Shown here: positions 1 through 64,000 of the stretch, piece by piece
Layout: every line of letters begins with the position of its first letter
Numbering within the stretch: the first letter of the stretch is position 1
Assembly (NCBI GenBank): GCA_964490075.1
Contig: CAZBBK010000019.1
Location: forward strand, 1 to 64,000
Origin: an uncultured Gemmatimonadota bacterium
GTDB taxonomy: Bacteria; GCA-2686955
Direction: 5' to 3'
Length of the DNA stretch: 64,000 nt
The notes under the pieces: model-generated
Told to the model about the DNA's origin: nothing
What the model saw: only the letters and a program-made list of their open reading frames with translations
Database searches by the model: none
Made by a program: the position numbers and the translations under genes

Positions 1-43
1 ACCTGCGGGACTGCGCCCCCTGCGCCGCCCTCCTGAGGACCCT

Positions 44-175
44 TGCGAGCCCCCCCCCCCCGCCCCCCCCGGGGGGGCCCCCCCCCGGGGCCCCCCCCCC
101 CCCCGCCCCCCCCGCCCCCCCGCCCCCCCCCCCCCCCCCCCCCCCCCACTCCCCGCGCCCCCCCCCCGGGGCGGC
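44..175. other. Poly-C/poly-G low-complexity tract, probable sequencing or assembly artefact
   Basis: Long C homopolymers; the same kind of tract flanks the N gap at 49640. Confidence 0.75.
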
Positions 176-283
176 GCACCCGGTCAAGGGCTTGGCGCCG
201 GAACCCTCCCCTCCCAATTCCTCCCCACCAAGCCCCGAAAACAGCTACCATCAGGGTTCGCTTCGAAGCCCGAAGGTGCCCGA

Positions 284-484
284 ATGATCGTCGTCAACGA
301 AGAGTTCTGCAAAGGCTGCAAGATCTGCAGCGAGTTCTGCCCGACCAAGGTGTTGGCGGTCTCGATGGTCATCAACAACAAGGGCTACTACCCTCCGGTG
401 GTCGAGAAGCCGCGGGAGTGCCACGGCTGCAGGCTCTGCGAGCTGCTTTGCCCCGAATTCGCGATCTTCGTGGTCAATGAGTGA
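284..484 (+). CDS. korD: 2x[4Fe-4S] ferredoxin, delta subunit of 2-oxoacid:ferredoxin oxidoreductase
   Basis: CKGCKICSEFCP and CHGCRLCELLCP motifs; overlaps the alpha subunit start. Confidence 0.9.
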   Translation: MIVVNEEFCKGCKICSEFCPTKVLAVSMVINNKGYYPPVVEKPRECHGCRLCELLCPEFAIFVVNE

Positions 485-1697
485 GCGGCGGGCGCCCGTG
501 GTGGAGCGGGCCGGCGACCAGGCTCGGATGAGGGGTGAGGGCGAGGTGTCGGAGCTGCGGGATCGGTATCTGGCGACCCTCGCGGGGCGCGATTTCTTCA
601 TCCAGGGCGACGAGGCGGCCGCCATGGGGGCGGTGTTCGCGGGGCTGAGCTTCTTCGGCGGCTACCCGATCACTCCGGCCTCCGAGGTCGCCGAGGTGGT
701 GGCGCGCGAGCTGCCGAACGTGGGCGGCTTCTACGTGCAGTTCGAAGACGAGATCGCGTCGATCTCGGCGGTGGTGGGGGCGGCCTGGTCGGGGGCGCGC
801 TCGATGACCGCCACCAGCGGCCCCGGCTTTTCGCTGATGCAAGAGGCGATCGGCTACGCCTGCATGACCGAGACGCCCTGCGTGATCGTCGACGTGCAGC
901 GCTCCGGACCCTCGACGGGGCAGGCGACGTTGCCGGCCCAGGGTGACGTGATGCAGGCGCGCTGGGGCACCCACGGCGACCACGAGATCATCGCGCTGGC
1001 GCCCTCCAGCGCCCAGGAGTGCTTCGACCTGATCATCCACGCCTTCAACCTGGCCGAGGAGTATCGCACGCCGGTGATCTTCTTGATGGACGGCGAGATC
1101 GGGCACCTCAGGGAGCGCGTGGTGTTCCCCGATCCCGGCGCGGTGCGGCGCGCCGAGCGGCGCAAGGCGGGGCCGGGGACGGCGGTGTTCGGGGGCGAGA
1201 CGGTGCCGCCGATGATGGAGTTCGGAGAGGGCGGCTTCGTGCACGTGACCGGGTCGACCCACAAGGAAGACGGGATGCGCGACGTGCAGACCCAGCGGGT
1301 GCACGACCGGCTGGTGCGGCGCCTCGTGCACAAGATCGAGTCGGCGCGCGAGCGGATCGCGATGGTCGAGAACGATGCCCAAGAGGGGGCGAAGGTCGGC
1401 GTGCTCTCCTACGGGGCGACGGCGCGGCCGGCGCGCGGCGCGGTGCTGCGGGCGCGGGCCGAAGGGCGCAGGGTGGGGCTGTTCCGGCCGATCACCATCT
1501 GGCCCTTCCCGATTACCCAGGTGCGCGAGGCCTGTCGCGGGCTCGACACCCTGATCGTGCCGGAAATGAACCTGGGGCAGCTGGCGCGCGAGGTGGAGCG
1601 CTTCGTCGATTGCGCGGTGGTGCCGCTGTCGAAGATCGGCGGGCTGATCCACTCCAGCGGGGAGATCCACCAGGAGATCGTGCGCCATGGCGCTTGA
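477..1697 (+). CDS. korA: 2-oxoacid:acceptor oxidoreductase alpha subunit (copy 1)
   Basis: GYPITPASE, EDEIAS, TATSGPGFSL, QRSGPSTG, PEMNLGQ. Confidence 0.93.
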   Translation: MSERRAPVVERAGDQARMRGEGEVSELRDRYLATLAGRDFFIQGDEAAAMGAVFAGLSFFGGYPITPASEVAEVVARELPNVGGFYVQFEDEIASISAVVGAAWSGARSMTATSGPGFSLMQEAIGYACMTETPCVIVDVQRSGPSTGQATLPAQGDVMQARWGTHGDHEIIALAPSSAQECFDLIIHAFNLAEEYRTPVIFLMDGEIGHLRERVVFPDPGAVRRAERRKAGPGTAVFGGETVPPMMEFGEGGFVHVTGSTHKEDGMRDVQTQRVHDRLVRRLVHKIESARERIAMVENDAQEGAKVGVLSYGATARPARGAVLRARAEGRRVGLFRPITIWPFPITQVREACRGLDTLIVPEMNLGQLAREVERFVDCAVVPLSKIGGLIHSSGEIHQEIVRHGA

Positions 1698-2703
1698 GCG
1701 GCTGAACGATCCGGAATATTTCGACGAGCTGGGCGCCGCCACGGCAACGCCCGAGCCGGCCGGCGCCCCTTGCTACGGCGTCGCCGATCCCCTGGCCGGG
1801 CTCTTGCCGGAGGATCTGCCGGCGCCGGCGCGCAAGCCGCGCCACCGCCTGCTGCGCTACCTGCGCGAAGAGATCATGCCGCACACTTTCTGTGTCGGCT
1901 GCGGCGGCGGCACGGTGCTCAACACCTTCTCGTGCGCGATCGACGAGATGGGAATCGACCCGCGCGAGATCGTGGCGGTGACCGGCATCGGCTGCTCGTC
2001 GTGGATTCCCAGCCCCTACTTTCACTGCGACACTTTGCACACCACCCACGGCCGGGCGGTGGCCTTCGCGCACGGCGTGAAGGTGATGAAGCCGGAGATG
2101 AAGGTGATCATCATCGCCGGCGACGGCGACCTGGCGGGGATCGGCGGCAACCACCTGATCCATGCCGCGCGGCGCAACATCGACATCACGGTTTTTCTGG
2201 TCAACAACTTCATCTACGGCATGACCGGCGGCCAGGTGTCGCCGACCACACCCTTCGGCATCCGCACCACCACCACGCCCTACAGCAACGTGGAACACCC
2301 TTTCAAGATCGCCGAGCTGGTGGTGGCGGCGGGGGCGAATTATGTCGCCCGATGGACCACCTATCACGCCTTTCAGCTCATGGAGTCGATGCAGAACGCG
2401 ATTCGCAAGAAGGGCTTCACCTTCGTCGAGATCATGAGTCAGTGCCCGGTCAGCTACGGCAAGGCATCGGGTCTGCACGACGCGGTGTCGGCGCTGCATC
2501 ACTTCCGCGAGCAGTCCATCGAGGTCGAGAACACGGCCGGAATGTGCGAAGAGGAGCTCGAAGGAAAATATGTCGTCGGCAAGTTGATCGAAAGAAATCG
2601 CAGCGAGTTCACCGCTGGGCTGCGCCGCGTGAACCGCGAGCGGCGACAAGTTCTGGAAGAGCAGCTCGGCGTGGCTGCGCCGGAGCAGGGGGCGCGGGGA
2701 TGA
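1687..2703 (+). CDS. korB: 2-oxoacid:ferredoxin oxidoreductase beta (TPP-binding) subunit (copy 1)
   Basis: FCVGCG, GIGCSS, HTTHGRA, GDGD...NN, YGMTGGQ, SQCP. Confidence 0.93.
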   Translation: MALERLNDPEYFDELGAATATPEPAGAPCYGVADPLAGLLPEDLPAPARKPRHRLLRYLREEIMPHTFCVGCGGGTVLNTFSCAIDEMGIDPREIVAVTGIGCSSWIPSPYFHCDTLHTTHGRAVAFAHGVKVMKPEMKVIIIAGDGDLAGIGGNHLIHAARRNIDITVFLVNNFIYGMTGGQVSPTTPFGIRTTTTPYSNVEHPFKIAELVVAAGANYVARWTTYHAFQLMESMQNAIRKKGFTFVEIMSQCPVSYGKASGLHDAVSALHHFREQSIEVENTAGMCEEELEGKYVVGKLIERNRSEFTAGLRRVNRERRQVLEEQLGVAAPEQGARG

Positions 2704-3239
2704 GGATTCGCTTCGCCGGCTTCGGCGGCCAGGGAATCGTCTCTTGCGGGCTCAACATGGGCAAGGCGGCGATGCTCGATGGTAAGAACGCCATCCAAAC
2801 CCAGTCCTACGGCAGCGCGTCGCGCGGCGGGCTGACCTATAGCGACGTGAGCATCGAGGATGGCGAGATTCACGAGCTCTTGCTCGAGGAGTTCGACGTG
2901 CTGGTGGCGCTCTCGCAGCAGTCCTGCGACAGATTTCGCGGCAAGATCGCGCCCGGGGGCACGCTCTTCTACGAGAGCGACCTGGCGACGGTCGAGGCGG
3001 GGGCCGGCCAACGGGCCTTTGGCGTTCGCGCCACCGACATCGCGTTCAAGCAGTTCGGGCGCAAGATCATGGCCAACATGATCGTGCTCGGCTTCGTCAA
3101 TCAGGTGCTGGGCGTGGTCAGCTGCGATTCGCTGGCGAGCACCATTCGAGAGAGCGTTCCGCCCGGCACCGAAGGCAAAAACATCGAGGCCTTCGAAGAG
3201 GGCATGCGGCTGGGAGCCGAAGCGATGGCGGGCCAATGA
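2700..3239 (+). CDS. korC: 2-oxoacid oxidoreductase gamma subunit (copy 1)
   Basis: MRIRFAGFGGQG, QSYGSASRGG; ATG at 2700 overlaps the beta stop (ATGA); C-terminal part of track ORF 1770..3239. Confidence 0.9.
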   Translation: MRIRFAGFGGQGIVSCGLNMGKAAMLDGKNAIQTQSYGSASRGGLTYSDVSIEDGEIHELLLEEFDVLVALSQQSCDRFRGKIAPGGTLFYESDLATVEAGAGQRAFGVRATDIAFKQFGRKIMANMIVLGFVNQVLGVVSCDSLASTIRESVPPGTEGKNIEAFEEGMRLGAEAMAGQ

Positions 3240-3769
3240 TGACCAAAGAGATTCGAATCTGCGGCTTTGGCGGACAGGGCATCATCCTGGCCGGAGTGAT
3301 TCTCGGCGAGGCGGCGGTCAAGGCCGGCTACCAGGCAGTGCAAACTCAGTCCTACGGCCCTGAGTCGCGCGGCGGCGCGGCGCGTTCCGAGGTAGTAATC
3401 GCCAGCGACACGATTCACTACCCGCGGGTAACCCGCGCCGACGTGATGGTGGCTCTTTCGCAGGCCGCCTTCGACAAGTACGGCTCGGAGGGAGTCGGCG
3501 AAAACTGCCGAGTGGTGGTCGATGAAGGCTTGGTGAAGGCCGAGGGTGTGAAGACGCTGCCCTTCACCGCCGTCGCCGAGAAGGTGGGACACAAGATCGT
3601 GACCAACATCGTGATGCTCGGCTACCTGAGCGCGCTGCTCGAGATCGTGCCGCCTGAGGTGCTCGAAGAGACGGTGCGGGCCAACATCCCGAAGGGCACC
3701 GAGGAGCTGAACATGAAGGCGCTCCAGGCTGGCCGAGCGCTCTACCTCGGCGGCAGCAACCACCTCTAG
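3236..3769 (+). CDS. korC: 2-oxoacid oxidoreductase gamma subunit (copy 2)
   Basis: EIRICGFGGQG, QSYGPESRGG, NIVMLG. Confidence 0.92.
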   Translation: MMTKEIRICGFGGQGIILAGVILGEAAVKAGYQAVQTQSYGPESRGGAARSEVVIASDTIHYPRVTRADVMVALSQAAFDKYGSEGVGENCRVVVDEGLVKAEGVKTLPFTAVAEKVGHKIVTNIVMLGYLSALLEIVPPEVLEETVRANIPKGTEELNMKALQAGRALYLGGSNHL

Positions 3770-3784
3770 GCGGAAGCGGGATTC

Positions 3785-4975
3785 GTGGCGACAGAATTCG
3801 ACTATCAGCGGGTGATGACAGCGCTGGGCGAGCGCGAGCAATTCGCCCAGGGCGATGTGGCCTGCGCCTACGGGGCACTCTTGGGTGGCTGCGACTTTTT
3901 CGCGGGCTATCCGATCACGCCGGCGACCGAGGTGGCTGAGGCGATGGCGCGGCTGCTGCCGAAAATCGGCGGAACCTGCATCCAGATGGAGGACGAGATC
4001 GCGTCGATCTCGGCGATCATCGGGGCGTCGTGGGTCGGGCGCCGCACCCTGACCGCGACCAGCGGCCCCGGTTTCTCGCTGATGCAGGAGAACATCGGCT
4101 ACGCCTTCATGACCGAGACGCCCTGCGTGATCATCGACGTCCAGCGCTCCGGTCCGTCCACCGGTCAACCGACCGAGCCGGCCCAGGGCGACATGCTGCA
4201 GGCTCGCTGGGGGACCCACGGCGACCACGAGATCATCGCCCTGGCCCCGGCCTCGGTGCAGGAGTGCGTCGATCTGACCCGCGCCGCCTTCGACCTCTCG
4301 GAGCGCTACCGCACGCCGGTGCTGGTGATGACCGACGGCGAGGTGGGGCACATGCGCGAGAAGATCGTGCTGCCGGCGGCGGGCGAGGTGGCGCTGGTGG
4401 AGCGGGACCAACCAGCCGGCGGACCGGAGACGCACGTGCCCTTCCAGGCGGTGCGGGGCCAGGTCCCGGAGATGGCGCGCTTCGGCACCGGCTACCACAC
4501 TTACGTGACCGGTTTGACCCACGACGAGCGCGGGCTGCCCTCGACCGACGACGCGCGGACCCACAGCCGCCTGATCGAGCGGCTCTGCGCCAAAGTGAGC
4601 GAGGCGACCGAGGAGCTGACGCGGGTCGAGCAAGATCTCCAGGAGGGGGCCGAGGTCGCCATCGTCTCCTACGGCATCTCGGCGCGCTCGGCGCAGGGCG
4701 CGGTGCAGGAGCTGCGGGCGCGGGGGGTGCGGGTGAGCCATCTGCGCTTGATCACGGTGTTCCCCTTCCCCGAGGCGGTGGTGGCGGAGCTGGCCGCGGG
4801 GGTCGAGCGCATCGTCGTGCCGGAGCTCAACCTGGGGCAGATCTGCCACAGCGTGCGCGAGGCGGTCGGCGGAGCGGCGGCGGTGGAGCGCGTTTCCAAG
4901 ATCGGCGGCGAGATCATCACCCCGAGCGAGATCGTGCGCGCGGTGACCGAAGGCGGCCGGCCGGTCCGGGTCTAG
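3785..4975 (+). CDS. korA: 2-oxoacid:acceptor oxidoreductase alpha subunit (copy 2)
   Basis: GYPITPATE, EDEIAS, TSGPGFSL, QRSGPSTG, PELNLGQ. Confidence 0.93.
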   Translation: MATEFDYQRVMTALGEREQFAQGDVACAYGALLGGCDFFAGYPITPATEVAEAMARLLPKIGGTCIQMEDEIASISAIIGASWVGRRTLTATSGPGFSLMQENIGYAFMTETPCVIIDVQRSGPSTGQPTEPAQGDMLQARWGTHGDHEIIALAPASVQECVDLTRAAFDLSERYRTPVLVMTDGEVGHMREKIVLPAAGEVALVERDQPAGGPETHVPFQAVRGQVPEMARFGTGYHTYVTGLTHDERGLPSTDDARTHSRLIERLCAKVSEATEELTRVEQDLQEGAEVAIVSYGISARSAQGAVQELRARGVRVSHLRLITVFPFPEAVVAELAAGVERIVVPELNLGQICHSVREAVGGAAAVERVSKIGGEIITPSEIVRAVTEGGRPVRV

Positions 4976-5002
4976 GACCGGCGGCGAGCGGGAGAGCGAG
5001 AC

Positions 5003-5851
5003 ATGTTCAATCAGGCCGAGAAGATCTCATCGAGCTACCTGCGCGAGGCGATGTGGCCGTCGATCTTTTGCACCGGCTGCGGGATCGGCAACGTCCTCAA
5101 CTACACCCTGAGGGCGATCGACGCCTGTGCGCTCGACATCGACAAGGTCGCGTTCTGCTCCGGGATCGGCTGCTCGTCGCGGCTGCCGGGCTACATCGAC
5201 GCCGACGGCCTGCACACCACCCACGGGCGCGCCATCGCCTTCGCCACCGGGGTGAAGCTGGCCGATCCCGAGCTGACCGTGGTGGTGTTCACCGGCGACG
5301 GCGACATGGCCGGCATCGGCGGCAACCACTTCATCCACGCCGCCCGCCGCAACCTCGACCTGACGGTGATCTGCGTCAACAACTTCAACTACGGCATGAC
5401 CGGGGGCCAGGTCTCCCCGACCACGCCGGTCGACGCCACCACCACCACCACGCCCTACGGCAACATAGAGCAGCCCTTCGACCTGTGCCGCCTGGCGATC
5501 GGAGCCGGAGCGCCCTTCGTGGCGCGCTGGACGGTCGGCTACCCCTACGAGACCATCCAGACCCTGGAAGCGGCGTTGCGCCACAAGGGTTTTTCGTTCG
5601 TGGAGCTCTTGAATCCCTGCCCCACCGGCTACGGCAAGGGCAACGAGCTGCGCGACGCGACCAAGGCCTGGGCCTGGTACAAGGAGAACTCGATCACGCG
5701 CACCGAGCTGGCTCAGCTCGACCCGGAGGAGCGCGCGGCCAACCGCAAGATCGTGATCGGCAACTTGTGGGACGAGCCGAAGCCGGAGTACTCAGAGCGC
5801 TGGGAGAGCTTCGTGGGGGGCGTGGGGGGCGGGGATCACACCAAGCGGTGA
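5003..5851 (+). CDS. korB: 2-oxoacid:ferredoxin oxidoreductase beta subunit (copy 2)
   Basis: FCTGCG, GIGCSSR, HTTHGRA, GDGD, YGMTGGQ, PCP. Confidence 0.93.
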   Translation: MFNQAEKISSSYLREAMWPSIFCTGCGIGNVLNYTLRAIDACALDIDKVAFCSGIGCSSRLPGYIDADGLHTTHGRAIAFATGVKLADPELTVVVFTGDGDMAGIGGNHFIHAARRNLDLTVICVNNFNYGMTGGQVSPTTPVDATTTTTPYGNIEQPFDLCRLAIGAGAPFVARWTVGYPYETIQTLEAALRHKGFSFVELLNPCPTGYGKGNELRDATKAWAWYKENSITRTELAQLDPEERAANRKIVIGNLWDEPKPEYSERWESFVGGVGGGDHTKR

Positions 5852-7122
5852 TCGGCGTCGGCGGGGCGTACCGGCCAGGACGAACGCGCGGCGAGATCCG
5901 GCAGGTCGAGCGGTGCGGGCGGATCCCAGAAGATCACGTGGCGATCGTCGCTGCCGCGGGAGATGAAGCCCAGGTTGCGGTAGACGGCCGACGCTGTCTC
6001 GTCCTCCGGGTCGCGGGAGGAGATCGCCTCGACGCCGGCGGCGCGAGCCTCTTGCAGCAGCCCTCTGAGCACCCCCGAGAGCGCGTCTGAGTCGCCGCGT
6101 CGCACCAGCAGGTCAGAGATCTCCCAGCGCCGGGTGCCGCGCGGGCCGACGATGGTCTCGACGACGGCGTAGCCGAGCGGCTCGCTGTTCTCCACCAGGA
6201 AGATCTTGTAGCGCGCTTGTGGGCAGTCGGCGAAGCGCCAGTTCAGGTAGTCGGTGCTGCGCTCCAGGATCAGCGGGTAGCTGTCCATGACCTGGTCGAG
6301 CCAGGGATCGAGGGCGCGCGGCAGGCGGGTGAGGCGGCGGCAGCGGATGGCCCGCGGCAGCCGGGTCCAGGCGCGGTCGGCGAGCTGGAGCGAGGCGCTG
6401 GCCAGACCCGAGAGCAGGCGCGAGGCCACGATGCCTTGCAGGTTGAGCAGCCGCACGCGCGGGGTGGGGACCGGCCAGTAGAGGAAGACCGGTCGGCAGC
6501 CGAGCTCCGGCGGTGGACCGAAGGGCACCGGGTCGAAGCTCTGGTCCGAGTCGAAGCTCCAGTAGTCGTTGCCCCGGAACCACTTCTTGTAGAGGGTGAT
6601 GGCGTCGGAGACCTGGCCCCACATGGGCACGGGCCAGCGGCGCATGGTCTGCCAGAGCTTCACCACGCTGCCCTGGCTCTCCGGGTGGGCAGAGAGGGCG
6701 CCCGAGAGGTAGATGCGCCACGGTCGACCGCGCACTCGGAAGGTCTGCGGCAGGCAGATCTGGATCGACTCCACGCGGCCTTTGCGGACCCGCGCCGGTA
6801 CCACCATCTCTTCCCAGTCGGCGCAGCGATGCGGGTTGGCGTTCATCAGCCAGTCCCAGCGTTGTCGCAGGGACTTGGCCTCGGCGCTGCCCCAGACCAG
6901 TTCGTGGAGCTCGAAGAGCTGCGGCAGCTCGGGCGGCTTCAGAAAGCGGTAGCCGCGATCCTCGAAGACATCCGGATAGGGAACGATGCCGGGCAGCGGC
7001 GCCTCGAAGGGATCGGACCACGTCTTCCAGACCTCGGAGGGGCATCGGTGCCCCGGCACGTTGAGCTTGGCGCGAGGCGCCGCCGCGCCGCGACTGTCTC
7101 CGTGCGCTGCATCGGTCGTCAT
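5836..7122 (-). CDS. GNAT-fold (tandem acetyltransferase-like) protein
   Basis: WDWLMNANP, LSAHPE.QG, RSTDYLNWRF, GYAV, YRNLGF; start at MTTD (7122) is uncertain. Confidence 0.55.
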   Translation of the reverse strand: MTTDAAHGDSRGAAAPRAKLNVPGHRCPSEVWKTWSDPFEAPLPGIVPYPDVFEDRGYRFLKPPELPQLFELHELVWGSAEAKSLRQRWDWLMNANPHRCADWEEMVVPARVRKGRVESIQICLPQTFRVRGRPWRIYLSGALSAHPESQGSVVKLWQTMRRWPVPMWGQVSDAITLYKKWFRGNDYWSFDSDQSFDPVPFGPPPELGCRPVFLYWPVPTPRVRLLNLQGIVASRLLSGLASASLQLADRAWTRLPRAIRCRRLTRLPRALDPWLDQVMDSYPLILERSTDYLNWRFADCPQARYKIFLVENSEPLGYAVVETIVGPRGTRRWEISDLLVRRGDSDALSGVLRGLLQEARAAGVEAISSRDPEDETASAVYRNLGFISRGSDDRHVIFWDPPAPLDLPDLAARSSWPVRPADADHRLV

Positions 7123-7342
7123 CGCCAATCTCCGAGGTGCGGTGGCCCGTTCAGGCCTTGCGGGCCTCGCCCGAGGTCCCTGGTTCAATGAATCGGTCGA
7201 TCGGCAGGGCGGTCTTGAACCGCGGCGGGGTGCTTCGGCGGGCGGACGCCGGCGATCTGTCCGACAGTTGAGCAGCGGCGGATCCTCCCGGGTGCCCGGT
7301 CGAGGAAACGATCAACTCGTGCACCGTGCAGGAATCCGCCCC

Positions 7343-8740
7343 ATGACGCCTCCATTCTCCCCCCGCGCCCTCGTTTTCTGGGCGACCGCCCTGGCCGGCG
7401 GCAGCGCCGCGGCCGAGGTTCGGCGGGTTCCGGAGGACCACGTGACCATTCAGGAGGCCATCGAAGCGTCGCATTCCGGCGACCTGGTCTCGATCGCCGC
7501 GCGGGAAGAACCCTACGTCGAAGCGCTCCATATCTCAAGCGCCGCCGGCCTCGATACCCTCACTCTCGAGTCGCGCGCGAGCGTCGATCCGGCCGCGATC
7601 GTCGCCCCTGCGGGGGCCAGGGCCGTGGTCGAGGTGGACGCCGAAATGCGGGGAATCAGTCTGACGCTGCGCGGTCTCGATCTGCGCAACCACAATCCGC
7701 GCATCAATCCGCCCGGCAGGATCGACGGCGAGGCAGCCGCCGAACTATGTCTCTACGGGCTGCGGATTCGCACCAGCCGCTCAGCGGACGCCGAGCAGGC
7801 GCTCTACACTTGCGCCCTCAGGATGGAAGATTCGCGAATCTCCTCTTCCGACTTCGGGATCGGCATCGGTTGGTGGCGGCGAATCTACTTCGACCAGGTC
7901 GATGCTCCGCAGGCGAAGCTCGAGGTGACGCTGCGCGGCAACACGATCGAGGGACTCAGCGACGACGACAACGACGGCATCGCGCTGTGGGGTGCGGCCT
8001 CTGGAGAGATCTCCGGCAACATCGTCGAGGGCTTCGGAGAGGGGGTCCATACCAGCGCCGCCGGACACGCGCCGGCCGGGCTGTCGGTGCACAACAACGT
8101 GTTCTTTCACGGCCGCTCGAGCGCCTTCCACGTGGCGCATCACGCCGGCCTCGTGGTCGTCAGCAACAACATCTTCTCGGGTCCGCGAGCGTGCTCCGAG
8201 ATCGATCTCTCGGCGCTCGATTCTCTCGACTCGCTCGAGGCGCCGCGCTGGATCTGTCCGCCGCGACCCTTCTCCGACGGTTTGACCTGCACCGGTGCCG
8301 ATACCCTGGTCGTCACCAACAACCTGTTCGTCGCCAATCACGGCGACGCGCTGCGGATCGAGCGCGCGCGCTACCCGGGCGTCACTGTGCTGGCCGTTCA
8401 TGGCAACATCTTTTACAAGAACAACCCCCTGCACCTGGACAAGTACGACATCTTGATCGAACGCGACGGGTTCTGGAATCACCGCCTCAAGGTAGATCTA
8501 GGTCACAACAGTTTTTGGGGGAACCGCGGCAACCAGCGGATCTGCAACGCGCCCGAGCTCATCCGCGCATCGAACCAGCTGCGCGATCCCGGCTTCCACG
8601 GCTGTTGGACACCCGGCGACACGCTCCTGGTCGACGCCGGCTGGCCGCATCCGGAGCTCAACGACTGCGACCAGTCGCGCAACGATATCGGCATCTACGG
8701 GGGACCACGGGGTGGCTGGTCCCCCGCTTGGTGTGAGTGA
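7343..8740 (+). CDS. Secreted right-handed beta-helix protein
   Basis: Signal peptide, RVPEDHVTIQEAI, NN/GN beta-helix rungs, C-terminal VDAG...RNDIGIYGG motif. Confidence 0.75.
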   Translation: MTPPFSPRALVFWATALAGGSAAAEVRRVPEDHVTIQEAIEASHSGDLVSIAAREEPYVEALHISSAAGLDTLTLESRASVDPAAIVAPAGARAVVEVDAEMRGISLTLRGLDLRNHNPRINPPGRIDGEAAAELCLYGLRIRTSRSADAEQALYTCALRMEDSRISSSDFGIGIGWWRRIYFDQVDAPQAKLEVTLRGNTIEGLSDDDNDGIALWGAASGEISGNIVEGFGEGVHTSAAGHAPAGLSVHNNVFFHGRSSAFHVAHHAGLVVVSNNIFSGPRACSEIDLSALDSLDSLEAPRWICPPRPFSDGLTCTGADTLVVTNNLFVANHGDALRIERARYPGVTVLAVHGNIFYKNNPLHLDKYDILIERDGFWNHRLKVDLGHNSFWGNRGNQRICNAPELIRASNQLRDPGFHGCWTPGDTLLVDAGWPHPELNDCDQSRNDIGIYGGPRGGWSPAWCE

Positions 8741-8748
8741 GGCGGATC

Positions 8749-10593
8749 CTAACGCCCAATCACGAACACCGGCACCCGGCTCTCACCGCCGATCGTGGTC
8801 GAGAGGCCCAGCCCTCCGGGGCCATCGGGCAGCGGCTCCGGCAGCAACCCCTCGAAGCTCCTCTCGATGGGGTCAGGGGAAGGCCCTCCGAAGTCGAAGG
8901 GGCCGAGATCGCGGCTCAGGCTGAAGCCGGTGTCGCTCACGAAGGTGCTTTGGATGAGGCCGGAGTAGCCGCCATACCCGTAGAGCGGCGCCACGAAGAT
9001 GCTTGCCGAGGCGGATCGTCCGGCCTCGAGGACCGGGTTGGGCACACCCAGGTGCACGGCCATCAGGCTGCCACGCTCGAAGGGTTGGGCGCCGATGTCG
9101 CTGCGGGTTCCGTCGTCGTCGAAGCGGGTCGGATCACCGGCGTCGATCGCCCCGGAGCCCCAGAGCGGCGCATAGATGCCCTCCGCCGGGCCGGCCAGCT
9201 GGGGATCTTCGAGGACCAGATTCGCGATCGCACCGAGGCAGTGGGTGTCGCCCTGGCTACCGAAGTTGCCGGTCGGGTTCCCCCACATCAGCGTGTAGTC
9301 GATGTCCGGCATCGCCCCGGAGGCGCATTCGCAAGCGGCGGCACCGGAATTCTCGGCAAAGAGGTTGTTGATCAGGACCGGCCAGGCGGGGGCATCGATC
9401 TGCAGGCCGGCGCCGCTCTCGGTCGCCGAGTTGCCCACGAAGCTGTTGTTGAGCAGCACCGCGCTGCTCCGGTCGGCGATGCCGGCCGCGCCGCCGCGGC
9501 GCGCGCTGTTGCCATAGAAGACGTTGTCGGCGAAGGGATAGTGGGCGAAGAACTCGACCCAGGCTCCACCGCCTTGATCAGCGGAGTTGTCGCGGAACAC
9601 GTTGCGCAGCAGCGTACCGCGATCGATGAAGTTGCAGCGCAGCCGCAAGCCGCCGCCCTTGCCGGTGGCGGAGTTGGCGTAAAAGACGTTGTCGTTGATG
9701 ATGAAATCCTGCTGTGGCGCCACCGCGCGCACCGCGCCCCCGTCGCCGGCCAGGGCGTGGTTGCGCACGAAAAAGTTGCGCGCGAGGGTGACCGAGCCGG
9801 CTTGCGAGATGCTGCGCAGCGCCGCGCCTTCGGGCGCTTCGTTGTCGACGAAGGCGTTCTCTTCGAGCTCTCCCGAGCCGATGAAGCCGAACAGAACGCA
9901 GGAGGCCCGGTTGTTCTGGAACAGGTTGCCGCCCAGCCACACCCGGTAGTCGTTGATGGTCACGACCGATTGATCAACCAGGCCCGTGCCGTGAGATTCG
10001 AAGCGGTTGCCCTCGATCATCACGCTTTCGTCGTCGGTCCTCCAGGCTTCGACGTAGATCGCGCCGGCGCCGTTGGCGAGGTTGGCGGCGAAGAGATTAT
10101 CGACGATCGCGCCGCGCTGATCCGGCGCATCGGTGCGATCCATGTAGATGCCCCCGCCGTCGCGCACCGGACCGTTGCCGGCGATGCGGTTGCCGCGAAT
10201 CGTCGGCGCCGCATCGGCGATGTAGATCCCACCGCCGCCCTGATCGCCCCAGGAGAGCTCATACCCCGTGCCGCCGGTGATGGTGAACCCCTCGACCAGC
10301 GCGGCGCCCGACTCGCCGCCCAGGAACGCGATGGTTGCGGCCGCGGAGGGATCCTCGGCTTCGGAGCCGTCGATGACGGTCGCCGCCGGCCCCTGCTCCG
10401 AGAGCAGGCTCAGATCGTGGCCGGGAAAGACCAGGTTTTCGACGTAAGTCCCTGGAGCGACCAGCACTTCGTCGCTTTCCAGGGCGGCGTCCAGCGCCTC
10501 CTGGATGGTGGGGTAGTCGGCCGGGACGTAGAGCGTCGCGCCCAACGCGGGCGCGGCGCTGCACAGGAGGAGGGCGCAGGTCTTGTGTCTCAT
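8749..10593 (-). CDS. Secreted right-handed beta-helix protein with Pmp-like GGA/FxxN repeats
   Basis: Signal peptide, YVPADYPTIQEAL, APGTYVE, repeated FxxNxA..GG, IDAGDP...RSDIGA; AAGGA RBS upstream of 10593. Confidence 0.8.
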   Translation of the reverse strand: MRHKTCALLLCSAAPALGATLYVPADYPTIQEALDAALESDEVLVAPGTYVENLVFPGHDLSLLSEQGPAATVIDGSEAEDPSAAATIAFLGGESGAALVEGFTITGGTGYELSWGDQGGGGIYIADAAPTIRGNRIAGNGPVRDGGGIYMDRTDAPDQRGAIVDNLFAANLANGAGAIYVEAWRTDDESVMIEGNRFESHGTGLVDQSVVTINDYRVWLGGNLFQNNRASCVLFGFIGSGELEENAFVDNEAPEGAALRSISQAGSVTLARNFFVRNHALAGDGGAVRAVAPQQDFIINDNVFYANSATGKGGGLRLRCNFIDRGTLLRNVFRDNSADQGGGAWVEFFAHYPFADNVFYGNSARRGGAAGIADRSSAVLLNNSFVGNSATESGAGLQIDAPAWPVLINNLFAENSGAAACECASGAMPDIDYTLMWGNPTGNFGSQGDTHCLGAIANLVLEDPQLAGPAEGIYAPLWGSGAIDAGDPTRFDDDGTRSDIGAQPFERGSLMAVHLGVPNPVLEAGRSASASIFVAPLYGYGGYSGLIQSTFVSDTGFSLSRDLGPFDFGGPSPDPIERSFEGLLPEPLPDGPGGLGLSTTIGGESRVPVFVIGR

Positions 10594-10944
10594 CGCGACT
10601 TCCTTATCTGGGGACGGAACGGAACCTGTTCGTGATCGACTGCGCGGCAGCGCACCGGGGGGGCGTCGATTGATGGTTAGCCTGGTAGCCGGGGCTCGAG
10701 CGTTTTTGGGCGATCGAATCTGCGTAGGAGATTTCCCGGGCATCGCGCTCCTTGGATTATCATCGAGATATCGGCGATCCGCGTCCCCGCCCAGGGACCG
10801 GTGATTCGGCCTTTCCCCCCCGAGCCGCTATCAGGCGATCGCTCTTGCGTCGAGAGCCGGCAAAACGGCCTCCGGTCTCGGCCTTCGGTGTTCGGCGGCA
10901 CCGCGGGTGGAGGCCTCCACACGGCCGCCCGCGAGGCCTCGCGC

Positions 10945-13005
10945 ATGAGCGACAACCGCAGCATGGGAGCATCGGGACTGATCAAGCGTCTGGCGGCGCG
11001 GCGCAAACGCGGATCCACACCTCCCAGCTTCCCCTTGCCGGCACTCGGCACTCTGCTCGCCGACCGCTTTCGGCTCGAGCAGAGGTTCTTCACCAGCCCG
11101 CTCTGGTCGACCTTCGCGGCGACCGACCTGGAGCGGGAGCTGCTGCAGGTTACGGCGCACGTCTTCCACTACGACCGGATCGGCGACCGGAAGGCGCGCG
11201 AGCGGGGGCGTGAGGCCCTGGCGCGCGACTGTGCAAAGGCGATCGAGCTCGACCACGAGAACCTGGTGACCACCCTCCAGCACGGGCGGCAGGAGGGGCT
11301 CGAGTTCCTGGTGACCGAGCGGGTGCGCGGTCGCCCCCTGTCCCACGTGCTCGGCAAGCTGGCGACCGGGAGGGTGGCGGTGAACCGAGCTGTGAAGTTG
11401 CTCTTCCAGCTCCTGCGGGGACTCGAGCACGCCCACGCACGCGGCGCGGTGCACGGCTGCGTCGACCTGGAGAACACGCTGCTGCTGGGCGCCGACCAGA
11501 TCAAGCTGGCGGGTTTCGGGATGCGGGCGCTGATCGACCCGGAGGACGAGCTGCGCGGAGTGATCGAGCGCCGTTTCGCCTGCACCAGTCCCGAGACGAT
11601 TCGTGGCGATCTTCCCAGCCCAGAGAGCGACGTCTACTCCGCGGCGGCCATCCTCTATGCCCTGATCGACGGTTCTCCGCCCTTCGGCGATGTCGGGCGC
11701 GAGGCGCGTCTCGGTCACCAGATGTTCCAGCTGCCGCTTTCGACCCACATCCCGCCGGAGCTCTTCGCGGTCATCGAGAAAGGCATGGGCAAGGATCCGC
11801 GCGTCCGTTTCGAGGGAGCCGGCGCGCTGCGGGTGGCGCTGGCGGCCGCGGCGGGGGTCGAGACCGAGTCGCCGGAGCCGGTGGCGGTCGCCGAGCTCGA
11901 CCGGGTCGCCGACGAAGAGGACGCGATCTCGACGCCGAGCATTCAGGTGATCCCCGAGCTGTCCGACGAGACGATCGTCGCGGCGGCCGTGGCGCCGCCG
12001 GCACCGAGCACGGTGGATGGAACCGAAGCGGTGGATGGGGCTGCGCGGGTGGACGGGGCTGCGCCCGCGGAGGAAGCGGAGCCGATGGCAGAGGCCGAGG
12101 CGGTGGTCGAGATCGAGATGGTGGATGCAGTCGAGCCGACGCAAGAGCTCGAGCCCTTCGACGAAGCCGCGCCTGCCGAAGAGCCCGAGCCGGTGGTCGA
12201 GATCGAGCCGATGGCTGCGGCAGAGCCGGCGCCCGAGCCGGCGCCGATCGAAGAGCCCGAGCCCGTCGAATCGCCGGATCCGGTGGTCGAGATCGAGCCG
12301 ACGGAGGTCGTCGAGCCAGTCGTCGAGCCGATCGCCGAGTCCGCTCCGGTCGACGAAGTCGATCCCGCGCCAGCGCCCGCGCCGCTGGACGAAGCCGAGC
12401 TCACCGAGCGGATCGAGCCGGCTCCGGAGGCAGCGCCCGAGGACCGGGACCAGCCGCTCGAGACGGTCGAGCTGGCCTACGAGATCGAAACAGCGGAGTT
12501 CGCAGAGGCGGCGCCGGAGGCGGATTCGATCGCCGAGGTCGAGACTCCCGGCGACTCCGAGCCGCCGCAACCCATCCCCAGCGCCGTGCCGGACGAGATC
12601 GCTGCGCTTGCGCCCGAGCCGGACGCGGTGGAGCCGGCCGCATTCGCGCGCTTCCTCGAAACCCTGGCGAAGGCGCGCGGTGTGAGCGGAGCGGCCATAG
12701 TCGACGAGGGGGGCCGGATCATCCAGGTCCGGGGCGAGGCCGAAAACGCCGCCGCCCTTGGAGCCGCCGCGCGGGGCATCGCGCGCTCCGCGGCGATCGC
12801 CGCGCGCGAGGTCGAACAGGCCGCGACCAAGCTGATCCTGCTGGAGAACGAGGAAGGGATCGTGGTGCTGGTGCCTCTGCCACGCGGCTTCGTGTTGACG
12901 ATCCTCGCCGACAGCCCCGGGGTGCTCGGCCTGGTGCGCTTCGAGACCAAGAAGATGCTATCGGAGCTGCGCGTCGTGATCGAGAGGCGACCAGCCTATT
13001 CCTAG
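10945..13005 (+). CDS. Hanks-type kinase-fold protein with catalytic motifs lost, acidic linker and C-terminal Roadblock/LC7 (MglB-like) domain
   Basis: LDHENLV, FLVTE, SPE..G, SDVYS, G.PPF; Glu/Pro-rich linker; GVSGAAIVDEGG...LILLENEEG...LGLVRF. Confidence 0.75.
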   Translation: MSDNRSMGASGLIKRLAARRKRGSTPPSFPLPALGTLLADRFRLEQRFFTSPLWSTFAATDLERELLQVTAHVFHYDRIGDRKARERGREALARDCAKAIELDHENLVTTLQHGRQEGLEFLVTERVRGRPLSHVLGKLATGRVAVNRAVKLLFQLLRGLEHAHARGAVHGCVDLENTLLLGADQIKLAGFGMRALIDPEDELRGVIERRFACTSPETIRGDLPSPESDVYSAAAILYALIDGSPPFGDVGREARLGHQMFQLPLSTHIPPELFAVIEKGMGKDPRVRFEGAGALRVALAAAAGVETESPEPVAVAELDRVADEEDAISTPSIQVIPELSDETIVAAAVAPPAPSTVDGTEAVDGAARVDGAAPAEEAEPMAEAEAVVEIEMVDAVEPTQELEPFDEAAPAEEPEPVVEIEPMAAAEPAPEPAPIEEPEPVESPDPVVEIEPTEVVEPVVEPIAESAPVDEVDPAPAPAPLDEAELTERIEPAPEAAPEDRDQPLETVELAYEIETAEFAEAAPEADSIAEVETPGDSEPPQPIPSAVPDEIAALAPEPDAVEPAAFARFLETLAKARGVSGAAIVDEGGRIIQVRGEAENAAALGAAARGIARSAAIAAREVEQAATKLILLENEEGIVVLVPLPRGFVLTILADSPGVLGLVRFETKKMLSELRVVIERRPAYS
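12101..12297 (+). repeat. Intragenic repeat CGGTGGTCGAGATCGAG (VVEIE) x3 at exact 90-bp period
   Basis: Copies start at 12101, 12191 and 12281. Confidence 0.8.
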
Positions 13006-13084
13006 ACCTCTTCCTCGGGCGACCCGCTCGAAACCTCCGTGCCGCACCGTCATCCGGCCGTGATCGCGGCCAGGTGGAACCCCG

Positions 13085-14029
13085 TCAGTAGCCAACATCC
13101 TCCGCCACCACGATGGTCTTGGCCGGCACGTCATCGCTCCACAAGCCCATGTCGCGCACCTCAGGGCCTCCGCCGAGCACGTACTCGCAGTCCGTGCCGT
13201 AGAAGGCGCAGGAGAAGGCCGCGTCGGTCGGCTTCCAATAGCCGAACCAGTCGATGGCGTCGAGCCGCCCGCTGGTCGTCACGGCGACATGGTTGGAGAG
13301 GAGCGCAGGGGAGCCGTGATCGTGCGAGCGCACCAGAAGCGCGTTGCGGGACTCGCGCGGGATCTGCGGCGTGTTTTCCCAGGCACGCCTCACCACCCCC
13401 TCCGCGCCGGGATCGCCTGGAGCGGTCTCGGCGATGACCAGAGCGAGCAGGGTCTGGGGATCGATCTCCCCGAGGTCGTCCAGGGGCATGTGGGGGTAGG
13501 CCAGCGAGCCGCAGCCCGCCCCGTCGTGCAACACGATCGCCCGAGGGATGGGCAGGCCCTCGGCTTCCACTCGATTGGCGATGCGCAGGCTGAGGATGCC
13601 GCCCAGGGAGTGACCGGAGACGGCAAAACGCTCCAGCTCCGGGTCCACGTGTCCGGCCCCGGAGAGCACGTCCAGGGCGTCGCGCAGAGCGTAGATGGCG
13701 TTGTCCTCGTAGTGACTGGCGCCCCACCACCAACCGTAGCGCGGGTAGACCACCGTCATTCCGTGGCGGGCGAAGTGCCGGAGCATGGCGTCGTAGGGGT
13801 CGGGGTCGAGCGCGCCGTAGCCGTGCAGGTAGAGAAGCACCGGAGCCGTGTCGGGGGTGGGCTCGGCGGGCTCGAAGAGCCAGTAGCGCTTGGTGTTGCT
13901 CAGATGGGCGCTGACCGCGACCCGGGAGTGGGTGTAGTCGCTCCCGCCGGGTCCCACGGCGGGTTGTTCGGGCGGAGTCTGGCCGAGAGCCAGCAGGGCG
14001 AGACAGATCATCATGATGCGGTGCTCCAC
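13085..14029 (-). CDS. Secreted alpha/beta hydrolase (chlorophyllase/cutinase-like)
   Basis: LYLHGYG, GHSLGG nucleophile elbow, signal peptide. Confidence 0.8.
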   Translation of the reverse strand: MEHRIMMICLALLALGQTPPEQPAVGPGGSDYTHSRVAVSAHLSNTKRYWLFEPAEPTPDTAPVLLYLHGYGALDPDPYDAMLRHFARHGMTVVYPRYGWWWGASHYEDNAIYALRDALDVLSGAGHVDPELERFAVSGHSLGGILSLRIANRVEAEGLPIPRAIVLHDGAGCGSLAYPHMPLDDLGEIDPQTLLALVIAETAPGDPGAEGVVRRAWENTPQIPRESRNALLVRSHDHGSPALLSNHVAVTTSGRLDAIDWFGYWKPTDAAFSCAFYGTDCEYVLGGGPEVRDMGLWSDDVPAKTIVVAEDVGY

Positions 14030-14077
14030 GAGAGGTGGCGGTTGACTGCTCAGTTCGGGGAAAGGGCGGTTGGCCGC

Positions 14078-15475
14078 CTAGGGCATCACCGGTAGATCGC
14101 CAAAAGCCAGCATCCCCACGCCGCGGCTGTTGCTGACCCAGGGTCCGTCGCGCGAATGGCCGCCGTAGGAGAGGGTCTCGGCCGGCCCATCCAGCTCGAG
14201 CAGCAGCGTCGCTCCCTCCGCTCGACCGCCCACGACCTCGGCACCGCTGTCGGTCCAGAAGTCGTTCTCGGCCCCCTCGTCCCAGTGCACGGAGCGCACC
14301 GATGGGTCGAACTCGATGCGCACCTGGTTGGGAGCGGCCCAGGTGATCGTCCGGGGATCGAGAGGTTCGACGTCTTGCAGAGCGGCGCCGTAGAGATCGC
14401 GCGCCAGGAGCGCCGCCATTCGCTTTCCCAGGGTGGCGTAGCCGTCGTAGTAGAAATGGCAGCCATCGTGACAGGGCAGCGCCGTCGCGGTCTGCAGCGC
14501 GACCTTGGGCAGAGTCTCGGGGAGGCGCCGATGCACTTCGCGGATCGGCAGACCCTCGGCGGGAGAGAAGCCGCAGCCGGACCGGATCTGCACCACGTAG
14601 ACCTTTTCCAGCGCCGGGAAATCCTCGATCCAGTCCTCGTAGAGCGCGTGGAAGCTCTCGCGATAGGTCTGGGGATTGCGCCCCTGATTCGATTCGCCCT
14701 GATACCAGATCAGGGCCCGGGCGGCGTCCGCCAGGCCGGCGCGGCGCGCGCGATAGAGCAGCCGCCCGTAGTTGGTGGAGAGCCGCTCGGGATCGTCGTC
14801 GTCGCGCTGGTGCCAACCGATCCAGGTGCCACCGACCGCTCCGTTCAGGATCGCCACCGGCACGCCGCCCCGGTCCACCAGCTCTTGCGCCATGCGCAAC
14901 GCCCAGGCGCCGATGGTCCCGGATCCGTTGGCGTCGAGACCCTCGGCCAGATACCAGCGGGTGTCGTCCCGCACCGCGGGAGGGGAGAGCGACGCGCTGC
15001 CGTAGGAACGGATCCAGCGCCGTTGTGCGTCGTTGGCGAGCCCCTCGTTGTGCGCGTCCGCGGCGACGGCATTGGACTGGCCTTGCACCAGGTAGGCATC
15101 CCCGCACAGAACCTGGACTCGCTGGCCGACCCAGGTCTCCTCTCCTCTGGCGGCCAGGAGCAGCTCGAAACGGTAGACATGGTGCCCGGCGATCAGCTCG
15201 GAGCGAGCCTCGAAGGGCGCACCCTCGGGGCCGTATTGCAGCGGCAGATCGAGCTCGAAATAGAGAGTCTCGTTCTGATAGCCGCGCAGGATGATGCGCT
15301 CGAAGCCCTCTTCGGTCACCCGGCCGCGGGCGGCGACGAATCCGGTGCCTCCCTGGTCGCGCGCAAAGAGCTGGCCGTTGGAGGGCACCTCCTCGAAGAC
15401 CACGATCGGCTCGGCGGCCAGGGGAGGTGCCGCGAGCACCAGGAGGAGCGCGGGCAGGAAGGAGTAGGGGCGCAT
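14078..15475 (-). CDS. Sialate O-acetylesterase (SASA/SGNH) domain protein
   Basis: VQGQSNA, AVGGT, WYQGESN, DGCHF; signal peptide from MRPYSF (15475). Confidence 0.85.
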   Translation of the reverse strand: MRPYSFLPALLLVLAAPPLAAEPIVVFEEVPSNGQLFARDQGGTGFVAARGRVTEEGFERIILRGYQNETLYFELDLPLQYGPEGAPFEARSELIAGHHVYRFELLLAARGEETWVGQRVQVLCGDAYLVQGQSNAVAADAHNEGLANDAQRRWIRSYGSASLSPPAVRDDTRWYLAEGLDANGSGTIGAWALRMAQELVDRGGVPVAILNGAVGGTWIGWHQRDDDDPERLSTNYGRLLYRARRAGLADAARALIWYQGESNQGRNPQTYRESFHALYEDWIEDFPALEKVYVVQIRSGCGFSPAEGLPIREVHRRLPETLPKVALQTATALPCHDGCHFYYDGYATLGKRMAALLARDLYGAALQDVEPLDPRTITWAAPNQVRIEFDPSVRSVHWDEGAENDFWTDSGAEVVGGRAEGATLLLELDGPAETLSYGGHSRDGPWVSNSRGVGMLAFGDLPVMP

Positions 15476-15545
15476 CGGGGCTCCCACGTGAAGGGTGTCG
15501 GTGTGGGATCGATTCCGAGTTAGGTCTCGGCGCTTCACACCGTCA

Positions 15546-15607
15546 GGGTAACGGCCCGTGCGTATGCTGCGGCGCGTAGCGCCGCCAGCATCACGCTCTC
15601 GTTGGGC
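15546..15607 (-). mobile_element. Integron attC-like recombination site (solitary in this window)
   Basis: Minus strand GCCCAAC-GAGAG-CGTGATGC-TGGCGGCGCTACGCGCCGCA-GCATACG-CACGGGCC-GTTACCC: R'', 5-nt spacer, 8-bp L'', stem-loop, 7-bp L', GTT core, two extrahelical bases. Confidence 0.7.
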
Positions 15608-15694
15608 AACTCGGTTGATCGCCCTCGTTGTTCTCGCTCTGCTCTGGCTCCAGAGGAGCGGAGGATCTTGCGGACTTGAAGAGGGCTTGCAGGT

Positions 15695-17284
15695 TCACCA
15701 TGCGTGCGGTCGCTCCGCCATCAGGGGAAACGTATCGTGGGTCGTCAAGAGCCAGCGGTCGAGTTCGATCCCTGTTCCGCTGACGCGAATATCGAGCTCA
15801 TGGATACCTTGCTTCAGGTCGCGATGGCCGGCGCTGTACCAGAGCCACCGACCAGGAGAATCGGCGGTGGCTCCAGCTCCTTCAAGAGGAACCCCGTCCA
15901 TGGTCGCTACCGGCCAGGCACTAGAAGCTTGGCTACGGTGAAGCCTGATCCAAAGAGTGTACTCGCGCCAGACCGGGACTTCGGTTCGGTAGCAGAGGAA
16001 TCTCTGCCTCCGCGCCCCAATCGCTCCGGGCGCACCATCCGTGGGTGCGAATGACTCAATGTTGGCAGACGAGGAAGACTGCGGAGAAGCCTCCGTCGGA
16101 TGGTGCACAAGTCCATCGGGTCGGAGGATTCGATGCCCCCAAGCGGACGTGTCTGGGCGAGAGACCCAGCCTCGCTTCTCGTTGGCCGATTCCACCTCGC
16201 GATAGATGTCTTTGTGATACGCTCCAGTGTGCCAGTTGTCGTACATCCAAGTAGCGCATTCGATGCGCTGATGGTCGTAGATGCCCGGAGTGTCGAAAAC
16301 GTAGATGTTGCCATCGTCTGAGCCGAAGACGATATCGGTGTCGCCGTCTTCATCCAAGTCGGTGATGGTACCGCTGCCCCAGTTGCTGCTATTGCCCCCA
16401 CGTGGCCAGCTCTCTACGACGGTTCCGTCGAACTCCAGTGCCCAAATATCAGGCTCTGAACCTCCGATAAACGCTTCCAACATGGAATCGCCATCTAGGT
16501 CTGCTATAGCTACCTGAGTATCGATCTCCCGAAGGCCGGTCCATGGAAAATTCGGCAGCAGGTTGCCTTGCCTGTCATAGGCCAAGCTCCACTTCCAAGA
16601 CGCTGCCCACAGGCCATCGACTTGGCCGTTCCGATCGACGTCAAAGGCGGCTGGCATGGCCACGGCGATGCCTCCGTAAACCGCCGGCCAACCCGGCACC
16701 ACGTCGCCTTCCCAATCGTACACGTGAATACCGCCGTTGTCATGATCGGCAACTACGATCTCAGGATGCGGATCTCCGGCAAGGTCCACGAGTGACGGCG
16801 GGACGAGGACCGTCTGACTGGGGACTTTCGAGAAGAACGGACCGTCCGCGTATCTGGTCCCATCGTGATGATAAACGTAGATCCATCCATTACCCCAATA
16901 GCCGACATAGGTCACGACAATGATCTCATGATCGCCATCTAGGTCCAAGTCTCCTACCGCAGCACCTGTTCCACTACTCCGAGCAAGTTGGAGCGGCCAT
17001 CCCGTCTTGTATCTTCCCCTGTGATCAAGGACCCGCACCTCCGTAAAGTCGGTCTCCGGTGGATCGTCCGAAGCCACACTAAGAACCTCCATCTTGCCAT
17101 TCCCGTCCAGATCCATCAGCGTTGTGCTGGAGTACCTCCTCCAGCGCGCCCGGACGGGCCATTGCCCGGGTATCTCGGACCCATCAAAGCCGACAACGTG
17201 AATGCGTTCGTCGTTGCCTCCAGCCAACAGTTCTACAAAGACTATCTCCAATGTGCCATCGTTGTCCACGTCCGCGCCGCTCAC
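15695..17284 (-). CDS. FG-GAP/VCBS-repeat protein with C-terminal beta-sandwich, probably 5'-truncated
   Basis: Repeats DVDNDG, DLDGNG, DLDLDG, DLDGD, DLDEDG followed by GWP; starts inside a repeat with no signal peptide. Confidence 0.7.
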   Translation of the reverse strand: MSGADVDNDGTLEIVFVELLAGGNDERIHVVGFDGSEIPGQWPVRARWRRYSSTTLMDLDGNGKMEVLSVASDDPPETDFTEVRVLDHRGRYKTGWPLQLARSSGTGAAVGDLDLDGDHEIIVVTYVGYWGNGWIYVYHHDGTRYADGPFFSKVPSQTVLVPPSLVDLAGDPHPEIVVADHDNGGIHVYDWEGDVVPGWPAVYGGIAVAMPAAFDVDRNGQVDGLWAASWKWSLAYDRQGNLLPNFPWTGLREIDTQVAIADLDGDSMLEAFIGGSEPDIWALEFDGTVVESWPRGGNSSNWGSGTITDLDEDGDTDIVFGSDDGNIYVFDTPGIYDHQRIECATWMYDNWHTGAYHKDIYREVESANEKRGWVSRPDTSAWGHRILRPDGLVHHPTEASPQSSSSANIESFAPTDGAPGAIGARRQRFLCYRTEVPVWREYTLWIRLHRSQASSAWPVATMDGVPLEGAGATADSPGRWLWYSAGHRDLKQGIHELDIRVSGTGIELDRWLLTTHDTFPLMAERPHAW

Positions 17285-18744
17285 TGGATGTTGTTCCGAA
17301 TTGCGCCATGCGACCCGTGCGCGAGATGGAACCCATTCTGGTCGTTACAGTCGAACCGATTGTGTTCAACAGTGATCTGTTGGTAGGCCTCAGGGATGAC
17401 CTCACCATTGCCGTTGTGGAAGTTCGCGAAGCTGAGATGGAATCCTTCGTTGCCTCGAGAAGAGAGCAGGTTGCCAGCGACGCGGCCCACAAACACCCAG
17501 GCAGTAATAGCGTCGAGATAGGTCGAGATGCGGTTGTTAGTTATCTCGCCCCACTTGATCGATTGCTTGATGAGTTCATCCGGTCGAGGAGGCGGGTCAG
17601 TCTGCCAGTCCTTGCCGATGTAGAGGCCAAAGCCAGCGTTCAGCCACTCCCCATCCTCGTCTTGGAGACCGGCAAAGATAACATTATTGTGGATGAAGAG
17701 GCCTGTATTCATGGTCTTGTTGGGGTCGTCGTGAGAGGCTTTCACGTCGATTGTGCGCTTTCCCCTTCCAAGCAGAGTTAGGTCGCGGATAGTGACCTTC
17801 ATGTCGGTACATCTAACATGATCCCTGTTGTTGATCTCAAGGAGTCCTTTCTTTGGTGTCGTTGGCTTCACGACAAGAACAGGAGAGTCATCGGATGCGG
17901 CGGTGAACAGCGCCACCACGAACTCCTCGGTGCTTCTTGGTGCGAGAACAATGGTGTCCTCGATGTATGGGTTGCGGGATTGCCGTATGAGCACTACATA
18001 GCCGCGCGCAGTGCCGGGCCTACTGTTCGCTTCAGCGATCGCTTCGTTCACGGTGCAGTAGACGTGAGGGTCCAGACAGTGGTCCTGATCGACGATGAAG
18101 AGAGGCACCGGCAACGGAGGCTCTGAGTCACGGGCAAGAGGCGAGAGAATCGGCGTCGAGGAGAGGCTCGACTCGGTGCCTCCGAGAGGGCACATCACGA
18201 CCGCCTGCATGCCTGCCGGGAGCGTATGCGGTCTGAGCAGCCGGGCGTCATCAACCGACCAATGCACGCGACCTGGTTGGCTTGCGGCGAATCGTGCGCT
18301 GATCTCCAATCGCAGATCGACGTAGGGTGGCCAGGGATCACCGAGGTAGACCCGGACCTGGGGGCAGATCATCACCATCCGCGATGTGCTCTCGGTGTGG
18401 TCGACGCCTACATAGGGCTGAATCAGTACACGAACGTGATCGGAATTCTGGGCGAATGAGGTACGGCGCTGTCCGTCCCAGAGATCGACCAGCCACGTCG
18501 GGTAGATGCTGTAGTCGGTGATATGCGGAAAGGTCCCGGGAACCTCGGTGCGCACTGATACCAAGCGAATTGACCCCTGAGCGGACCTTGCGACTTCGAC
18601 CATCGTCTTTCCGTCGCTCAGGCGCCAGAGATCCTGGCGAGTAGCTCGCACGACGGCCTTAGTGGCGTGAGGCTCCCAACGCGCTGGCGCCTGCGCGCCA
18701 AGACCAACGGAGAGAACGATCAATGCAAGTCTTCGAATCCACAT
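17281..18744 (-). pseudogene. Secreted beta-helix protein, 3'-truncated
   Basis: Signal peptide MWIRRLALIV; CTVNEAI; stops mid-rung (IRNNIQ*) where the homologue at 7343 continues (VSNNIFSG...). Confidence 0.55.
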
Positions 18745-18870
18745 GGCTAGCCTGCGGCATGAGAGCCTGTGGGCGCGTCGCCAGGCAAACAGCGGGGAGC
18801 ATGGAATCTCTAGATCCCAGTCTAAGCCGCTCCCTCGCCACCCGGAAGCGCCTATCTTCACGCCAGGTAT

Positions 18871-19338
18871 CTACTCCCGGCAAACCGCACTGATCGCGAA
18901 GGTCACGAACTGCGACGGCGTGTCCGTCTCGAAGAGCACGCTCCAACGCACGTGTCGCAGCAGCGGGACCTCAGCCTCCGTGCGGACATCGCTGTAGAAG
19001 ACCAGAGGCGTCGCGTTTACGCCTTGGACGAAGCGAGCTTCACCGACCGTACGCCAGTCGCTGCGCTCGATGGCTGTGTTGGTTTGGAGCAGCACCTTCA
19101 CCGATGCGGCAGCATCCAGTCGAGCGTTCTCGACGATCAGCTTGAGGTGGCATTGGCGAAACGCGAGCAGATCCCACACATCGACGGCCGGCTGATCATG
19201 GCTGGCGTCGGAACGAGTGACGGTCACGGAGGCCTGTTCAAATGCCTCGCCAGCGGCGATCGCCGGGTCGGTTGGGATGGGCACCGCCGCGAGCAGGGCA
19301 CCGGGCACGAGGGTTCCCACGAGCGAATTTGCACGCAT
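18871..19338 (-). CDS. Hypothetical secreted all-beta protein (paralog 1)
   Basis: Signal-like N-terminus; LQTN...DW.TV...VPL.R..RW.V.FE....Q.VTF...RE* shared with the next ORF. Confidence 0.7.
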   Translation of the reverse strand: MRANSLVGTLVPGALLAAVPIPTDPAIAAGEAFEQASVTVTRSDASHDQPAVDVWDLLAFRQCHLKLIVENARLDAAASVKVLLQTNTAIERSDWRTVGEARFVQGVNATPLVFYSDVRTEAEVPLLRHVRWSVLFETDTPSQFVTFAISAVCRE

Positions 19339-19415
19339 GACATGACTCCAGACTGGGGGAAGTACGCGGTCCTTCTGAGAGGACCATCAAGAAACCGGGA
19401 ACAGCAGATCGCCTT

Positions 19416-19712
19416 CTACTCGCGAGCAACTCCCACGACCGAGAACGTCACATGTTGGCTCGCCGTGCTGCTCTCAAACTCCACCTCCCATCGGGCAAAC
19501 CTCGACAGCGGCACCGTGTCCTCAATCGACGCAAGGCCATAAGCCACGTAGGGGGTCGTCTGGCTGCCCTCAGTAAAGGTAACGTTCGTCACGGTCTTCC
19601 AATCTGGCTCGTCCAGCGTCGCATTGGTCTGCAAATTCACTCGTACATACTTGTTCGAGTCGAGCGATACGGCGGTGATCTTGAATTTCAAAATGAGCCA
19701 CCGGTAGGGGAG
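19416..19712 (-). pseudogene. 5'-truncated paralog of 18871..19338
   Basis: Aligns from LPYRW to VARE*; the upstream part of the track ORF is the antisense of the LVIVD gene. Confidence 0.6.
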
Positions 19713-21302
19713 CGAAGATTCGAGGGGGCCCATACATCGAGCCCTACGTCGTGGGTGTCGCATCGGCAGGGGAATATGCGTATGCCGCGGCAGGACCGGG
19801 GGGGCTGCAAGTAGTTGATGTCTCGAATGCGGATTCACTCACGCTGCGCGGTCGAACGGAGGCGCTCAACGCCCGCGATGTCGTCGTGGACGGGAGCTAC
19901 GCCTACGTCACAGCCGACCGGTTGGCGTTTGTTGTGACGGATATCTCGAATCCATCTTCCCCCCTTCGGCGAGGGGCGGTCGGGCTGCCGGGTGCGGCTC
20001 GACGGCTCTCACTGAAAGGACAATAAGTCTACGTGGCGGGCGATCATGTTGGACTGCACGTCATCGACGTCACCGGCGTCGACAACGCTCAGCGATACGG
20101 GGCGGTCGACACACCGGCAAGGGGCGTGGACATTGCCGCAGCGGGCGATTATGCATACGTCGCCGACGGCTGGCAGGGGCTCCAGGTGCTGGAGGTCTCC
20201 GATCCAGCCTCGCCCGTGATCTGCGCCCGCGTCGAGGCCATTCGGGATTCCGCCGTCGCGGTGGCCACGTCGGGCAATCACGCATTCGTCGCCTCGGCGG
20301 TGCTCTGGCGCTTTGGCGAGGGCGAGCTGTGCGTGGTAGATGTCTCCCAGCCCGCGTCGCCGGTGATCTTGGCGACGGTGCCAACTCCGGGTACTTCGAA
20401 CGAACTCGCCCTTGGTGCGAGTCACATATATGTCGCGGACTCGGGAGTGGGCTGCAGATAGTGGACGCCTCCGATCCAAGCGCGCCGATGCCGTGCGGAA
20501 ATGTCGTCACGCCGGGCAAGGCCGCCGGGGTGGCCGTGGCGGAGCCTTAGGCGTACGTTGCAGACACCGAGGGCGGCTTGATGGTGGTGGACGTCTCGGA
20601 TCCCTTCATGTCGATCATTCTCGGTGCCGTGGACACGCCGGGTAGAGCCCAACGGGTTTGTGTCGCGGAGAGCTTCGCCTACGTGTCGAGTTGGGACGAT
20701 GGCCTGGCGATCGTGGACGTCTCGACCCCGGCGGAGCCCGCGATGCGCGGACACGCGCGGACGCGATACGGCGCCGGTGATGTCGAAGTGGAGGAGAGCT
20801 ACGGCTACCTCACGACGCACCGATCAGGTCTGCAAGTGGTAGACATCTCGAATCCGGACTCACCCTTGAATAGTGGGTCGGTGGCATGTTGCAGCTGGGG
20901 GGCGGGCAGGGCGTCGTTTCTGCCGGTTTCGTATATGTCGCTTGCGGTTCTGGCGGCGTGGTCGTGGTGAGACAACAATGCCTCAAGACTCTTGTCGAGC
21001 GCACGCCGGCACCGCCGGCGCCCTGCGCGGACGATCTGGGCCAGAATCACCCCAACCCATTCAATCCCAGGACGGCGATCCCTCTCATTCTGCAGGAAGA
21101 TGGAGCGGTGGAGCTGCGGATCTACGACGCCGCGGGCAAACTGGTGCGAACCCTGGTCGACGGGCAGCGCCGAGCAGGGCGGCACCAGGTGGCGTGGACG
21201 GGTCGGTCGGAATCGGGGCGCGCGCTGCCCTCAGGGCTCTATCTTGTTCGTTTGCGAACGGCGCGCGGCGACGAGATTCGGGGGATGATCCTGCTCGAGT
21301 AA
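19712..21302 (+). pseudogene. LVIVD-repeat protein with C-terminal FlgD-Ig/T9SS-sorting-like domain, disrupted
   Basis: Repeated YAYVA..GLxVVDVSxP; in-frame TAA 20024-26 and TAG 20548-50; frameshifts near 20445 and 20890; tail QNHPNPFNP...IYDAAGKLVRTL...LPSGLYLVRL. Confidence 0.8.
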
Positions 21303-21315
21303 GAAGGAGGCGAGA

Positions 21316-22138
21316 ATGCACGCACGATCGATCGTGGGCGTCCTTGCCCTCACGGCGCGGGTGGGCGTTGCAGACGACACATTTCCCGTCTGGCAGCGCC
21401 TGGGCCCGGACGGTGGACCGGGATCGGACCGTTTCGCGGTCGCCCCCGCATCAGGGGATCGACTGGATACCCAGCTCCGATCACAGCGACGGGGAACAGG
21501 CATGGGTCTTCCCGTCCCGGCAAGACCCGACCCGGCCCTTCGAGCTGGTGGCGGGGTGGGCGTGGGAGTTGAACCGCTTGCTCTGGGTGAACCTCGGGCC
21601 GATCAGTCCGGGATTAGGGTGGAGCTTGGTGGAGGAGTACGGGGACCCCTCCTGCGTTCTCTCCACGAGCGTGCTCACGCCGACGGAGCTTCTCCCCACT
21701 AGACTGGGACCGGCCGGTATCTACGTAGACGGAGAGTTGAAGGTGGTATGTGAAGACCATGGCACCGAGGAGTACTGGGAGCCGGTGGAGACCTGGAAGG
21801 CGATCGAGCAGGGGGGGGTGCCGCCACTCACGGGTCTCGAGGTGCGGGCGCTTGGCTCGGCGCCCGACGTTCCCGACCGATACTGGGGCTTGGCGGAGCG
21901 CCCCTACACCCGTCTCATCGAGCACCGTTCCGGCTGGCAGGCCTGGAGGGTGGTGTCGGTCGGAGGACTGCTCGAGGCCGCCGACGACATTGCCGTTCTG
22001 GCCGGGTCCGAGGGCGCCGCGCTGGTCCTCGTGGGCAACGAGGGGCCGTGGCTCTCACGCGACGGAGGCGAGAGCTGGCGGGCCCGGTGGCCCGGCGCCT
22101 TCGGGCGCCTATCTTGTCGGCGTGCGGACCGCATCTAG
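21316..22138 (+). pseudogene. Fragmented secreted BNR/Asp-box propeller protein
   Basis: GGAGG RBS, signal-like start, WQRLGPDGG; continues in another frame to LSRDGGESW, then stops. Confidence 0.45.
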
Positions 22139-22176
22139 GAGCGCGACCCGCCGCGTCGTGCTGGTTCGGTAAGGCA

Positions 22177-23421
22177 CTATTCGTAGACCTTCTCCTCGGT
22201 CGCACCCGCCTGGGCCGCGTCGTCTTCCACGTCGCGGCGGCCCGCCCTCGCGCCGGGGTCGGCCATCTCGCGATACCACTCCGACGCCGTGATCGCCGCC
22301 ATCACCTCGTTGGTGCCGGTCCAGATCGACGCCAGGCGCAGGTCGCGATGGATGCGTTCGATCGGGTAGACATTGGTGTAGCCAATGCCGCCCATCACCT
22401 GCATCGCGTTGTGCACCACCTTCTGGCACGACTCGGTGACGAAACGCTTGGTCTCCGAGACCAGGCGCCGCACCCGCCGCATCGGCTCGCCGCGGTCCAC
22501 CGCCAGAGAGGTGGTGTAGACCATGGCCCGGGACGCATCCAGCAGGGTGGCAGCCTCGGCCACCTGGAAGCTGACCCCCTGGAAGCTCTTGATGGTGCGG
22601 CCGAAGGCCTTGCGGCGGCTGGTGTAGCGGGTCGCCACCTCGAGCGCCGAGCGGGCCGAGCCGACCGTCATGGCGGCGGTCCCCAGACGCTCGGGGATCA
22701 TCATCGTGTTGAACACATCGACGCCACGGTGGAGCCCGCCGAGCAGGTTCTCGCGCGGCACCTTCACCGAGTCGAAGATCACCCGCCCGGCACCGCCGCC
22801 ACGACAGCCCATCAGCCCATAGAGATAGCGAGTCTCGATCCCGGCGCCTCGCTCGACGATGAAGGCGCTGATCCCCTGGTGGGGCTCGGCGTCGGGGTCG
22901 GTGCGGGCATAGACCAGGAAAATGTCGGCCGCGGTGGCGCCGACGATGAAGCGCTTCTGGCCGCTCAGCAGGAAATGGTCGCCGCGATCGTCGGCGCGGG
23001 TCCGGGTGCCGAAGAAATCGGACCCACCCTGCGGCTCCGTGAGGCACTCCGCGGCGAAGATCTCGCCCGCCAGCAGCGGCTTGACCCAGCGCTCCTGCTG
23101 CTCGTCGCCGCCGTGTTGGACGATGGCGTCGGCCACCAGCTCGGCGCCGATGCCGAACACGCAAGCGAAGATGTAGCCCAGCGCCCCCACCTCTTCCATC
23201 ACCGCGCTGGCGGCCACCCAGTCGAGATCGCGTCCGCCGAGGCGGGTGGGATGGCGGCAGCCCATCAGCCCGCGGCGCCCCGCCTCGCGCAAGAAGTCGC
23301 TCGGGAACTCGACCTCGTCGGCGTCCATGTCGAGCAAGAGCTGGGTCGGAACCGAGCGAACCAGGTCGCGAACCTCGTCGCGCAGGGCGCGCTGCCGATC
23401 GTCGAGCAGGTAGTCGAACAT
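22177..23421 (-). CDS. Acyl-CoA dehydrogenase
   Basis: LTEPQGGSD, LSGQKRFI, RKAFG..I, MQVMGGIGY, IWTGTNEV; GGAGG RBS before MFDY. Confidence 0.93.
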   Translation of the reverse strand: MFDYLLDDRQRALRDEVRDLVRSVPTQLLLDMDADEVEFPSDFLREAGRRGLMGCRHPTRLGGRDLDWVAASAVMEEVGALGYIFACVFGIGAELVADAIVQHGGDEQQERWVKPLLAGEIFAAECLTEPQGGSDFFGTRTRADDRGDHFLLSGQKRFIVGATAADIFLVYARTDPDAEPHQGISAFIVERGAGIETRYLYGLMGCRGGGAGRVIFDSVKVPRENLLGGLHRGVDVFNTMMIPERLGTAAMTVGSARSALEVATRYTSRRKAFGRTIKSFQGVSFQVAEAATLLDASRAMVYTTSLAVDRGEPMRRVRRLVSETKRFVTESCQKVVHNAMQVMGGIGYTNVYPIERIHRDLRLASIWTGTNEVMAAITASEWYREMADPGARAGRRDVEDDAAQAGATEEKVYE

Positions 23422-23687
23422 CGTGGAATCCTCCGATCTGCGCTCCGTGTCCGCGACCGTATCAGATCGATCGGGACCTTGCGGAGGGACCCACAACCCG
23501 TGGTCGGGGCGCCGCGCCGGCCCGGCGTCTCGGTCGGGGCCGGAGTGTCGCGACTGCCCGTGACTCCGCCCCCGAACCTCACGAGTAGAGGGCGGGACGG
23601 CTTCGCCGGGACGCCGCCGGACCCACGCCCAGGTTACGCTCCTGTCGTCGGCTCCGCGGAATCGCCACCGCTCCCCCCGGAGGTCCC

Positions 23688-24890
23688 ATGTCTGGCTCGC
23701 TCCTCGTCGCCACCGCTCTCTTCTGCGCCGTGCCATCTTCCGCGGCCGACGCGCCCGCCCCAGATGCTCCGATCCGCCTGCTGATGAGCGCGCGCGATGC
23801 CGCCACGCAGCGCGCCTGGCTCGACCACGCCCGCCAGCACTGGGGACTGGAGCCGCGCCACCATCTGTCCGCCGTGCATGCCAGCTCCTACCGGGTGACG
23901 CCCGCGCTGGCGGAAGCGTTGCTCGCCGATGCCGATCTGCGCGAGCGCGGCTGGCGCATCTCGGCGCTCGAGCCGACGGCACGCATCGTTCCCCAAACAC
24001 GCTCCGTCTTCGCCGGCGGCGCGCGGGCTTCCTACACCCCGAACGATCCCTACTACTCCGATCAGTGGGGTCCGGCCTGCATCGACCTGGAGCGCGCCTG
24101 GGCGATCAGCCGTGGTCGCCGCCGCGCCGTGATCGCCGTGCTCGACACCGGCGCCGACCTGGACCATCCCGATCTGGCCGGCAACCTGATCGCCGGCTAC
24201 GACTGGGTGAATCTCGACGACCAGCCCGACGACGACAACGGCCACGGCAGCGCGGTCGCCGGCGTGGCGGCGGCGGTGATCGACAACGGTGTCGGCATCG
24301 CCGGCTGCGTTCAGGAGCGGATCATGCCGGTCAAAGTTCTGAACGCCTGGGGGGGCGGCTACGTCGACGACATCGTGATCGGCATCCAGTGGGCGGTCGA
24401 GCAGGGGGCCGATGTGCTGGCTCTTCCCTTCGGCATTGGCACCCCCTCGCCGATCCTGGAGGATGCCTGCCGCTGGGCTTCCGACCAGGGGGCGCTGCTG
24501 ATCGCCGCGGCCGGGGCCTCGGGCACCGACCTGTTCATGTACCCCGCCGCCTACACCTCGGTCTCTGGGGTGGGAGCGCTGATGCCCGATTGCGTGACCC
24601 CCGCGCCCTTCAACAACTTCGGCTTCGGCGATCACCAGGTGATGGGCAACCTGGAGTTCCTGGCGCCGGGGATGGACATTCTGACGATCGTCGGCGGCGG
24701 CTACGGTTACTACAGCGGCACCGCATCGGCATCGGCCTTCGTTGCCGCCGTCGCCGCCGGCTACGTCGACGCGGCGCCCGACGCCCCGGCCGCGGCGATT
24801 CGCCACCACATGCAGACCCACGCCGACGATCTGGGCGACCCGGAGCACCACGGCTACGGGCGGATCGATGGCGCGCCGTGGGTCGACTGA
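23688..24890 (+). CDS. Secreted S8 subtilase-family protein (thermitase-like), catalytic Ser replaced
   Basis: PNDP, VLDTG, GHGSAVAG, IMPVKVL; SGTASA in place of SGTSMA; AAAGA in place of AAAGN. Confidence 0.85.
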   Translation: MSGSLLVATALFCAVPSSAADAPAPDAPIRLLMSARDAATQRAWLDHARQHWGLEPRHHLSAVHASSYRVTPALAEALLADADLRERGWRISALEPTARIVPQTRSVFAGGARASYTPNDPYYSDQWGPACIDLERAWAISRGRRRAVIAVLDTGADLDHPDLAGNLIAGYDWVNLDDQPDDDNGHGSAVAGVAAAVIDNGVGIAGCVQERIMPVKVLNAWGGGYVDDIVIGIQWAVEQGADVLALPFGIGTPSPILEDACRWASDQGALLIAAAGASGTDLFMYPAAYTSVSGVGALMPDCVTPAPFNNFGFGDHQVMGNLEFLAPGMDILTIVGGGYGYYSGTASASAFVAAVAAGYVDAAPDAPAAAIRHHMQTHADDLGDPEHHGYGRIDGAPWVD

Positions 24891-24918
24891 TTCGAACGAC
24901 CGATCTGGAGCCAAGCTC

Positions 24919-27477
24919 ATGAGCCTCCGCGTCCCCGCCCTCGCTCTGCTGGTGGCCCTCCGCGCCTCCCCCAGCCCCGCCGAGCCGATCGAGATCCGCT
25001 GGGACGGTCACGGCATCCCCCACATCTACGCCGAGACCGAGCTCGACGCGGTCTACGCGCAGGGCTGGTGCCACGCCCGCGACCGGCTCTTCGCCATGGA
25101 TCTGTTCCGCCACTTCGCGCGCGGCACGCTGGCCGAGCTGGTAGGCGAGGAGGCGCTCGAGGACGATCGCTACCAGCGGGTGGTGGGATTGACGCGGGTC
25201 GCGGCCGAGATCTGGGCCTCGCTCTCGCCCGAGACCGCGGACTTCCTCGAAGCGTACGCGGCGGGGGTGAACGCCCGACTGGTCGACATGGGTCCCCTCG
25301 ACCTGCCGATCGAGTACCGGGCGCTGGGTCTGGGAATCGCCGACGTCGGACCGTGGGAGCCGCTCGACAGCATCGTGATCGCGCGTCTGCAGACCCAGCT
25401 CCTGGCCTTCGACATCGGCGACGACTTCTCGCTGGCCGAGCGCCTCGATGCCTTTCGCGAGAGCTATGGCTTTCACGGCGGGCCCGATTCCCGCGCCGGC
25501 CTGCCCGAGGATCTGTTCCGCTTCACGCCGAGGGTGCCGGCCACCCACATGGACGGCTTCCCGCAAGCCGCCCGCGGCGGCGATGCCGCCCCGACCTTGC
25601 CATCGGACCGAAGCTTCGACGCCAATCTCCTGGCGCGCGCCCGGGCCGCACTCCGGCCCGGCCCCTGGCACCGCCGCTTGCGCGCGGCCGCCGGGGGGTC
25701 GAACGCCTGGGTGGTGGCGGGCGCCACGACCCGTTCCGGTGCGCCGATTCTCGCCAACGACCCCCATGTCGACCTGAGCGCCCCGCCGTTGCTCTACCTG
25801 GCCCATCTCAACACCAAGCGCGGCGGCGGCGCGGCTTTCAACGCCTCGGGTGCCTCGACTCCCGGTGTGCCGGGGATTCTGCTCGGCCACAACGAGCACA
25901 TCGCCTGGGGCACCACCCTCTCGCAGCTCGATGCCACCAACACCTACATCGAAACGGTGTTTCCCGGTGCAGGCGACGATCCCGACTCGGTGCTTTTCGA
26001 AGGCAACGCAATCGCGATGGAGGAGCGCACCGAGATCTTGCGCGTCCGCGATCCCGAGACCGGAGAGATCAGCGAGACACCTTTCCTGGTGCAGGTGGTG
26101 CCGCACCACGGCCCGGTGCTGGACGGCAGCAACGACGGCGCGAGCGCGATCAGCTTCCGCTGGACCGGTCTGGAGGCCACCCGTGAGATCGAGGCCTTCC
26201 GCCTGGTCCACGGCATCGACAATCTCGAAGACTTCATCGACAACATCTTTCTCTTCGACGTCGGCTCCCAGTCGCTGGTCTACTGCGACGTGGCCGGCAA
26301 CATCTACTACAACAGCTACAATGCGATTCCGCTACGCTCGGCGGCCGGTATGACGCGGCGCTACCCGCCCAATCTGCCCTATCCGGGTACTGGCGCCTTC
26401 GAATGGGTGGGGCTGATCCCGCCCCCCAAGCTGCCGCAGGAGCTCAACCCGGAGCGCGGATACGTCGTCACCGCCAACAACGATCCGGTAGGCGTGACCC
26501 TCGACAACAACCCCTTCAACGACGAGTACTATATTGGCGACATCTTCGACATCGGCTTCCGCGCCGGGCGCATCGAGGAGCTCTTGCTCGAGCGTTTGGG
26601 CGACCTGACGGTGGTCGATATGCAGCGCATCCAGGCCGATGGGCGCTCGGCGCTGGGCGGGGTGTTGCTGCCTCATCTGGAGGACGCGATCGACCAGCTC
26701 GGCATCGAGGATCCGCTGGCGCTAGAGGCCTGGGATCTGCTGCGGGACTGGGATCTGCGCACGCCGGCCGGCACCGGCTGGCTGGTGGGCGAGGACGAGA
26801 GACGCAGCTCGGTGGCCACCTCGATCTTCACTGCCTGGCTGACCCGCTTCTTCCCCGCGGTGGCGCTCGACGAGTACGAGCACGCGGAGGTCGGCTTCAT
26901 GAGCGGCAACGGATCGACGCTGGGGGTGCGGGGGCTGCTCTTCATCATCGAGCATCCGGAACAGACCTACACCGGCGACGCGATCTTCGACCGCATCGGG
27001 ACTCCGGAGATCGAGACTCGCCAGGAGATCTTCGTGTCGGCCTTCGAGGAGGCGGTCGATTTCTTGGCGGGGGCGTTCGGGAGCGAAGACATCGATCGCT
27101 GGCGCTGGGGCAAGCTGCACCGGGTGCGCTTCGCGGCTCTGAGCGGCGTCGATCTGCTGTCGATCCCCTCCACCGCCAATCCGCTCTTCCCGGAGGGCTA
27201 CCCGCGCGGCGGAGACAACTACACGGTCGATGCTTGCGACTTCGGAATCAGAGGCGACGAATTCGGCTACGACGACGGCCCCGGCATGCGCTTCGTGGTG
27301 CGCATGGAAGAGGGCAAGATCGCTGCCTGGAACGTGCTGCCCGGCGGCCAATCGGGGCGCGCCTTCCATCCTCACTATCGCGATCTGGCGCAGCAGTGGC
27401 GCCACAACGAGGCGGTCCGCATCCCCTTCTACTACTCCGAGGTGTTCTGGGCGACGCGGCACGTGACTCGTCTATAG
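24919..27477 (+). CDS. Penicillin acylase family (Ntn hydrolase) protein
   Basis: DGHGIPHIYA, DRLFAMD, GSNAW nucleophile, LANDPH, TANN, PGGQSG. Confidence 0.93.
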   Translation: MSLRVPALALLVALRASPSPAEPIEIRWDGHGIPHIYAETELDAVYAQGWCHARDRLFAMDLFRHFARGTLAELVGEEALEDDRYQRVVGLTRVAAEIWASLSPETADFLEAYAAGVNARLVDMGPLDLPIEYRALGLGIADVGPWEPLDSIVIARLQTQLLAFDIGDDFSLAERLDAFRESYGFHGGPDSRAGLPEDLFRFTPRVPATHMDGFPQAARGGDAAPTLPSDRSFDANLLARARAALRPGPWHRRLRAAAGGSNAWVVAGATTRSGAPILANDPHVDLSAPPLLYLAHLNTKRGGGAAFNASGASTPGVPGILLGHNEHIAWGTTLSQLDATNTYIETVFPGAGDDPDSVLFEGNAIAMEERTEILRVRDPETGEISETPFLVQVVPHHGPVLDGSNDGASAISFRWTGLEATREIEAFRLVHGIDNLEDFIDNIFLFDVGSQSLVYCDVAGNIYYNSYNAIPLRSAAGMTRRYPPNLPYPGTGAFEWVGLIPPPKLPQELNPERGYVVTANNDPVGVTLDNNPFNDEYYIGDIFDIGFRAGRIEELLLERLGDLTVVDMQRIQADGRSALGGVLLPHLEDAIDQLGIEDPLALEAWDLLRDWDLRTPAGTGWLVGEDERRSSVATSIFTAWLTRFFPAVALDEYEHAEVGFMSGNGSTLGVRGLLFIIEHPEQTYTGDAIFDRIGTPEIETRQEIFVSAFEEAVDFLAGAFGSEDIDRWRWGKLHRVRFAALSGVDLLSIPSTANPLFPEGYPRGGDNYTVDACDFGIRGDEFGYDDGPGMRFVVRMEEGKIAAWNVLPGGQSGRAFHPHYRDLAQQWRHNEAVRIPFYYSEVFWATRHVTRL

Positions 27478-27503
27478 GCGAATCCCCTCTGCCTCCTCGG
27501 ACC

Positions 27504-28559
27504 CTAGTTCTGCGCCACGAAGAGACTGGCCCGCAGGCGCCGCCGCCGCAGATAGGCGCGCGCGACCGTGGTCAGGATCACGACGACGCCGACCACGCCG
27601 CTGACGAAGAGCAGTCCCTTGCTGATTCCGTTCCACCACACGTCGAGGCCCGGGTCGATGTCGATCAGTCCGAGCTTGCGCAGGTACTCGGGCGTGGCGA
27701 TCAAGCGGCTGAGCACGCAGAGCAGGATGATCAACCCCGTCACCAGGCGGATGTAGACCTCCTTGACGACCTTGGTGCCATAGGCGCCGAGGTGGATGCC
27801 GACCAGCGAGCCGGCGTAGAGCAAGAGCACCAGGCGCAGATCGACGTAGCCGCTCCAGGCGTAATTCATGCAGCCCCAGGCGCCCATGAAGACCGCCAGG
27901 AAGAGCTCAGTTCCCGCGGCGACGGCGGTGGGAATGCCCAGCACGTAGATCATCGCCGGCACGCCGATGAAGCCGCCGACGCCGATGGTCCCGGCGAGAA
28001 AACCTGTTACCAGCCCGATCGGGAGGATCACCCAGAGCGACACCCGCACGTCGGCCACGCGAAAGTGGATCATTGGCCGCAGACGGATCATCGAGCAGGC
28101 CTCGGCGACCTTCAGCGAGGGGCCCTGGCCGGGAGCCGAGCGCCACACGTCACGCAGCATCGAGACCGAAACGACCGACAGAAACGACACGAAGATGATG
28201 CTGATGTAGAGATCGCCGCCCGCCGAGCCTTCGGTGAGCTCGAAAAAATGACTGTTGAGATAGGCGGCGACGGAGATGCCGATCGCGGCGGTGATCAGCA
28301 TGCACAGGCCGAGCCGCTTGTCGACGTTGCCCATCTCGCCGTGCTTCTTCGATCCGACCAGCGCCTTGCCGAACTTGTGGGTGATGTTGCTGCCCACGGC
28401 GACGACGCCCGGCACGCCGAGGTTCATCATGCCCGGGGTCATGAAGAACGCGCCGCCGCTGCCGATGAAGCCGCTCAAGGTGCCGCCGATGAAGCCCAGC
28501 ATCACCACCTGCAGCGCGGTGCCGAGGTTGAGATCGACGAACAGCTCTCCTCCGATCAT
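27504..28559 (-). CDS. Sulfite exporter TauE/SafE family membrane protein
   Basis: GFIGSGGAFFMTP and IGVGGFIGVP repeats, AVAAGT, many TM helices. Confidence 0.9.
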   Translation of the reverse strand: MIGGELFVDLNLGTALQVVMLGFIGGTLSGFIGSGGAFFMTPGMMNLGVPGVVAVGSNITHKFGKALVGSKKHGEMGNVDKRLGLCMLITAAIGISVAAYLNSHFFELTEGSAGGDLYISIIFVSFLSVVSVSMLRDVWRSAPGQGPSLKVAEACSMIRLRPMIHFRVADVRVSLWVILPIGLVTGFLAGTIGVGGFIGVPAMIYVLGIPTAVAAGTELFLAVFMGAWGCMNYAWSGYVDLRLVLLLYAGSLVGIHLGAYGTKVVKEVYIRLVTGLIILLCVLSRLIATPEYLRKLGLIDIDPGLDVWWNGISKGLLFVSGVVGVVVILTTVARAYLRRRRLRASLFVAQN

Positions 28560-28572
28560 CGGCGTTTCCTTT

Positions 28573-30024
28573 CTAGTCGATCCCGACCATCTTCAGCAGG
28601 CGGGCCGCGGACGAGCCCCAGAGCCGGGCCAGAACCGGCACGAACGAAGCGATGGCGGCGACCGTGGCCAGGCGCAGCGGCCAGGTCTTGCCTTCGAACG
28701 GTGCCGTGAACGACAAGATCTGCTCCTGCCGGTCGAAGACCAGGAGATAGAGTGCCGCCACCAACGCCACGCGCAACAGGGCTTTTACCAGATCGGCGCC
28801 CCCCAGGCGGAGACGCTTCTTGATCTCCTCGGTGCTGACCACCGCGGCTTGAAAATTGTCGCCGAGAACGCTGCGCAGCTCGCGTGCCAACCGCATCTGC
28901 GCCGCGTGCGGCTTGGAATGGTAGACACCGCCCACCACGAAGAGACTGTACTTGATGCGCCGGTCGATCGAGTGCAAGAGCTCGGTCGCTCCGCCGACCA
29001 CTACGTGACGCCCGCCCGAGCGCTCGATCTTGCGCAGCTCGGCGAGAGTTTCGGCGACTCCACCGTCGTCGTCGGTTTCGAGCTCGTCCTCGGCGAGCTC
29101 TGATGACACGGTGTCGGAAGCCACGAAACGCAGCAGCTCGACCGAGGCATCCCAGCTCTCGGCCAGCGCGACGATGTCGGAAAATATGTCGCTTTTGAAG
29201 TTGAAGGTCTCGGCGATCCACAAGATGTTGGTCTCGGCGATGGTGCAGCGCACCTCTTCGACCCCGGGCAGCCCTTCGAGCACCTCGGCGACGTGGGGGA
29301 TCAGGTCGGCCTGGCGCGGCATGTGGTGCACCGAGACGATGCCGCCGCGGGCCCGCACCCGAACTTCGGCGCGGGCGCAGGTGTCGTCCTGGCCGAGGGC
29401 GATGCGGGCGCGGCTGGCGAGCAGGAGCTCCTCGAGGGCGCGCCTGGAAGCCGGCGTCGACTTGTAGGCCGGCAGCTCGGCCATGGCGCAGAGCGCGACC
29501 GCGGCATTGTCCTCGGGAATGTTCTCGAGATTGACGACGATGTCGTAGAGAGCCGGGTCGTGCCAGCGCACGCCGTGCAGGTACTCCGCCCAGCGGGCGC
29601 GGTCCTGGTCGACCTTCTTGATGAACTCGATCGCCTCGGCGCGCGGCAGGCGCATGGCGCTCTCGGTGGCCTGAATGCGCTTCTCCATGCTGCTCAGGAC
29701 CCGCACCCGGAGCACGTGGCTGACGCCGGGCAGGAGCAGGTGGCCGGCGTGGCCGTGGTAGACCAGGTTGCCGCCGAGCGCCTTCTCACACAGGCTGGCG
29801 GTGGCGGTCGCCAGATAGAACTCGCGCTCGCGGGCGTAGCGCCGGCGGCTGGCGGGCGCTTTGATCATGGCGGTTTCGAGCTTGCCGACCGCAATGCCGC
29901 AGTCGATCGCCGCATCGGCCAGGAACTCGCGATCGATGCACTCGCAGCCGAGCTTCGCGGCCAGGGCCTCGGCCAGCAGCTTGCCGCGGCTCAGGGATCC
30001 GCGAGAGATCGTGATGATCGGCAT
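28573..30024 (-). CDS. Cytidylate kinase-like family protein with BON-like domain and C-terminal TM segments
   Basis: MPIITISRGSLSRG, LRVRV, YDIVVN; EVRVRARGGIVSV...LPGVEEV; hydrophobic C-terminus. Confidence 0.75.
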   Translation of the reverse strand: MPIITISRGSLSRGKLLAEALAAKLGCECIDREFLADAAIDCGIAVGKLETAMIKAPASRRRYAREREFYLATATASLCEKALGGNLVYHGHAGHLLLPGVSHVLRVRVLSSMEKRIQATESAMRLPRAEAIEFIKKVDQDRARWAEYLHGVRWHDPALYDIVVNLENIPEDNAAVALCAMAELPAYKSTPASRRALEELLLASRARIALGQDDTCARAEVRVRARGGIVSVHHMPRQADLIPHVAEVLEGLPGVEEVRCTIAETNILWIAETFNFKSDIFSDIVALAESWDASVELLRFVASDTVSSELAEDELETDDDGGVAETLAELRKIERSGGRHVVVGGATELLHSIDRRIKYSLFVVGGVYHSKPHAAQMRLARELRSVLGDNFQAAVVSTEEIKKRLRLGGADLVKALLRVALVAALYLLVFDRQEQILSFTAPFEGKTWPLRLATVAAIASFVPVLARLWGSSAARLLKMVGID

Positions 30025-30294
30025 CGGTCGAGCTCGCTGGACAGGGGTGGGGCGCCAGGGGAAGCGGATAGGGACGAAGAGGACGGTAGCGAGGGGAGCG
30101 AGAGCGGTCAACAGGGCGCGCCCGCCGAAACGCCGTTTCGTACGAGCGTCACTAATCCTGTGGACGGCAAAAGAGAGGCAAGGAATCGCCGGCCGAAGGC
30201 GACGTGGTTACCATGAGATCCACGGTGCGGGGCGTCCGCTGCCACGACCTCCGCGCCGACAACCTCCCTGCTCCGCAAGACAAAGGAGACCGCG

Positions 30295-32082
30295 ATGGAG
30301 TCCCCGTCCCCGACGCGGCACCCCCTCCGCGCTTCCCTGGCAGCGAGCATTTCGCTCGTCGCTTCGCTCTTCGTCACTCCCGCGGCGTTTGCCGACGCCC
30401 CCCTGGTGTTCTGTCGCGGCGCCGCCTGTGGCGGACCCGGCCCGGCCGACTATGCCTACCGGATCGACTCCGGCAGCTACCCGATGATGGAGCTCCGGGT
30501 GGGCACCAACGATCTGGATCCGGCCCACTACCAGGACGTGGTGTTGCCCGCCGGGTGGCATTTCACCATCGAGGACACCCCCACGGCCCACGCCCACGGC
30601 GTCGAAACGCCGCACGGCGAGGTCTCTCCCGGGCCCTGCTGGTGCCTCACGCGGGGCACCGCGCTGTGGTGGACCGACGATCCGGACCACGCGGTCGAGT
30701 TCTTCACCTTCGCCTTCGACCACGCATCGACCACCGAAGACGTCGACTGGAGCCTGCTCACCCGGCGCGCCGGACCGCCCCCCGAGTACTACGAGTTCGG
30801 TCCCTTCTGGGATGCCGGCGTGGGGGAGGGCGTGGGACCGCTGCATGGTCCCCACGAGCTGCGGCCGGTGCTGCACCTGGGCCTGGGGGAGCAGGTGCAG
30901 GACGAGGCCGGAGCGACGATCGAGGTTCCCGGCTACTCGGTGCCTTCCTTCACCCACTGGGACGGCGACGTGCTCGCCGACCTGGTGATCGGGGAAGGGG
31001 GCGGCCTCGATCCGGGCAAGGTGCGGATCTACCCGAACCAGGGCAGCCCCGCCGAGCCGCTCTTCGCGGACTACTTCTATGCGCAGTCGGAAGGTGGCGA
31101 CCTGACACTGCCGGCGATCGGCTGTCTGGGAGCCTTCCCGCGCGTGGTGCAATGGGACGGCGACGGGCGCAAGGACCTCTTGATCGGCGTGGCCGACGGC
31201 ACGGTGCGGATCTATCTCAACACCGGCACCAACGCCGATCCGGTCTTCGACGGTGGCACGGCGCTCCAGGTCGGCGCGGCCGGCGCCAAGATCGACATCG
31301 ACGTCGGCGATCGGGCCACCTCGGTGGTGAGCGACTGGGACTCGGACGGACGCAAGGACCTGGTGGTCGGCGCGCTCGACGGGTTGGTGCGGGTGTTCCT
31401 GAACGAGGGCAGCGACACCGAGCCCGATTTCGTCGCCGAGATGCTCGCGCAGGCCAATGGCGTCGATCTGGAGGTGCCCTCGGCGCGCTCCAGCCCCGAG
31501 GTCCTCGACCTGGACGGCGACGGGCGCAAGGATCTCTTGTGCGGCAACACCGATGGCGAGCTTCTGCTCTACTCGAATGTCGGCGACGACGAGTGGCCGG
31601 TCTTCGGTGATCCGGTGCGAGTCGAAGCGGCCGGGACGCCGATCGATCTCGACGGCGCGCCGCGCTCGCGGCCGAGCATCTGTCGCTGGACCGACGACCT
31701 CGAGCTCGATGTGTTGATCGGCTCGGAGGACGGGACGGTGCGCCTCTATCAAGGGATCTCGATCACGCCCTTCGCACTGTCGCTGACCCCCGATCCGCTG
31801 GTCGGCGGTGCGCTCGCGACCCTCACTCTGAGCGGCGCCACGCCGCGCGCAATCGCCGCGTCCGGCTACAGTCTGACCGGCCTGGGGCACACCTACGTGC
31901 CGCCGCTGGGGATCTTCGTCGATCTCGATGCGCCGCGGCCGGGAGGCATCGAGGGCGTGGGACCCGACGGAAGCGCCGTCTGGTCGTTCTGGGTGCCCGA
32001 GCTGGCCGAGGGCCGCGAGCTATGGCTGCAGGCGGCGGAGCCCGGGCACAAGAGCAATGTTATCGCTACCTCGGTGAGGTAG
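30295..32082 (+). CDS. Secreted FG-GAP/VCBS repeat protein
   Basis: Repeats WDGDGRKDLLIG..DG.VRIYLN.G....P.F; AAGGAG RBS; signal peptide. Confidence 0.85.
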   Translation: MESPSPTRHPLRASLAASISLVASLFVTPAAFADAPLVFCRGAACGGPGPADYAYRIDSGSYPMMELRVGTNDLDPAHYQDVVLPAGWHFTIEDTPTAHAHGVETPHGEVSPGPCWCLTRGTALWWTDDPDHAVEFFTFAFDHASTTEDVDWSLLTRRAGPPPEYYEFGPFWDAGVGEGVGPLHGPHELRPVLHLGLGEQVQDEAGATIEVPGYSVPSFTHWDGDVLADLVIGEGGGLDPGKVRIYPNQGSPAEPLFADYFYAQSEGGDLTLPAIGCLGAFPRVVQWDGDGRKDLLIGVADGTVRIYLNTGTNADPVFDGGTALQVGAAGAKIDIDVGDRATSVVSDWDSDGRKDLVVGALDGLVRVFLNEGSDTEPDFVAEMLAQANGVDLEVPSARSSPEVLDLDGDGRKDLLCGNTDGELLLYSNVGDDEWPVFGDPVRVEAAGTPIDLDGAPRSRPSICRWTDDLELDVLIGSEDGTVRLYQGISITPFALSLTPDPLVGGALATLTLSGATPRAIAASGYSLTGLGHTYVPPLGIFVDLDAPRPGGIEGVGPDGSAVWSFWVPELAEGRELWLQAAEPGHKSNVIATSVR

Positions 32083-32085
32083 CAG

Positions 32086-34221
32086 CTACTCCTGGAAGCA
32101 GGCGCGCTCCTCGGCGCCGTAGGGCTCGCTGGGATCGCCGAGGAGCGCAGCCAGGGCGTTGGCCACGTCGTCGCCGAAGTGCGGCCCCGACGACACCTCT
32201 TCCTCGTAGTAGTTCGGATGGCTCATGTCCATCAGCGGCACGTAGTCGGAGAAGGGGACCAGGTAGCCGGCTTCGCTGTTGCCCATGTTGGCGACGAAGC
32301 AGTGCGGCGCCTCCATCAGCTGGATCAGGCCCGGCATCGCCGGGAAGTCGCAGACATCGTTGCGCGGAGGGTTCTGGTAGCGCACCGTCGCGGCGTCGCG
32401 GCCCCTCAGATACTCCGGCGGCATCTCGCCCGGGCTGGTGAAGAACTGGGTCTCGCCGATCCGCACCACGTTCAGGTCGAGGGTGAAGAAAGTGGCACAC
32501 GGATCACCGGCCGCCACCCGAGCGATGCATCCGGGGACGGTCAATGGCGTGCACCAGAGTGGCACCCAATCGGGCAGATCCGGCTCCCGGAAGTCGCTCA
32601 TCTTGGTGCAGCCGAAGATCCCCAGGAAGGGATTCTCCAGCTCGATGTCGACGCTGCCGTGGAGGACCTCCAGCGTCGGAGTTTCGAGCCAGTCCGGCGC
32701 TGCGGCCAGCGCCTCCAGAGCCACATCGCCGATGTAGAGCCCGAGCGAGCGCACCTTGGCGCGGGATTCGTCCCAGGTCCACTGCGGCACCATGCGGCCC
32801 TCGGCGTCGTAGAGGCAGCTGTCGGGACTCTCGGGGTCGGGCTGACAGAGCGGCGCGCCGCGCTCATCGTAGAGCGGCACCGGAGTCGAGGAGTGCAGAT
32901 AGCCGATCTGATTGCCGACCGTGCCGCTCATGAAGAGACAAATCCCGCCCAGCTCTCCTTCGAGGCGCTCGCGCACGTAGTGGGGGTAGTCGGAGGATTG
33001 GACGTTGCCTTCGGCGGAGCCCAGCACTTCGGGGTGATTGGCGAAGTTGACCAGGGTGGCGATGGTCGCGCCCGGCTCCGGATCGGATCCCGGCCGCGGC
33101 GCCAGTTCGGCGAAGTGCAGCACGGTCACCGCCATGTTGCGCACCCAGGGCTCGCGCAGATCGTTCTGGACCACGAAGCGGTGATAGCCGGGCCCCGGAT
33201 TGGTGTTCTGACCGTAGTTGTTGTAAAGGATGCAGTCCGCGTCCTCCAACAACACTCCGGTCTCGGGGTCGTAGCAGGCGATCGGCTGCCCCTGGGCCGA
33301 GCGTACCAGAGCCGGACGCAGATCGGAGAGTGCCTCGGCCGCGCTCAGGAACATGCGGTCGAGCACTCCGGTGTCGTCGAGCTCGATGCGCTGCCCGGCG
33401 CCGTGGATGTAACGCTTGCTCAGTCCGCCGCGCGGCAGATCCCAGAGGCCGAGCGCGTCGGGGGAGTTGTGGTTGTGGGTCGAGGAGACGACGATGTTCT
33501 CGTAAGGCAGGTCGATGCCGAGCCCGGCCGCCCAGTCGGAGATGCGGCGCTTCACCGGGTTGATGAAATCGTGCATCATGGCCGCGAAGTCGACCGACAT
33601 GATCAAGGTCGCCAGGCCCTCCTGGTTTTCGATCGCGATCGAGCGCGCCCAGATGCCGTCGTTCACCCCATCGCCGTTGACGTCGTCGTCGTTGGTCTCG
33701 TTCACGGCGCGGAAGTAGCCGAGGGGCCAGTTGGGGCCGAATCCGGCCAGGCCGAAGCTGTCGAAACGCAGATTGCCCTCTTTCGCGAAGGGACGCAGCA
33801 GCCAGTGCCAGTTGTCGTCGGCCGGGTCCTTCCGGTCGTCCGATCCCGCCGCGCCGTACTCCTTGCAGCGCTCGAGCGGACGTCTGACGGGATGGAGAGA
33901 GCGCTGGCAGTCGTCGGTGCTCCCGTTCTGGTCGTCATCGACGCCGAGGCGACCCGGAGCTCCGTCGGCGCCGAATGCCCCCGCTTCTTCGAAATCGTAG
34001 CGGCGGTCGGGACCGGTGTCGTACCAGGTCTCGCCGGCCAGGCGATCGTAGTGGCCGTTGCCGTTGGCATCGTCGTAGGCCTCCCAGTCTTGGCGGGTCA
34101 GGTCGACGCGCGACGCGCCGACGTAGATCAAGGAGCCCGGAGGGGGAGGGGCGGAGCGGGCCAGGGCCGGCGCGGCAGAGCACAGGATGACGAGCACGAA
34201 TCGGGCGGCCGATCTGGACAT
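32086..34221 (-). CDS. Secreted neutral ceramidase-like metallo-hydrolase with DxDxDG-like Ca loops
   Basis: IWARSIAI, VVSSTHNHNSPD, NFANHPE, SSDYP, PGE, YEE..S.GP. Confidence 0.7.
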   Translation of the reverse strand: MSRSAARFVLVILCSAAPALARSAPPPPGSLIYVGASRVDLTRQDWEAYDDANGNGHYDRLAGETWYDTGPDRRYDFEEAGAFGADGAPGRLGVDDDQNGSTDDCQRSLHPVRRPLERCKEYGAAGSDDRKDPADDNWHWLLRPFAKEGNLRFDSFGLAGFGPNWPLGYFRAVNETNDDDVNGDGVNDGIWARSIAIENQEGLATLIMSVDFAAMMHDFINPVKRRISDWAAGLGIDLPYENIVVSSTHNHNSPDALGLWDLPRGGLSKRYIHGAGQRIELDDTGVLDRMFLSAAEALSDLRPALVRSAQGQPIACYDPETGVLLEDADCILYNNYGQNTNPGPGYHRFVVQNDLREPWVRNMAVTVLHFAELAPRPGSDPEPGATIATLVNFANHPEVLGSAEGNVQSSDYPHYVRERLEGELGGICLFMSGTVGNQIGYLHSSTPVPLYDERGAPLCQPDPESPDSCLYDAEGRMVPQWTWDESRAKVRSLGLYIGDVALEALAAAPDWLETPTLEVLHGSVDIELENPFLGIFGCTKMSDFREPDLPDWVPLWCTPLTVPGCIARVAAGDPCATFFTLDLNVVRIGETQFFTSPGEMPPEYLRGRDAATVRYQNPPRNDVCDFPAMPGLIQLMEAPHCFVANMGNSEAGYLVPFSDYVPLMDMSHPNYYEEEVSSGPHFGDDVANALAALLGDPSEPYGAEERACFQE

Positions 34222-34294
34222 CGGGGCCTCCGATCTGGGGACGAAGGAGCGCGGGGACGGAGCATCGCAATGGTACACCCGTTGGTGCGCCCGA

Positions 34295-35512
34295 TCAGAG
34301 CCCGCCGTCGTAGACGTAGCGTCCCATCTCGTTGTCGTTGCGCAGCGCCAGGTGGGTGCGGCGGGCGCGGGGCCGGCCGCCACCCGCGAAGACCAGCTCG
34401 CAGGGCACCTTGTAGCCGGCGTAGTTGGTTCCATTCGGGGGGCCGGTGAGGGTGAACTCGAGCAGCTCGTTGGCGGCCATCCACTCGATCAGGGCCTCGG
34501 AGTCGCAGAAGGGGCGGAGGGAGTCCCAGTCGCGGCGCCGCCAGGCATCGAGCACGATCTCGGTCACTTCGATCGGGCCGAGATCGGCGTAGGATGAGGA
34601 GTAGACGTCGGCGTAGGCCATCGGCCGCACACCGGACGGGAGGCGCAGGCTGAAGAGCGAGTCGGGCAGGCTGTGCCGGTAGTCGATCGAGCGCAGCCTC
34701 TCGACCAGGATCTCCCGGCCCTGGTGGCGCACGTACTTCTCGATGCCGGTGAGCGCCTTGGTGCCGGTTTCCCAGGTCACCACGGTGCGCCGGTCGAACT
34801 CGTGGTAGAAGCTCGGCCTCGCTCCCGGCTCCGCCTCCCAGTCTCCCGCCTCGACCACGCTCAGGGTGGTCAGCGGGGTGCCGGCGGCGATCAAGGTGTC
34901 GACCCGAGTGCGCGCGGGATCGAGCGGCAGCAGTCCGCTCAGCCAGTTGGCGGGGTTGGCGTGCAACCGGTCCAGGCTCAGCCCCACCTCGCCTTCCCAG
35001 AGCTTCGCCTCGCCCGCCCGAACGAAGTGCAGCAGCGTGGTGTCGCCGTCGAAGATCTTGTTGCGCTCTTCCTTGTCGATGCGCATGCGGCCGGAAGGGA
35101 AGCGCGGCGAGGGCAGCTCGAACCAGATCTTCACCGGGACGAAGGGCAGGCTCGGATCGATGTGCTCGAAGTTCTCGCGGGGGCCGGAGCGGCTGTCGAG
35201 CGCGCACACGAAGGCGCCGCGGCTCTCGATCCGCTCGATCATCGCCGCGTAGGCGGACGAGACCAGCTTCAGGTCGAACCCCCCCGTCGCGCCGGGGCGC
35301 CCCAGACGGCCGGAGGCGCCGAGGTAGATCACCAGGGCGGCGGCCAGGGCGGCCGGGGCGAGCAGTGGCCAGGCGCCGAGCGGACGCCGGCGCTCCTTGC
35401 GGGCGGGCGTTCCTCGAGGGGGGATCGCCGCGATGAGCCGGTCTCTGAGGTCGACCGGGACCGCTCTCTTAGCGTCGGACCGAAGCAGCTTTTCGAGGTC
35501 GCGAGGTCTCAT
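34295..35512 (-). CDS. Putative transmembrane anti-sigma factor with extracytoplasmic LolA-like domain
   Basis: Overlaps the ECF sigma stop; short N-terminus, one TM, KIWF..GRMRID, DSLF. Confidence 0.6.
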   Translation of the reverse strand: MRPRDLEKLLRSDAKRAVPVDLRDRLIAAIPPRGTPARKERRRPLGAWPLLAPAALAAALVIYLGASGRLGRPGATGGFDLKLVSSAYAAMIERIESRGAFVCALDSRSGPRENFEHIDPSLPFVPVKIWFELPSPRFPSGRMRIDKEERNKIFDGDTTLLHFVRAGEAKLWEGEVGLSLDRLHANPANWLSGLLPLDPARTRVDTLIAAGTPLTTLSVVEAGDWEAEPGARPSFYHEFDRRTVVTWETGTKALTGIEKYVRHQGREILVERLRSIDYRHSLPDSLFSLRLPSGVRPMAYADVYSSSYADLGPIEVTEIVLDAWRRRDWDSLRPFCDSEALIEWMAANELLEFTLTGPPNGTNYAGYKVPCELVFAGGGRPRARRTHLALRNDNEMGRYVYDGGL

Positions 35513-36044
35513 GATCGATCTCCCTGAGGCGGATGAGCGCGCGATTCAGCCGGGACTTGGCGGTGCCGGTCGGAATCGAGAGCAGCCGCGCCGCCTCGCG
35601 GATGCTGAGCTCGGAGTAGTAGTGCAGGTGGACGATCTCGCGCAGCGGGACCGGCAGGGTCTCGACCGCGGCGCGAATGCGCTCGGCGTCGCGGCGCCGA
35701 TCGAAGCGCTCCTCGACCGTCGGGGCGGGGTCGGGGAGCGCCCGCAGGTCGAGCCGCTCGGCGATCTCCACGCTCCTCCCCGAGCGCCGCAGATGGCCCA
35801 GGAGCTCATTGCGGGCGATCGAGATCAGCCAGGTGCGCAGCGACGAGCGTCCTTCGAAGCGGGCGCGCGCCGTCCAGGCCTTGGAGAAGGTGCTCTGGGT
35901 GAGATCGGCGGCGGTCTCGGGATCGCCGCAGCTTCCCAGCAGGTAGCGGTAGACCTGCCGGTAGTGGCGGTCGATCAGCCGTACGCAGGCATCGGAATCG
36001 CCTCTCTCGAGCCTCTTCCACAGCACTCTGTCACGGATGCCCAT
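35469..36044 (-). CDS. ECF RNA polymerase sigma factor
   Basis: AADLTQSTF, LRTWL.SIARN, LSIREAA..L.IPTGTAKSRL.RA; GGAGG RBS before MGIR. Confidence 0.92.
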   Translation of the reverse strand: MGIRDRVLWKRLERGDSDACVRLIDRHYRQVYRYLLGSCGDPETAADLTQSTFSKAWTARARFEGRSSLRTWLISIARNELLGHLRRSGRSVEIAERLDLRALPDPAPTVEERFDRRRDAERIRAAVETLPVPLREIVHLHYYSELSIREAARLLSIPTGTAKSRLNRALIRLREIDHETSRPRKAASVRR

Positions 36045-36127
36045 CGCGGCACCTCCACGTCGAAGCCGGGTGTTGGCGCAGCCTCGGAGACGGGCGGCAG
36101 GGCGCGCTCCGAGCTCTGCTGATAGAG

Positions 36128-36156
36128 TAGATGCCCGATTCGGCCACGGTGTTCGC
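36128..36156 (-). promoter_or_regulatory. Putative ECF autoregulatory promoter
   Basis: Minus strand gcgAAC-N17-CATCTA, about 85 bp upstream of the sigma start. Confidence 0.4.
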
Positions 36157-36231
36157 CTCCTCCGGCGTTTTTTCTCTCCGGCGGCCGCCCCCCTCCCCAG
36201 CCGCCGCGCGAAGCGGCCCCGGAGCCCCTCC

Positions 36232-36744
36232 ATGAGCGCCTTCCCCCGTCCCTTCGACGACGAGTTCCTGGACCGCAACCTCTACCGCCGGTCGGCGATC
36301 CTGATCGACGAGATCTCGAGCATCGACGCCGGGCGCCACGAGATCGTCTGTCGAATGCGCACCGACAAGTCGGGGATTCCGCTCCTGGACGAGCAGCGCG
36401 ACCCCTACGGCACCCACCCCAGGCATCTGAACGGCGGCGTGCTGGTCCACCTGAGCGGCATCATGGGGATCGCCCACGCCTGGTACGTCGAGGGGCTGCG
36501 CCTGGCCGACGGCTGGGTCGGCTACGGCACCACCATCCACCGCCTCGATATTCGCGGCCCGGTCGCGATCGGACCCCCGCTCGATCTGCGCTTGCGCGCC
36601 ACCCGGCGCCGGATCCGGCCCAGGGTGCGGATCGTGCGCTACGAGCTCGTCTACACCCAGCGGGATTCCGTCGTCTACCGGGGCGACCAGAGCGCGATCT
36701 GGCGCAAGATGGAGGTCAGGCGCTCAGGCGCTGAATCAGCATGA
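36232..36744 (+). CDS. Hotdog-fold protein (FabA/FabZ or thioesterase-like)
   Basis: ILIDEI, HP.H.NG helix, GPV..G..L. Confidence 0.55.
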   Translation: MSAFPRPFDDEFLDRNLYRRSAILIDEISSIDAGRHEIVCRMRTDKSGIPLLDEQRDPYGTHPRHLNGGVLVHLSGIMGIAHAWYVEGLRLADGWVGYGTTIHRLDIRGPVAIGPPLDLRLRATRRRIRPRVRIVRYELVYTQRDSVVYRGDQSAIWRKMEVRRSGAESA

Positions 36745-37684
36745 GCAGCACGAACGACACCAGCCCGGCGCAGGTCGGAGTGGCGACCCAGCCGACCACC
36801 ACCTCGATCAGCTTGCGCCGCGACACGGTGTTGATTCCGCGATAGAGGCCGATGCCGAGCAGCGCGCCGACGATCGCCTGAGAGGTCGAGACCGGCACCC
36901 CGAGCACCGAGAAGAGGTGCAGCCCGAAGCCGGCCGCGGTCTGCGCGGCGAAGGCGCCCGGCAGGTCGAGCGGGATGATGCTGTGCCCCACCGTCTCGGC
37001 GACCCCCTTGCCGAAGAGGAGCGCGCCCAGTGCGATTGCCAGTGCCCCCAGCAGGGTCAAGAGGGAGACATCGATGATCTCCGTCTCCAGCGCGATGATG
37101 GGACCGATGGCGTTGCCCAGGTTGTTGGCACCGAGCGAGTACGACGCGTAGGAGGCCGAAGCCAGGACCAGCCAGCGCAGGATGATGTTCGGGGTTCGGG
37201 TCGATTCGAACAGCGCCAGCAGCGCCAGAGTGAGCCGGTAGAGCACGTAGGTCAGCACCATGGTCAGCACCGGACAGAGCACCCACGACCCGGCGATGCC
37301 GATGGTCTTGGACCAGTCCATCGGCATCTGCCCGGCGATGCCCACCCCCGCCACCGCGCCGACCACCGACTGCGAGGTGGAGACCGGGATCTTGCGGAAG
37401 GTGGCGATCGACACGAAGAGCCCGCCGCAGAGCAGCGCCGCCAGCACCGCCTCGGGCGAGAGCGGCGCGGTCACGATTCCCTTGCCGACCGTCTTGGCCA
37501 CCGCGCTGCCTTGCAGCAGCGCCCCGGCGACGGCGAACACCGCGACCAGGGAGATCCCGATCCGGTAGCGGATCAGCCCGGCGCCCACCGACGCACCGAT
37601 GCAGTTGGCGGCGTCATTGGCGCCGATATTGGCGCCGACATAGAGCCCCGCGGCCACCACCGCCACGATCAGCCAGATGCTCAC
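36716..37684 (-). CDS. Inorganic phosphate transporter (PiT family)
   Basis: GANDAAN and GANNLGN, two PVSTSQ signatures. Confidence 0.92.
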   Translation of the reverse strand: MSIWLIVAVVAAGLYVGANIGANDAANCIGASVGAGLIRYRIGISLVAVFAVAGALLQGSAVAKTVGKGIVTAPLSPEAVLAALLCGGLFVSIATFRKIPVSTSQSVVGAVAGVGIAGQMPMDWSKTIGIAGSWVLCPVLTMVLTYVLYRLTLALLALFESTRTPNIILRWLVLASASYASYSLGANNLGNAIGPIIALETEIIDVSLLTLLGALAIALGALLFGKGVAETVGHSIIPLDLPGAFAAQTAAGFGLHLFSVLGVPVSTSQAIVGALLGIGLYRGINTVSRRKLIEVVVGWVATPTCAGLVSFVLLMLIQRLSA

Positions 37685-37718
37685 GCGCGCACCCGCCGCT
37701 CCCTCGGAACCGCCCGGC

Positions 37719-38363
37719 TCAACCCATCTTCCTCTTGATGGCGATGATCGACAGTCGGTCGCCGACGTTTTCGATCCGGTCGCTGACCGAGGCGACGTGG
37801 TCGATCACCATCTTCAGCTCCAGCTTGTCGATCTTCGGCAGGTCGAGCTCTCGGTAGACCCGGCGCACCGAGTAGAACTGGATGCGGTCGATGCGCTGCT
37901 CCAGCCGGCCGATCTCCTCGACCGCCTCCTGTACGTCGTGGTCATCGCGCAGCGTCTTGCGGACCATCTCGGGGAGGGGGCGGTAGCACTGCTCGGTGAT
38001 CTCGATGATCTCGCGCAGATCGCCGGCGATCTCTTCCGGGATCTCGGGACGGGTGAGGAAGATGAAATCGGCGGAATCTTCGGCCTTGTTGGCGACCCGA
38101 TCGAGAGTCTCGAGCAGATCGATGTAGTCCTGGCGGTAGGCGGGCAGGAAGGCGCCGCGGTACATCTCGCGCTCGACTTCGAAGCGGATCAGGTCGGCGC
38201 CACTCTCGAGCTCGTGGACGCGCTTCGACTCCTCCTTGAACTGCCGGTTGCCCGCCAGGTAGTCGAGGACCACCTTGGCGTGCACGGTGACCGCCTGCCC
38301 CACCACATCGCAGAAGCGTTCGATCTCCGTGACCACGTGGTCCTGTCGCTTGTTCCTGAACAT
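37719..38363 (-). CDS. DUF47 / PhoU-like phosphate transport regulator
   Basis: E..AD.IR, GAFLP..R.D, E...D, SDRIENVGD; directly upstream of PiT. Confidence 0.88.
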   Translation of the reverse strand: MFRNKRQDHVVTEIERFCDVVGQAVTVHAKVVLDYLAGNRQFKEESKRVHELESGADLIRFEVEREMYRGAFLPAYRQDYIDLLETLDRVANKAEDSADFIFLTRPEIPEEIAGDLREIIEITEQCYRPLPEMVRKTLRDDHDVQEAVEEIGRLEQRIDRIQFYSVRRVYRELDLPKIDKLELKMVIDHVASVSDRIENVGDRLSIIAIKRKMG

Positions 38364-38529
38364 TGTCTTGGTCTCCCGGTGCCGTTGGCGTGTAGCGCGC
38401 CGCATAGTAGCAGATGCAGACTCGCGTCCGAGTCCTCCTCCAGTCTTCGCGGCGATGGCCGAATTAGCGAAGAGAGTGGAGGATCGCAGCGCGGCGGGTT
38501 ATGAACTCCGCGGGACCCGAGGAAAGAAG

Positions 38530-39852
38530 ATGACCATGTTGCCCAGGCTCCATCGCGCGTTGCCCTGCGCGCTGATCTCCTGGCTCGCGGCGACGCCGGC
38601 GGCGAGCGAGCTGTTGCACGTTCCCGGCGACCACCCGACCGTGCAGCAAGCGATCGATGCGGCGGGCACGGGCGACCACGTGGTGGTTGCGATCGGCACC
38701 TACCCCGAACCCGGGGTCGACCTCCTGGGCAAGGCGATCACCTTGCGATCCAGCGATCCGGGCGACGCCGCGGTGGTCCGGGGGACGGTGCTCTCGGCCG
38801 CCGGGGGCGACCAGGTGGTGCGCATGGTGTCGGGGGAGTCGGCCACGCTGGCCGGCCTGACCCTGACCGGAGCCGTGGACGGCGGCGTGCTCTGCGGCGC
38901 CGCCACGAACGCCCTCATCCGGCGCTGTCTGATCCGCGGCAACGCGGCCGAGAACGGCGCCGGGCTGCGTTGTGAGCCGGGTGCGTCGGCCACCGTCGTG
39001 GAATGCGCCATCACCGGCAACAGCGCCACTTTCCAGGGTGGAGGCATGCGTCTGGAGGAGGCTGCGCTGACCCTTTCTCGGAGCATCTTGAGCCACAACG
39101 CGGCCGGTCGCGGAGCGGCTCTCTGGTGCATCGAATCGGAGCTCGTCGCCGGCGATCTGAGGGTGGACCAGAACGCGGCATCGGTGCGCGGCGGCGCATT
39201 TCGCTGTGTCGACTCCGACGTGGTGATCGAGCGTTCGCGTTTCGCCGGCAACAGCGCCGTCCGCAACGGCGGGGCGTTGCGCTTCTCGGGCACCGAAGCC
39301 GAGCTGACGGCCTGTCTGTTCACCGGCAACTGGGCGCTCGAGGACGGCGGAGCGGTGTTCTCCTACCTGACGCCGCTCTTTCGCAACTGCATCCTCGCCG
39401 ACAACTGGGCGAGCGACCGCGGCGGCGCGGTGTTCGCCAGCTACACCTCGCACCTGACCTTGCGCAACTGCACGCTGGTCGGCAACCGCGCCGCACAGGG
39501 CGCGGCGGTCTACGGCGTCACCCGATCGGAGACCCGGCTCACCAACTGCGTGATCTGGGATCACGAGGGGCCACTCTTCTCCGGAGTCGCCCCGATCGTG
39601 AGCCACAGCGACGTCGAAGGGGGCTGGCCCGGCACCGGCAATCTGGACGCGGAGCCGCGACTGCGCGACTGGGCCGGCTACACCCAAGCGCTCGGCCAGG
39701 GCTCTGCTTGCATCGATGCCGGGGAGGGAGCGGTCGACGCGCTCGACTGGGGCCTCATCGATGGCCGTTACGACAACGGGTTGGCGCCCGACATGGGCGC
39801 CTACGGAGGCCCCAACGCTGACCAGTGGCTGGACTTCCAGGTTCCAGAATAG
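38530..39852 (+). CDS. Secreted right-handed beta-helix protein with Pmp-like repeats
   Basis: HVPGDHPTVQQAI, GKAITLRS, FxGNxA..GGA, SACIDAG...DMGAYGG. Confidence 0.82.
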   Translation: MTMLPRLHRALPCALISWLAATPAASELLHVPGDHPTVQQAIDAAGTGDHVVVAIGTYPEPGVDLLGKAITLRSSDPGDAAVVRGTVLSAAGGDQVVRMVSGESATLAGLTLTGAVDGGVLCGAATNALIRRCLIRGNAAENGAGLRCEPGASATVVECAITGNSATFQGGGMRLEEAALTLSRSILSHNAAGRGAALWCIESELVAGDLRVDQNAASVRGGAFRCVDSDVVIERSRFAGNSAVRNGGALRFSGTEAELTACLFTGNWALEDGGAVFSYLTPLFRNCILADNWASDRGGAVFASYTSHLTLRNCTLVGNRAAQGAAVYGVTRSETRLTNCVIWDHEGPLFSGVAPIVSHSDVEGGWPGTGNLDAEPRLRDWAGYTQALGQGSACIDAGEGAVDALDWGLIDGRYDNGLAPDMGAYGGPNADQWLDFQVPE

Positions 39853-39942
39853 GCCCTCGTCGAATACCATTCCGCGGTTCGCGAGGTCGAGACGCCACGC
39901 CGCCCGACGCACTCCCCGACCCGTAAGAGGGACAGCCCGGAG

Positions 39943-40170
39943 ATGAACGACGATCCGAAGCGCGGCAGGGCGGTGGGGATGGCCGGTGCTCGAGCATTTG
40001 GCCTGGTGACCCACATCGCGGCGATCATCGCCGGCTTCCTGCTCATGGTCCTGGGACTGGGTCTCGGGGTGACCGTGCTGATGCTGCCGGTGGCCGTGCC
40101 GCTCGGGCTCCTGGGGCTGGGTCTCTTCCTCTGGGGCTGCTTCGAGCGCTTCGACCGCGCGCGGGAATAG
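39943..40170 (+). CDS. Small two-TM membrane protein
   Basis: Two hydrophobic segments, GC-rich third codon positions. Confidence 0.55.
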   Translation: MNDDPKRGRAVGMAGARAFGLVTHIAAIIAGFLLMVLGLGLGVTVLMLPVAVPLGLLGLGLFLWGCFERFDRARE

Positions 40171-40177
40171 TCGGGGT

Positions 40178-40819
40178 CTACTCGAACCCCCGAAACTCGC
40201 CGATCGCGGCGGCGGAGAGCTCGTGCTCCGCCATCCGCTCGATGACCGACCAGGGCAGGGTCAAGTGATGGGCGCCGGCCACCAGCGCCGCGCTGGCCTG
40301 GGCCGGCGACTTGATGCTGGCGGCGATGATCTGGGTCGACGCGCCCAGCGAGTCGATCACCGCGCGCATCGATCGCACCAGGGCCAGACCGTCCCCCAAG
40401 AGGCGGGTGGAACGGTCGACGTAGGGAAGGACGAATTGGGCTCCCACCTGGCAGGCCAGGGCGACCTGCGCGGGGCTGAAGATCGCCGTGATTCCGACGC
40501 TGTGACGGACCTTCAGCTCGGCCGCCAGACCGAAGTTCTCCAGACTTGCCGGGATCTTGAAGCCAACACGGCGCGCCGGATGGCCGATCTTGATCGCCGC
40601 CACCCGCTCCGCCTCAGCGCGCCGCTCGTCGAGGGTTGCGGCATTGAGCTGATGGAACACGGTGCTGCCTGGAAGCGCGTCCGCGAGCCGGGCGATCACC
40701 GCCTCGGGGGGGTCCCCTACCCTCGCCAGCAGCGCCGGATTCGTCGTCACGCCACCGATCAGTCCGAGCTCGGAAGCCCGGCGCACCTCCACGATCGAGG
40801 CGGAGTCGAGCAGCAGCAT
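40178..40819 (-). CDS. Transaldolase / fructose-6-phosphate aldolase family
   Basis: LLDSA, GVTTNP, FKIP, TAIFS, PYVDR, AASIK; TAATG-coupled to the upstream gene. Confidence 0.9.
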   Translation of the reverse strand: MLLLDSASIVEVRRASELGLIGGVTTNPALLARVGDPPEAVIARLADALPGSTVFHQLNAATLDERRAEAERVAAIKIGHPARRVGFKIPASLENFGLAAELKVRHSVGITAIFSPAQVALACQVGAQFVLPYVDRSTRLLGDGLALVRSMRAVIDSLGASTQIIAASIKSPAQASAALVAGAHHLTLPWSVIERMAEHELSAAAIGEFRGFE

Positions 40820-41652
40820 TAGCGCCGCGCTTCGCTCGCTTCGGGAAGGGTCGCCTTGATCGAGAACATCAAAGGCACCGAACCCATGTGCTTGGGCAGC
40901 TGCCACCACCCTCTCTCGACCTCCACCATGGTCGGCAGGGCCTGGTAGCAACAGCGATCGTACTCGCGCACTTCGTCGATCCTCAGGCCGGCACTGATCA
41001 GTGCCTGCAACACATCGCTGAAGCTGTGACACCATTCGTAGGCGACCTTGTTCTCGATGGTGGTCTCTCCGTCGGAGGCGTAGCTTTCGTTCTCCACGAA
41101 GCGCAAGGGCTCAGGCTGCGCGAAGTAGGGGTAGCGTACTTTCAGTGACTCGGTGTTCGGCTCGTCGTCGAATACGAACAGGAAGGGATGGAACTCGGCC
41201 ATGAAGAACCGGCCGCCGGGCTTCAGGTAGCGGGCGATGATCTGTCCCCACTTCTCCAGGTCCTCCAGCCAGGACAGAACTCCGTAGCTGGTGAAGACGG
41301 TGTCGAAGCGGCGGTCCAGTCGGTAGGGGAGATCGTAGAGATCGCAGCACAAGAAGTCGGCCGTGAGATCCTCTTCCTGCGCCAAGGCCTCGGCCAGCTC
41401 GATCGCCTTCGGGGCGAAGTCGACGCCCATCACTTCGGCGCCCAGGCGCGCGAAGGAGAGCGATCCCAGGCCGAAATGGCATTGCAGGTGCAGCAGCGAC
41501 TTGCCCAGTACGTGTCCTACTCCCTTGATCTCGATCTCGTCCAGCGAGCTGCGTCCGCGCTTGAAGGCATCCAGGTCATAGAACTTGGAGCCCACGTGGA
41601 CCGCGACCAGCTCGTCCCAGCGCGCTCGATTGGCTCTGCGAAAGTCGTCCAT
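40819..41652 (-). CDS. Class I SAM-dependent methyltransferase
   Basis: LLHLQCHFG, GVDF, FDTVFTSYG, LKPGG. Confidence 0.9.
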   Translation of the reverse strand: MDDFRRANRARWDELVAVHVGSKFYDLDAFKRGRSSLDEIEIKGVGHVLGKSLLHLQCHFGLGSLSFARLGAEVMGVDFAPKAIELAEALAQEEDLTADFLCCDLYDLPYRLDRRFDTVFTSYGVLSWLEDLEKWGQIIARYLKPGGRFFMAEFHPFLFVFDDEPNTESLKVRYPYFAQPEPLRFVENESYASDGETTIENKVAYEWCHSFSDVLQALISAGLRIDEVREYDRCCYQALPTMVEVERGWWQLPKHMGSVPLMFSIKATLPEASEARR

Positions 41653-41721
41653 CGACTGCTCCTTTTTCTCAGGAGTCCGCCGCGATCGCCGCCCACGACG
41701 CGACACTGCCCCCCGGCCGCA

Positions 41722-43005
41722 CTAGTTCATGGCACTGGAATCTCGGCGCCAGATCTCGGTGCCCCCCACGGGCAGCAGGCAGAAGAAACACTGGGCCGTT
41801 CCGATGTGGAGATCCCCCTGGAAGGGTTCCAGGGAGCGGAATCCGTAGTTGTTGCGATCCAGGAACCCTGGTGGCGACAGAGTTCCCAGCAGTCCGACCT
41901 CGCGAACCCAGCGCGTCCCATCCGCCGTTCGGTAGAGCGACGCACCATGGTGGAAGGGGTCGATCAGGCCCATGACGAAAGTGCCCAGGTACAGCTCGCC
42001 CTCGTGCACTTCCATGTCCCAGGCGTACTTGGCGCGGAAGTCGCCGAACCCGGAGCGCCCGACCCGTTGCCAGCTGCGCCCGCGGTCCTCGGTCCTGAAG
42101 ACCGTGAAGCCCGAAACGAAGTTCGCGGTGCCGACGTAGAGCGCGCCGCGAAACTCGACCATCGACATGATCCCGGCGCTCAGCGGGTCGCCGAAGCCGG
42201 CGGGAGTGTCGGCCTCGGGGCCTACCACTTGGTGCCAGCGCACTCCGTCGTTGCGGTAGACCTGGCAGCCTTTTGGGTTCCAGGTGCCGGCGTAGAGCTC
42301 GCTGCGGTGCCCGAGGAGCGTGCTGACGCTGAAGTTCCAGGGGTCGCCGAAACCGGGCAAGGCGTGCGGCAGCCAGAGGGCCCCGGCGGTGGAGTAGACC
42401 TGACCACCGATCGGGCTCGACACGCCGACGTAGAGGCGCTTCCTCCAGACCGTCATGCCGCGCACCGAGGTGTTGAGCGGATTGAAGAAGCCATCGCGCC
42501 CGAACTGCTCCCAGCGCCGGCCGTCGCGGCTGCGCCAGACCTCGCAGCCGGTGTCGGGGTTGAGGGTGCCAGCGTAGAGCCGCCCGTCGAAGACCGCCAT
42601 GTTGCGGATCCCGACGTTGCCGACATCGCCGAAGCCGCGCTCGGCGACCTGCTCCCAGGACTGCCCGTCGTAGCGCCAGAGCTCGGCGCCCTCGCTGACG
42701 AAGCGGGCAAAGTCGGGGATTTCGGGGAGGTCGATCGCGGACCGATTCCGCGCGGCGCCGGCCCAGTCCTCGAAGGGCAGCCCGAGGGTGCTGTTCAGGG
42801 TGCCGACGTAGAGATGATCGCCGAAGGCCTTCATGCTGAAGGCGTAGCGATTGTCGTGGCCGCCGAAGCCGTCCTCGTTGACCTGCTCCAGATCGTGGAT
42901 CAGACCCCCGGGGGCGGCGCCCAGGGCGGAACCCGGGCCACAGGTCGCCGCGCCGATGGCGGCGATCGCGAGGATTCGGGCAGGCTTGGGAAGGGAGTCG
43001 AGCAT
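41722..43005 (-). CDS. Secreted beta-propeller repeat protein
   Basis: About 7 repeats GFG...N...M..F...LY.GT.N...G..VW/YR..DG..W. Confidence 0.8.
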   Translation of the reverse strand: MLDSLPKPARILAIAAIGAATCGPGSALGAAPGGLIHDLEQVNEDGFGGHDNRYAFSMKAFGDHLYVGTLNSTLGLPFEDWAGAARNRSAIDLPEIPDFARFVSEGAELWRYDGQSWEQVAERGFGDVGNVGIRNMAVFDGRLYAGTLNPDTGCEVWRSRDGRRWEQFGRDGFFNPLNTSVRGMTVWRKRLYVGVSSPIGGQVYSTAGALWLPHALPGFGDPWNFSVSTLLGHRSELYAGTWNPKGCQVYRNDGVRWHQVVGPEADTPAGFGDPLSAGIMSMVEFRGALYVGTANFVSGFTVFRTEDRGRSWQRVGRSGFGDFRAKYAWDMEVHEGELYLGTFVMGLIDPFHHGASLYRTADGTRWVREVGLLGTLSPPGFLDRNNYGFRSLEPFQGDLHIGTAQCFFCLLPVGGTEIWRRDSSAMN

Positions 43006-43168
43006 GAGGGCTCTGGGCTGTCTGACCTGGGTCGGGGCGTCGGACCGAAGCTGGGTCCATGATAGTGTAATCCACTGCGCGCCCGCGCACGGACGCTCAG
43101 TGGAACGCCCCCGGAGGTTACCTTATGAGGGCTGGTGGGAGCCGCCCCGTTCCGTCCAGGAGATCCCC

Positions 43169-44833
43169 GTGAGATTCCACACTTTGGTCTTCGCGCTGCT
43201 GCCGCTGGGCGTGGCGCCCGTGGCCCACTCCTCGGAGCTTGGCGTCGCTCCCCACGAGCACCCCGAGTACGTGCTGTTGAGCTTCGCCCCGCACAGCGGC
43301 GTCGCCGCGCTCGATCGGCACTTCGTCGGCCCCGATGCCGCCGTCCTGGCGCCCATCAACGAGCTGCTCGCGAGCCTGCCGGTCGCGGCGCTGCGCAGCC
43401 TGATCCCCCAGGCGCGGCGCGAGGAGCTGGGCTCAGCCATGAGCGCGGCCGAGAGGGCCCACCCGGAACGCGCCATCGATCTGAGCCGCCACTTCGTGAT
43501 CGAGCTCGAGGGCGGAGTCGATGGACGGGACGTGGCGGCGCTTCTGCGCGCCGCGGCGCGGGTCGAGCGCGCCGCGATCTCGCGCGCCTACCCGCCGCCG
43601 GGGCCCTGCCTCGCGCCGACCGACCCCAAGGCGATCGACCGCATCGCCGAGGGACAGTGGTACTTGTTCCGCACCGAGCACGATCGGGCCTGGGCCGACG
43701 CCTGCGGTGAGGGCGTGGTGATCGCCGACTGCGACGCCGGATACGAGACCGGGCACTGGGAGCTCGACGACAATTTTCTCTACGATCTGCGCGAGGATTT
43801 CGCCGATCTCGACGCGCCGCTCGACGTCGACGACGGCGTCTATCGCTACCACGGCACCGCGGTGACCGGGATCATGTCGGCGGAATCCAACGGCATGGAG
43901 ATAGCCGGCGGGGCCCATGAGTCGAAAGTGATTCCGCTGCAGTACTACAACTACGATTTCACCGACGACGTGTCGTTCGAAGAGGGTGTCGCGAACTGCG
44001 TCGCCGGCGCGATTCTGAGAGATCCCGACATCATCGTGCTCGAAGCGCAGTACGGCGGCTCGGCCGAGCGCATTCCCGGTGTCTCCGACCTGGTGACGGG
44101 TGCGGTGGCATCGGGCATCCACGTGGTGGCGGCCGGTGGCAACTACTCCACCCTGCTCGATTTCGAGCTCAGCAACTTCACCGGCAGCGTGATCGTCGGT
44201 GCGCTCGATCGTTATGACGACAGTGCGTCGTTCACCAACTACGGACCGCGCGTCGATGTCGCTGCCGCCGGGGAGTCGGAGTACACCACCACGGTGGGCG
44301 GCTTCACCGACAGTTTCGGCGGCACCTCGGGCGCCACGCCGGTGGCGGTGGGGGCGGTCGCGAACATCGTTCAGCTCGCCCCCTCGGCGACCCCCGGAGA
44401 GGTGCGCCTGGCGCTGCGCAACACCTCGCATCCTCTCGACACCTATCGCGAGGTGGGGGGGATGGTCAACGCGCACGGGGCGCTGCACGCGGTGGTCGGG
44501 GATCATCCGACCGTCTCGCTCTATCCTGAGCAGATGTCCGCGCGCCGCGGAACCACCACCAGTTTCGATGTCAACCTGCACAACGGCCTGGCACTGCAGC
44601 AGCAGGTCGTGATTCGTGTCGACCTCTATCTGCCGGACGGCTCCCCGCATCCGGGCAACCCCTTCCTGGGGCCGCGGACCGCCGCGCTGGGCGCCGGGGA
44701 GACCATCCATGTGGAGCTCTCGGTGGACGTTCCGGCCGGCGCGCCAGTGGGCGAGTACCGCGCGGCGACGGTGATGGACACCGCACTCGGAGCCGAGATC
44801 GATCGAGACGATTTGTTGGCCACCGTGGATTGA
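43169..44833 (+). CDS. Secreted S8 serine peptidase with C-terminal Ig-like domain
   Basis: ADCDAG, YHGTAV, AAGGN, GGTSGATP (full triad); GTG start after GGAG. Confidence 0.88.
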   Translation: MRFHTLVFALLPLGVAPVAHSSELGVAPHEHPEYVLLSFAPHSGVAALDRHFVGPDAAVLAPINELLASLPVAALRSLIPQARREELGSAMSAAERAHPERAIDLSRHFVIELEGGVDGRDVAALLRAAARVERAAISRAYPPPGPCLAPTDPKAIDRIAEGQWYLFRTEHDRAWADACGEGVVIADCDAGYETGHWELDDNFLYDLREDFADLDAPLDVDDGVYRYHGTAVTGIMSAESNGMEIAGGAHESKVIPLQYYNYDFTDDVSFEEGVANCVAGAILRDPDIIVLEAQYGGSAERIPGVSDLVTGAVASGIHVVAAGGNYSTLLDFELSNFTGSVIVGALDRYDDSASFTNYGPRVDVAAAGESEYTTTVGGFTDSFGGTSGATPVAVGAVANIVQLAPSATPGEVRLALRNTSHPLDTYREVGGMVNAHGALHAVVGDHPTVSLYPEQMSARRGTTTSFDVNLHNGLALQQQVVIRVDLYLPDGSPHPGNPFLGPRTAALGAGETIHVELSVDVPAGAPVGEYRAATVMDTALGAEIDRDDLLATVD

Positions 44834-44834
44834 C

Positions 44835-45581
44835 TCAGCGCCGCCACGCCCGCCGCCGCCGGTGCTCGTCGCTCTCGAAGCGCCGGATCAGCACCAGTCC
44901 GGCCACGAAGCCGCCGATGTGGGCCATCACCGCGACACCGCCGGTGGCGGCCTGCACCCCGGCCAGCACCGGCATCGCCCCGAGCAGCTGCAGCGCGAAC
45001 CACCAGATCAGCACCAGCCAGGCCGGCAGCGGGATCACCCGGATGAAGATCACGAAGATGAAGAGCATGTTCACCCGCGCCCGCGGATAGAGCACCAGGT
45101 AGGCCCCCATCACCCCCGAAATCGCCCCCGAGGCCCCCACCATCGGTACCGGCGAGGCCGGATCGAGGGCTACCTGGGCGAAGGCCGCCGCCAGTCCGCA
45201 GACCAGGTAGAAGAGTACGAAGCGCAAATGCCCCACCGCGTCCTCGATGTTGTTGCCGAATACCCAGAAGAAGAGCATGTTGCCGAGCAGGTGGGTCCAG
45301 CCGCCATGCAGGAACATCGAGGTGAAAGGGGTGAGGGCGTTGATCGGCTCGTGGTCGACCACGCAGGCCATGCCCCGTCCCAGCGGCACCGCGGTGCCGA
45401 CCTCCGCCAGACCGGTGAGCTCCCCCGCCACCAACCCCAGGTTGCAGACGCTGGCGGCCAGCAGGAAGGGATCGAAGCCGGCGCCCTGCACCACGATCCA
45501 GGTCGCGGCGATGGCGGCCAGGATCAGGTAGGTCACGAAGGGCGTGCGTCGGGTCGGGTTCTCGTCGCTGATCGGGATCAT
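44835..45581 (-). CDS. Rhomboid intramembrane serine protease
   Basis: MIPISDENP, SMFLHGG..HLLGNM, VGASGAISG, AHIGGF. Confidence 0.93.
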   Translation of the reverse strand: MIPISDENPTRRTPFVTYLILAAIAATWIVVQGAGFDPFLLAASVCNLGLVAGELTGLAEVGTAVPLGRGMACVVDHEPINALTPFTSMFLHGGWTHLLGNMLFFWVFGNNIEDAVGHLRFVLFYLVCGLAAAFAQVALDPASPVPMVGASGAISGVMGAYLVLYPRARVNMLFIFVIFIRVIPLPAWLVLIWWFALQLLGAMPVLAGVQAATGGVAVMAHIGGFVAGLVLIRRFESDEHRRRRAWRR

Positions 45582-45684
45582 CGAGTCCGTCCACTCACAA
45601 TCCCCTATGCTAGCGCTTTCCCGCTCGCGGGCGTCGCGCCGCGCCGCCGATTCGACCCTCCATCCCATCCCCAAGTCCCCACCC

Positions 45685-48279
45685 ATGTCACCGACTCCGG
45701 AACCGCTCCCCAAGAAGCTGAAGACCGCCGAGATCGAGGCCCGGCAGGTGGCCCGCTGGAAGCGTCAGGGCACCTACCGCTACGATCCCGAAGGGCCCAG
45801 GGAAGAGACCTTTTCGATCGATACCCCACCTCCAACGGTGTCCGGATCGCTGCACGTGGGCCACGTGTTCAGCTACACCCACACCGACCTGGCCGCGCGC
45901 TTTCAGCGCATGCGCGGCCGCAACGTCTTCTACCCCATGGGCTGGGACGACAACGGCCTGCCCACCGAGCGACGGGTGCAGAACTTCCACAACGTGCGCT
46001 GCGAGCCGCACGTCCCCTTTGATGCCTCGTTTCGGCCCGATTCCAAGGCCAAGCGTCCGATCCCCATCAGCCGCCGCAACTTCATCGAGCTCTGCCACGA
46101 CGTCACCCAGGCCGACGAGCGGGCCTTCGAGGAGCTCTGGAGCCGTCTCGGTCTGTCGGTCGATTGGACCCAGACCTACGCCACCATCGACGACCACTGC
46201 CGGCGCATCTCGCAGCTCGACTTCGTCGAGCTGATGCGCAAGGGAGAGATCTACTCGTCCGACGCCCCCTCGATGTGGGACGTCGATTTCCAGACCGCCG
46301 TGGCTCAGGCCGAGGTCGAGGATCGTGAGGTGCAGGGGTTGCAGTTTCGGCTCCGCTTCGGGATCGAAGGCGGCGGCACCCTGCCGATCATGACCACCCG
46401 TCCGGAGCTCTTGGCCGCCTGCGTAGCGGTGGTCGTCCATCCCGACGATTCCCGCTTCGCGAAGCTCCACGGCGCCCGCGCCATCACCCCGGCCTTCCAC
46501 GTGCCGGTGCCGATCCTCACCCATACGCTGGCCGACCCCGAGAAGGGCAGTGGCGCGGTCATGGTCTGCACCTACGGCGACGCCACCGACGTCACCTGGC
46601 AGAAGGAGCTCGGCCTGCCCGCGCGGGTGATTCTGGGGCGCTCGGGGCGCCTGGTCGCCATCGACTGGGGCTCCCCCGGCTGGCAGTCGGCCGACGCCGA
46701 GGCCGCCGCGCGCTGCTACGCCCGCATCGAAGGCAAGAACGCGCGCCAGGCCAAGCGCGAGATGGCCGAGCTGCTCGCCGACCCCGCCTGCGCCGCCGAC
46801 GGCAGCACCCATCCGCCGCTGGAAGGAGAGCCGCAGCCGACCACCCAGCCGGTCAAGCACTACGAGAAGGGCGAACGCCCTTTGGAGATCATTCCGACCC
46901 GCCAGTGGTTCGTGCGCCTGCTCGACAAGAAGGAGCTGTTGCTGGCCCAGGGCGCCGAGGTGCGCTGGCATCCGGCCTTCATGCGCACTCGCTACGACCA
47001 CTGGGTGGAAGGGCTCAAATACGATTGGTGCGTCAGCCGCCAGCGCTACTTCGGGGTGCCGATTCCGCTCTGGTACCGCCTCGACGACGAGGGCAACCCG
47101 CTCTCCGGCCAACCGATCGTCCCCGACCCCGCCGCCCTGCCCCTCGACCCGATGACCGACACTCCCCCCGGCTTCGATCCCGAGGCGCGGGATCGTCCCG
47201 GCGGCTTCTGCGGAGAGGCCGACGTCCTCGATACCTGGATGACCTCTTCCCTCACCCCGCAGATCGCCTGCGGCCACCGTCACGACGACGCCAAGTTCGA
47301 GCGCACCTACCCGATGGACGTGCGCCCGCAGGCCCACGAGATCATCCGCACCTGGGCCTTCTACACCATCGCCCGTGCCGCCATGCTCGACGGTCGCATC
47401 CCGTGGAAGAACGCCGTCATCTCCGGCTGGGTGCTCGATCCCGATCGCAAGAAAATGTCGAAGTCGAAGGGCAACGTGGTGACCCCGATCGGGCTGCTCG
47501 AGCAATACGGCTCCGATGCCGCCCGCTACTGGTCGGCGCGCGCTCGGCTGGGCACCGACACCGCCTACGACGAGTCGGTGATGAAGACCGGCAAGCGCCT
47601 GGTCACCAAGATCTTCAACGCCGGCAAGCTGGTCGTCGGCCGGCTGCGCGAGGCCGGCTGCGTCCCCGGCGAGCTGGGCGTGGCAGACGCCACCCATCCG
47701 CTCGATCGCAGTGCGCTGGCCACCCTGGTGCCGGTGATCGAGAAGGCCACGGGCGATTTCGAGGTCTTCGAGAGCGCGCTGGTGCTGGAAGCGACCGAGG
47801 CCTGGTTCTGGGGCATCTTCACCGACAACTACCTGGAGCTGGCCAAGGAGCGCGCCTACGCCGGCGATCGCTCGGCGCTGGCCGGCTGGTCGGTCGGGCT
47901 CGAAGTGGTGCTGCGCCTCTTCGCACCCTTCCTGCCCTTCATCAGCGAAGAGGTCTGGGGCTGGCATTTCGGCGCCGAGGGCGATTCGATCCACCGCGCG
48001 GCCTGGCCCAGCGCAGCCGAGCTGGGCTGTGATGCGGACCAGGCGGGACTCTTCACCGACGCGGTCGAAGTGCTCGCCGCCGTGCGGCGGATCAAGAGCG
48101 AGCGCAACCAGTCGATCCGCGTAGAGGTGCCGGCGATCGAGGTGTGCGGTCCCGCGTCGCGGCTGGCCACGCTGGGCGCCGCCGAGGGCGATCTGCTCGC
48201 CGCCACCGCCGCCGCCGAGCTGCGCACCGAGGCGCTCGATGGTGAGGGCAATGGGCTCGAGGTCGCGCTTCCCGTCTGA
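45685..48279 (+). CDS. valS: Valine--tRNA ligase, short type lacking the C-terminal coiled coil
   Basis: IDTPPPTVSG.LHVGH, GWDDNGLP, SRQR, DTW..S, KMSKS. Confidence 0.96.
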   Translation: MSPTPEPLPKKLKTAEIEARQVARWKRQGTYRYDPEGPREETFSIDTPPPTVSGSLHVGHVFSYTHTDLAARFQRMRGRNVFYPMGWDDNGLPTERRVQNFHNVRCEPHVPFDASFRPDSKAKRPIPISRRNFIELCHDVTQADERAFEELWSRLGLSVDWTQTYATIDDHCRRISQLDFVELMRKGEIYSSDAPSMWDVDFQTAVAQAEVEDREVQGLQFRLRFGIEGGGTLPIMTTRPELLAACVAVVVHPDDSRFAKLHGARAITPAFHVPVPILTHTLADPEKGSGAVMVCTYGDATDVTWQKELGLPARVILGRSGRLVAIDWGSPGWQSADAEAAARCYARIEGKNARQAKREMAELLADPACAADGSTHPPLEGEPQPTTQPVKHYEKGERPLEIIPTRQWFVRLLDKKELLLAQGAEVRWHPAFMRTRYDHWVEGLKYDWCVSRQRYFGVPIPLWYRLDDEGNPLSGQPIVPDPAALPLDPMTDTPPGFDPEARDRPGGFCGEADVLDTWMTSSLTPQIACGHRHDDAKFERTYPMDVRPQAHEIIRTWAFYTIARAAMLDGRIPWKNAVISGWVLDPDRKKMSKSKGNVVTPIGLLEQYGSDAARYWSARARLGTDTAYDESVMKTGKRLVTKIFNAGKLVVGRLREAGCVPGELGVADATHPLDRSALATLVPVIEKATGDFEVFESALVLEATEAWFWGIFTDNYLELAKERAYAGDRSALAGWSVGLEVVLRLFAPFLPFISEEVWGWHFGAEGDSIHRAAWPSAAELGCDADQAGLFTDAVEVLAAVRRIKSERNQSIRVEVPAIEVCGPASRLATLGAAEGDLLAATAAAELRTEALDGEGNGLEVALPV

Positions 48280-48293
48280 TCCTGGAGACCCAG

Positions 48294-49639
48294 ATGTCGA
48301 CCCACGATCGGCTCTCGCCGCAGGACGCCGCCTTCCTCTACGCCGAGTCGCCGGTTGGCCACATGCACGTCGGCTCGCTGGCGATCTTCGAGGATTCGGG
48401 GCTCACGCAAGAGGCGCTGAACGAGCACATCGACCGCCGCCTCGACCTGGTGCCGCGTTTCCGCAAGCGGCTCGAGTGGGTGCCCCTCGACCTGGCGCGG
48501 CCCCTGTGGGTCGACGACCAGCATTTCGACGTGCGCTTCCACGTGCGCCATACCGGGTTGCCGCGTCCGGCGGGCGAGCGCGAGCTGCTGACCCTGGTCG
48601 GCCGCCTGATGAGCCTGCCGCTCGATCGCACGCGGCCGCTCTGGGAGCTGTGGGTCGTCGATCTGCCCGAGAGCCGCAAGGCGATCATTCAGAAGACCCA
48701 CCACGCCATGATCGACGGCGCGTCCGGCATCGACCTGGCCACCGTGCTGCTCGACTTCAGCCCCGACGCGCCCCCGTCGCCCGCGGCCGAGTGGCGCCCG
48801 CGTCCGGCGCCCTCGCCGCTCGAGATGATCGCCGAGAGCGTGACCGAGCGCCTGGTCGACCCGCGTCAGATGATCGAGCTGGCGCGCGATGCGGTGGGGG
48901 CGCCGCGGCGCCTGGTGGGCCGCACCCTGCAGGCCGCCCAGGCACTGGCCAGCTTCGGCCGCGCCGGGCTCGACGTCGCTCCGCGCACCTCGCTCTCGCG
49001 CTCGATCGGCGCCCACCGCCGCTTCGAAGTGGTGCGTATGGCGCTCGACGAGGTCAAGGAGGTCAAGAACCGCCACGGCTGCACCGTCAACGACGTGGTG
49101 CTGGCGCTGGTCGCCGGCGGGCTGCGCGAGCTCTTGGTCAGCCGCGACGAGAGCGTGCGCGGGTTGACCATGCGCGCCGCGGTGCCGGTCTCGGTGCGCG
49201 ACGAATCGGAGCGTATGACCTACGGCAACCGGGTGGCGGTGATGTTCGCCGACCTGCCGGTCGGCGAGGCCGATCCCGAGCTGCGCCTGGCGCGGGTTCG
49301 CGAGCAGATGCAGCGCGTCAAGGAGTCGCAGGAGGCGGTGGGCGCGGAGGTGCTGATCAAGCTCGCCGACTTCGCCCCTCCCACCATCCTCTCGCTTGGC
49401 GCCCAGGCGATCTTCGCCAAGCAGTGGCTGATCAACTTGAGCATCACCAACGTGCCGGGTCCCCAGTTCCCGCTCTACCTGCGCGGCGGGCGTCTGCTCG
49501 AGGTCTTCCCCTACGCGCCGCTGCTCAAGAACACCGGAGTCGGCGTCGCCGTGCTCTCCTACGACGGCCACCTCGGCTTCGGCCTGAGCGCCGACTGGGA
49601 GGGCGTGCCCGATCTGGCGGTGCTGGCCGCTGGGATTCG
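48294..49639 (+). CDS. Wax ester synthase/diacylglycerol acyltransferase, 3' end lost in the gap
   Basis: RLSPQDA.FL, RPLWE, HHAMIDG, TVNDV, TNVPGP; runs into the N gap. Confidence 0.92.
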
Positions 49640-49715
49640 NNNNNNNNNNCCCCGGCCGCCGCGGCCCCCCCCCCCCCGCCCCGCCCCCCCGCCCCCCCCC
49701 CCCCCCCCGCGAGCG
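49640..49715. other. Scaffold gap (10 N) and poly-C low-quality flank
   Basis: nnnnnnnnnn followed by C homopolymers. Confidence 0.9.
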
Positions 49716-49823
49716 CGGCCGCGCCCCGGCGCCTTCGATCGCACTGCCAAACCCCAACGCCCGGAATCGGCTATCATCCCCGGATTCCAGAAGCGCCTAT
49801 CCATTTCTCTGGACTGCAGAATC

Positions 49824-51056
49824 GTGTCATCTACTCCGAGCGGCCGCGGTGAGCGGAAAACCTCGGCTCCCATCGAGGACCGGCTGGATCTTCTCGACTT
49901 CCTCGCGCTCCTGTCGCGCATGCGCTGGAGCTGGCTGGGGGCTTCTCTCGTCGTCGCGATCGGCGCGCTGGCAATCGCCCTGTCGCTGCCGCTCTACTAC
50001 AAGTCGACCGCCACCTTTCTGCCGCCGCTCGGCTCCTCCTCTTCCGGCTACCTGAGCCTGCTCAGCGGTGGGGCGCTGCCGACCGGCTTCGAGGGGAACC
50101 AGGTCAGCGGGCGCGAGCTGGTGCCGCTCTTGAACTCGCGATCGATGCGGGTGGCGATGATCGAGGAGCTCGATCTGCAGGAGCGCTACTCCGAGAGCAC
50201 GCTGCGCGGCACGCTCCAGGCGCTGAGCAAGCACCTGGAGATCGGGCTCGAAACAGAAGGGGGCTTCGCCGCCACAACGATCGTCGCCATATCGATCTCG
50301 ACCTGGGACGAGGATCCGGCCTTCGCCGCGGAGATGGCGAATTGGATGGTCGAGGAGCTGGAAGCCCGGGTGACCTCGATGAACACCGAACAGGCCTCCA
50401 TGCAGGCGGAGTTCCTCGAGACCGAGATCGAATCCGCCAGGTCGAAGCTGGAGCAGGACCAGCAAGAGTTCGCGGAGTTCTCACAGCAGACCCACGTCTT
50501 CTCGCTGGATCAGCAGCTGGTTGCGGTCGCGGGTGCGATCGCCGATGCGCAGGCGAATCTGTCCGCGCTGCGAATTCGTGAAGCCGCGATCGCTCCTCTG
50601 TACGGGGCGGACCATCCGCTGCGTCGCACGCTGCGCCGTGAGCGCCAGGCCGCGGAAGCGGAGTTCGAAAAGGTCATGAAAGGGGGAGCGGGCGACCTGG
50701 TCCTCGATCTGAGCAAGCTCCCGGAGCACCAGCAGGAGTATCTCAGCCTCTACTCGCGTGTCACTGTCGGCATCAAGCTGCTCGAGCAGCTCGTTCCGCA
50801 GCTCGAGCTCGCGGGCCTGAGGGCGCGTTTCCAGGCGCCCAGACTTCGCCCGGTCGAAGCGGCCGTTCCCGCCGACTACAAGGACCGGCCCAAGCGCGCC
50901 ACCATCGTCTTGGCGATCGTCGTGCTCTTCCAAGTGCTGTGGGTGTTGTGGCTCCTGGTGACCGAGAGGATGCGTGTGCTGCGGATCGCGAACCCGGCGC
51001 GCCATCGCGAGATCATGAGAGTTCTACGCCCCCGGGCATACCCTCACGGCGACTAG
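49824..51056 (+). CDS. Wzz/GumC-type polysaccharide co-polymerase (chain-length regulator)
   Basis: N-terminal TM, YKSTATFLPP, coiled coil, ADHP, A.P...D.PKR, C-terminal TM; start uncertain. Confidence 0.82.
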   Translation: MSSTPSGRGERKTSAPIEDRLDLLDFLALLSRMRWSWLGASLVVAIGALAIALSLPLYYKSTATFLPPLGSSSSGYLSLLSGGALPTGFEGNQVSGRELVPLLNSRSMRVAMIEELDLQERYSESTLRGTLQALSKHLEIGLETEGGFAATTIVAISISTWDEDPAFAAEMANWMVEELEARVTSMNTEQASMQAEFLETEIESARSKLEQDQQEFAEFSQQTHVFSLDQQLVAVAGAIADAQANLSALRIREAAIAPLYGADHPLRRTLRRERQAAEAEFEKVMKGGAGDLVLDLSKLPEHQQEYLSLYSRVTVGIKLLEQLVPQLELAGLRARFQAPRLRPVEAAVPADYKDRPKRATIVLAIVVLFQVLWVLWLLVTERMRVLRIANPARHREIMRVLRPRAYPHGD

Positions 51057-51057
51057 A

Positions 51058-52476
51058 ATGCCGCCCGATCATGCAGGCGGCGTCACTTTTATGACTGCCA
51101 AGGGCGGCCACTCGCGGATCACCGCGCTCGCGCTGGCGGGAGCGCTGGTGGCAGGGTACCTCTACACGACGCACTTCCTGGTTTCGCTCCCGGTGCTGCT
51201 CTTGCTTTTCGCGCCCTTGGCGGTGGTACCGATCTGGTTGCTGCGCGCCGAGCGTTCTCTTCTGGCCCTGGCGTTCGTCATTCCATTTCTGCCCTTCAAC
51301 ACCAATCTGGGCGCTTTCGAGGGCCTACGGCTGGCGGCTGCGGCGACTCTCCTCGTCATCGCGAGCTTCTCAGTCCGGGTCTACAGCGGCGATTGGTCCT
51401 TCACCAGCCTGCCCCTGCGTTATCTCCTCTGGGCGGGCGTGTTCCTGGCCGCCGTTCTGGCCTCCACGGCGACCTCGCTCGATCCAGAGATCAGTCTGCG
51501 GGCCGCAATCGACTATCTCTTGTTCGTTCTGCTCTTGGTTTGTTACTACGACATGCTTCATACCTACGAGCGCGGCCCCGATCTCGTACTGTGGCTGTTG
51601 CTCGGAATCACCGTCTACACCCTGGGCGGGCTCATGCTCTATGGACTGGACGATCCGCTGCAACGGATCGGCGTGAGCGGCTTGATGAAGCTCCCGCTCT
51701 ACGGAATGAACACCAATGCGCTTGCTCTGCCGCTCGTCGTCGCGCTTCCCCTGGTCGCGGCTCGAGTACTCGACCGCCCGGCGTGGCGGTCTTTCTGGGT
51801 GTTCGCCGGACTTGCCATGGCCGCGCTACTCTTGATCACGATGTCGCGGTCGGCCTGGTTGGGCGCGATGTGCGGTGTCGGGGCGGTCGTCGTGGCGAGG
51901 GCCTGGGTGACCCGCAACTACTCGGTGCTCCGAATCGGGGCCGGCCTGGCCGCGGTGTTGGCGCTGGTCATCCTCTTCTTCTTCTGGAGTGATATCGAGG
52001 CTTTGCTGAGGCTCCAGCGCGGCGCCACCGGCCGGGTGACCATTTGGGGGATGGCCGTACGGATCATGGAGACCTATCCATGGTTCGGCCTGGGGCCGGG
52101 AATGTGGCCGGTCCAGGCCTGGAGCTTCGCTCAGAGCTCGGAATCGCTGCACATGGCCATCCTCAGCGTTCATGCACACAGTGTGTGGTTCATGAAGGGA
52201 GCGGAGATGGGGATTCCCATGCTGCTGATCGTGGCCACGCTTCTTCTGTTGCTCGTGCGCGACGCCGGAATCCTGCTCCGGTGGATGCGGGACCGACCGG
52301 AAGACCCGGGAAGATACCTGGCAATCGGTTATAGCGGAGTGTTGGCCGCCATGTTCGTGCGCAGCTTCTTCGAGGCAAGTCTGTTCATCGGCGAAGGGGA
52401 TCTCGTAGCCAGCTTCTACACGGTGGTGCTCTGTGCCGGAGTAATCTCGTTGCGAGAGTGTCGCAGGGTCGCATGA
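51058..52476 (+). CDS. O-antigen ligase / Wzy polymerase family
   Basis: T.SRSAW, GR..IW, PWFGLGPG, HAHS; many TM helices. Confidence 0.85.
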   Translation: MPPDHAGGVTFMTAKGGHSRITALALAGALVAGYLYTTHFLVSLPVLLLLFAPLAVVPIWLLRAERSLLALAFVIPFLPFNTNLGAFEGLRLAAAATLLVIASFSVRVYSGDWSFTSLPLRYLLWAGVFLAAVLASTATSLDPEISLRAAIDYLLFVLLLVCYYDMLHTYERGPDLVLWLLLGITVYTLGGLMLYGLDDPLQRIGVSGLMKLPLYGMNTNALALPLVVALPLVAARVLDRPAWRSFWVFAGLAMAALLLITMSRSAWLGAMCGVGAVVVARAWVTRNYSVLRIGAGLAAVLALVILFFFWSDIEALLRLQRGATGRVTIWGMAVRIMETYPWFGLGPGMWPVQAWSFAQSSESLHMAILSVHAHSVWFMKGAEMGIPMLLIVATLLLLLVRDAGILLRWMRDRPEDPGRYLAIGYSGVLAAMFVRSFFEASLFIGEGDLVASFYTVVLCAGVISLRECRRVA

Positions 52477-54050
52477 TGGCGAAGGACGTGGGATCGGCGC
52501 GGCCGCCCGCCGGCTCGGCACCCTCGTTGTGGCGAAGCTCCACTCTGCTCGCCGGCGGAACCGCGATCTCGCGGGCGCTCGGCTTCGTCCGTGAGCTTCT
52601 TTATGCATCGTTCTTCGGTGCGTCGGGAACCATGGATGCGTTCTTCGTGGCCCTGACCATTCCCAGCTTTTTGGATCGTGGACTGGGCGAGGCGGCGAGC
52701 ACGGTCGGCACCGCACGCTGGAAGGAAGACCGCCGCTCCGGCCACGCGGCAGCCGCGCGCGCTTTCAGCGCGACCAGTGTTCGCATCGCGGTCATCGCTC
52801 TGGCCGTGGCGATCCTTCAGTATCTCTTCCACGCCGAGCTGGCACGCCTGATCGCACCGGGCCTCGAGGAGCCGGAGCTGGCCGCTCGGCTCATGGCCCT
52901 GATGGCTCCCTTGGGCGTGCTCTTCGTGCTGCGCCGCAGTTGGAATGCACCGCTCATCGCCCACGAGCGCTTCGGCCTGCGCGCCGCGCTGCCGGTCTGC
53001 ATCAATATCTGCGTCATCGCTTTCGTCGCTCTGGGCGCGGGCGTTTGGGGAATCGACGCGGCCGCTCGCGGCGTCCTGGTCGCCAATGTGCTGGCCCCAC
53101 TCGTGCTGCTGATCGCCTGCATGCGCATCGGTGTGCTTCCCAATCCCCGCCACATCGGCATCCGCGACCCCTCCGCGACGATCGCCTTGCGCATGATGCT
53201 TCCGATCGTCGCCGCGGTCTCGTTCGGCGAGATCAGCGTGATCGTCGATCGCGTGCTGGCGAGCAAGATGGCCGCGGGATCGGTCTCCGCGCTCTTCTAC
53301 GCCTGGCGCATTCTGGCGATTCCCGGCGCGCTCCTGCTCGCCTCGGTGCCGACCGCGCTCTTTCCGCGCCTCGCGGCTCTCGCGTCGCGGCGCGATCACG
53401 CGGCCGTGGCGGCCCTCGCCGACCGGTCGCTGCGGGCGGTGACCATCGTGGCCTTCCCCTTCGCCCTGCTCCTGCTGCTGCTGGCGGAGCCAATTACGCG
53501 GACCTTGCTGCAGCGCGGAGCCTTCGATGCGGCGGCGACGAGCGTGACCGCGGCGGTGATGGCGTGCTATGCGATGGCCTTCCTGGCTCAGGGACCGCAG
53601 GCGATCTGCGTTCGCGCTTTCCATGCGCTCCAGGACACCAAGACGCCGATGAAGGTGAGCCTGGTCACGATCAGCGTAAACGTCGGCGTCAGCCTGCTAC
53701 TTGCCGGTCCCCTCGGCGCCCCCGGCCTGGCATTGGCCACCGCCATCGCCTACAACCTCAATCTGGTGCTGTGCTGGAAGTTGCTCGGGCGAAAGCTGCG
53801 CGACCTTGGCGTGGATTCCTGGTCACATTGGCCGCTGCGGGAGCTCGGGCTGGGAGGAGCCTGCGCGCTGCTGGTGGGCGTTGTCTATCGGCTCGCCGAC
53901 TTGCCACGCGAGCTGATCTGGGAGGCACCGGCGCTGATCGCCGCCTTCACATTTACCTACGGGCTCCTGGGCCTGTTGCTCTGGCGCTCCGGCAACGAGC
54001 AGATGCGATTGCTCATGAAGAAGATCGGCTCGTCGAGGGGGACGAGCTGA
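52473..54050 (+). CDS. murJ: MurJ/MviN-family lipid-linked sugar flippase
   Basis: SRALGFVRE, DAF.VA..IP, VDR.LAS, RGAFD, AFHALQDTKTP, GLALAT. Confidence 0.88.
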   Translation: MMAKDVGSARPPAGSAPSLWRSSTLLAGGTAISRALGFVRELLYASFFGASGTMDAFFVALTIPSFLDRGLGEAASTVGTARWKEDRRSGHAAAARAFSATSVRIAVIALAVAILQYLFHAELARLIAPGLEEPELAARLMALMAPLGVLFVLRRSWNAPLIAHERFGLRAALPVCINICVIAFVALGAGVWGIDAAARGVLVANVLAPLVLLIACMRIGVLPNPRHIGIRDPSATIALRMMLPIVAAVSFGEISVIVDRVLASKMAAGSVSALFYAWRILAIPGALLLASVPTALFPRLAALASRRDHAAVAALADRSLRAVTIVAFPFALLLLLLAEPITRTLLQRGAFDAAATSVTAAVMACYAMAFLAQGPQAICVRAFHALQDTKTPMKVSLVTISVNVGVSLLLAGPLGAPGLALATAIAYNLNLVLCWKLLGRKLRDLGVDSWSHWPLRELGLGGACALLVGVVYRLADLPRELIWEAPALIAAFTFTYGLLGLLLWRSGNEQMRLLMKKIGSSRGTS

Positions 54051-54051
54051 T

Positions 54052-55317
54052 ATGAAGGATGCGCTTCGCCGCGCGAAATCCGCCCTGCGTGCGCCCGTCG
54101 CTCTGCGCCGGACCAGCGCCGAGATCGCCGCCTCGAGGCAAGAGAAGGGCCCACCTCTGGTCCTCGAGCTGGTTCCTTTCGATCTCCGTCCTCCCCGTGG
54201 TCCGCGCAGCTACATCGCGTTCTACCGCTCGATGCTCGTCGAGCGCGCGGATCGCATCGAGATCAGTTGGCGCCACGGCACTCTCGCGGCGGCCGCGCTC
54301 CTCAGCCTGCCGAGTCATGGCCTGAGGCTGCTCCGCGTGGAGTGGTCCGCTGCCTACGCAGCGCTGTTGCGCTCGGTCCTGGTGACGCTGAGGGGTCTTG
54401 CCTATCTGCCGCGGGCGCAGGTGGTCGTGGCACACGGCCCCTACCTGGCGGCACTGCTGGTGGCCTGGTCGAGACGCAGGCGGAATCCTCCGCGCTTGGT
54501 GTACCTCAAGCACGGCACCGGATTGGCCACCGAGGAGATGCTGCGCAACCATCAATGCACGAGGAAAGGGTGGGTGACCCGCGCTTTGCTCGAGCTGGAG
54601 CTCTACGCGATGCGGGGAGTCGAGCGCGTGGGGGTCGTGAGCCAGGCCGTCGCGCTCGATCTCGAGGCTCTGCGGCCCGCGACCGGAGCTCGAATCGGTG
54701 TGCTCCCGCCCGGCTGCGAACCGACTCGCTCCGATGTTCCGCAGGGCGCCGCGACGCGGGCGCGTCTGGGTCTTCCGGCCTCGGCAACCCTCATCGTCTC
54801 CGTGGGGACACTGGTTCCCGACAAGGGGTTCCATTACCTCCTGGCGGCGCTCGCGCGCTTGCGGGATCTGGACTGGTGTCTGTGCGTCGTGGGCAAGGGT
54901 CCGGAGCTCGGCGCCTTGAGGAAGCTCGCCCGGCAGCTCGGTCTCGAGGAGCGCGTGCACTGGCTGGGTCGACGCGATTCGGCCATCCCCTACCTGGCGG
55001 CCGCCGATCTCGTCGTCCACCCCAGCCTGCGCGAGTCCTTCGGCATCGCGGTCATGGAGGCCATGTCGCTGAGCAAGGCGATCGTCGCCACGCGCACCGG
55101 CGGGATCCCCGAAGTGGTCGGCGATGCGGGGCTGCTCGTCGAGCCCGCCGCGCCCGAAGCCCTGGCGGACGCCATTCGCCGTCTGCTCCAGGAGCCGGAT
55201 CTGCGGAGCGAGCTCGCACGGCGCGCCGCAGAGGAGATCGCCCGACGCTACTCTCCTGGCGCACTACGCGGCGCCTACTTCGAGGCCCTCGGGCTCCAGG
55301 AGTCCGCGACCGACTAG
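54052..55317 (+). CDS. Glycosyltransferase family 4
   Basis: VG.L...KG, PS..ESFG....EAM, GGIPEVV. Confidence 0.92.
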   Translation: MKDALRRAKSALRAPVALRRTSAEIAASRQEKGPPLVLELVPFDLRPPRGPRSYIAFYRSMLVERADRIEISWRHGTLAAAALLSLPSHGLRLLRVEWSAAYAALLRSVLVTLRGLAYLPRAQVVVAHGPYLAALLVAWSRRRRNPPRLVYLKHGTGLATEEMLRNHQCTRKGWVTRALLELELYAMRGVERVGVVSQAVALDLEALRPATGARIGVLPPGCEPTRSDVPQGAATRARLGLPASATLIVSVGTLVPDKGFHYLLAALARLRDLDWCLCVVGKGPELGALRKLARQLGLEERVHWLGRRDSAIPYLAAADLVVHPSLRESFGIAVMEAMSLSKAIVATRTGGIPEVVGDAGLLVEPAAPEALADAIRRLLQEPDLRSELARRAAEEIARRYSPGALRGAYFEALGLQESATD

Positions 55318-55349
55318 CCCCGTCGGTCTACGAAACCACTAAAGTAGAA

Positions 55350-58094
55350 CTAGCGATCCTGCGCGGATCCAAAGAGCACGTTCAACGTCCTGGCCGCCAG
55401 ATCGAAGGAGGCATCGAGCGCCTGCGCCGCGCCCTGGACGCGCAGCTGCTCGCGGACGACTCGCGTCATCTCCAGCGCCATGTCGGTGTCGGCGATGGTG
55501 CTCTCCGCCGCGCTGAGATTCTCCACGGCGAAGCGCGCGTCGGCCAGCAAGGGCTCTAGCTCGTTCGACTGGAAGGTGCCGAGCGCGCTCCTGCCGCGGC
55601 TGAGCTGGTCGATGGCGGCGTCAGCCACCCGAATGGCGTCGGCGGCGCCGCCCGGCTCCCTCAAATCGATGTTGGCAACAGAAGCGAAAGAGGTGTCCTC
55701 GAGGCCGGTCCCGAGAACCGACGCGGCATAGCTGTCGACCCACATCGACGTGTACTCCCCGGCGTCCGGACCGGTCTGCAGCCGCAGCGGATCGCCGCTG
55801 ACACGCAGAGTTCCCCACAGAGCCTCCCCGACGAAATCGAGCCCAAAGGTGAGCGTGACCCGTCCTCCGTCGCGCGTCGTCACAGTCTCTGGCTCGCCGG
55901 CCAAGAAGTGTTGCACCGGCCCGCCTCCGAGCACCAGGTCGAACTCCGTGGCGCTCACGGTGAATGCGAGGGTCCCGGCGTCGAGACCGGTCGTTCCGTG
56001 TCCGATGTTCAGCGCCGCCCCCTCGAGGCCCTTGAGGATGAGATCGCCGCCCGTGTGCCGAAGATCGTCGAGGATATTCATCGCTCCTTGAAAATCGACG
56101 TGAGCATCCGTCCCGGCGTCGCTCTCGGTGCTGTCGTCGAAGCTCACGACCGCGTCCGCCGTGCCGACGATATCGATCGTGGCGGCGCTCCCTTCGTCGG
56201 TGGTCGACACCATCAGCCGCGAGCCGGTCGTGGACACCGTCAGCTCGCCAGCCAGAGGGAGGGCGGTGTCCACGGCTGCTTGTGCGGCCACCGCCAAAGC
56301 GGCGATGTTGGCGTACGAGCCGGCGGCGATATTGACGGTCTGGAGCGCGCCGCCATCGAGGGTGATGTCGAGGTTTCTCTGATCGTAGTAGACGCCCGTG
56401 CCGGTGAGGAAGCTCCCCGACTGGATGCCGAATAGTGTCGCGCCCGCGGCGGTCTGGGCGCGAAGCTCGAGTTGGGAGACCGTGACCAGGGTGTCGTCGA
56501 TCACGGTGGCGCTCAGGATCCCTCCCGCGGCGCTGAATTCCAGCTTGCCTGCCAGCGCCGGGCTTGCCGCCACCTCCACGTTCAGGGCCGTCGCGATGGA
56601 GTCGACATCGTTGTATTCGGCCGCTGCGATCGTCAGGCTCTGAGTCGCTCCGCCGTCGATGCGTAGATCGAGGGAACGGTCCGAGGCGCTGGCTCCGCTC
56701 GCCACCTCCCACCCGCTCTCGTCGAAGCCGAACGCGGCGCTGCCGGTTCCGGTGAGGGCGCGGGCCTCGATCGTCGCCAGTCCCGAGCCCTCGAGCTGGA
56801 GGCGGTTGCCGGTGTGGTCGAAGCTGACGTTGCCCGCCAGCACCGGGTTCGCCGCGATCTGCGAGTTCAGCTCCGTGACCAGGGAATCGATGGTCGCGTA
56901 GGTCGCCGCATCGACCGTGAGGGTCTCGGTGCTGCCACCGTCGAGGCGGATGTCGAGGCTGCGATCGTTGTCGTTGAAGCCGGTATCGGACTGGGCCGCG
57001 ACGGTGTCGAATCCGAAGTTCGATTGAGCCTGGGCGTTGACCGATCGCACCTCGACGAGGTTGGAGTCGCTACCGGTGACGACGATCTTCCCCGCCTGGC
57101 TGCCGATGCTCACCTGGCCGGCGAGCGCGCTCGCGGCGACCTGGGTGGAGAGCTCGGCGACCAGGGCATCGAGGTCGGTGTAGTCCTGGGCGCTCACCTC
57201 CAGGGTGACCGGGCCGCCGCCGTCCACCTCCACCTCCAGGGAGCGGTCGGCCGCCGGCATCAGCGAGTAATCGCCCGGGTTGGCCGCGCTCGAGCCGATG
57301 ACGCGCGGGCCCTTGAAGTCTCCGGGGCTGGCCAGGCCGCTCGCCTCGAGGACCACCTCCGACCAGTCGCCGGGCGTCGCCTGGGAGGCCCCCGCGACCG
57401 AGGCCAGACTCAAGTCGAGCGTGGCGTCGCTCTGGCCGCTCACCTGGGACGGGGCGGAGCCCTGCGTCACACGCAGCCAGTAGTCCCCCGCCTCCACGTT
57501 CTTCACCCCGCTCTGCTGGACGAAGCCCAGGGACTCCGATTCCAGCAGGTATTCGGCGGGGTAGATGCGATGAACATCCAGCCGGTGGTCGCCGAGAGTG
57601 AGGCGCGCGTTGCGGATGGAGCGGATCCGCAGCCCCTCTCCGTTCAGTACCCGAACACGGGATCCCGCCGACCCGTCCAGGAGCGCCCCATGGTGGGCGA
57701 TGCTCTCGCCGACGATTCCGTCGATGCCTTCGACGCGGGATTGCAGATCCGCCTGTAGGGCGCGTCGATCCCGGGTCGAGAGGGTCGCATCGTTGCCAGA
57801 TGCGACCGCCAGCACCCGGATCGCCTGGACGTGGTCATGAATCTCGCCCAAGCTGCCCTCCAGCTGCCGGACCAGGGCGAGTGCGTTGGTGGTGTTCTCG
57901 ATCGACTGGGTCGTGGCCGCGATGTGCCTCTGAAAGCGCCGCGAGAGAACCAACTTGGCGCCGCCATCCCGGCCGAGCTCCACGGCGCGACCCGAGGCGA
58001 CGTGGCGACGCGACTCGGCCAGGCGCCGGCCCGACGCTTGCAGCGTACGCATCGCCCTCTGGGCGGTCGGATTGTGGTGCAGTCGTTGCAGCAC
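55350..58094 (-). CDS. Large divergent flagellin-like protein (~914 aa) with four internal repeats
   Basis: N: EGSL.EI...V..IR.LAV...ND...DR.ALQ; C: LQTGPDAG, D.AI.Q...R..LG..Q, NL.AAES.I.D.D.A.E; start uncertain (GTG 58094). Confidence 0.8.
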   Translation of the reverse strand: MLQRLHHNPTAQRAMRTLQASGRRLAESRRHVASGRAVELGRDGGAKLVLSRRFQRHIAATTQSIENTTNALALVRQLEGSLGEIHDHVQAIRVLAVASGNDATLSTRDRRALQADLQSRVEGIDGIVGESIAHHGALLDGSAGSRVRVLNGEGLRIRSIRNARLTLGDHRLDVHRIYPAEYLLESESLGFVQQSGVKNVEAGDYWLRVTQGSAPSQVSGQSDATLDLSLASVAGASQATPGDWSEVVLEASGLASPGDFKGPRVIGSSAANPGDYSLMPAADRSLEVEVDGGGPVTLEVSAQDYTDLDALVAELSTQVAASALAGQVSIGSQAGKIVVTGSDSNLVEVRSVNAQAQSNFGFDTVAAQSDTGFNDNDRSLDIRLDGGSTETLTVDAATYATIDSLVTELNSQIAANPVLAGNVSFDHTGNRLQLEGSGLATIEARALTGTGSAAFGFDESGWEVASGASASDRSLDLRIDGGATQSLTIAAAEYNDVDSIATALNVEVAASPALAGKLEFSAAGGILSATVIDDTLVTVSQLELRAQTAAGATLFGIQSGSFLTGTGVYYDQRNLDITLDGGALQTVNIAAGSYANIAALAVAAQAAVDTALPLAGELTVSTTGSRLMVSTTDEGSAATIDIVGTADAVVSFDDSTESDAGTDAHVDFQGAMNILDDLRHTGGDLILKGLEGAALNIGHGTTGLDAGTLAFTVSATEFDLVLGGGPVQHFLAGEPETVTTRDGGRVTLTFGLDFVGEALWGTLRVSGDPLRLQTGPDAGEYTSMWVDSYAASVLGTGLEDTSFASVANIDLREPGGAADAIRVADAAIDQLSRGRSALGTFQSNELEPLLADARFAVENLSAAESTIADTDMALEMTRVVREQLRVQGAAQALDASFDLAARTLNVLFGSAQDR

Positions 58095-58115
58095 GGCTGG
58101 TTCGGCACGGCGTCG

Positions 58116-58132
58116 AGCACGACCCGCGCCAA
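58116..58132 (-). promoter_or_regulatory. Putative sigma54 (-24/-12) promoter of the flagellin-like gene
   Basis: Minus strand TTGGCGCGGGTCGTGCT (GG-N10-GC). Confidence 0.45.
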
Positions 58133-58223
58133 GCGGGCCGGCCGAGGCCGTTCTCCTACCCACCGATCGCACGTCCGCTGTGCAATGCTTGCGCACTGTG
58201 CAAGAAGTGGGCAGGCCCGCGGC

Positions 58224-61200
58224 CTAGGCGCTGCGTGATCGGGGGCGCGCCACCAGCCAGCGGCCGAGTAGCTCGGCCAGGCGCGGGCGATCGATCGGCT
58301 TGGCCAGGTAGTCGTCCATCCCGGCCGCCAGACAGAGCTCCCGGTCGCCTTCCATCGCGTTGGCGGTCAGCGCCACGACCGGCAGCGCGCGGCCTTGCTC
58401 GATGCCGCGCAGCCGACCCGTTGCCTGGAAGCCGTCCATCTCCGGCATCTGGCAGTCCATGAAGACGATGTCGAAGGGCGTTTTCTCGACCACCCGCAGC
58501 GCCTGGGCGCCGCTGGCTGCGCACCAGACCTCGCAGCCGAGACTCTGCAGCATGCGCTCGGCGACCCGGAGGTTGATCAGGTTGTCGTCGACCACCAGAA
58601 CCCGGGCACCGGTCCAGGGCGCGGGCAGCTCTTCCGTCGCTCCCTCCTCCCGCTCCGGCGCCGGCGCCGCGCTCGCGGCGGGCTGCATCAACGCCAGCAG
58701 GCGGCTCGGGACGACCGGCTTGCTGAGCACGTGGCAGGGTTCCAGGTCGGCGCCGACCGTCTCTCCGAGATCGAGCATGATCACCAGCTCGGCACGTCGT
58801 CCCAGGGCATCGCTGCGCAGCTTCGCCACGGTCGATGCCAGGCCCGACACTCCCTCTCTCTTGGCGACGAAGATCCAGTCGCAGTCCAGCCCCGCCTCCA
58901 GGGCCGCGGTCGCCGACGCCGCGGTCTCCACCTCCGCGCCGAGCTGTCCGATCTGCTCCGCCAGCAGCGCCCGCAGCGCATCGTTCGGGTCGACGACCAG
59001 CACCCGGGTCGCGGGCAGCAGAGGCGCGGCCGCCCGAACCGGACCGCCGCCGACCTGGACATCGAATCGGAAGCGGCTGCCCCGACCCGCTTTGCTCCTA
59101 ACCTCGATGCTTCCCCCCATGCGCTCCACCAGCCGACGGCAGATCGTCAGCCCGAGCCCGGTGCCGCCGTAGCGCCGGGTGAAGGAGCTATCCTCCTGGC
59201 GGAAGGGCTCGAAGATCATCCGCTGGGCCTCTTCGTCGATCCCGATGCCGGAGTCCTCGACCTCGACCTCGAGCTCGACGCCGCGCTTTGCGCCGCTCAG
59301 CGAACGGGCCCGCACCCGCACGATCACCTGCCCGGAATCGGTGAACTTGATCGCGTTGCCGATCAGATTGGCCAAAATCTGTCGCAGTCGATGCGGATCA
59401 CCGATCAAGGATGCCGGCAGCCAGGGATCGATCACGCAGCCGATCTCCAGTCCCTTCTCGGCCGCCCGCGGCGCCATCAGCGAGACCACCGACGACACCA
59501 TTTCCGCACAGTCGAAGTCGGTCTCTTCGATGACGCTCCCGCCGGCCTCGATCTTGGAAAGATCGAGCACGTCGTTGATCAACGAGAGCAGGGCCGATCC
59601 CGAATCCTGGATCAGCTCGGTGCAGTGTCGCTGATCATCGCTCAGCTCGGAGTCCAGCAGCAGCTCGGCCATCCCCAGCACGCCGTTCATGGGGGTGCGG
59701 ATTTCGTGACTCATGGTGGCCAGGAAGGCCGACTTGGCGGCGGTCGCCTGCCTGGCGTCGATCACCGCGTGCTGCAACGCCTCGTTGGTCTGCTCCAAGT
59801 GCTGCTCCCGCTCCAGCAGCGCCTGGGTGCGGTCGCGGACCTTCTCCTCCAACACGCGATTGGCACCTTCCACGCGGCGCATCTTGCGGCGCGCGACGCG
59901 CACGATCACCAGAATCGACAGAATCGTCGCCAGCAATCGAAACCACCAGGTCTCCCAGTAGGGCGCCTTGACCACCAGCCGCACGCTGGCCGGCATCGCC
60001 GAAGCGACATCATCGGCGTTCAGCGCGTCCACCAAGAAAGCGTACTTGCCGGGTGGCAGGTTCGAGTAGGTGACGCTGTTCTCTTCGGTCGGCGCCAGCC
60101 AGTCCGATTCGAATCCGGCCAGCTTGAAGCGATAGCGCACTTTCTCGGGGGAGCTCATCGAGATGCCGATGAAGTCGAAGGTCACGTGGTTCTGGTCGTG
60201 GCTCAGCACCAGCTCTCGCGCCGGCTCCATCGGCTCGTAGTCGACACGGATTCCTGTAAAGTGGATCTTCGGTGGGATCGGATTGGCGCGGTCGGCGGCG
60301 GCGTTGTAGCGAAATGCGCCACAGATGGTGCCGAACCAGAGATCGCCCGCGGAGTCCTCCAGGGTGGCATGGACATTGGTCTCGATGCCGGCGAAGCCGT
60401 CCTCACGCCCGAAGTGCGTGAACTCCCCGGGGCTGCTTTCGTAGCGATAGAGACCGTTGTTGGTGCCGATCATGACCCGGTCGTCGGCACCGATCGCCAG
60501 CAGATAGACCAGCTCGTGCGCCACCCGCGAGTCGCCGACCACGTTGGTGAAGCTACCGTCGGCGAAGCGGTAGACCCCGCCGTCGTCGGTGGCGATCCAG
60601 ATCCGACCCCGGCTGTCCTCGTCGATGCCGTTCAGAGAAAGATGACGCAACCCCTCCGCCTCGGCATGGAAGACGAAGCAGGCACGGTCCCCCGGCGAGC
60701 TGGCGGCCATCAGCTCGCCCAGCCCAAGGTCGGAAGTCGCCAGCCAGACGCCGCCGCGACTGTCACGGAAGACCTCGTAGACCGACGTGTCGAAGGCGCC
60801 CTCCATCAGACGATACGACTCGATCGCGCCCTTGCCGGTGCCGCTCTCGGAAGCCGCGTAGGGCGGCGTGTAGCGGGCGGCGCCGCCCTCGTAGAAGCCG
60901 ATCCACAGATCGTCGCCCTCGCCGGGGGCGATGGCGAGTAGCTGATCCCCGGGCAACCCGTCCTCTTCGGTCACCACGAAGGTCGACTCGTCGGCGGGAT
61001 CGAAGCGCACCAGGCCCTGGCCGTCGGTCGCCAGCCAGAGCATTCCGTCGGCGTCGATGTGGATGTCGCGAATGCTGTTGCCGGGCAGTCCGGTGTCGGT
61101 CGAGTAGACCCGGGTCTCGGCACCGGCGCCGCTCATCCCGGACGGCGTGTAGCGCACCAGACCGGCCTGGGTGCCGAACCAGAAGCGGCCCTCGGCATCT

Positions 61201-62327
61201 TCGGCGATCGACCAGATGGCGCTCAGCTTGGGATTCGGAGTGTGCAAATAGGCGGTGAAGGGGCTGCCACGGTGCATCGACACCCCTTGACCGTCGGTGC
61301 CGAACCACAGGTTGCCCTCACGGTCCTCCATCGCCGCCACCACGTCGTCGGCTCCGAGCCCATCCAGCAGGGTGTAGGCGACCGGATCGCCCACCACCTC
61401 GCCCTCCAGGTCGGGACGAAAGCGGATCACCCCGCCGCCCAGGGTGGAAACCCAGATCTCCTGTTCGCTGCCGCGCACCACCGGAGTGATGGCGTAGACC
61501 GGCCGATCGGAGAGCCCCTGCTCCACGCCGAAAGGACCGCGCCAGTCGCCGGCCGAGCTCTGGCCCTCCGGACGGGCGTAGATCGTGCCGTCGATGCCGC
61601 CGATCCACAGCGTGCCCCAGGGGTCGGCCGCCACCGCGATCACCGGCAGGTCGGGCGAGACCGCCTCGAAGCAGCCCCCCGGCGGCGCCCCCGCCTCGGT
61701 CGTCGCGCTCAGCTCGAGCGCGTAGAGCCCGCCGCGGGTGCCGGCCCAGAGCCTGTCGTCGTGCACCAGGAGCGTGAACACCATGTCGCCGGCGAGGCCC
61801 GGGTCGTCGACCGGCACCAGCCCCCTCGCGGGATCGAAGCGCTGCAGCCCGGCGCCGACCGTCGCCACCCAGAGCCGCCCCCAACGATCCTCCGCCAGAT
61901 CGAGGATCTCGGCGCCGAAGCTCCCTTCCGGCTGGGGATGGGCCTGCCAGCCTTCGCCGTCGAACATCGACAACCCGCCGGTCGGATGACCGAACCAGAG
62001 GCGCCCCCGGCGATCGACCAGCGCCGCCGAGATGCGATTGCTGTAGAGCCCGTCGTCGATGGTGTGGGTGCGGAATCGACGGCCATCGAAGCGGCTCAGC
62101 CCGTACTCGGTGCCGAGCCAGACATAGCCCTCACGATCCTGCACCATGGCGCGGATCTGCGACTGGCTGAGCCCGTCGCCGACCCCATAGGTGCGGAAGA
62201 TCGCCTGGCGGCCATCGGCGCGCGGCGCCAGCAGTCCCGCAAGGAGCCAGAGCATCGAGCGGCGTTTCGATCGACGGAGCAGCGCGGAGTCCTCCCTCGG
62301 AGTGGTCGGTGTCCCTGCTTCGACCAT
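58224..62327 (-). CDS. Hybrid sensor histidine kinase/response regulator with regulatory-propeller and Y_Y_Y sensor
   Basis: Repeated [41 protein letters not shown], degenerate and intact REC; start uncertain. Confidence 0.93.
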
Positions 62328-62384
62328 CGGATGCGCCGCCGGCAAGGCTCAACGCTGTGCTGCTTTGTAACATCCGTCCTCCAC

Positions 62385-62420
62385 GAAAAGGGCCGCCGCC
62401 GGGGTGTCCGGCGACGGCCT
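62385..62420 (-). terminator. Rho-independent terminator
   Basis: Minus strand GGCCGTCGCCGG-ACACC-CCGGCGGCGGCC followed by CTTTT, about 50 bp after the stop at 62471. Confidence 0.6.
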
Positions 62421-62470
62421 GTTCGGGGGCTGCACGAAGGGGGGGGGGCGTACAGCCCGTGTCCGACGCG

Positions 62471-64000
62471 TCAGTAGCTGGGGAAGTAGGGAATCCCCCA
62501 CTCGATCAGGGGATCGCCGATCGCGTCGATCCCCTTCACCGGTCCGGCGCTGACATCGACCCGTCCGCTGGAGTTGCCGAAGGCGATCGAGAGCGGGTCC
62601 TCGTAGGTTTGCGAGGTCGAGCCCCAACGCAGTCCGGCGAAGGGCTGCGGCGCGTAGTTGGTCACGTCGTTGCCGGAGACATCGAAAAAGCGGAACAGGT
62701 AGCGCCCCACGTTCGACACCGAGTCGTTGACGAAGTTGGTGTAGCTGGGCCAGTACCACCAGGGGTCGGTGCGGGTCAGAGGCGAGATCTTGCGCAGGAA
62801 GCTGCCGTAGGCGTCCGTGACCGCGAAGCCCTTGCCCGGCTCGATTCCGCCGCCGGTTTCGAGCAGCTCGCCGTAGACCTTGTAGAACTGGTAGTCGGAG
62901 GGCCACAGATCGTCATTGGCTCCGACCTCGCGCATGCTCCAGCCCACCAGCTTGGCGGTCGGCTCACAGGCGCGCAGGCGCACCCAGCCGTCCCAGGTGG
63001 TGGTGCTCGGGTAGTTCGGCGAAGCCGCCAGACCGGCGCCGATGCGGATCGACTGGGTCGGATTCAGGCCGGCCGGCAGATTGTCGGTGCCGATGATGGT
63101 GCCGGTGCGGTCGAAGTACTGGATCTCCATGCGTCCGGTGTTGGCGGACCCGGCGTTGTAGACCCCCATCAGCGTCTCGACGAAGCCGTCTGCCTCGAAG
63201 GTCAGCTCCGGGTTGACCAGCTCGGCGCTGCGTTGGCGCGCCATCATCGTCGAGCCCATGCGCCAGCGCGCGCCGGGCACCGCGTTGAAGGGGGCGCCCT
63301 CGCCGAAGAAGTCGGTCATCACCCCTTCGCCGAGCAGCGGCAGGCCGTCCTCCGAGACCACGTGGATCTCGAGATCGAGGTCGAGGCCCACCCCTTGCAG
63401 ATACCAGGTGAGGAAGGTGAAGAAGGGGTAGGTGTCCATGAAGGAGCCGTAGGCCGGCAGCACGAAGGGGATGCCGGTGACCTGTGCGCCGGTGTTGGTC
63501 GCGTAGTCGATGCGGACGGTGTTGGGCACCGGGTTGGGATTGTGGACCCAGTAGAAGGGGGCGTTGCCGTTGAAGAAGTCCTTGGTGCTGGTGATGGTGT
63601 AGGGGAGGGGGCCCCACCAGAGCTCCGCTGCCTCGTGGTCGGGGGCCTGCAGCTGCTGCATCGACGCCGCGCCGGGCATGAAGGGATCGGGATCGTAGTA
63701 GTCGTAGATCCAGCCGACGTGGTGCAGGGTGGCCCCCACGAACTCCTCGTCCGACCAGATGCGGGCCGAGCCGAGGCCCGGAGTGGTAGAGACGGGGTTG
63801 GTGAGCGGGGTGGCGCCTTCGTAATGGGTGGCGTTCGGAGCGATCAGGTACGGACCGTTCGATCCCACCAGGTTGCCGGCCTGGTCGTGGTAGTCGATCA
63901 CGAAAGAGAGCCAGTTGGTCTCGCTCGGGTTGTTGACCACCACGGCGCTGGAGAAGCCGGCGAAGAATGGGAAGTTGGACGGGTTGTAGAAGAGCCCGGG
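62471..64000 (-). CDS. Hypothetical extracellular protein with repeated beta-sandwich modules, 5' end outside the window
   Basis: Frame open to 64000; repeated N...I.Y/F.D..G modules. Confidence 0.65.
   Translation of the reverse strand, partial: PGLFYNPSNFPFFAGFSSAVVVNNPSETNWLSFVIDYHDQAGNLVGSNGPYLIAPNATHYEGATPLTNPVSTTPGLGSARIWSDEEFVGATLHHVGWIYDYYDPDPFMPGAASMQQLQAPDHEAAELWWGPLPYTITSTKDFFNGNAPFYWVHNPNPVPNTVRIDYATNTGAQVTGIPFVLPAYGSFMDTYPFFTFLTWYLQGVGLDLDLEIHVVSEDGLPLLGEGVMTDFFGEGAPFNAVPGARWRMGSTMMARQRSAELVNPELTFEADGFVETLMGVYNAGSANTGRMEIQYFDRTGTIIGTDNLPAGLNPTQSIRIGAGLAASPNYPSTTTWDGWVRLRACEPTAKLVGWSMREVGANDDLWPSDYQFYKVYGELLETGGGIEPGKGFAVTDAYGSFLRKISPLTRTDPWWYWPSYTNFVNDSVSNVGRYLFRFFDVSGNDVTNYAPQPFAGLRWGSTSQTYEDPLSIAFGNSSGRVDVSAGPVKGIDAIGDPLIEWGIPYFPSY

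Follow-up and report, generated by a model that had tools for sequence, protein, structure and literature searches.

A solitary integron-type attC site at the edge of a low-GC gene block in an uncultured Gemmatimonadota bacterium

Genes and features of the locus

The window considered here, 64,000 nucleotides of one contig (C19) from an uncultured marine Gemmatimonadota bacterium, contains a set of minus-strand genes with a 62-nt attC-type recombination site (15546..15607, minus strand) between two of them. The last gene before the site, on the same strand, encodes an FG-GAP repeat protein of 529 aa (15695..17284; Pfam FG-GAP_3, 61.7 bits; GC3 0.64), and its stop codon lies 87 nt upstream of the R'' box of the site. 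It is preceded by genes for a 526-aa protein that has no Pfam family and is the conserved partner upstream of FG-GAP paralogues (17281..18861), for a 155-aa protein with a signal-peptide-like N-terminus (18871..19338), and for a 5'-truncated tandem paralogue of the latter that matches its residues 58-155 (19416..19712), all on the minus strand. On the other side of the site is a SASA-family carbohydrate esterase gene of native composition (14078..15475, minus strand; Pfam SASA, 62.5 bits; GC3 0.85), with its ATG 70 nt downstream of the R' box. The site is thereby oriented as expected for the 3' end of the genes upstream.

As the earlier note had seen, GC content drops to the right of the site. 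The 1-kb windows at 16-18 kb have a GC content of 0.55-0.58, under the first percentile of the genome (0.598; n = 5641 windows), and the two large genes upstream of the site have a GC3 of 0.64-0.68 versus 0.85-0.88 in the SASA gene and its neighbours. The low-GC block so defined measures 3.2-4.1 kb and holds 2-4 genes (four ORFs in all); typical integron cassettes are smaller than this. Its far edge is a breakpoint at 19712..19722, which has no GTT and truncates genes on both sides. Beyond it on the plus strand lies the remnant of an LVIVD-repeat gene (19722..21560), in which three-frame translation reveals a missing 5' end, in-frame stops and frame changes, and which ends in what we take to be a sorting-domain-like tail.

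The block had been described as a foreign island with the site at its edge. In composition it does look foreign, but its genes represent a diverged version of a module of two genes, present in multiple copies in each of the five genomes of the phylum compared here, and therefore they are not foreign to the lineage; the FG-GAP protein alone matches 27 stretches of its own genome, several per paralogue. A 36-codon ORF (15591..15701, minus strand) does exist as claimed, with its TGA inside the L'' arm of the site. It overlaps the FG-GAP stop codon in another frame, has no Pfam match and is probably no gene.

In integrons, one strand of an attC site folds into an imperfect hairpin, and the integrase IntI reads its unpaired bases and spacers, cleaves inside the AAC/GTT triplet and swaps a single strand with a partner site. 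All the parts of this geometry that had been noted on the minus strand are present, in the order R''-L''...L'-R'. The R'' box GCCCAAC (15601..15607), in agreement with RYYYAAC, is followed by a 5-nt spacer (15600-15596) and by the L'' arm (15585..15595), which appears in the folds as three outer paired bases (15595-15593), an unpaired G (15592), six paired bases (15591-15586) and a second unpaired G (15585). An inner stem of 6 bp with a 3-nt loop (15584-15570) leads to the L' arm (15561..15569), the partner of L'' both in the fold and in the covariance model, and then to an 8-nt spacer (15560-15553) and the R' box GTTACCC (15546..15552). We place the presumed crossover between G 15552 and T 15551, and the plus strand would be the 'bottom' strand that folds and recombines. 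All 16 stem pairs are intact, and the three mismatches between the R boxes are all 3' of the crossover. Folded as DNA, the hairpin has a free energy of -22.4 kcal/mol (z = -3.4), equalled by one of 200 shuffles.

Comparison of the site with known attCs

Two covariance models were made for the present analysis and are distinct from IntegronFinder's own attC model. R1 was trained on 20 attCs from five integrase-linked arrays and one class 1 plasmid array, and R2 on 129 attCs from 16 loci, both sets being drawn from other organisms only, with zero sequence of the genome under study. Each aligns to the site over the full model, R1 with 29.3 bits (E = 1.8e-4) and R2 with 32.7 bits (E = 1.4e-5), and the runners-up in the window score 12.7 and 9.4 bits, respectively. 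Since real attCs from nine loci outside the training of R1 span about 15-52 bits with that model, the site falls inside the real range. Over another 396,304 bases of this genome, no R2 score exceeded 14.6 bits. A fixed-geometry log-odds model, applied to the whole genome, gave 39.3 bits for the site and 15.4 bits for the next real match, and its best score on a reversed-genome decoy, which keeps hairpins and composition, was 15.9 bits. These model scores and the decoy point to more than a chance hairpin, and we take 15546-15607 to be a real integron-type attC. That it is a true homologue of the known sites we regard as very probable.

The resemblance extends to individual positions of the 129 real attCs in the R2 set. 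The site shares their layout of 3 bp, bulge, 6 bp and bulge, and has the AAC of R'' (found in 127-129 of the 129), the GTT of R' (129/129) and the T15:A pair (129/129), along with the bulge positions, the G:C pair closing the 6-bp segment and the C ahead of GTT. The earlier note had listed two deviations. One of these, the unpaired G on the minus strand, is ordinary, the first extrahelical base being G in 89 and the second in 30 of the 129; the other, the 8-nt spacer between L' and R', is indeed rare but occurs in about 5% of weighted real attCs, and the 5-nt left spacer is ordinary. Further departures lie in the R boxes, which form four of seven possible pairs, a number shared by 7 of the 129 real attCs. 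In R' the GTT is followed not by RRRY, as in GTTRRRY, but by ACCC, which none of the 129 has, while the remainder of the site is intact.

In the chromosomal integron arrays linked to the closest IntI relatives, examples being the plasmid array of Gemmatirosa kalamazoonensis (L020) and two arrays from MAGs (L028 and L076), the attCs have the same 7-nt R'', 5-nt spacer, 3 bp, bulge, 6 bp, bulge and stem. Those of L028 are 62-64 nt long, compared with 62 nt here, and the covariance-model score of our site is inside the range of these arrays. It differs from them in being solitary, in its non-canonical bases after GTT, in its right spacer (8 nt versus the usual 6) and in one conserved pair, A18:T, which is inverted to T:A, a state that just 3 of the 129 real attCs share.

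Other attC sites were sought at several scales. In the 64-kb window, R1 and R2 detected no further attC, not even one in decay, the sole model match being 15546-15607, and the whole-genome fixed-geometry scan found no sister attC of comparable score in the assembly. The sequence of the site occurs once in the genome and therefore does not belong to a repeat family. A heuristic attC scanner that recovers the true arrays in loci L020-L022 returned 160 loose matches from the genome and no array-like cluster. A genome search with R1 scored 150 of 14,123 first-look candidates and missed the known site in the window, so that it does not count as a genome-wide test. For the closest FG-GAP paralogue (C25:19123-20106), homology ends at the stop codon, and the hairpin 3' of it does not exceed 6.8 bits with R1. 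A permissive Rfam search of 14500-17000 yielded five matches, all far under their gathering scores and none of them to an attC family; the one that overlaps the site, to a snoRNA model from trypanosomes, reaches 17.5 bits versus a gathering score of 40.

Integrases, junctions and the history of the site

That no integrase lies in the window holds for the entire contig, because none of the seven matches of the genome to TIGR02249 is on C19. An integron integrase is encoded on contig C60 (415.5 bits, the cut-off being 265; the catalytic motifs can be read in its translation), and contig C25 offers a precedent within the genome, with a broken intI followed by a 3-kb low-GC two-gene stretch and then by a weak attC-like site. 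With intI on those two contigs, the site lacks the adjacent intI and attI of a complete integron. IntI is found in three of the five genomes of the phylum compared here, and no attC array lies beside any of their intI genes, where the heuristic scanner too detected nothing array-like. The origin of the site by IntI-type recombination is likely.

The right junction is as anticipated for a crossover of an attC with a non-att target, which Loot et al. (bioRxiv 10.1101/2022.09.11.507474) describe as attC x attG recombination, the target having G followed by WT. Here G|TT at 15552/15551 is followed by non-consensus bases, as a non-att origin of whatever follows the G would predict. If IntI did cross the site over with a non-att G|TT, the TTACCC after the G is target DNA. 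The absence of ACCC from all 129 real attCs fits the earlier proposal that the bases following GTT derive from the target. The most likely history would have three steps. The low-GC block, or at minimum its last two genes, would have carried the attC as an integron cassette; IntI would have recombined this attC with a G|TT of non-att type located 70 nt ahead of the SASA gene; and a deletion near 19.7 kb would subsequently have taken away the other junction. This deletion must be assumed since the far edge is an illegitimate breakpoint. At present the hairpin may also double as the terminator or 3' stabiliser for the four genes.

A cassette inserted in this way should begin with a target G followed by TTRRRY, and no such 5' junction was found, the block ending instead at its non-GTT breakpoint. 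The candidates were all four GTTRRRY motifs upstream on the minus strand. All four lie in conserved coding sequence and were rejected. GTTGAAC (17364-17370) and GTTAGAT (17811-17817) are inside the 526-aa gene, which has a C-terminus conserved in paralogues. GTTGAGC (19864-19870), which is complementary to R'' at six of seven positions, and GTTGGGC (20647-20653) are inside continuous LVIVD repeats. Nor can the cassette be the attC alone with a GTT directly before R'', as GTTGCCC misfits RRRY and cannot form pairs with R''. The idea that several kb were delivered as a single cassette fares poorly against the missing 5' junction and a far edge that truncates genes, and it is unlikely that all 4.1 kb travelled together. 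The more general claim of IntI-type delivery to a secondary site retains a likely IntI origin and a suitable right junction, but it too lacks a 5' cassette junction.

The empty site was also sought in relatives, and neither it nor a relative sharing this locus was found. With the SASA protein, two of 41 genomes matched, namely the genome itself and one with a 37-residue fragment, and none of 47 candidates in metagenome contigs was confirmed. With the FG-GAP protein, one of 458 metagenome candidates was confirmed, at 25% identity. Abhydrolase orthologues (64-65% identity) in two genomes (G002 and G003) have no neighbours in common with the window. Contigs from four runs of one study show the occupied arrangement only, a result that is silent on rare empty alleles because rare variants are dropped from contigs.

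The site has the attributes of a SALIN (single attC site lacking an integron-integrase), an already known kind of element that represents an already described route of gene acquisition: one attC that has a CDS associated with it (the FG-GAP gene), no other model match in the 64-kb window and no intI on the contig. As in the SALIN and attC x attG cases that Loot et al. (bioRxiv 10.1101/2022.09.11.507474) present, the CDS is correctly oriented, there is no integrase or second att site nearby, G|TT fits GWT, and the bases after the crossover are off the attC consensus. It is unlike the cases they present in having a multi-gene block of 3.2-4.1 kb rather than a one-gene cassette, in the absence of the 5' junction (G|TTRRRY) and of an available empty site, and in that the host has its own intI on another contig. 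We give about an even chance to the combined reading that the site is a genuine lone attC, and hence a SALIN, with a history of IntI insertion at a non-att site. The specific choice of arrival by non-att insertion rather than as the remainder of an array is one that we hold with slightly less than even confidence.

The best of the alternatives is that the site is the last attC of a former integron array at this very place, from which intI, attI and the other cassettes were lost by the deletion at ~19.7 kb, with no insertion into a secondary site. The site resembles a CALIN, defined as at least two attC sites within 4 kb without an integrase (Cury et al., bioRxiv 10.1101/030866), in being an attC without an adjacent intI, possibly a product of integron decay; with only one attC in the window, the definition itself does not apply. 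The deletion-like upstream edge sits exactly where a co-oriented intI would be expected. In 13 of the 14 related-IntI loci with arrays, the array is downstream of a co-oriented intI, and the same genome has another decaying integron on C25. Cury et al. also report attCs at array edges without an R' box. However, R' of the terminal attC is canonical (GTTAGGC and GTTAGAT) in both arrays whose end is visible, contig C19 has no intI fragment, and the window has no second attC. On balance, we consider this account rather unlikely.

It is highly improbable that the element is an ordinary GC-rich terminator of the four-gene operon, or a hairpin that stabilises its 3' end, with a fortuitous likeness to an attC. 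Intrinsic terminators of GC-rich bacteria have a stable GC-rich stem after the last gene of an operon, and the stable 16-bp stem found here, 87 nt past the last stop codon of co-directional genes and ahead of the next gene, is like them in stem and position. Very many windows were screened before this site was picked, and single attC matches are the class at highest risk of being false positives, for which Cury et al. (bioRxiv 10.1101/030866) give rates of 0.03-0.72 per Mb for isolated calls. Nevertheless, the site stands 17-23 bits above all else in the window, the further 0.4 Mb, the genome and the reversed-genome decoy; it has no T-run, and a consensus scan of 13000-20000 placed none of its four terminator-like and two promoter-like sites at the element; and its bulges and sequence-specific invariants belong to attCs and are needless for a terminator. 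Finally, a misjoin of a cassette-array contig to chromosomal sequence at a repeat, which the draft state of the genome (136 contigs), the composition shift at the site and the location of the integrase genes at contig ends might suggest, is largely refuted and of negligible probability, as contigs of two other samples of the same study span 15380-15613 and 15445-15922 and further contigs span the far edge (19571-19955 and 19646-20536), all without a single difference. In addition, one contig from the probable source run extends over 13000-18623, and the site is unique in the assembly.

Integron activity and cassette movement in the phylum

For annotation, the case demonstrates that a solitary attC prediction can be told apart from a fortuitous hairpin, provided that a decoy from within the genome is used; an E-value alone is insufficient. 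For the biology of the group, the attC-type site, the integrase and the decaying integron together document integron activity in a phylum represented here by only five genomes, and the site adds a natural case to the recently described route in which cassettes leave integrons and settle at other genomic places.

Cassettes could be much larger and hold more genes than usually assumed if the entire block came along with the site. A broader proposal is that integrons of this barely sampled marine phylum move multi-gene 'giant cassettes'. The entire block of 3.2-4.1 kb, with genes for the FG-GAP protein, the 526-aa protein and two small secreted proteins, would have travelled on one attC to a non-att site, and the two-gene Mrr/HNH stretch next to the broken intI on C25 would be a second example. 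We consider this rather improbable at present; if it were true, integron recombination would help to spread the multi-copy secreted FG-GAP module of the lineage.

Anatomy and setting of the site

The attC-like parts that the earlier note had described on the minus strand are all present, at 15607-15546. Read in that direction, it opens with the R'' box GCCCAAC and, past a spacer of 5 nt, three paired bases; unpaired Gs at 15592 and 15585 enclose the six paired bases that come next, and an inner stem of 6 bp with a 3-nt loop leads to the complementary L' arm, a spacer of 8 nt and GTTACCC. As single-stranded DNA it folds at -22.4 kcal/mol (z = -3.4), a value equalled by 1 of 200 shuffled sequences, and the bulged 16-bp stem is formed by either strand. 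The site starts 87 nt past the stop codon (15697-15695) of a 529-aa FG-GAP repeat gene, and 70 nt beyond its end a SASA-family esterase gene begins with its ATG (15475); all three features are on the minus strand. The 36-codon ORF that had been proposed to end within the site does exist, but it matches no family and overlaps the FG-GAP stop in another frame, and is taken as non-coding.

The stretch is present in four runs of one marine study. The attC/SASA junction is bridged by contigs of two samples apart from the probable source (15380-15613 and 15445-15922), as is the far edge of the low-GC block upstream (19571-19955 and 19646-20536), in each case with zero differences, and a single contig of the probable source sample spans 13000-18623. 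This shows that the arrangement is genuine. The contigs of the four runs, from which rare variants may escape, include no empty form. One depth-3 contig of sequencing run X4 links 14642 to 17651 with three other letters between, skipping the SASA start, the attC site and the FG-GAP gene; its ends do not match an attC crossover, and it could be explained by a paralogue or by chimeric assembly.

Comparison with real attC sites

Because no Rfam family fits the site, covariance models were built from real attC sites. With the integron integrase of the source genome as query, 80 loci with IntI relatives (48-64% identity) were collected and plasmid records were added. A simple attC scanner, checked on two class 1 plasmid arrays, was then run on 81 loci; 14 of them contain cassette arrays, with 139 sites between them. 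The first model, R1, was built from an alignment (A1) of 20 sites of ~56-72 nt from five of the array loci and one plasmid; the second, R2, from 129 sites in 16 loci (A2) found by R1 at E <= 0.001 and aligned by the covariance model itself. Sequence of the source genome was absent from the training of both.

Both models match the site at full length, R1 with 29.3 bits (E = 1.8e-4; next match in the window 12.7 bits) and R2 with 32.7 bits (E = 1.4e-5; next match 9.4 bits), where the E-values are rough and come from models built in this analysis, not from IntegronFinder's attC model. On the opposite strand at the site R1 gives at most 1.5 bits. Real attC sites in nine loci outside its training score ~15-52 bits with R1, and the window site lies in the lower-middle of the real-site range. 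Across a further 396,304 bases of the GC-rich source genome, the best R2 match reaches 14.6 bits, with three matches at E <= 10, which indicates that the E-values do not overstate significance here. With R1 and R2, 76 and 117 kb of sequence surrounding the integrases and FG-GAP paralogues of the phylum yielded a single weak match.

A fixed-geometry log-odds model, with the column and pair frequencies of A2 set against the base composition of the source genome, was also run over both strands of all 5.7 Mb and over the reversed genome, a decoy in which hairpins and composition are preserved. With 39.3 bits, the site stands at about the 10th percentile among the training sites, while the next real match has 15.4 bits and the decoy maximum is 15.9 bits; at 10 bits or more there are 7 real and 9 decoy matches. 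The intergenic attC sequence has no second copy anywhere in the genome. It is concluded that the resemblance to attC is not due to a chance hairpin.

Position by position, the site has AAC as real attCs do, the T:A pair that is invariant at the third position of the L box, the G:C pair closing the 6-bp segment, and the C preceding GTT, GTT itself and the following A. Both bulges are placed as in real sites. The unpaired Gs on this strand, which had been listed as a deviation, turn out to be normal: G occupies the first bulge in 89 of the 129 real attCs and the second in 30, where A is the commoner base (93). Less usual are a T:A instead of an A:T pair at model position 18 (T:A in only 3/129), the right spacer of 8 nt rather than the usual 6 (8 in ~5% of weighted sites), and the pairing of only 4 of 7 R-box positions (same in 7/129). 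None of the 129 has ACCC after GTT. The three mismatches in the R box are all located on the 3' side of the crossover, and the stem pairs are intact (16/16).

Integrases and the low-GC block

The earlier note saw no integrase, which holds for the window; the source genome, however, encodes intI on contigs C60 and C25. The translation of C60:1051-1986 (minus strand) scores 415.5 bits with TIGR02249 (integron integrase; cut-off 265). Both the His-x-x-Arg and the Tyr motif can be read in it, as can a stretch that we take to be IntI-specific, and it is 57% identical to the IntI of a Gemmatirosa plasmid and 47% to IntI1. This gene (in C60:397-2109, locus L008) is apparently intact, lies ~1 kb from the contig end, and remains open for ~215 Pro/Gly/Arg-rich codons past the usual IntI C-terminus. 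No attC was found in the 1 kb downstream. Genes for IntI above the cut-off occur in three of the five phylum genomes examined, mostly <1 kb from a contig end, and none has an assembled attC array next to it. In the loci with related IntI, the array lies downstream of a co-oriented intI in 13 of 14 (L020, L028-L105), which is the layout that Cury et al. (bioRxiv 10.1101/030866) call "inverted integrase". The loci with downstream arrays come from MAGs of many phyla, and the classical divergent layout is seen only in L105. An inverted-layout array at C60 would extend off the contig end.

The second intI (C25:3695-4734, minus strand) is split between two reading frames and does not cover the central part of the TIGR02249 model. 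It opens a decaying integron-like locus (C25:3695-10778, L009), in which a low-GC gene pair of ~3 kb, encoding an Mrr-type restriction endonuclease (4815-5789) and an HNH_2 nuclease (5822-6829), stands between the broken intI and a weak attC-like site (7718-7815, plus strand; R1 22.0 bits, R2 18.9 bits) with a canonical GTTAGGC and a damaged R''; hsdM/hsdS of a type I restriction-modification system come last. The locus looks like a cassette of defence genes lying next to an inactivated integrase, and offers a same-genome parallel to the window site and its block.

The block comprises four minus-strand ORFs: the FG-GAP repeat gene (15695-17284; Pfam), a gene for a 526-aa protein with no Pfam family (17281-18861), one for a 155-aa protein with a signal-peptide-like start (18871-19338), and a 5'-truncated tandem paralogue of the latter without its first 57 residues (19416-19712). 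The drop in GC noted earlier at the site is borne out, with GC3 of 0.64-0.76 in the block genes against 0.85-0.88 in the SASA, adjacent hydrolase and kinase genes, and with the 1-kb windows between 16 and 18 kb (GC 0.55-0.58) under the first percentile of the genome. Relatives of the small paralogues were found only in two genomes of the same family (G002 and G003). The 526-aa/FG-GAP pair is a multi-copy two-gene module, found in at least five other loci of the source genome (contigs C79, C80, C4, C15 and C11) and in G002-G004, and present in all five phylum genomes examined (~35-45% identity), with GC from 0.58 to 0.71 between copies. Judged from this distribution, the block genes are not alien to the lineage. 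No attC was found at the other examined copies of the module. The nearest FG-GAP paralogue, on C25, is low-GC and internally deleted; in its 3' flank (C25:20107-20260, L108:4107-4260), TTGCCCAA precedes a plain 8-bp hairpin at about the distance from the stop that R'' has in the window, with no model match, and this is either chance or a fully decayed site.

Searches for relatives of the SASA gene gave none in metagenome contigs and, in 40 other genomes, nothing but a 37-residue fragment; the FG-GAP protein has one match in the metagenome contigs, at 25% identity; and the genes around the hydrolase orthologues of two family members differ from those in the window.

At the far edge of the block (~19712-19722), the truncated small gene meets the remnant of an LVIVD-repeat beta-propeller gene on the opposite strand (19722-21560, plus), which lacks its 5' end and carries at least two in-frame stops and two frame changes; its tail resembles a secretion sorting domain. 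With genes truncated on both sides and no GTT at this edge, a cassette boundary there was rejected. The four upstream GTTRRRY motifs on the strand of the site were likewise rejected as the 5' junction, all lying within conserved coding sequence.

Origin of the solitary site

The window site is most likely a SALIN, a lone attC that lies outside any integron. Among 21,105 complete genomes, Loot et al. (bioRxiv 10.1101/2022.09.11.507474) count 2469 with such sites, 3400 in total, and they demonstrate experimental insertion of attC-bearing DNA by IntI at genomic 5'-GWT-3'; the junction in the window is G|TT. How would such a site arise? IntI may have crossed over between attC and a non-att partner at G|TT. 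Even decay fits poorly, since odd bases past G|TT combined with an intact remainder form the pattern of a non-att crossover. A serious alternative is that the attC was left behind when an integron was lost from the locus: the upstream edge of the block resembles a deletion breakpoint and falls precisely where intI/attI would be expected, but the terminal attC keeps a canonical R' in both arrays with a visible end (2/2), which weakly favours a non-att target. The DNA moved with attC may amount to 4.1 kb, 3.2 kb or less. SALINs are a kind already known; what sets this one apart is its host phylum, how large the associated block is and what it carries, and the apparently intact intI elsewhere in the same genome.
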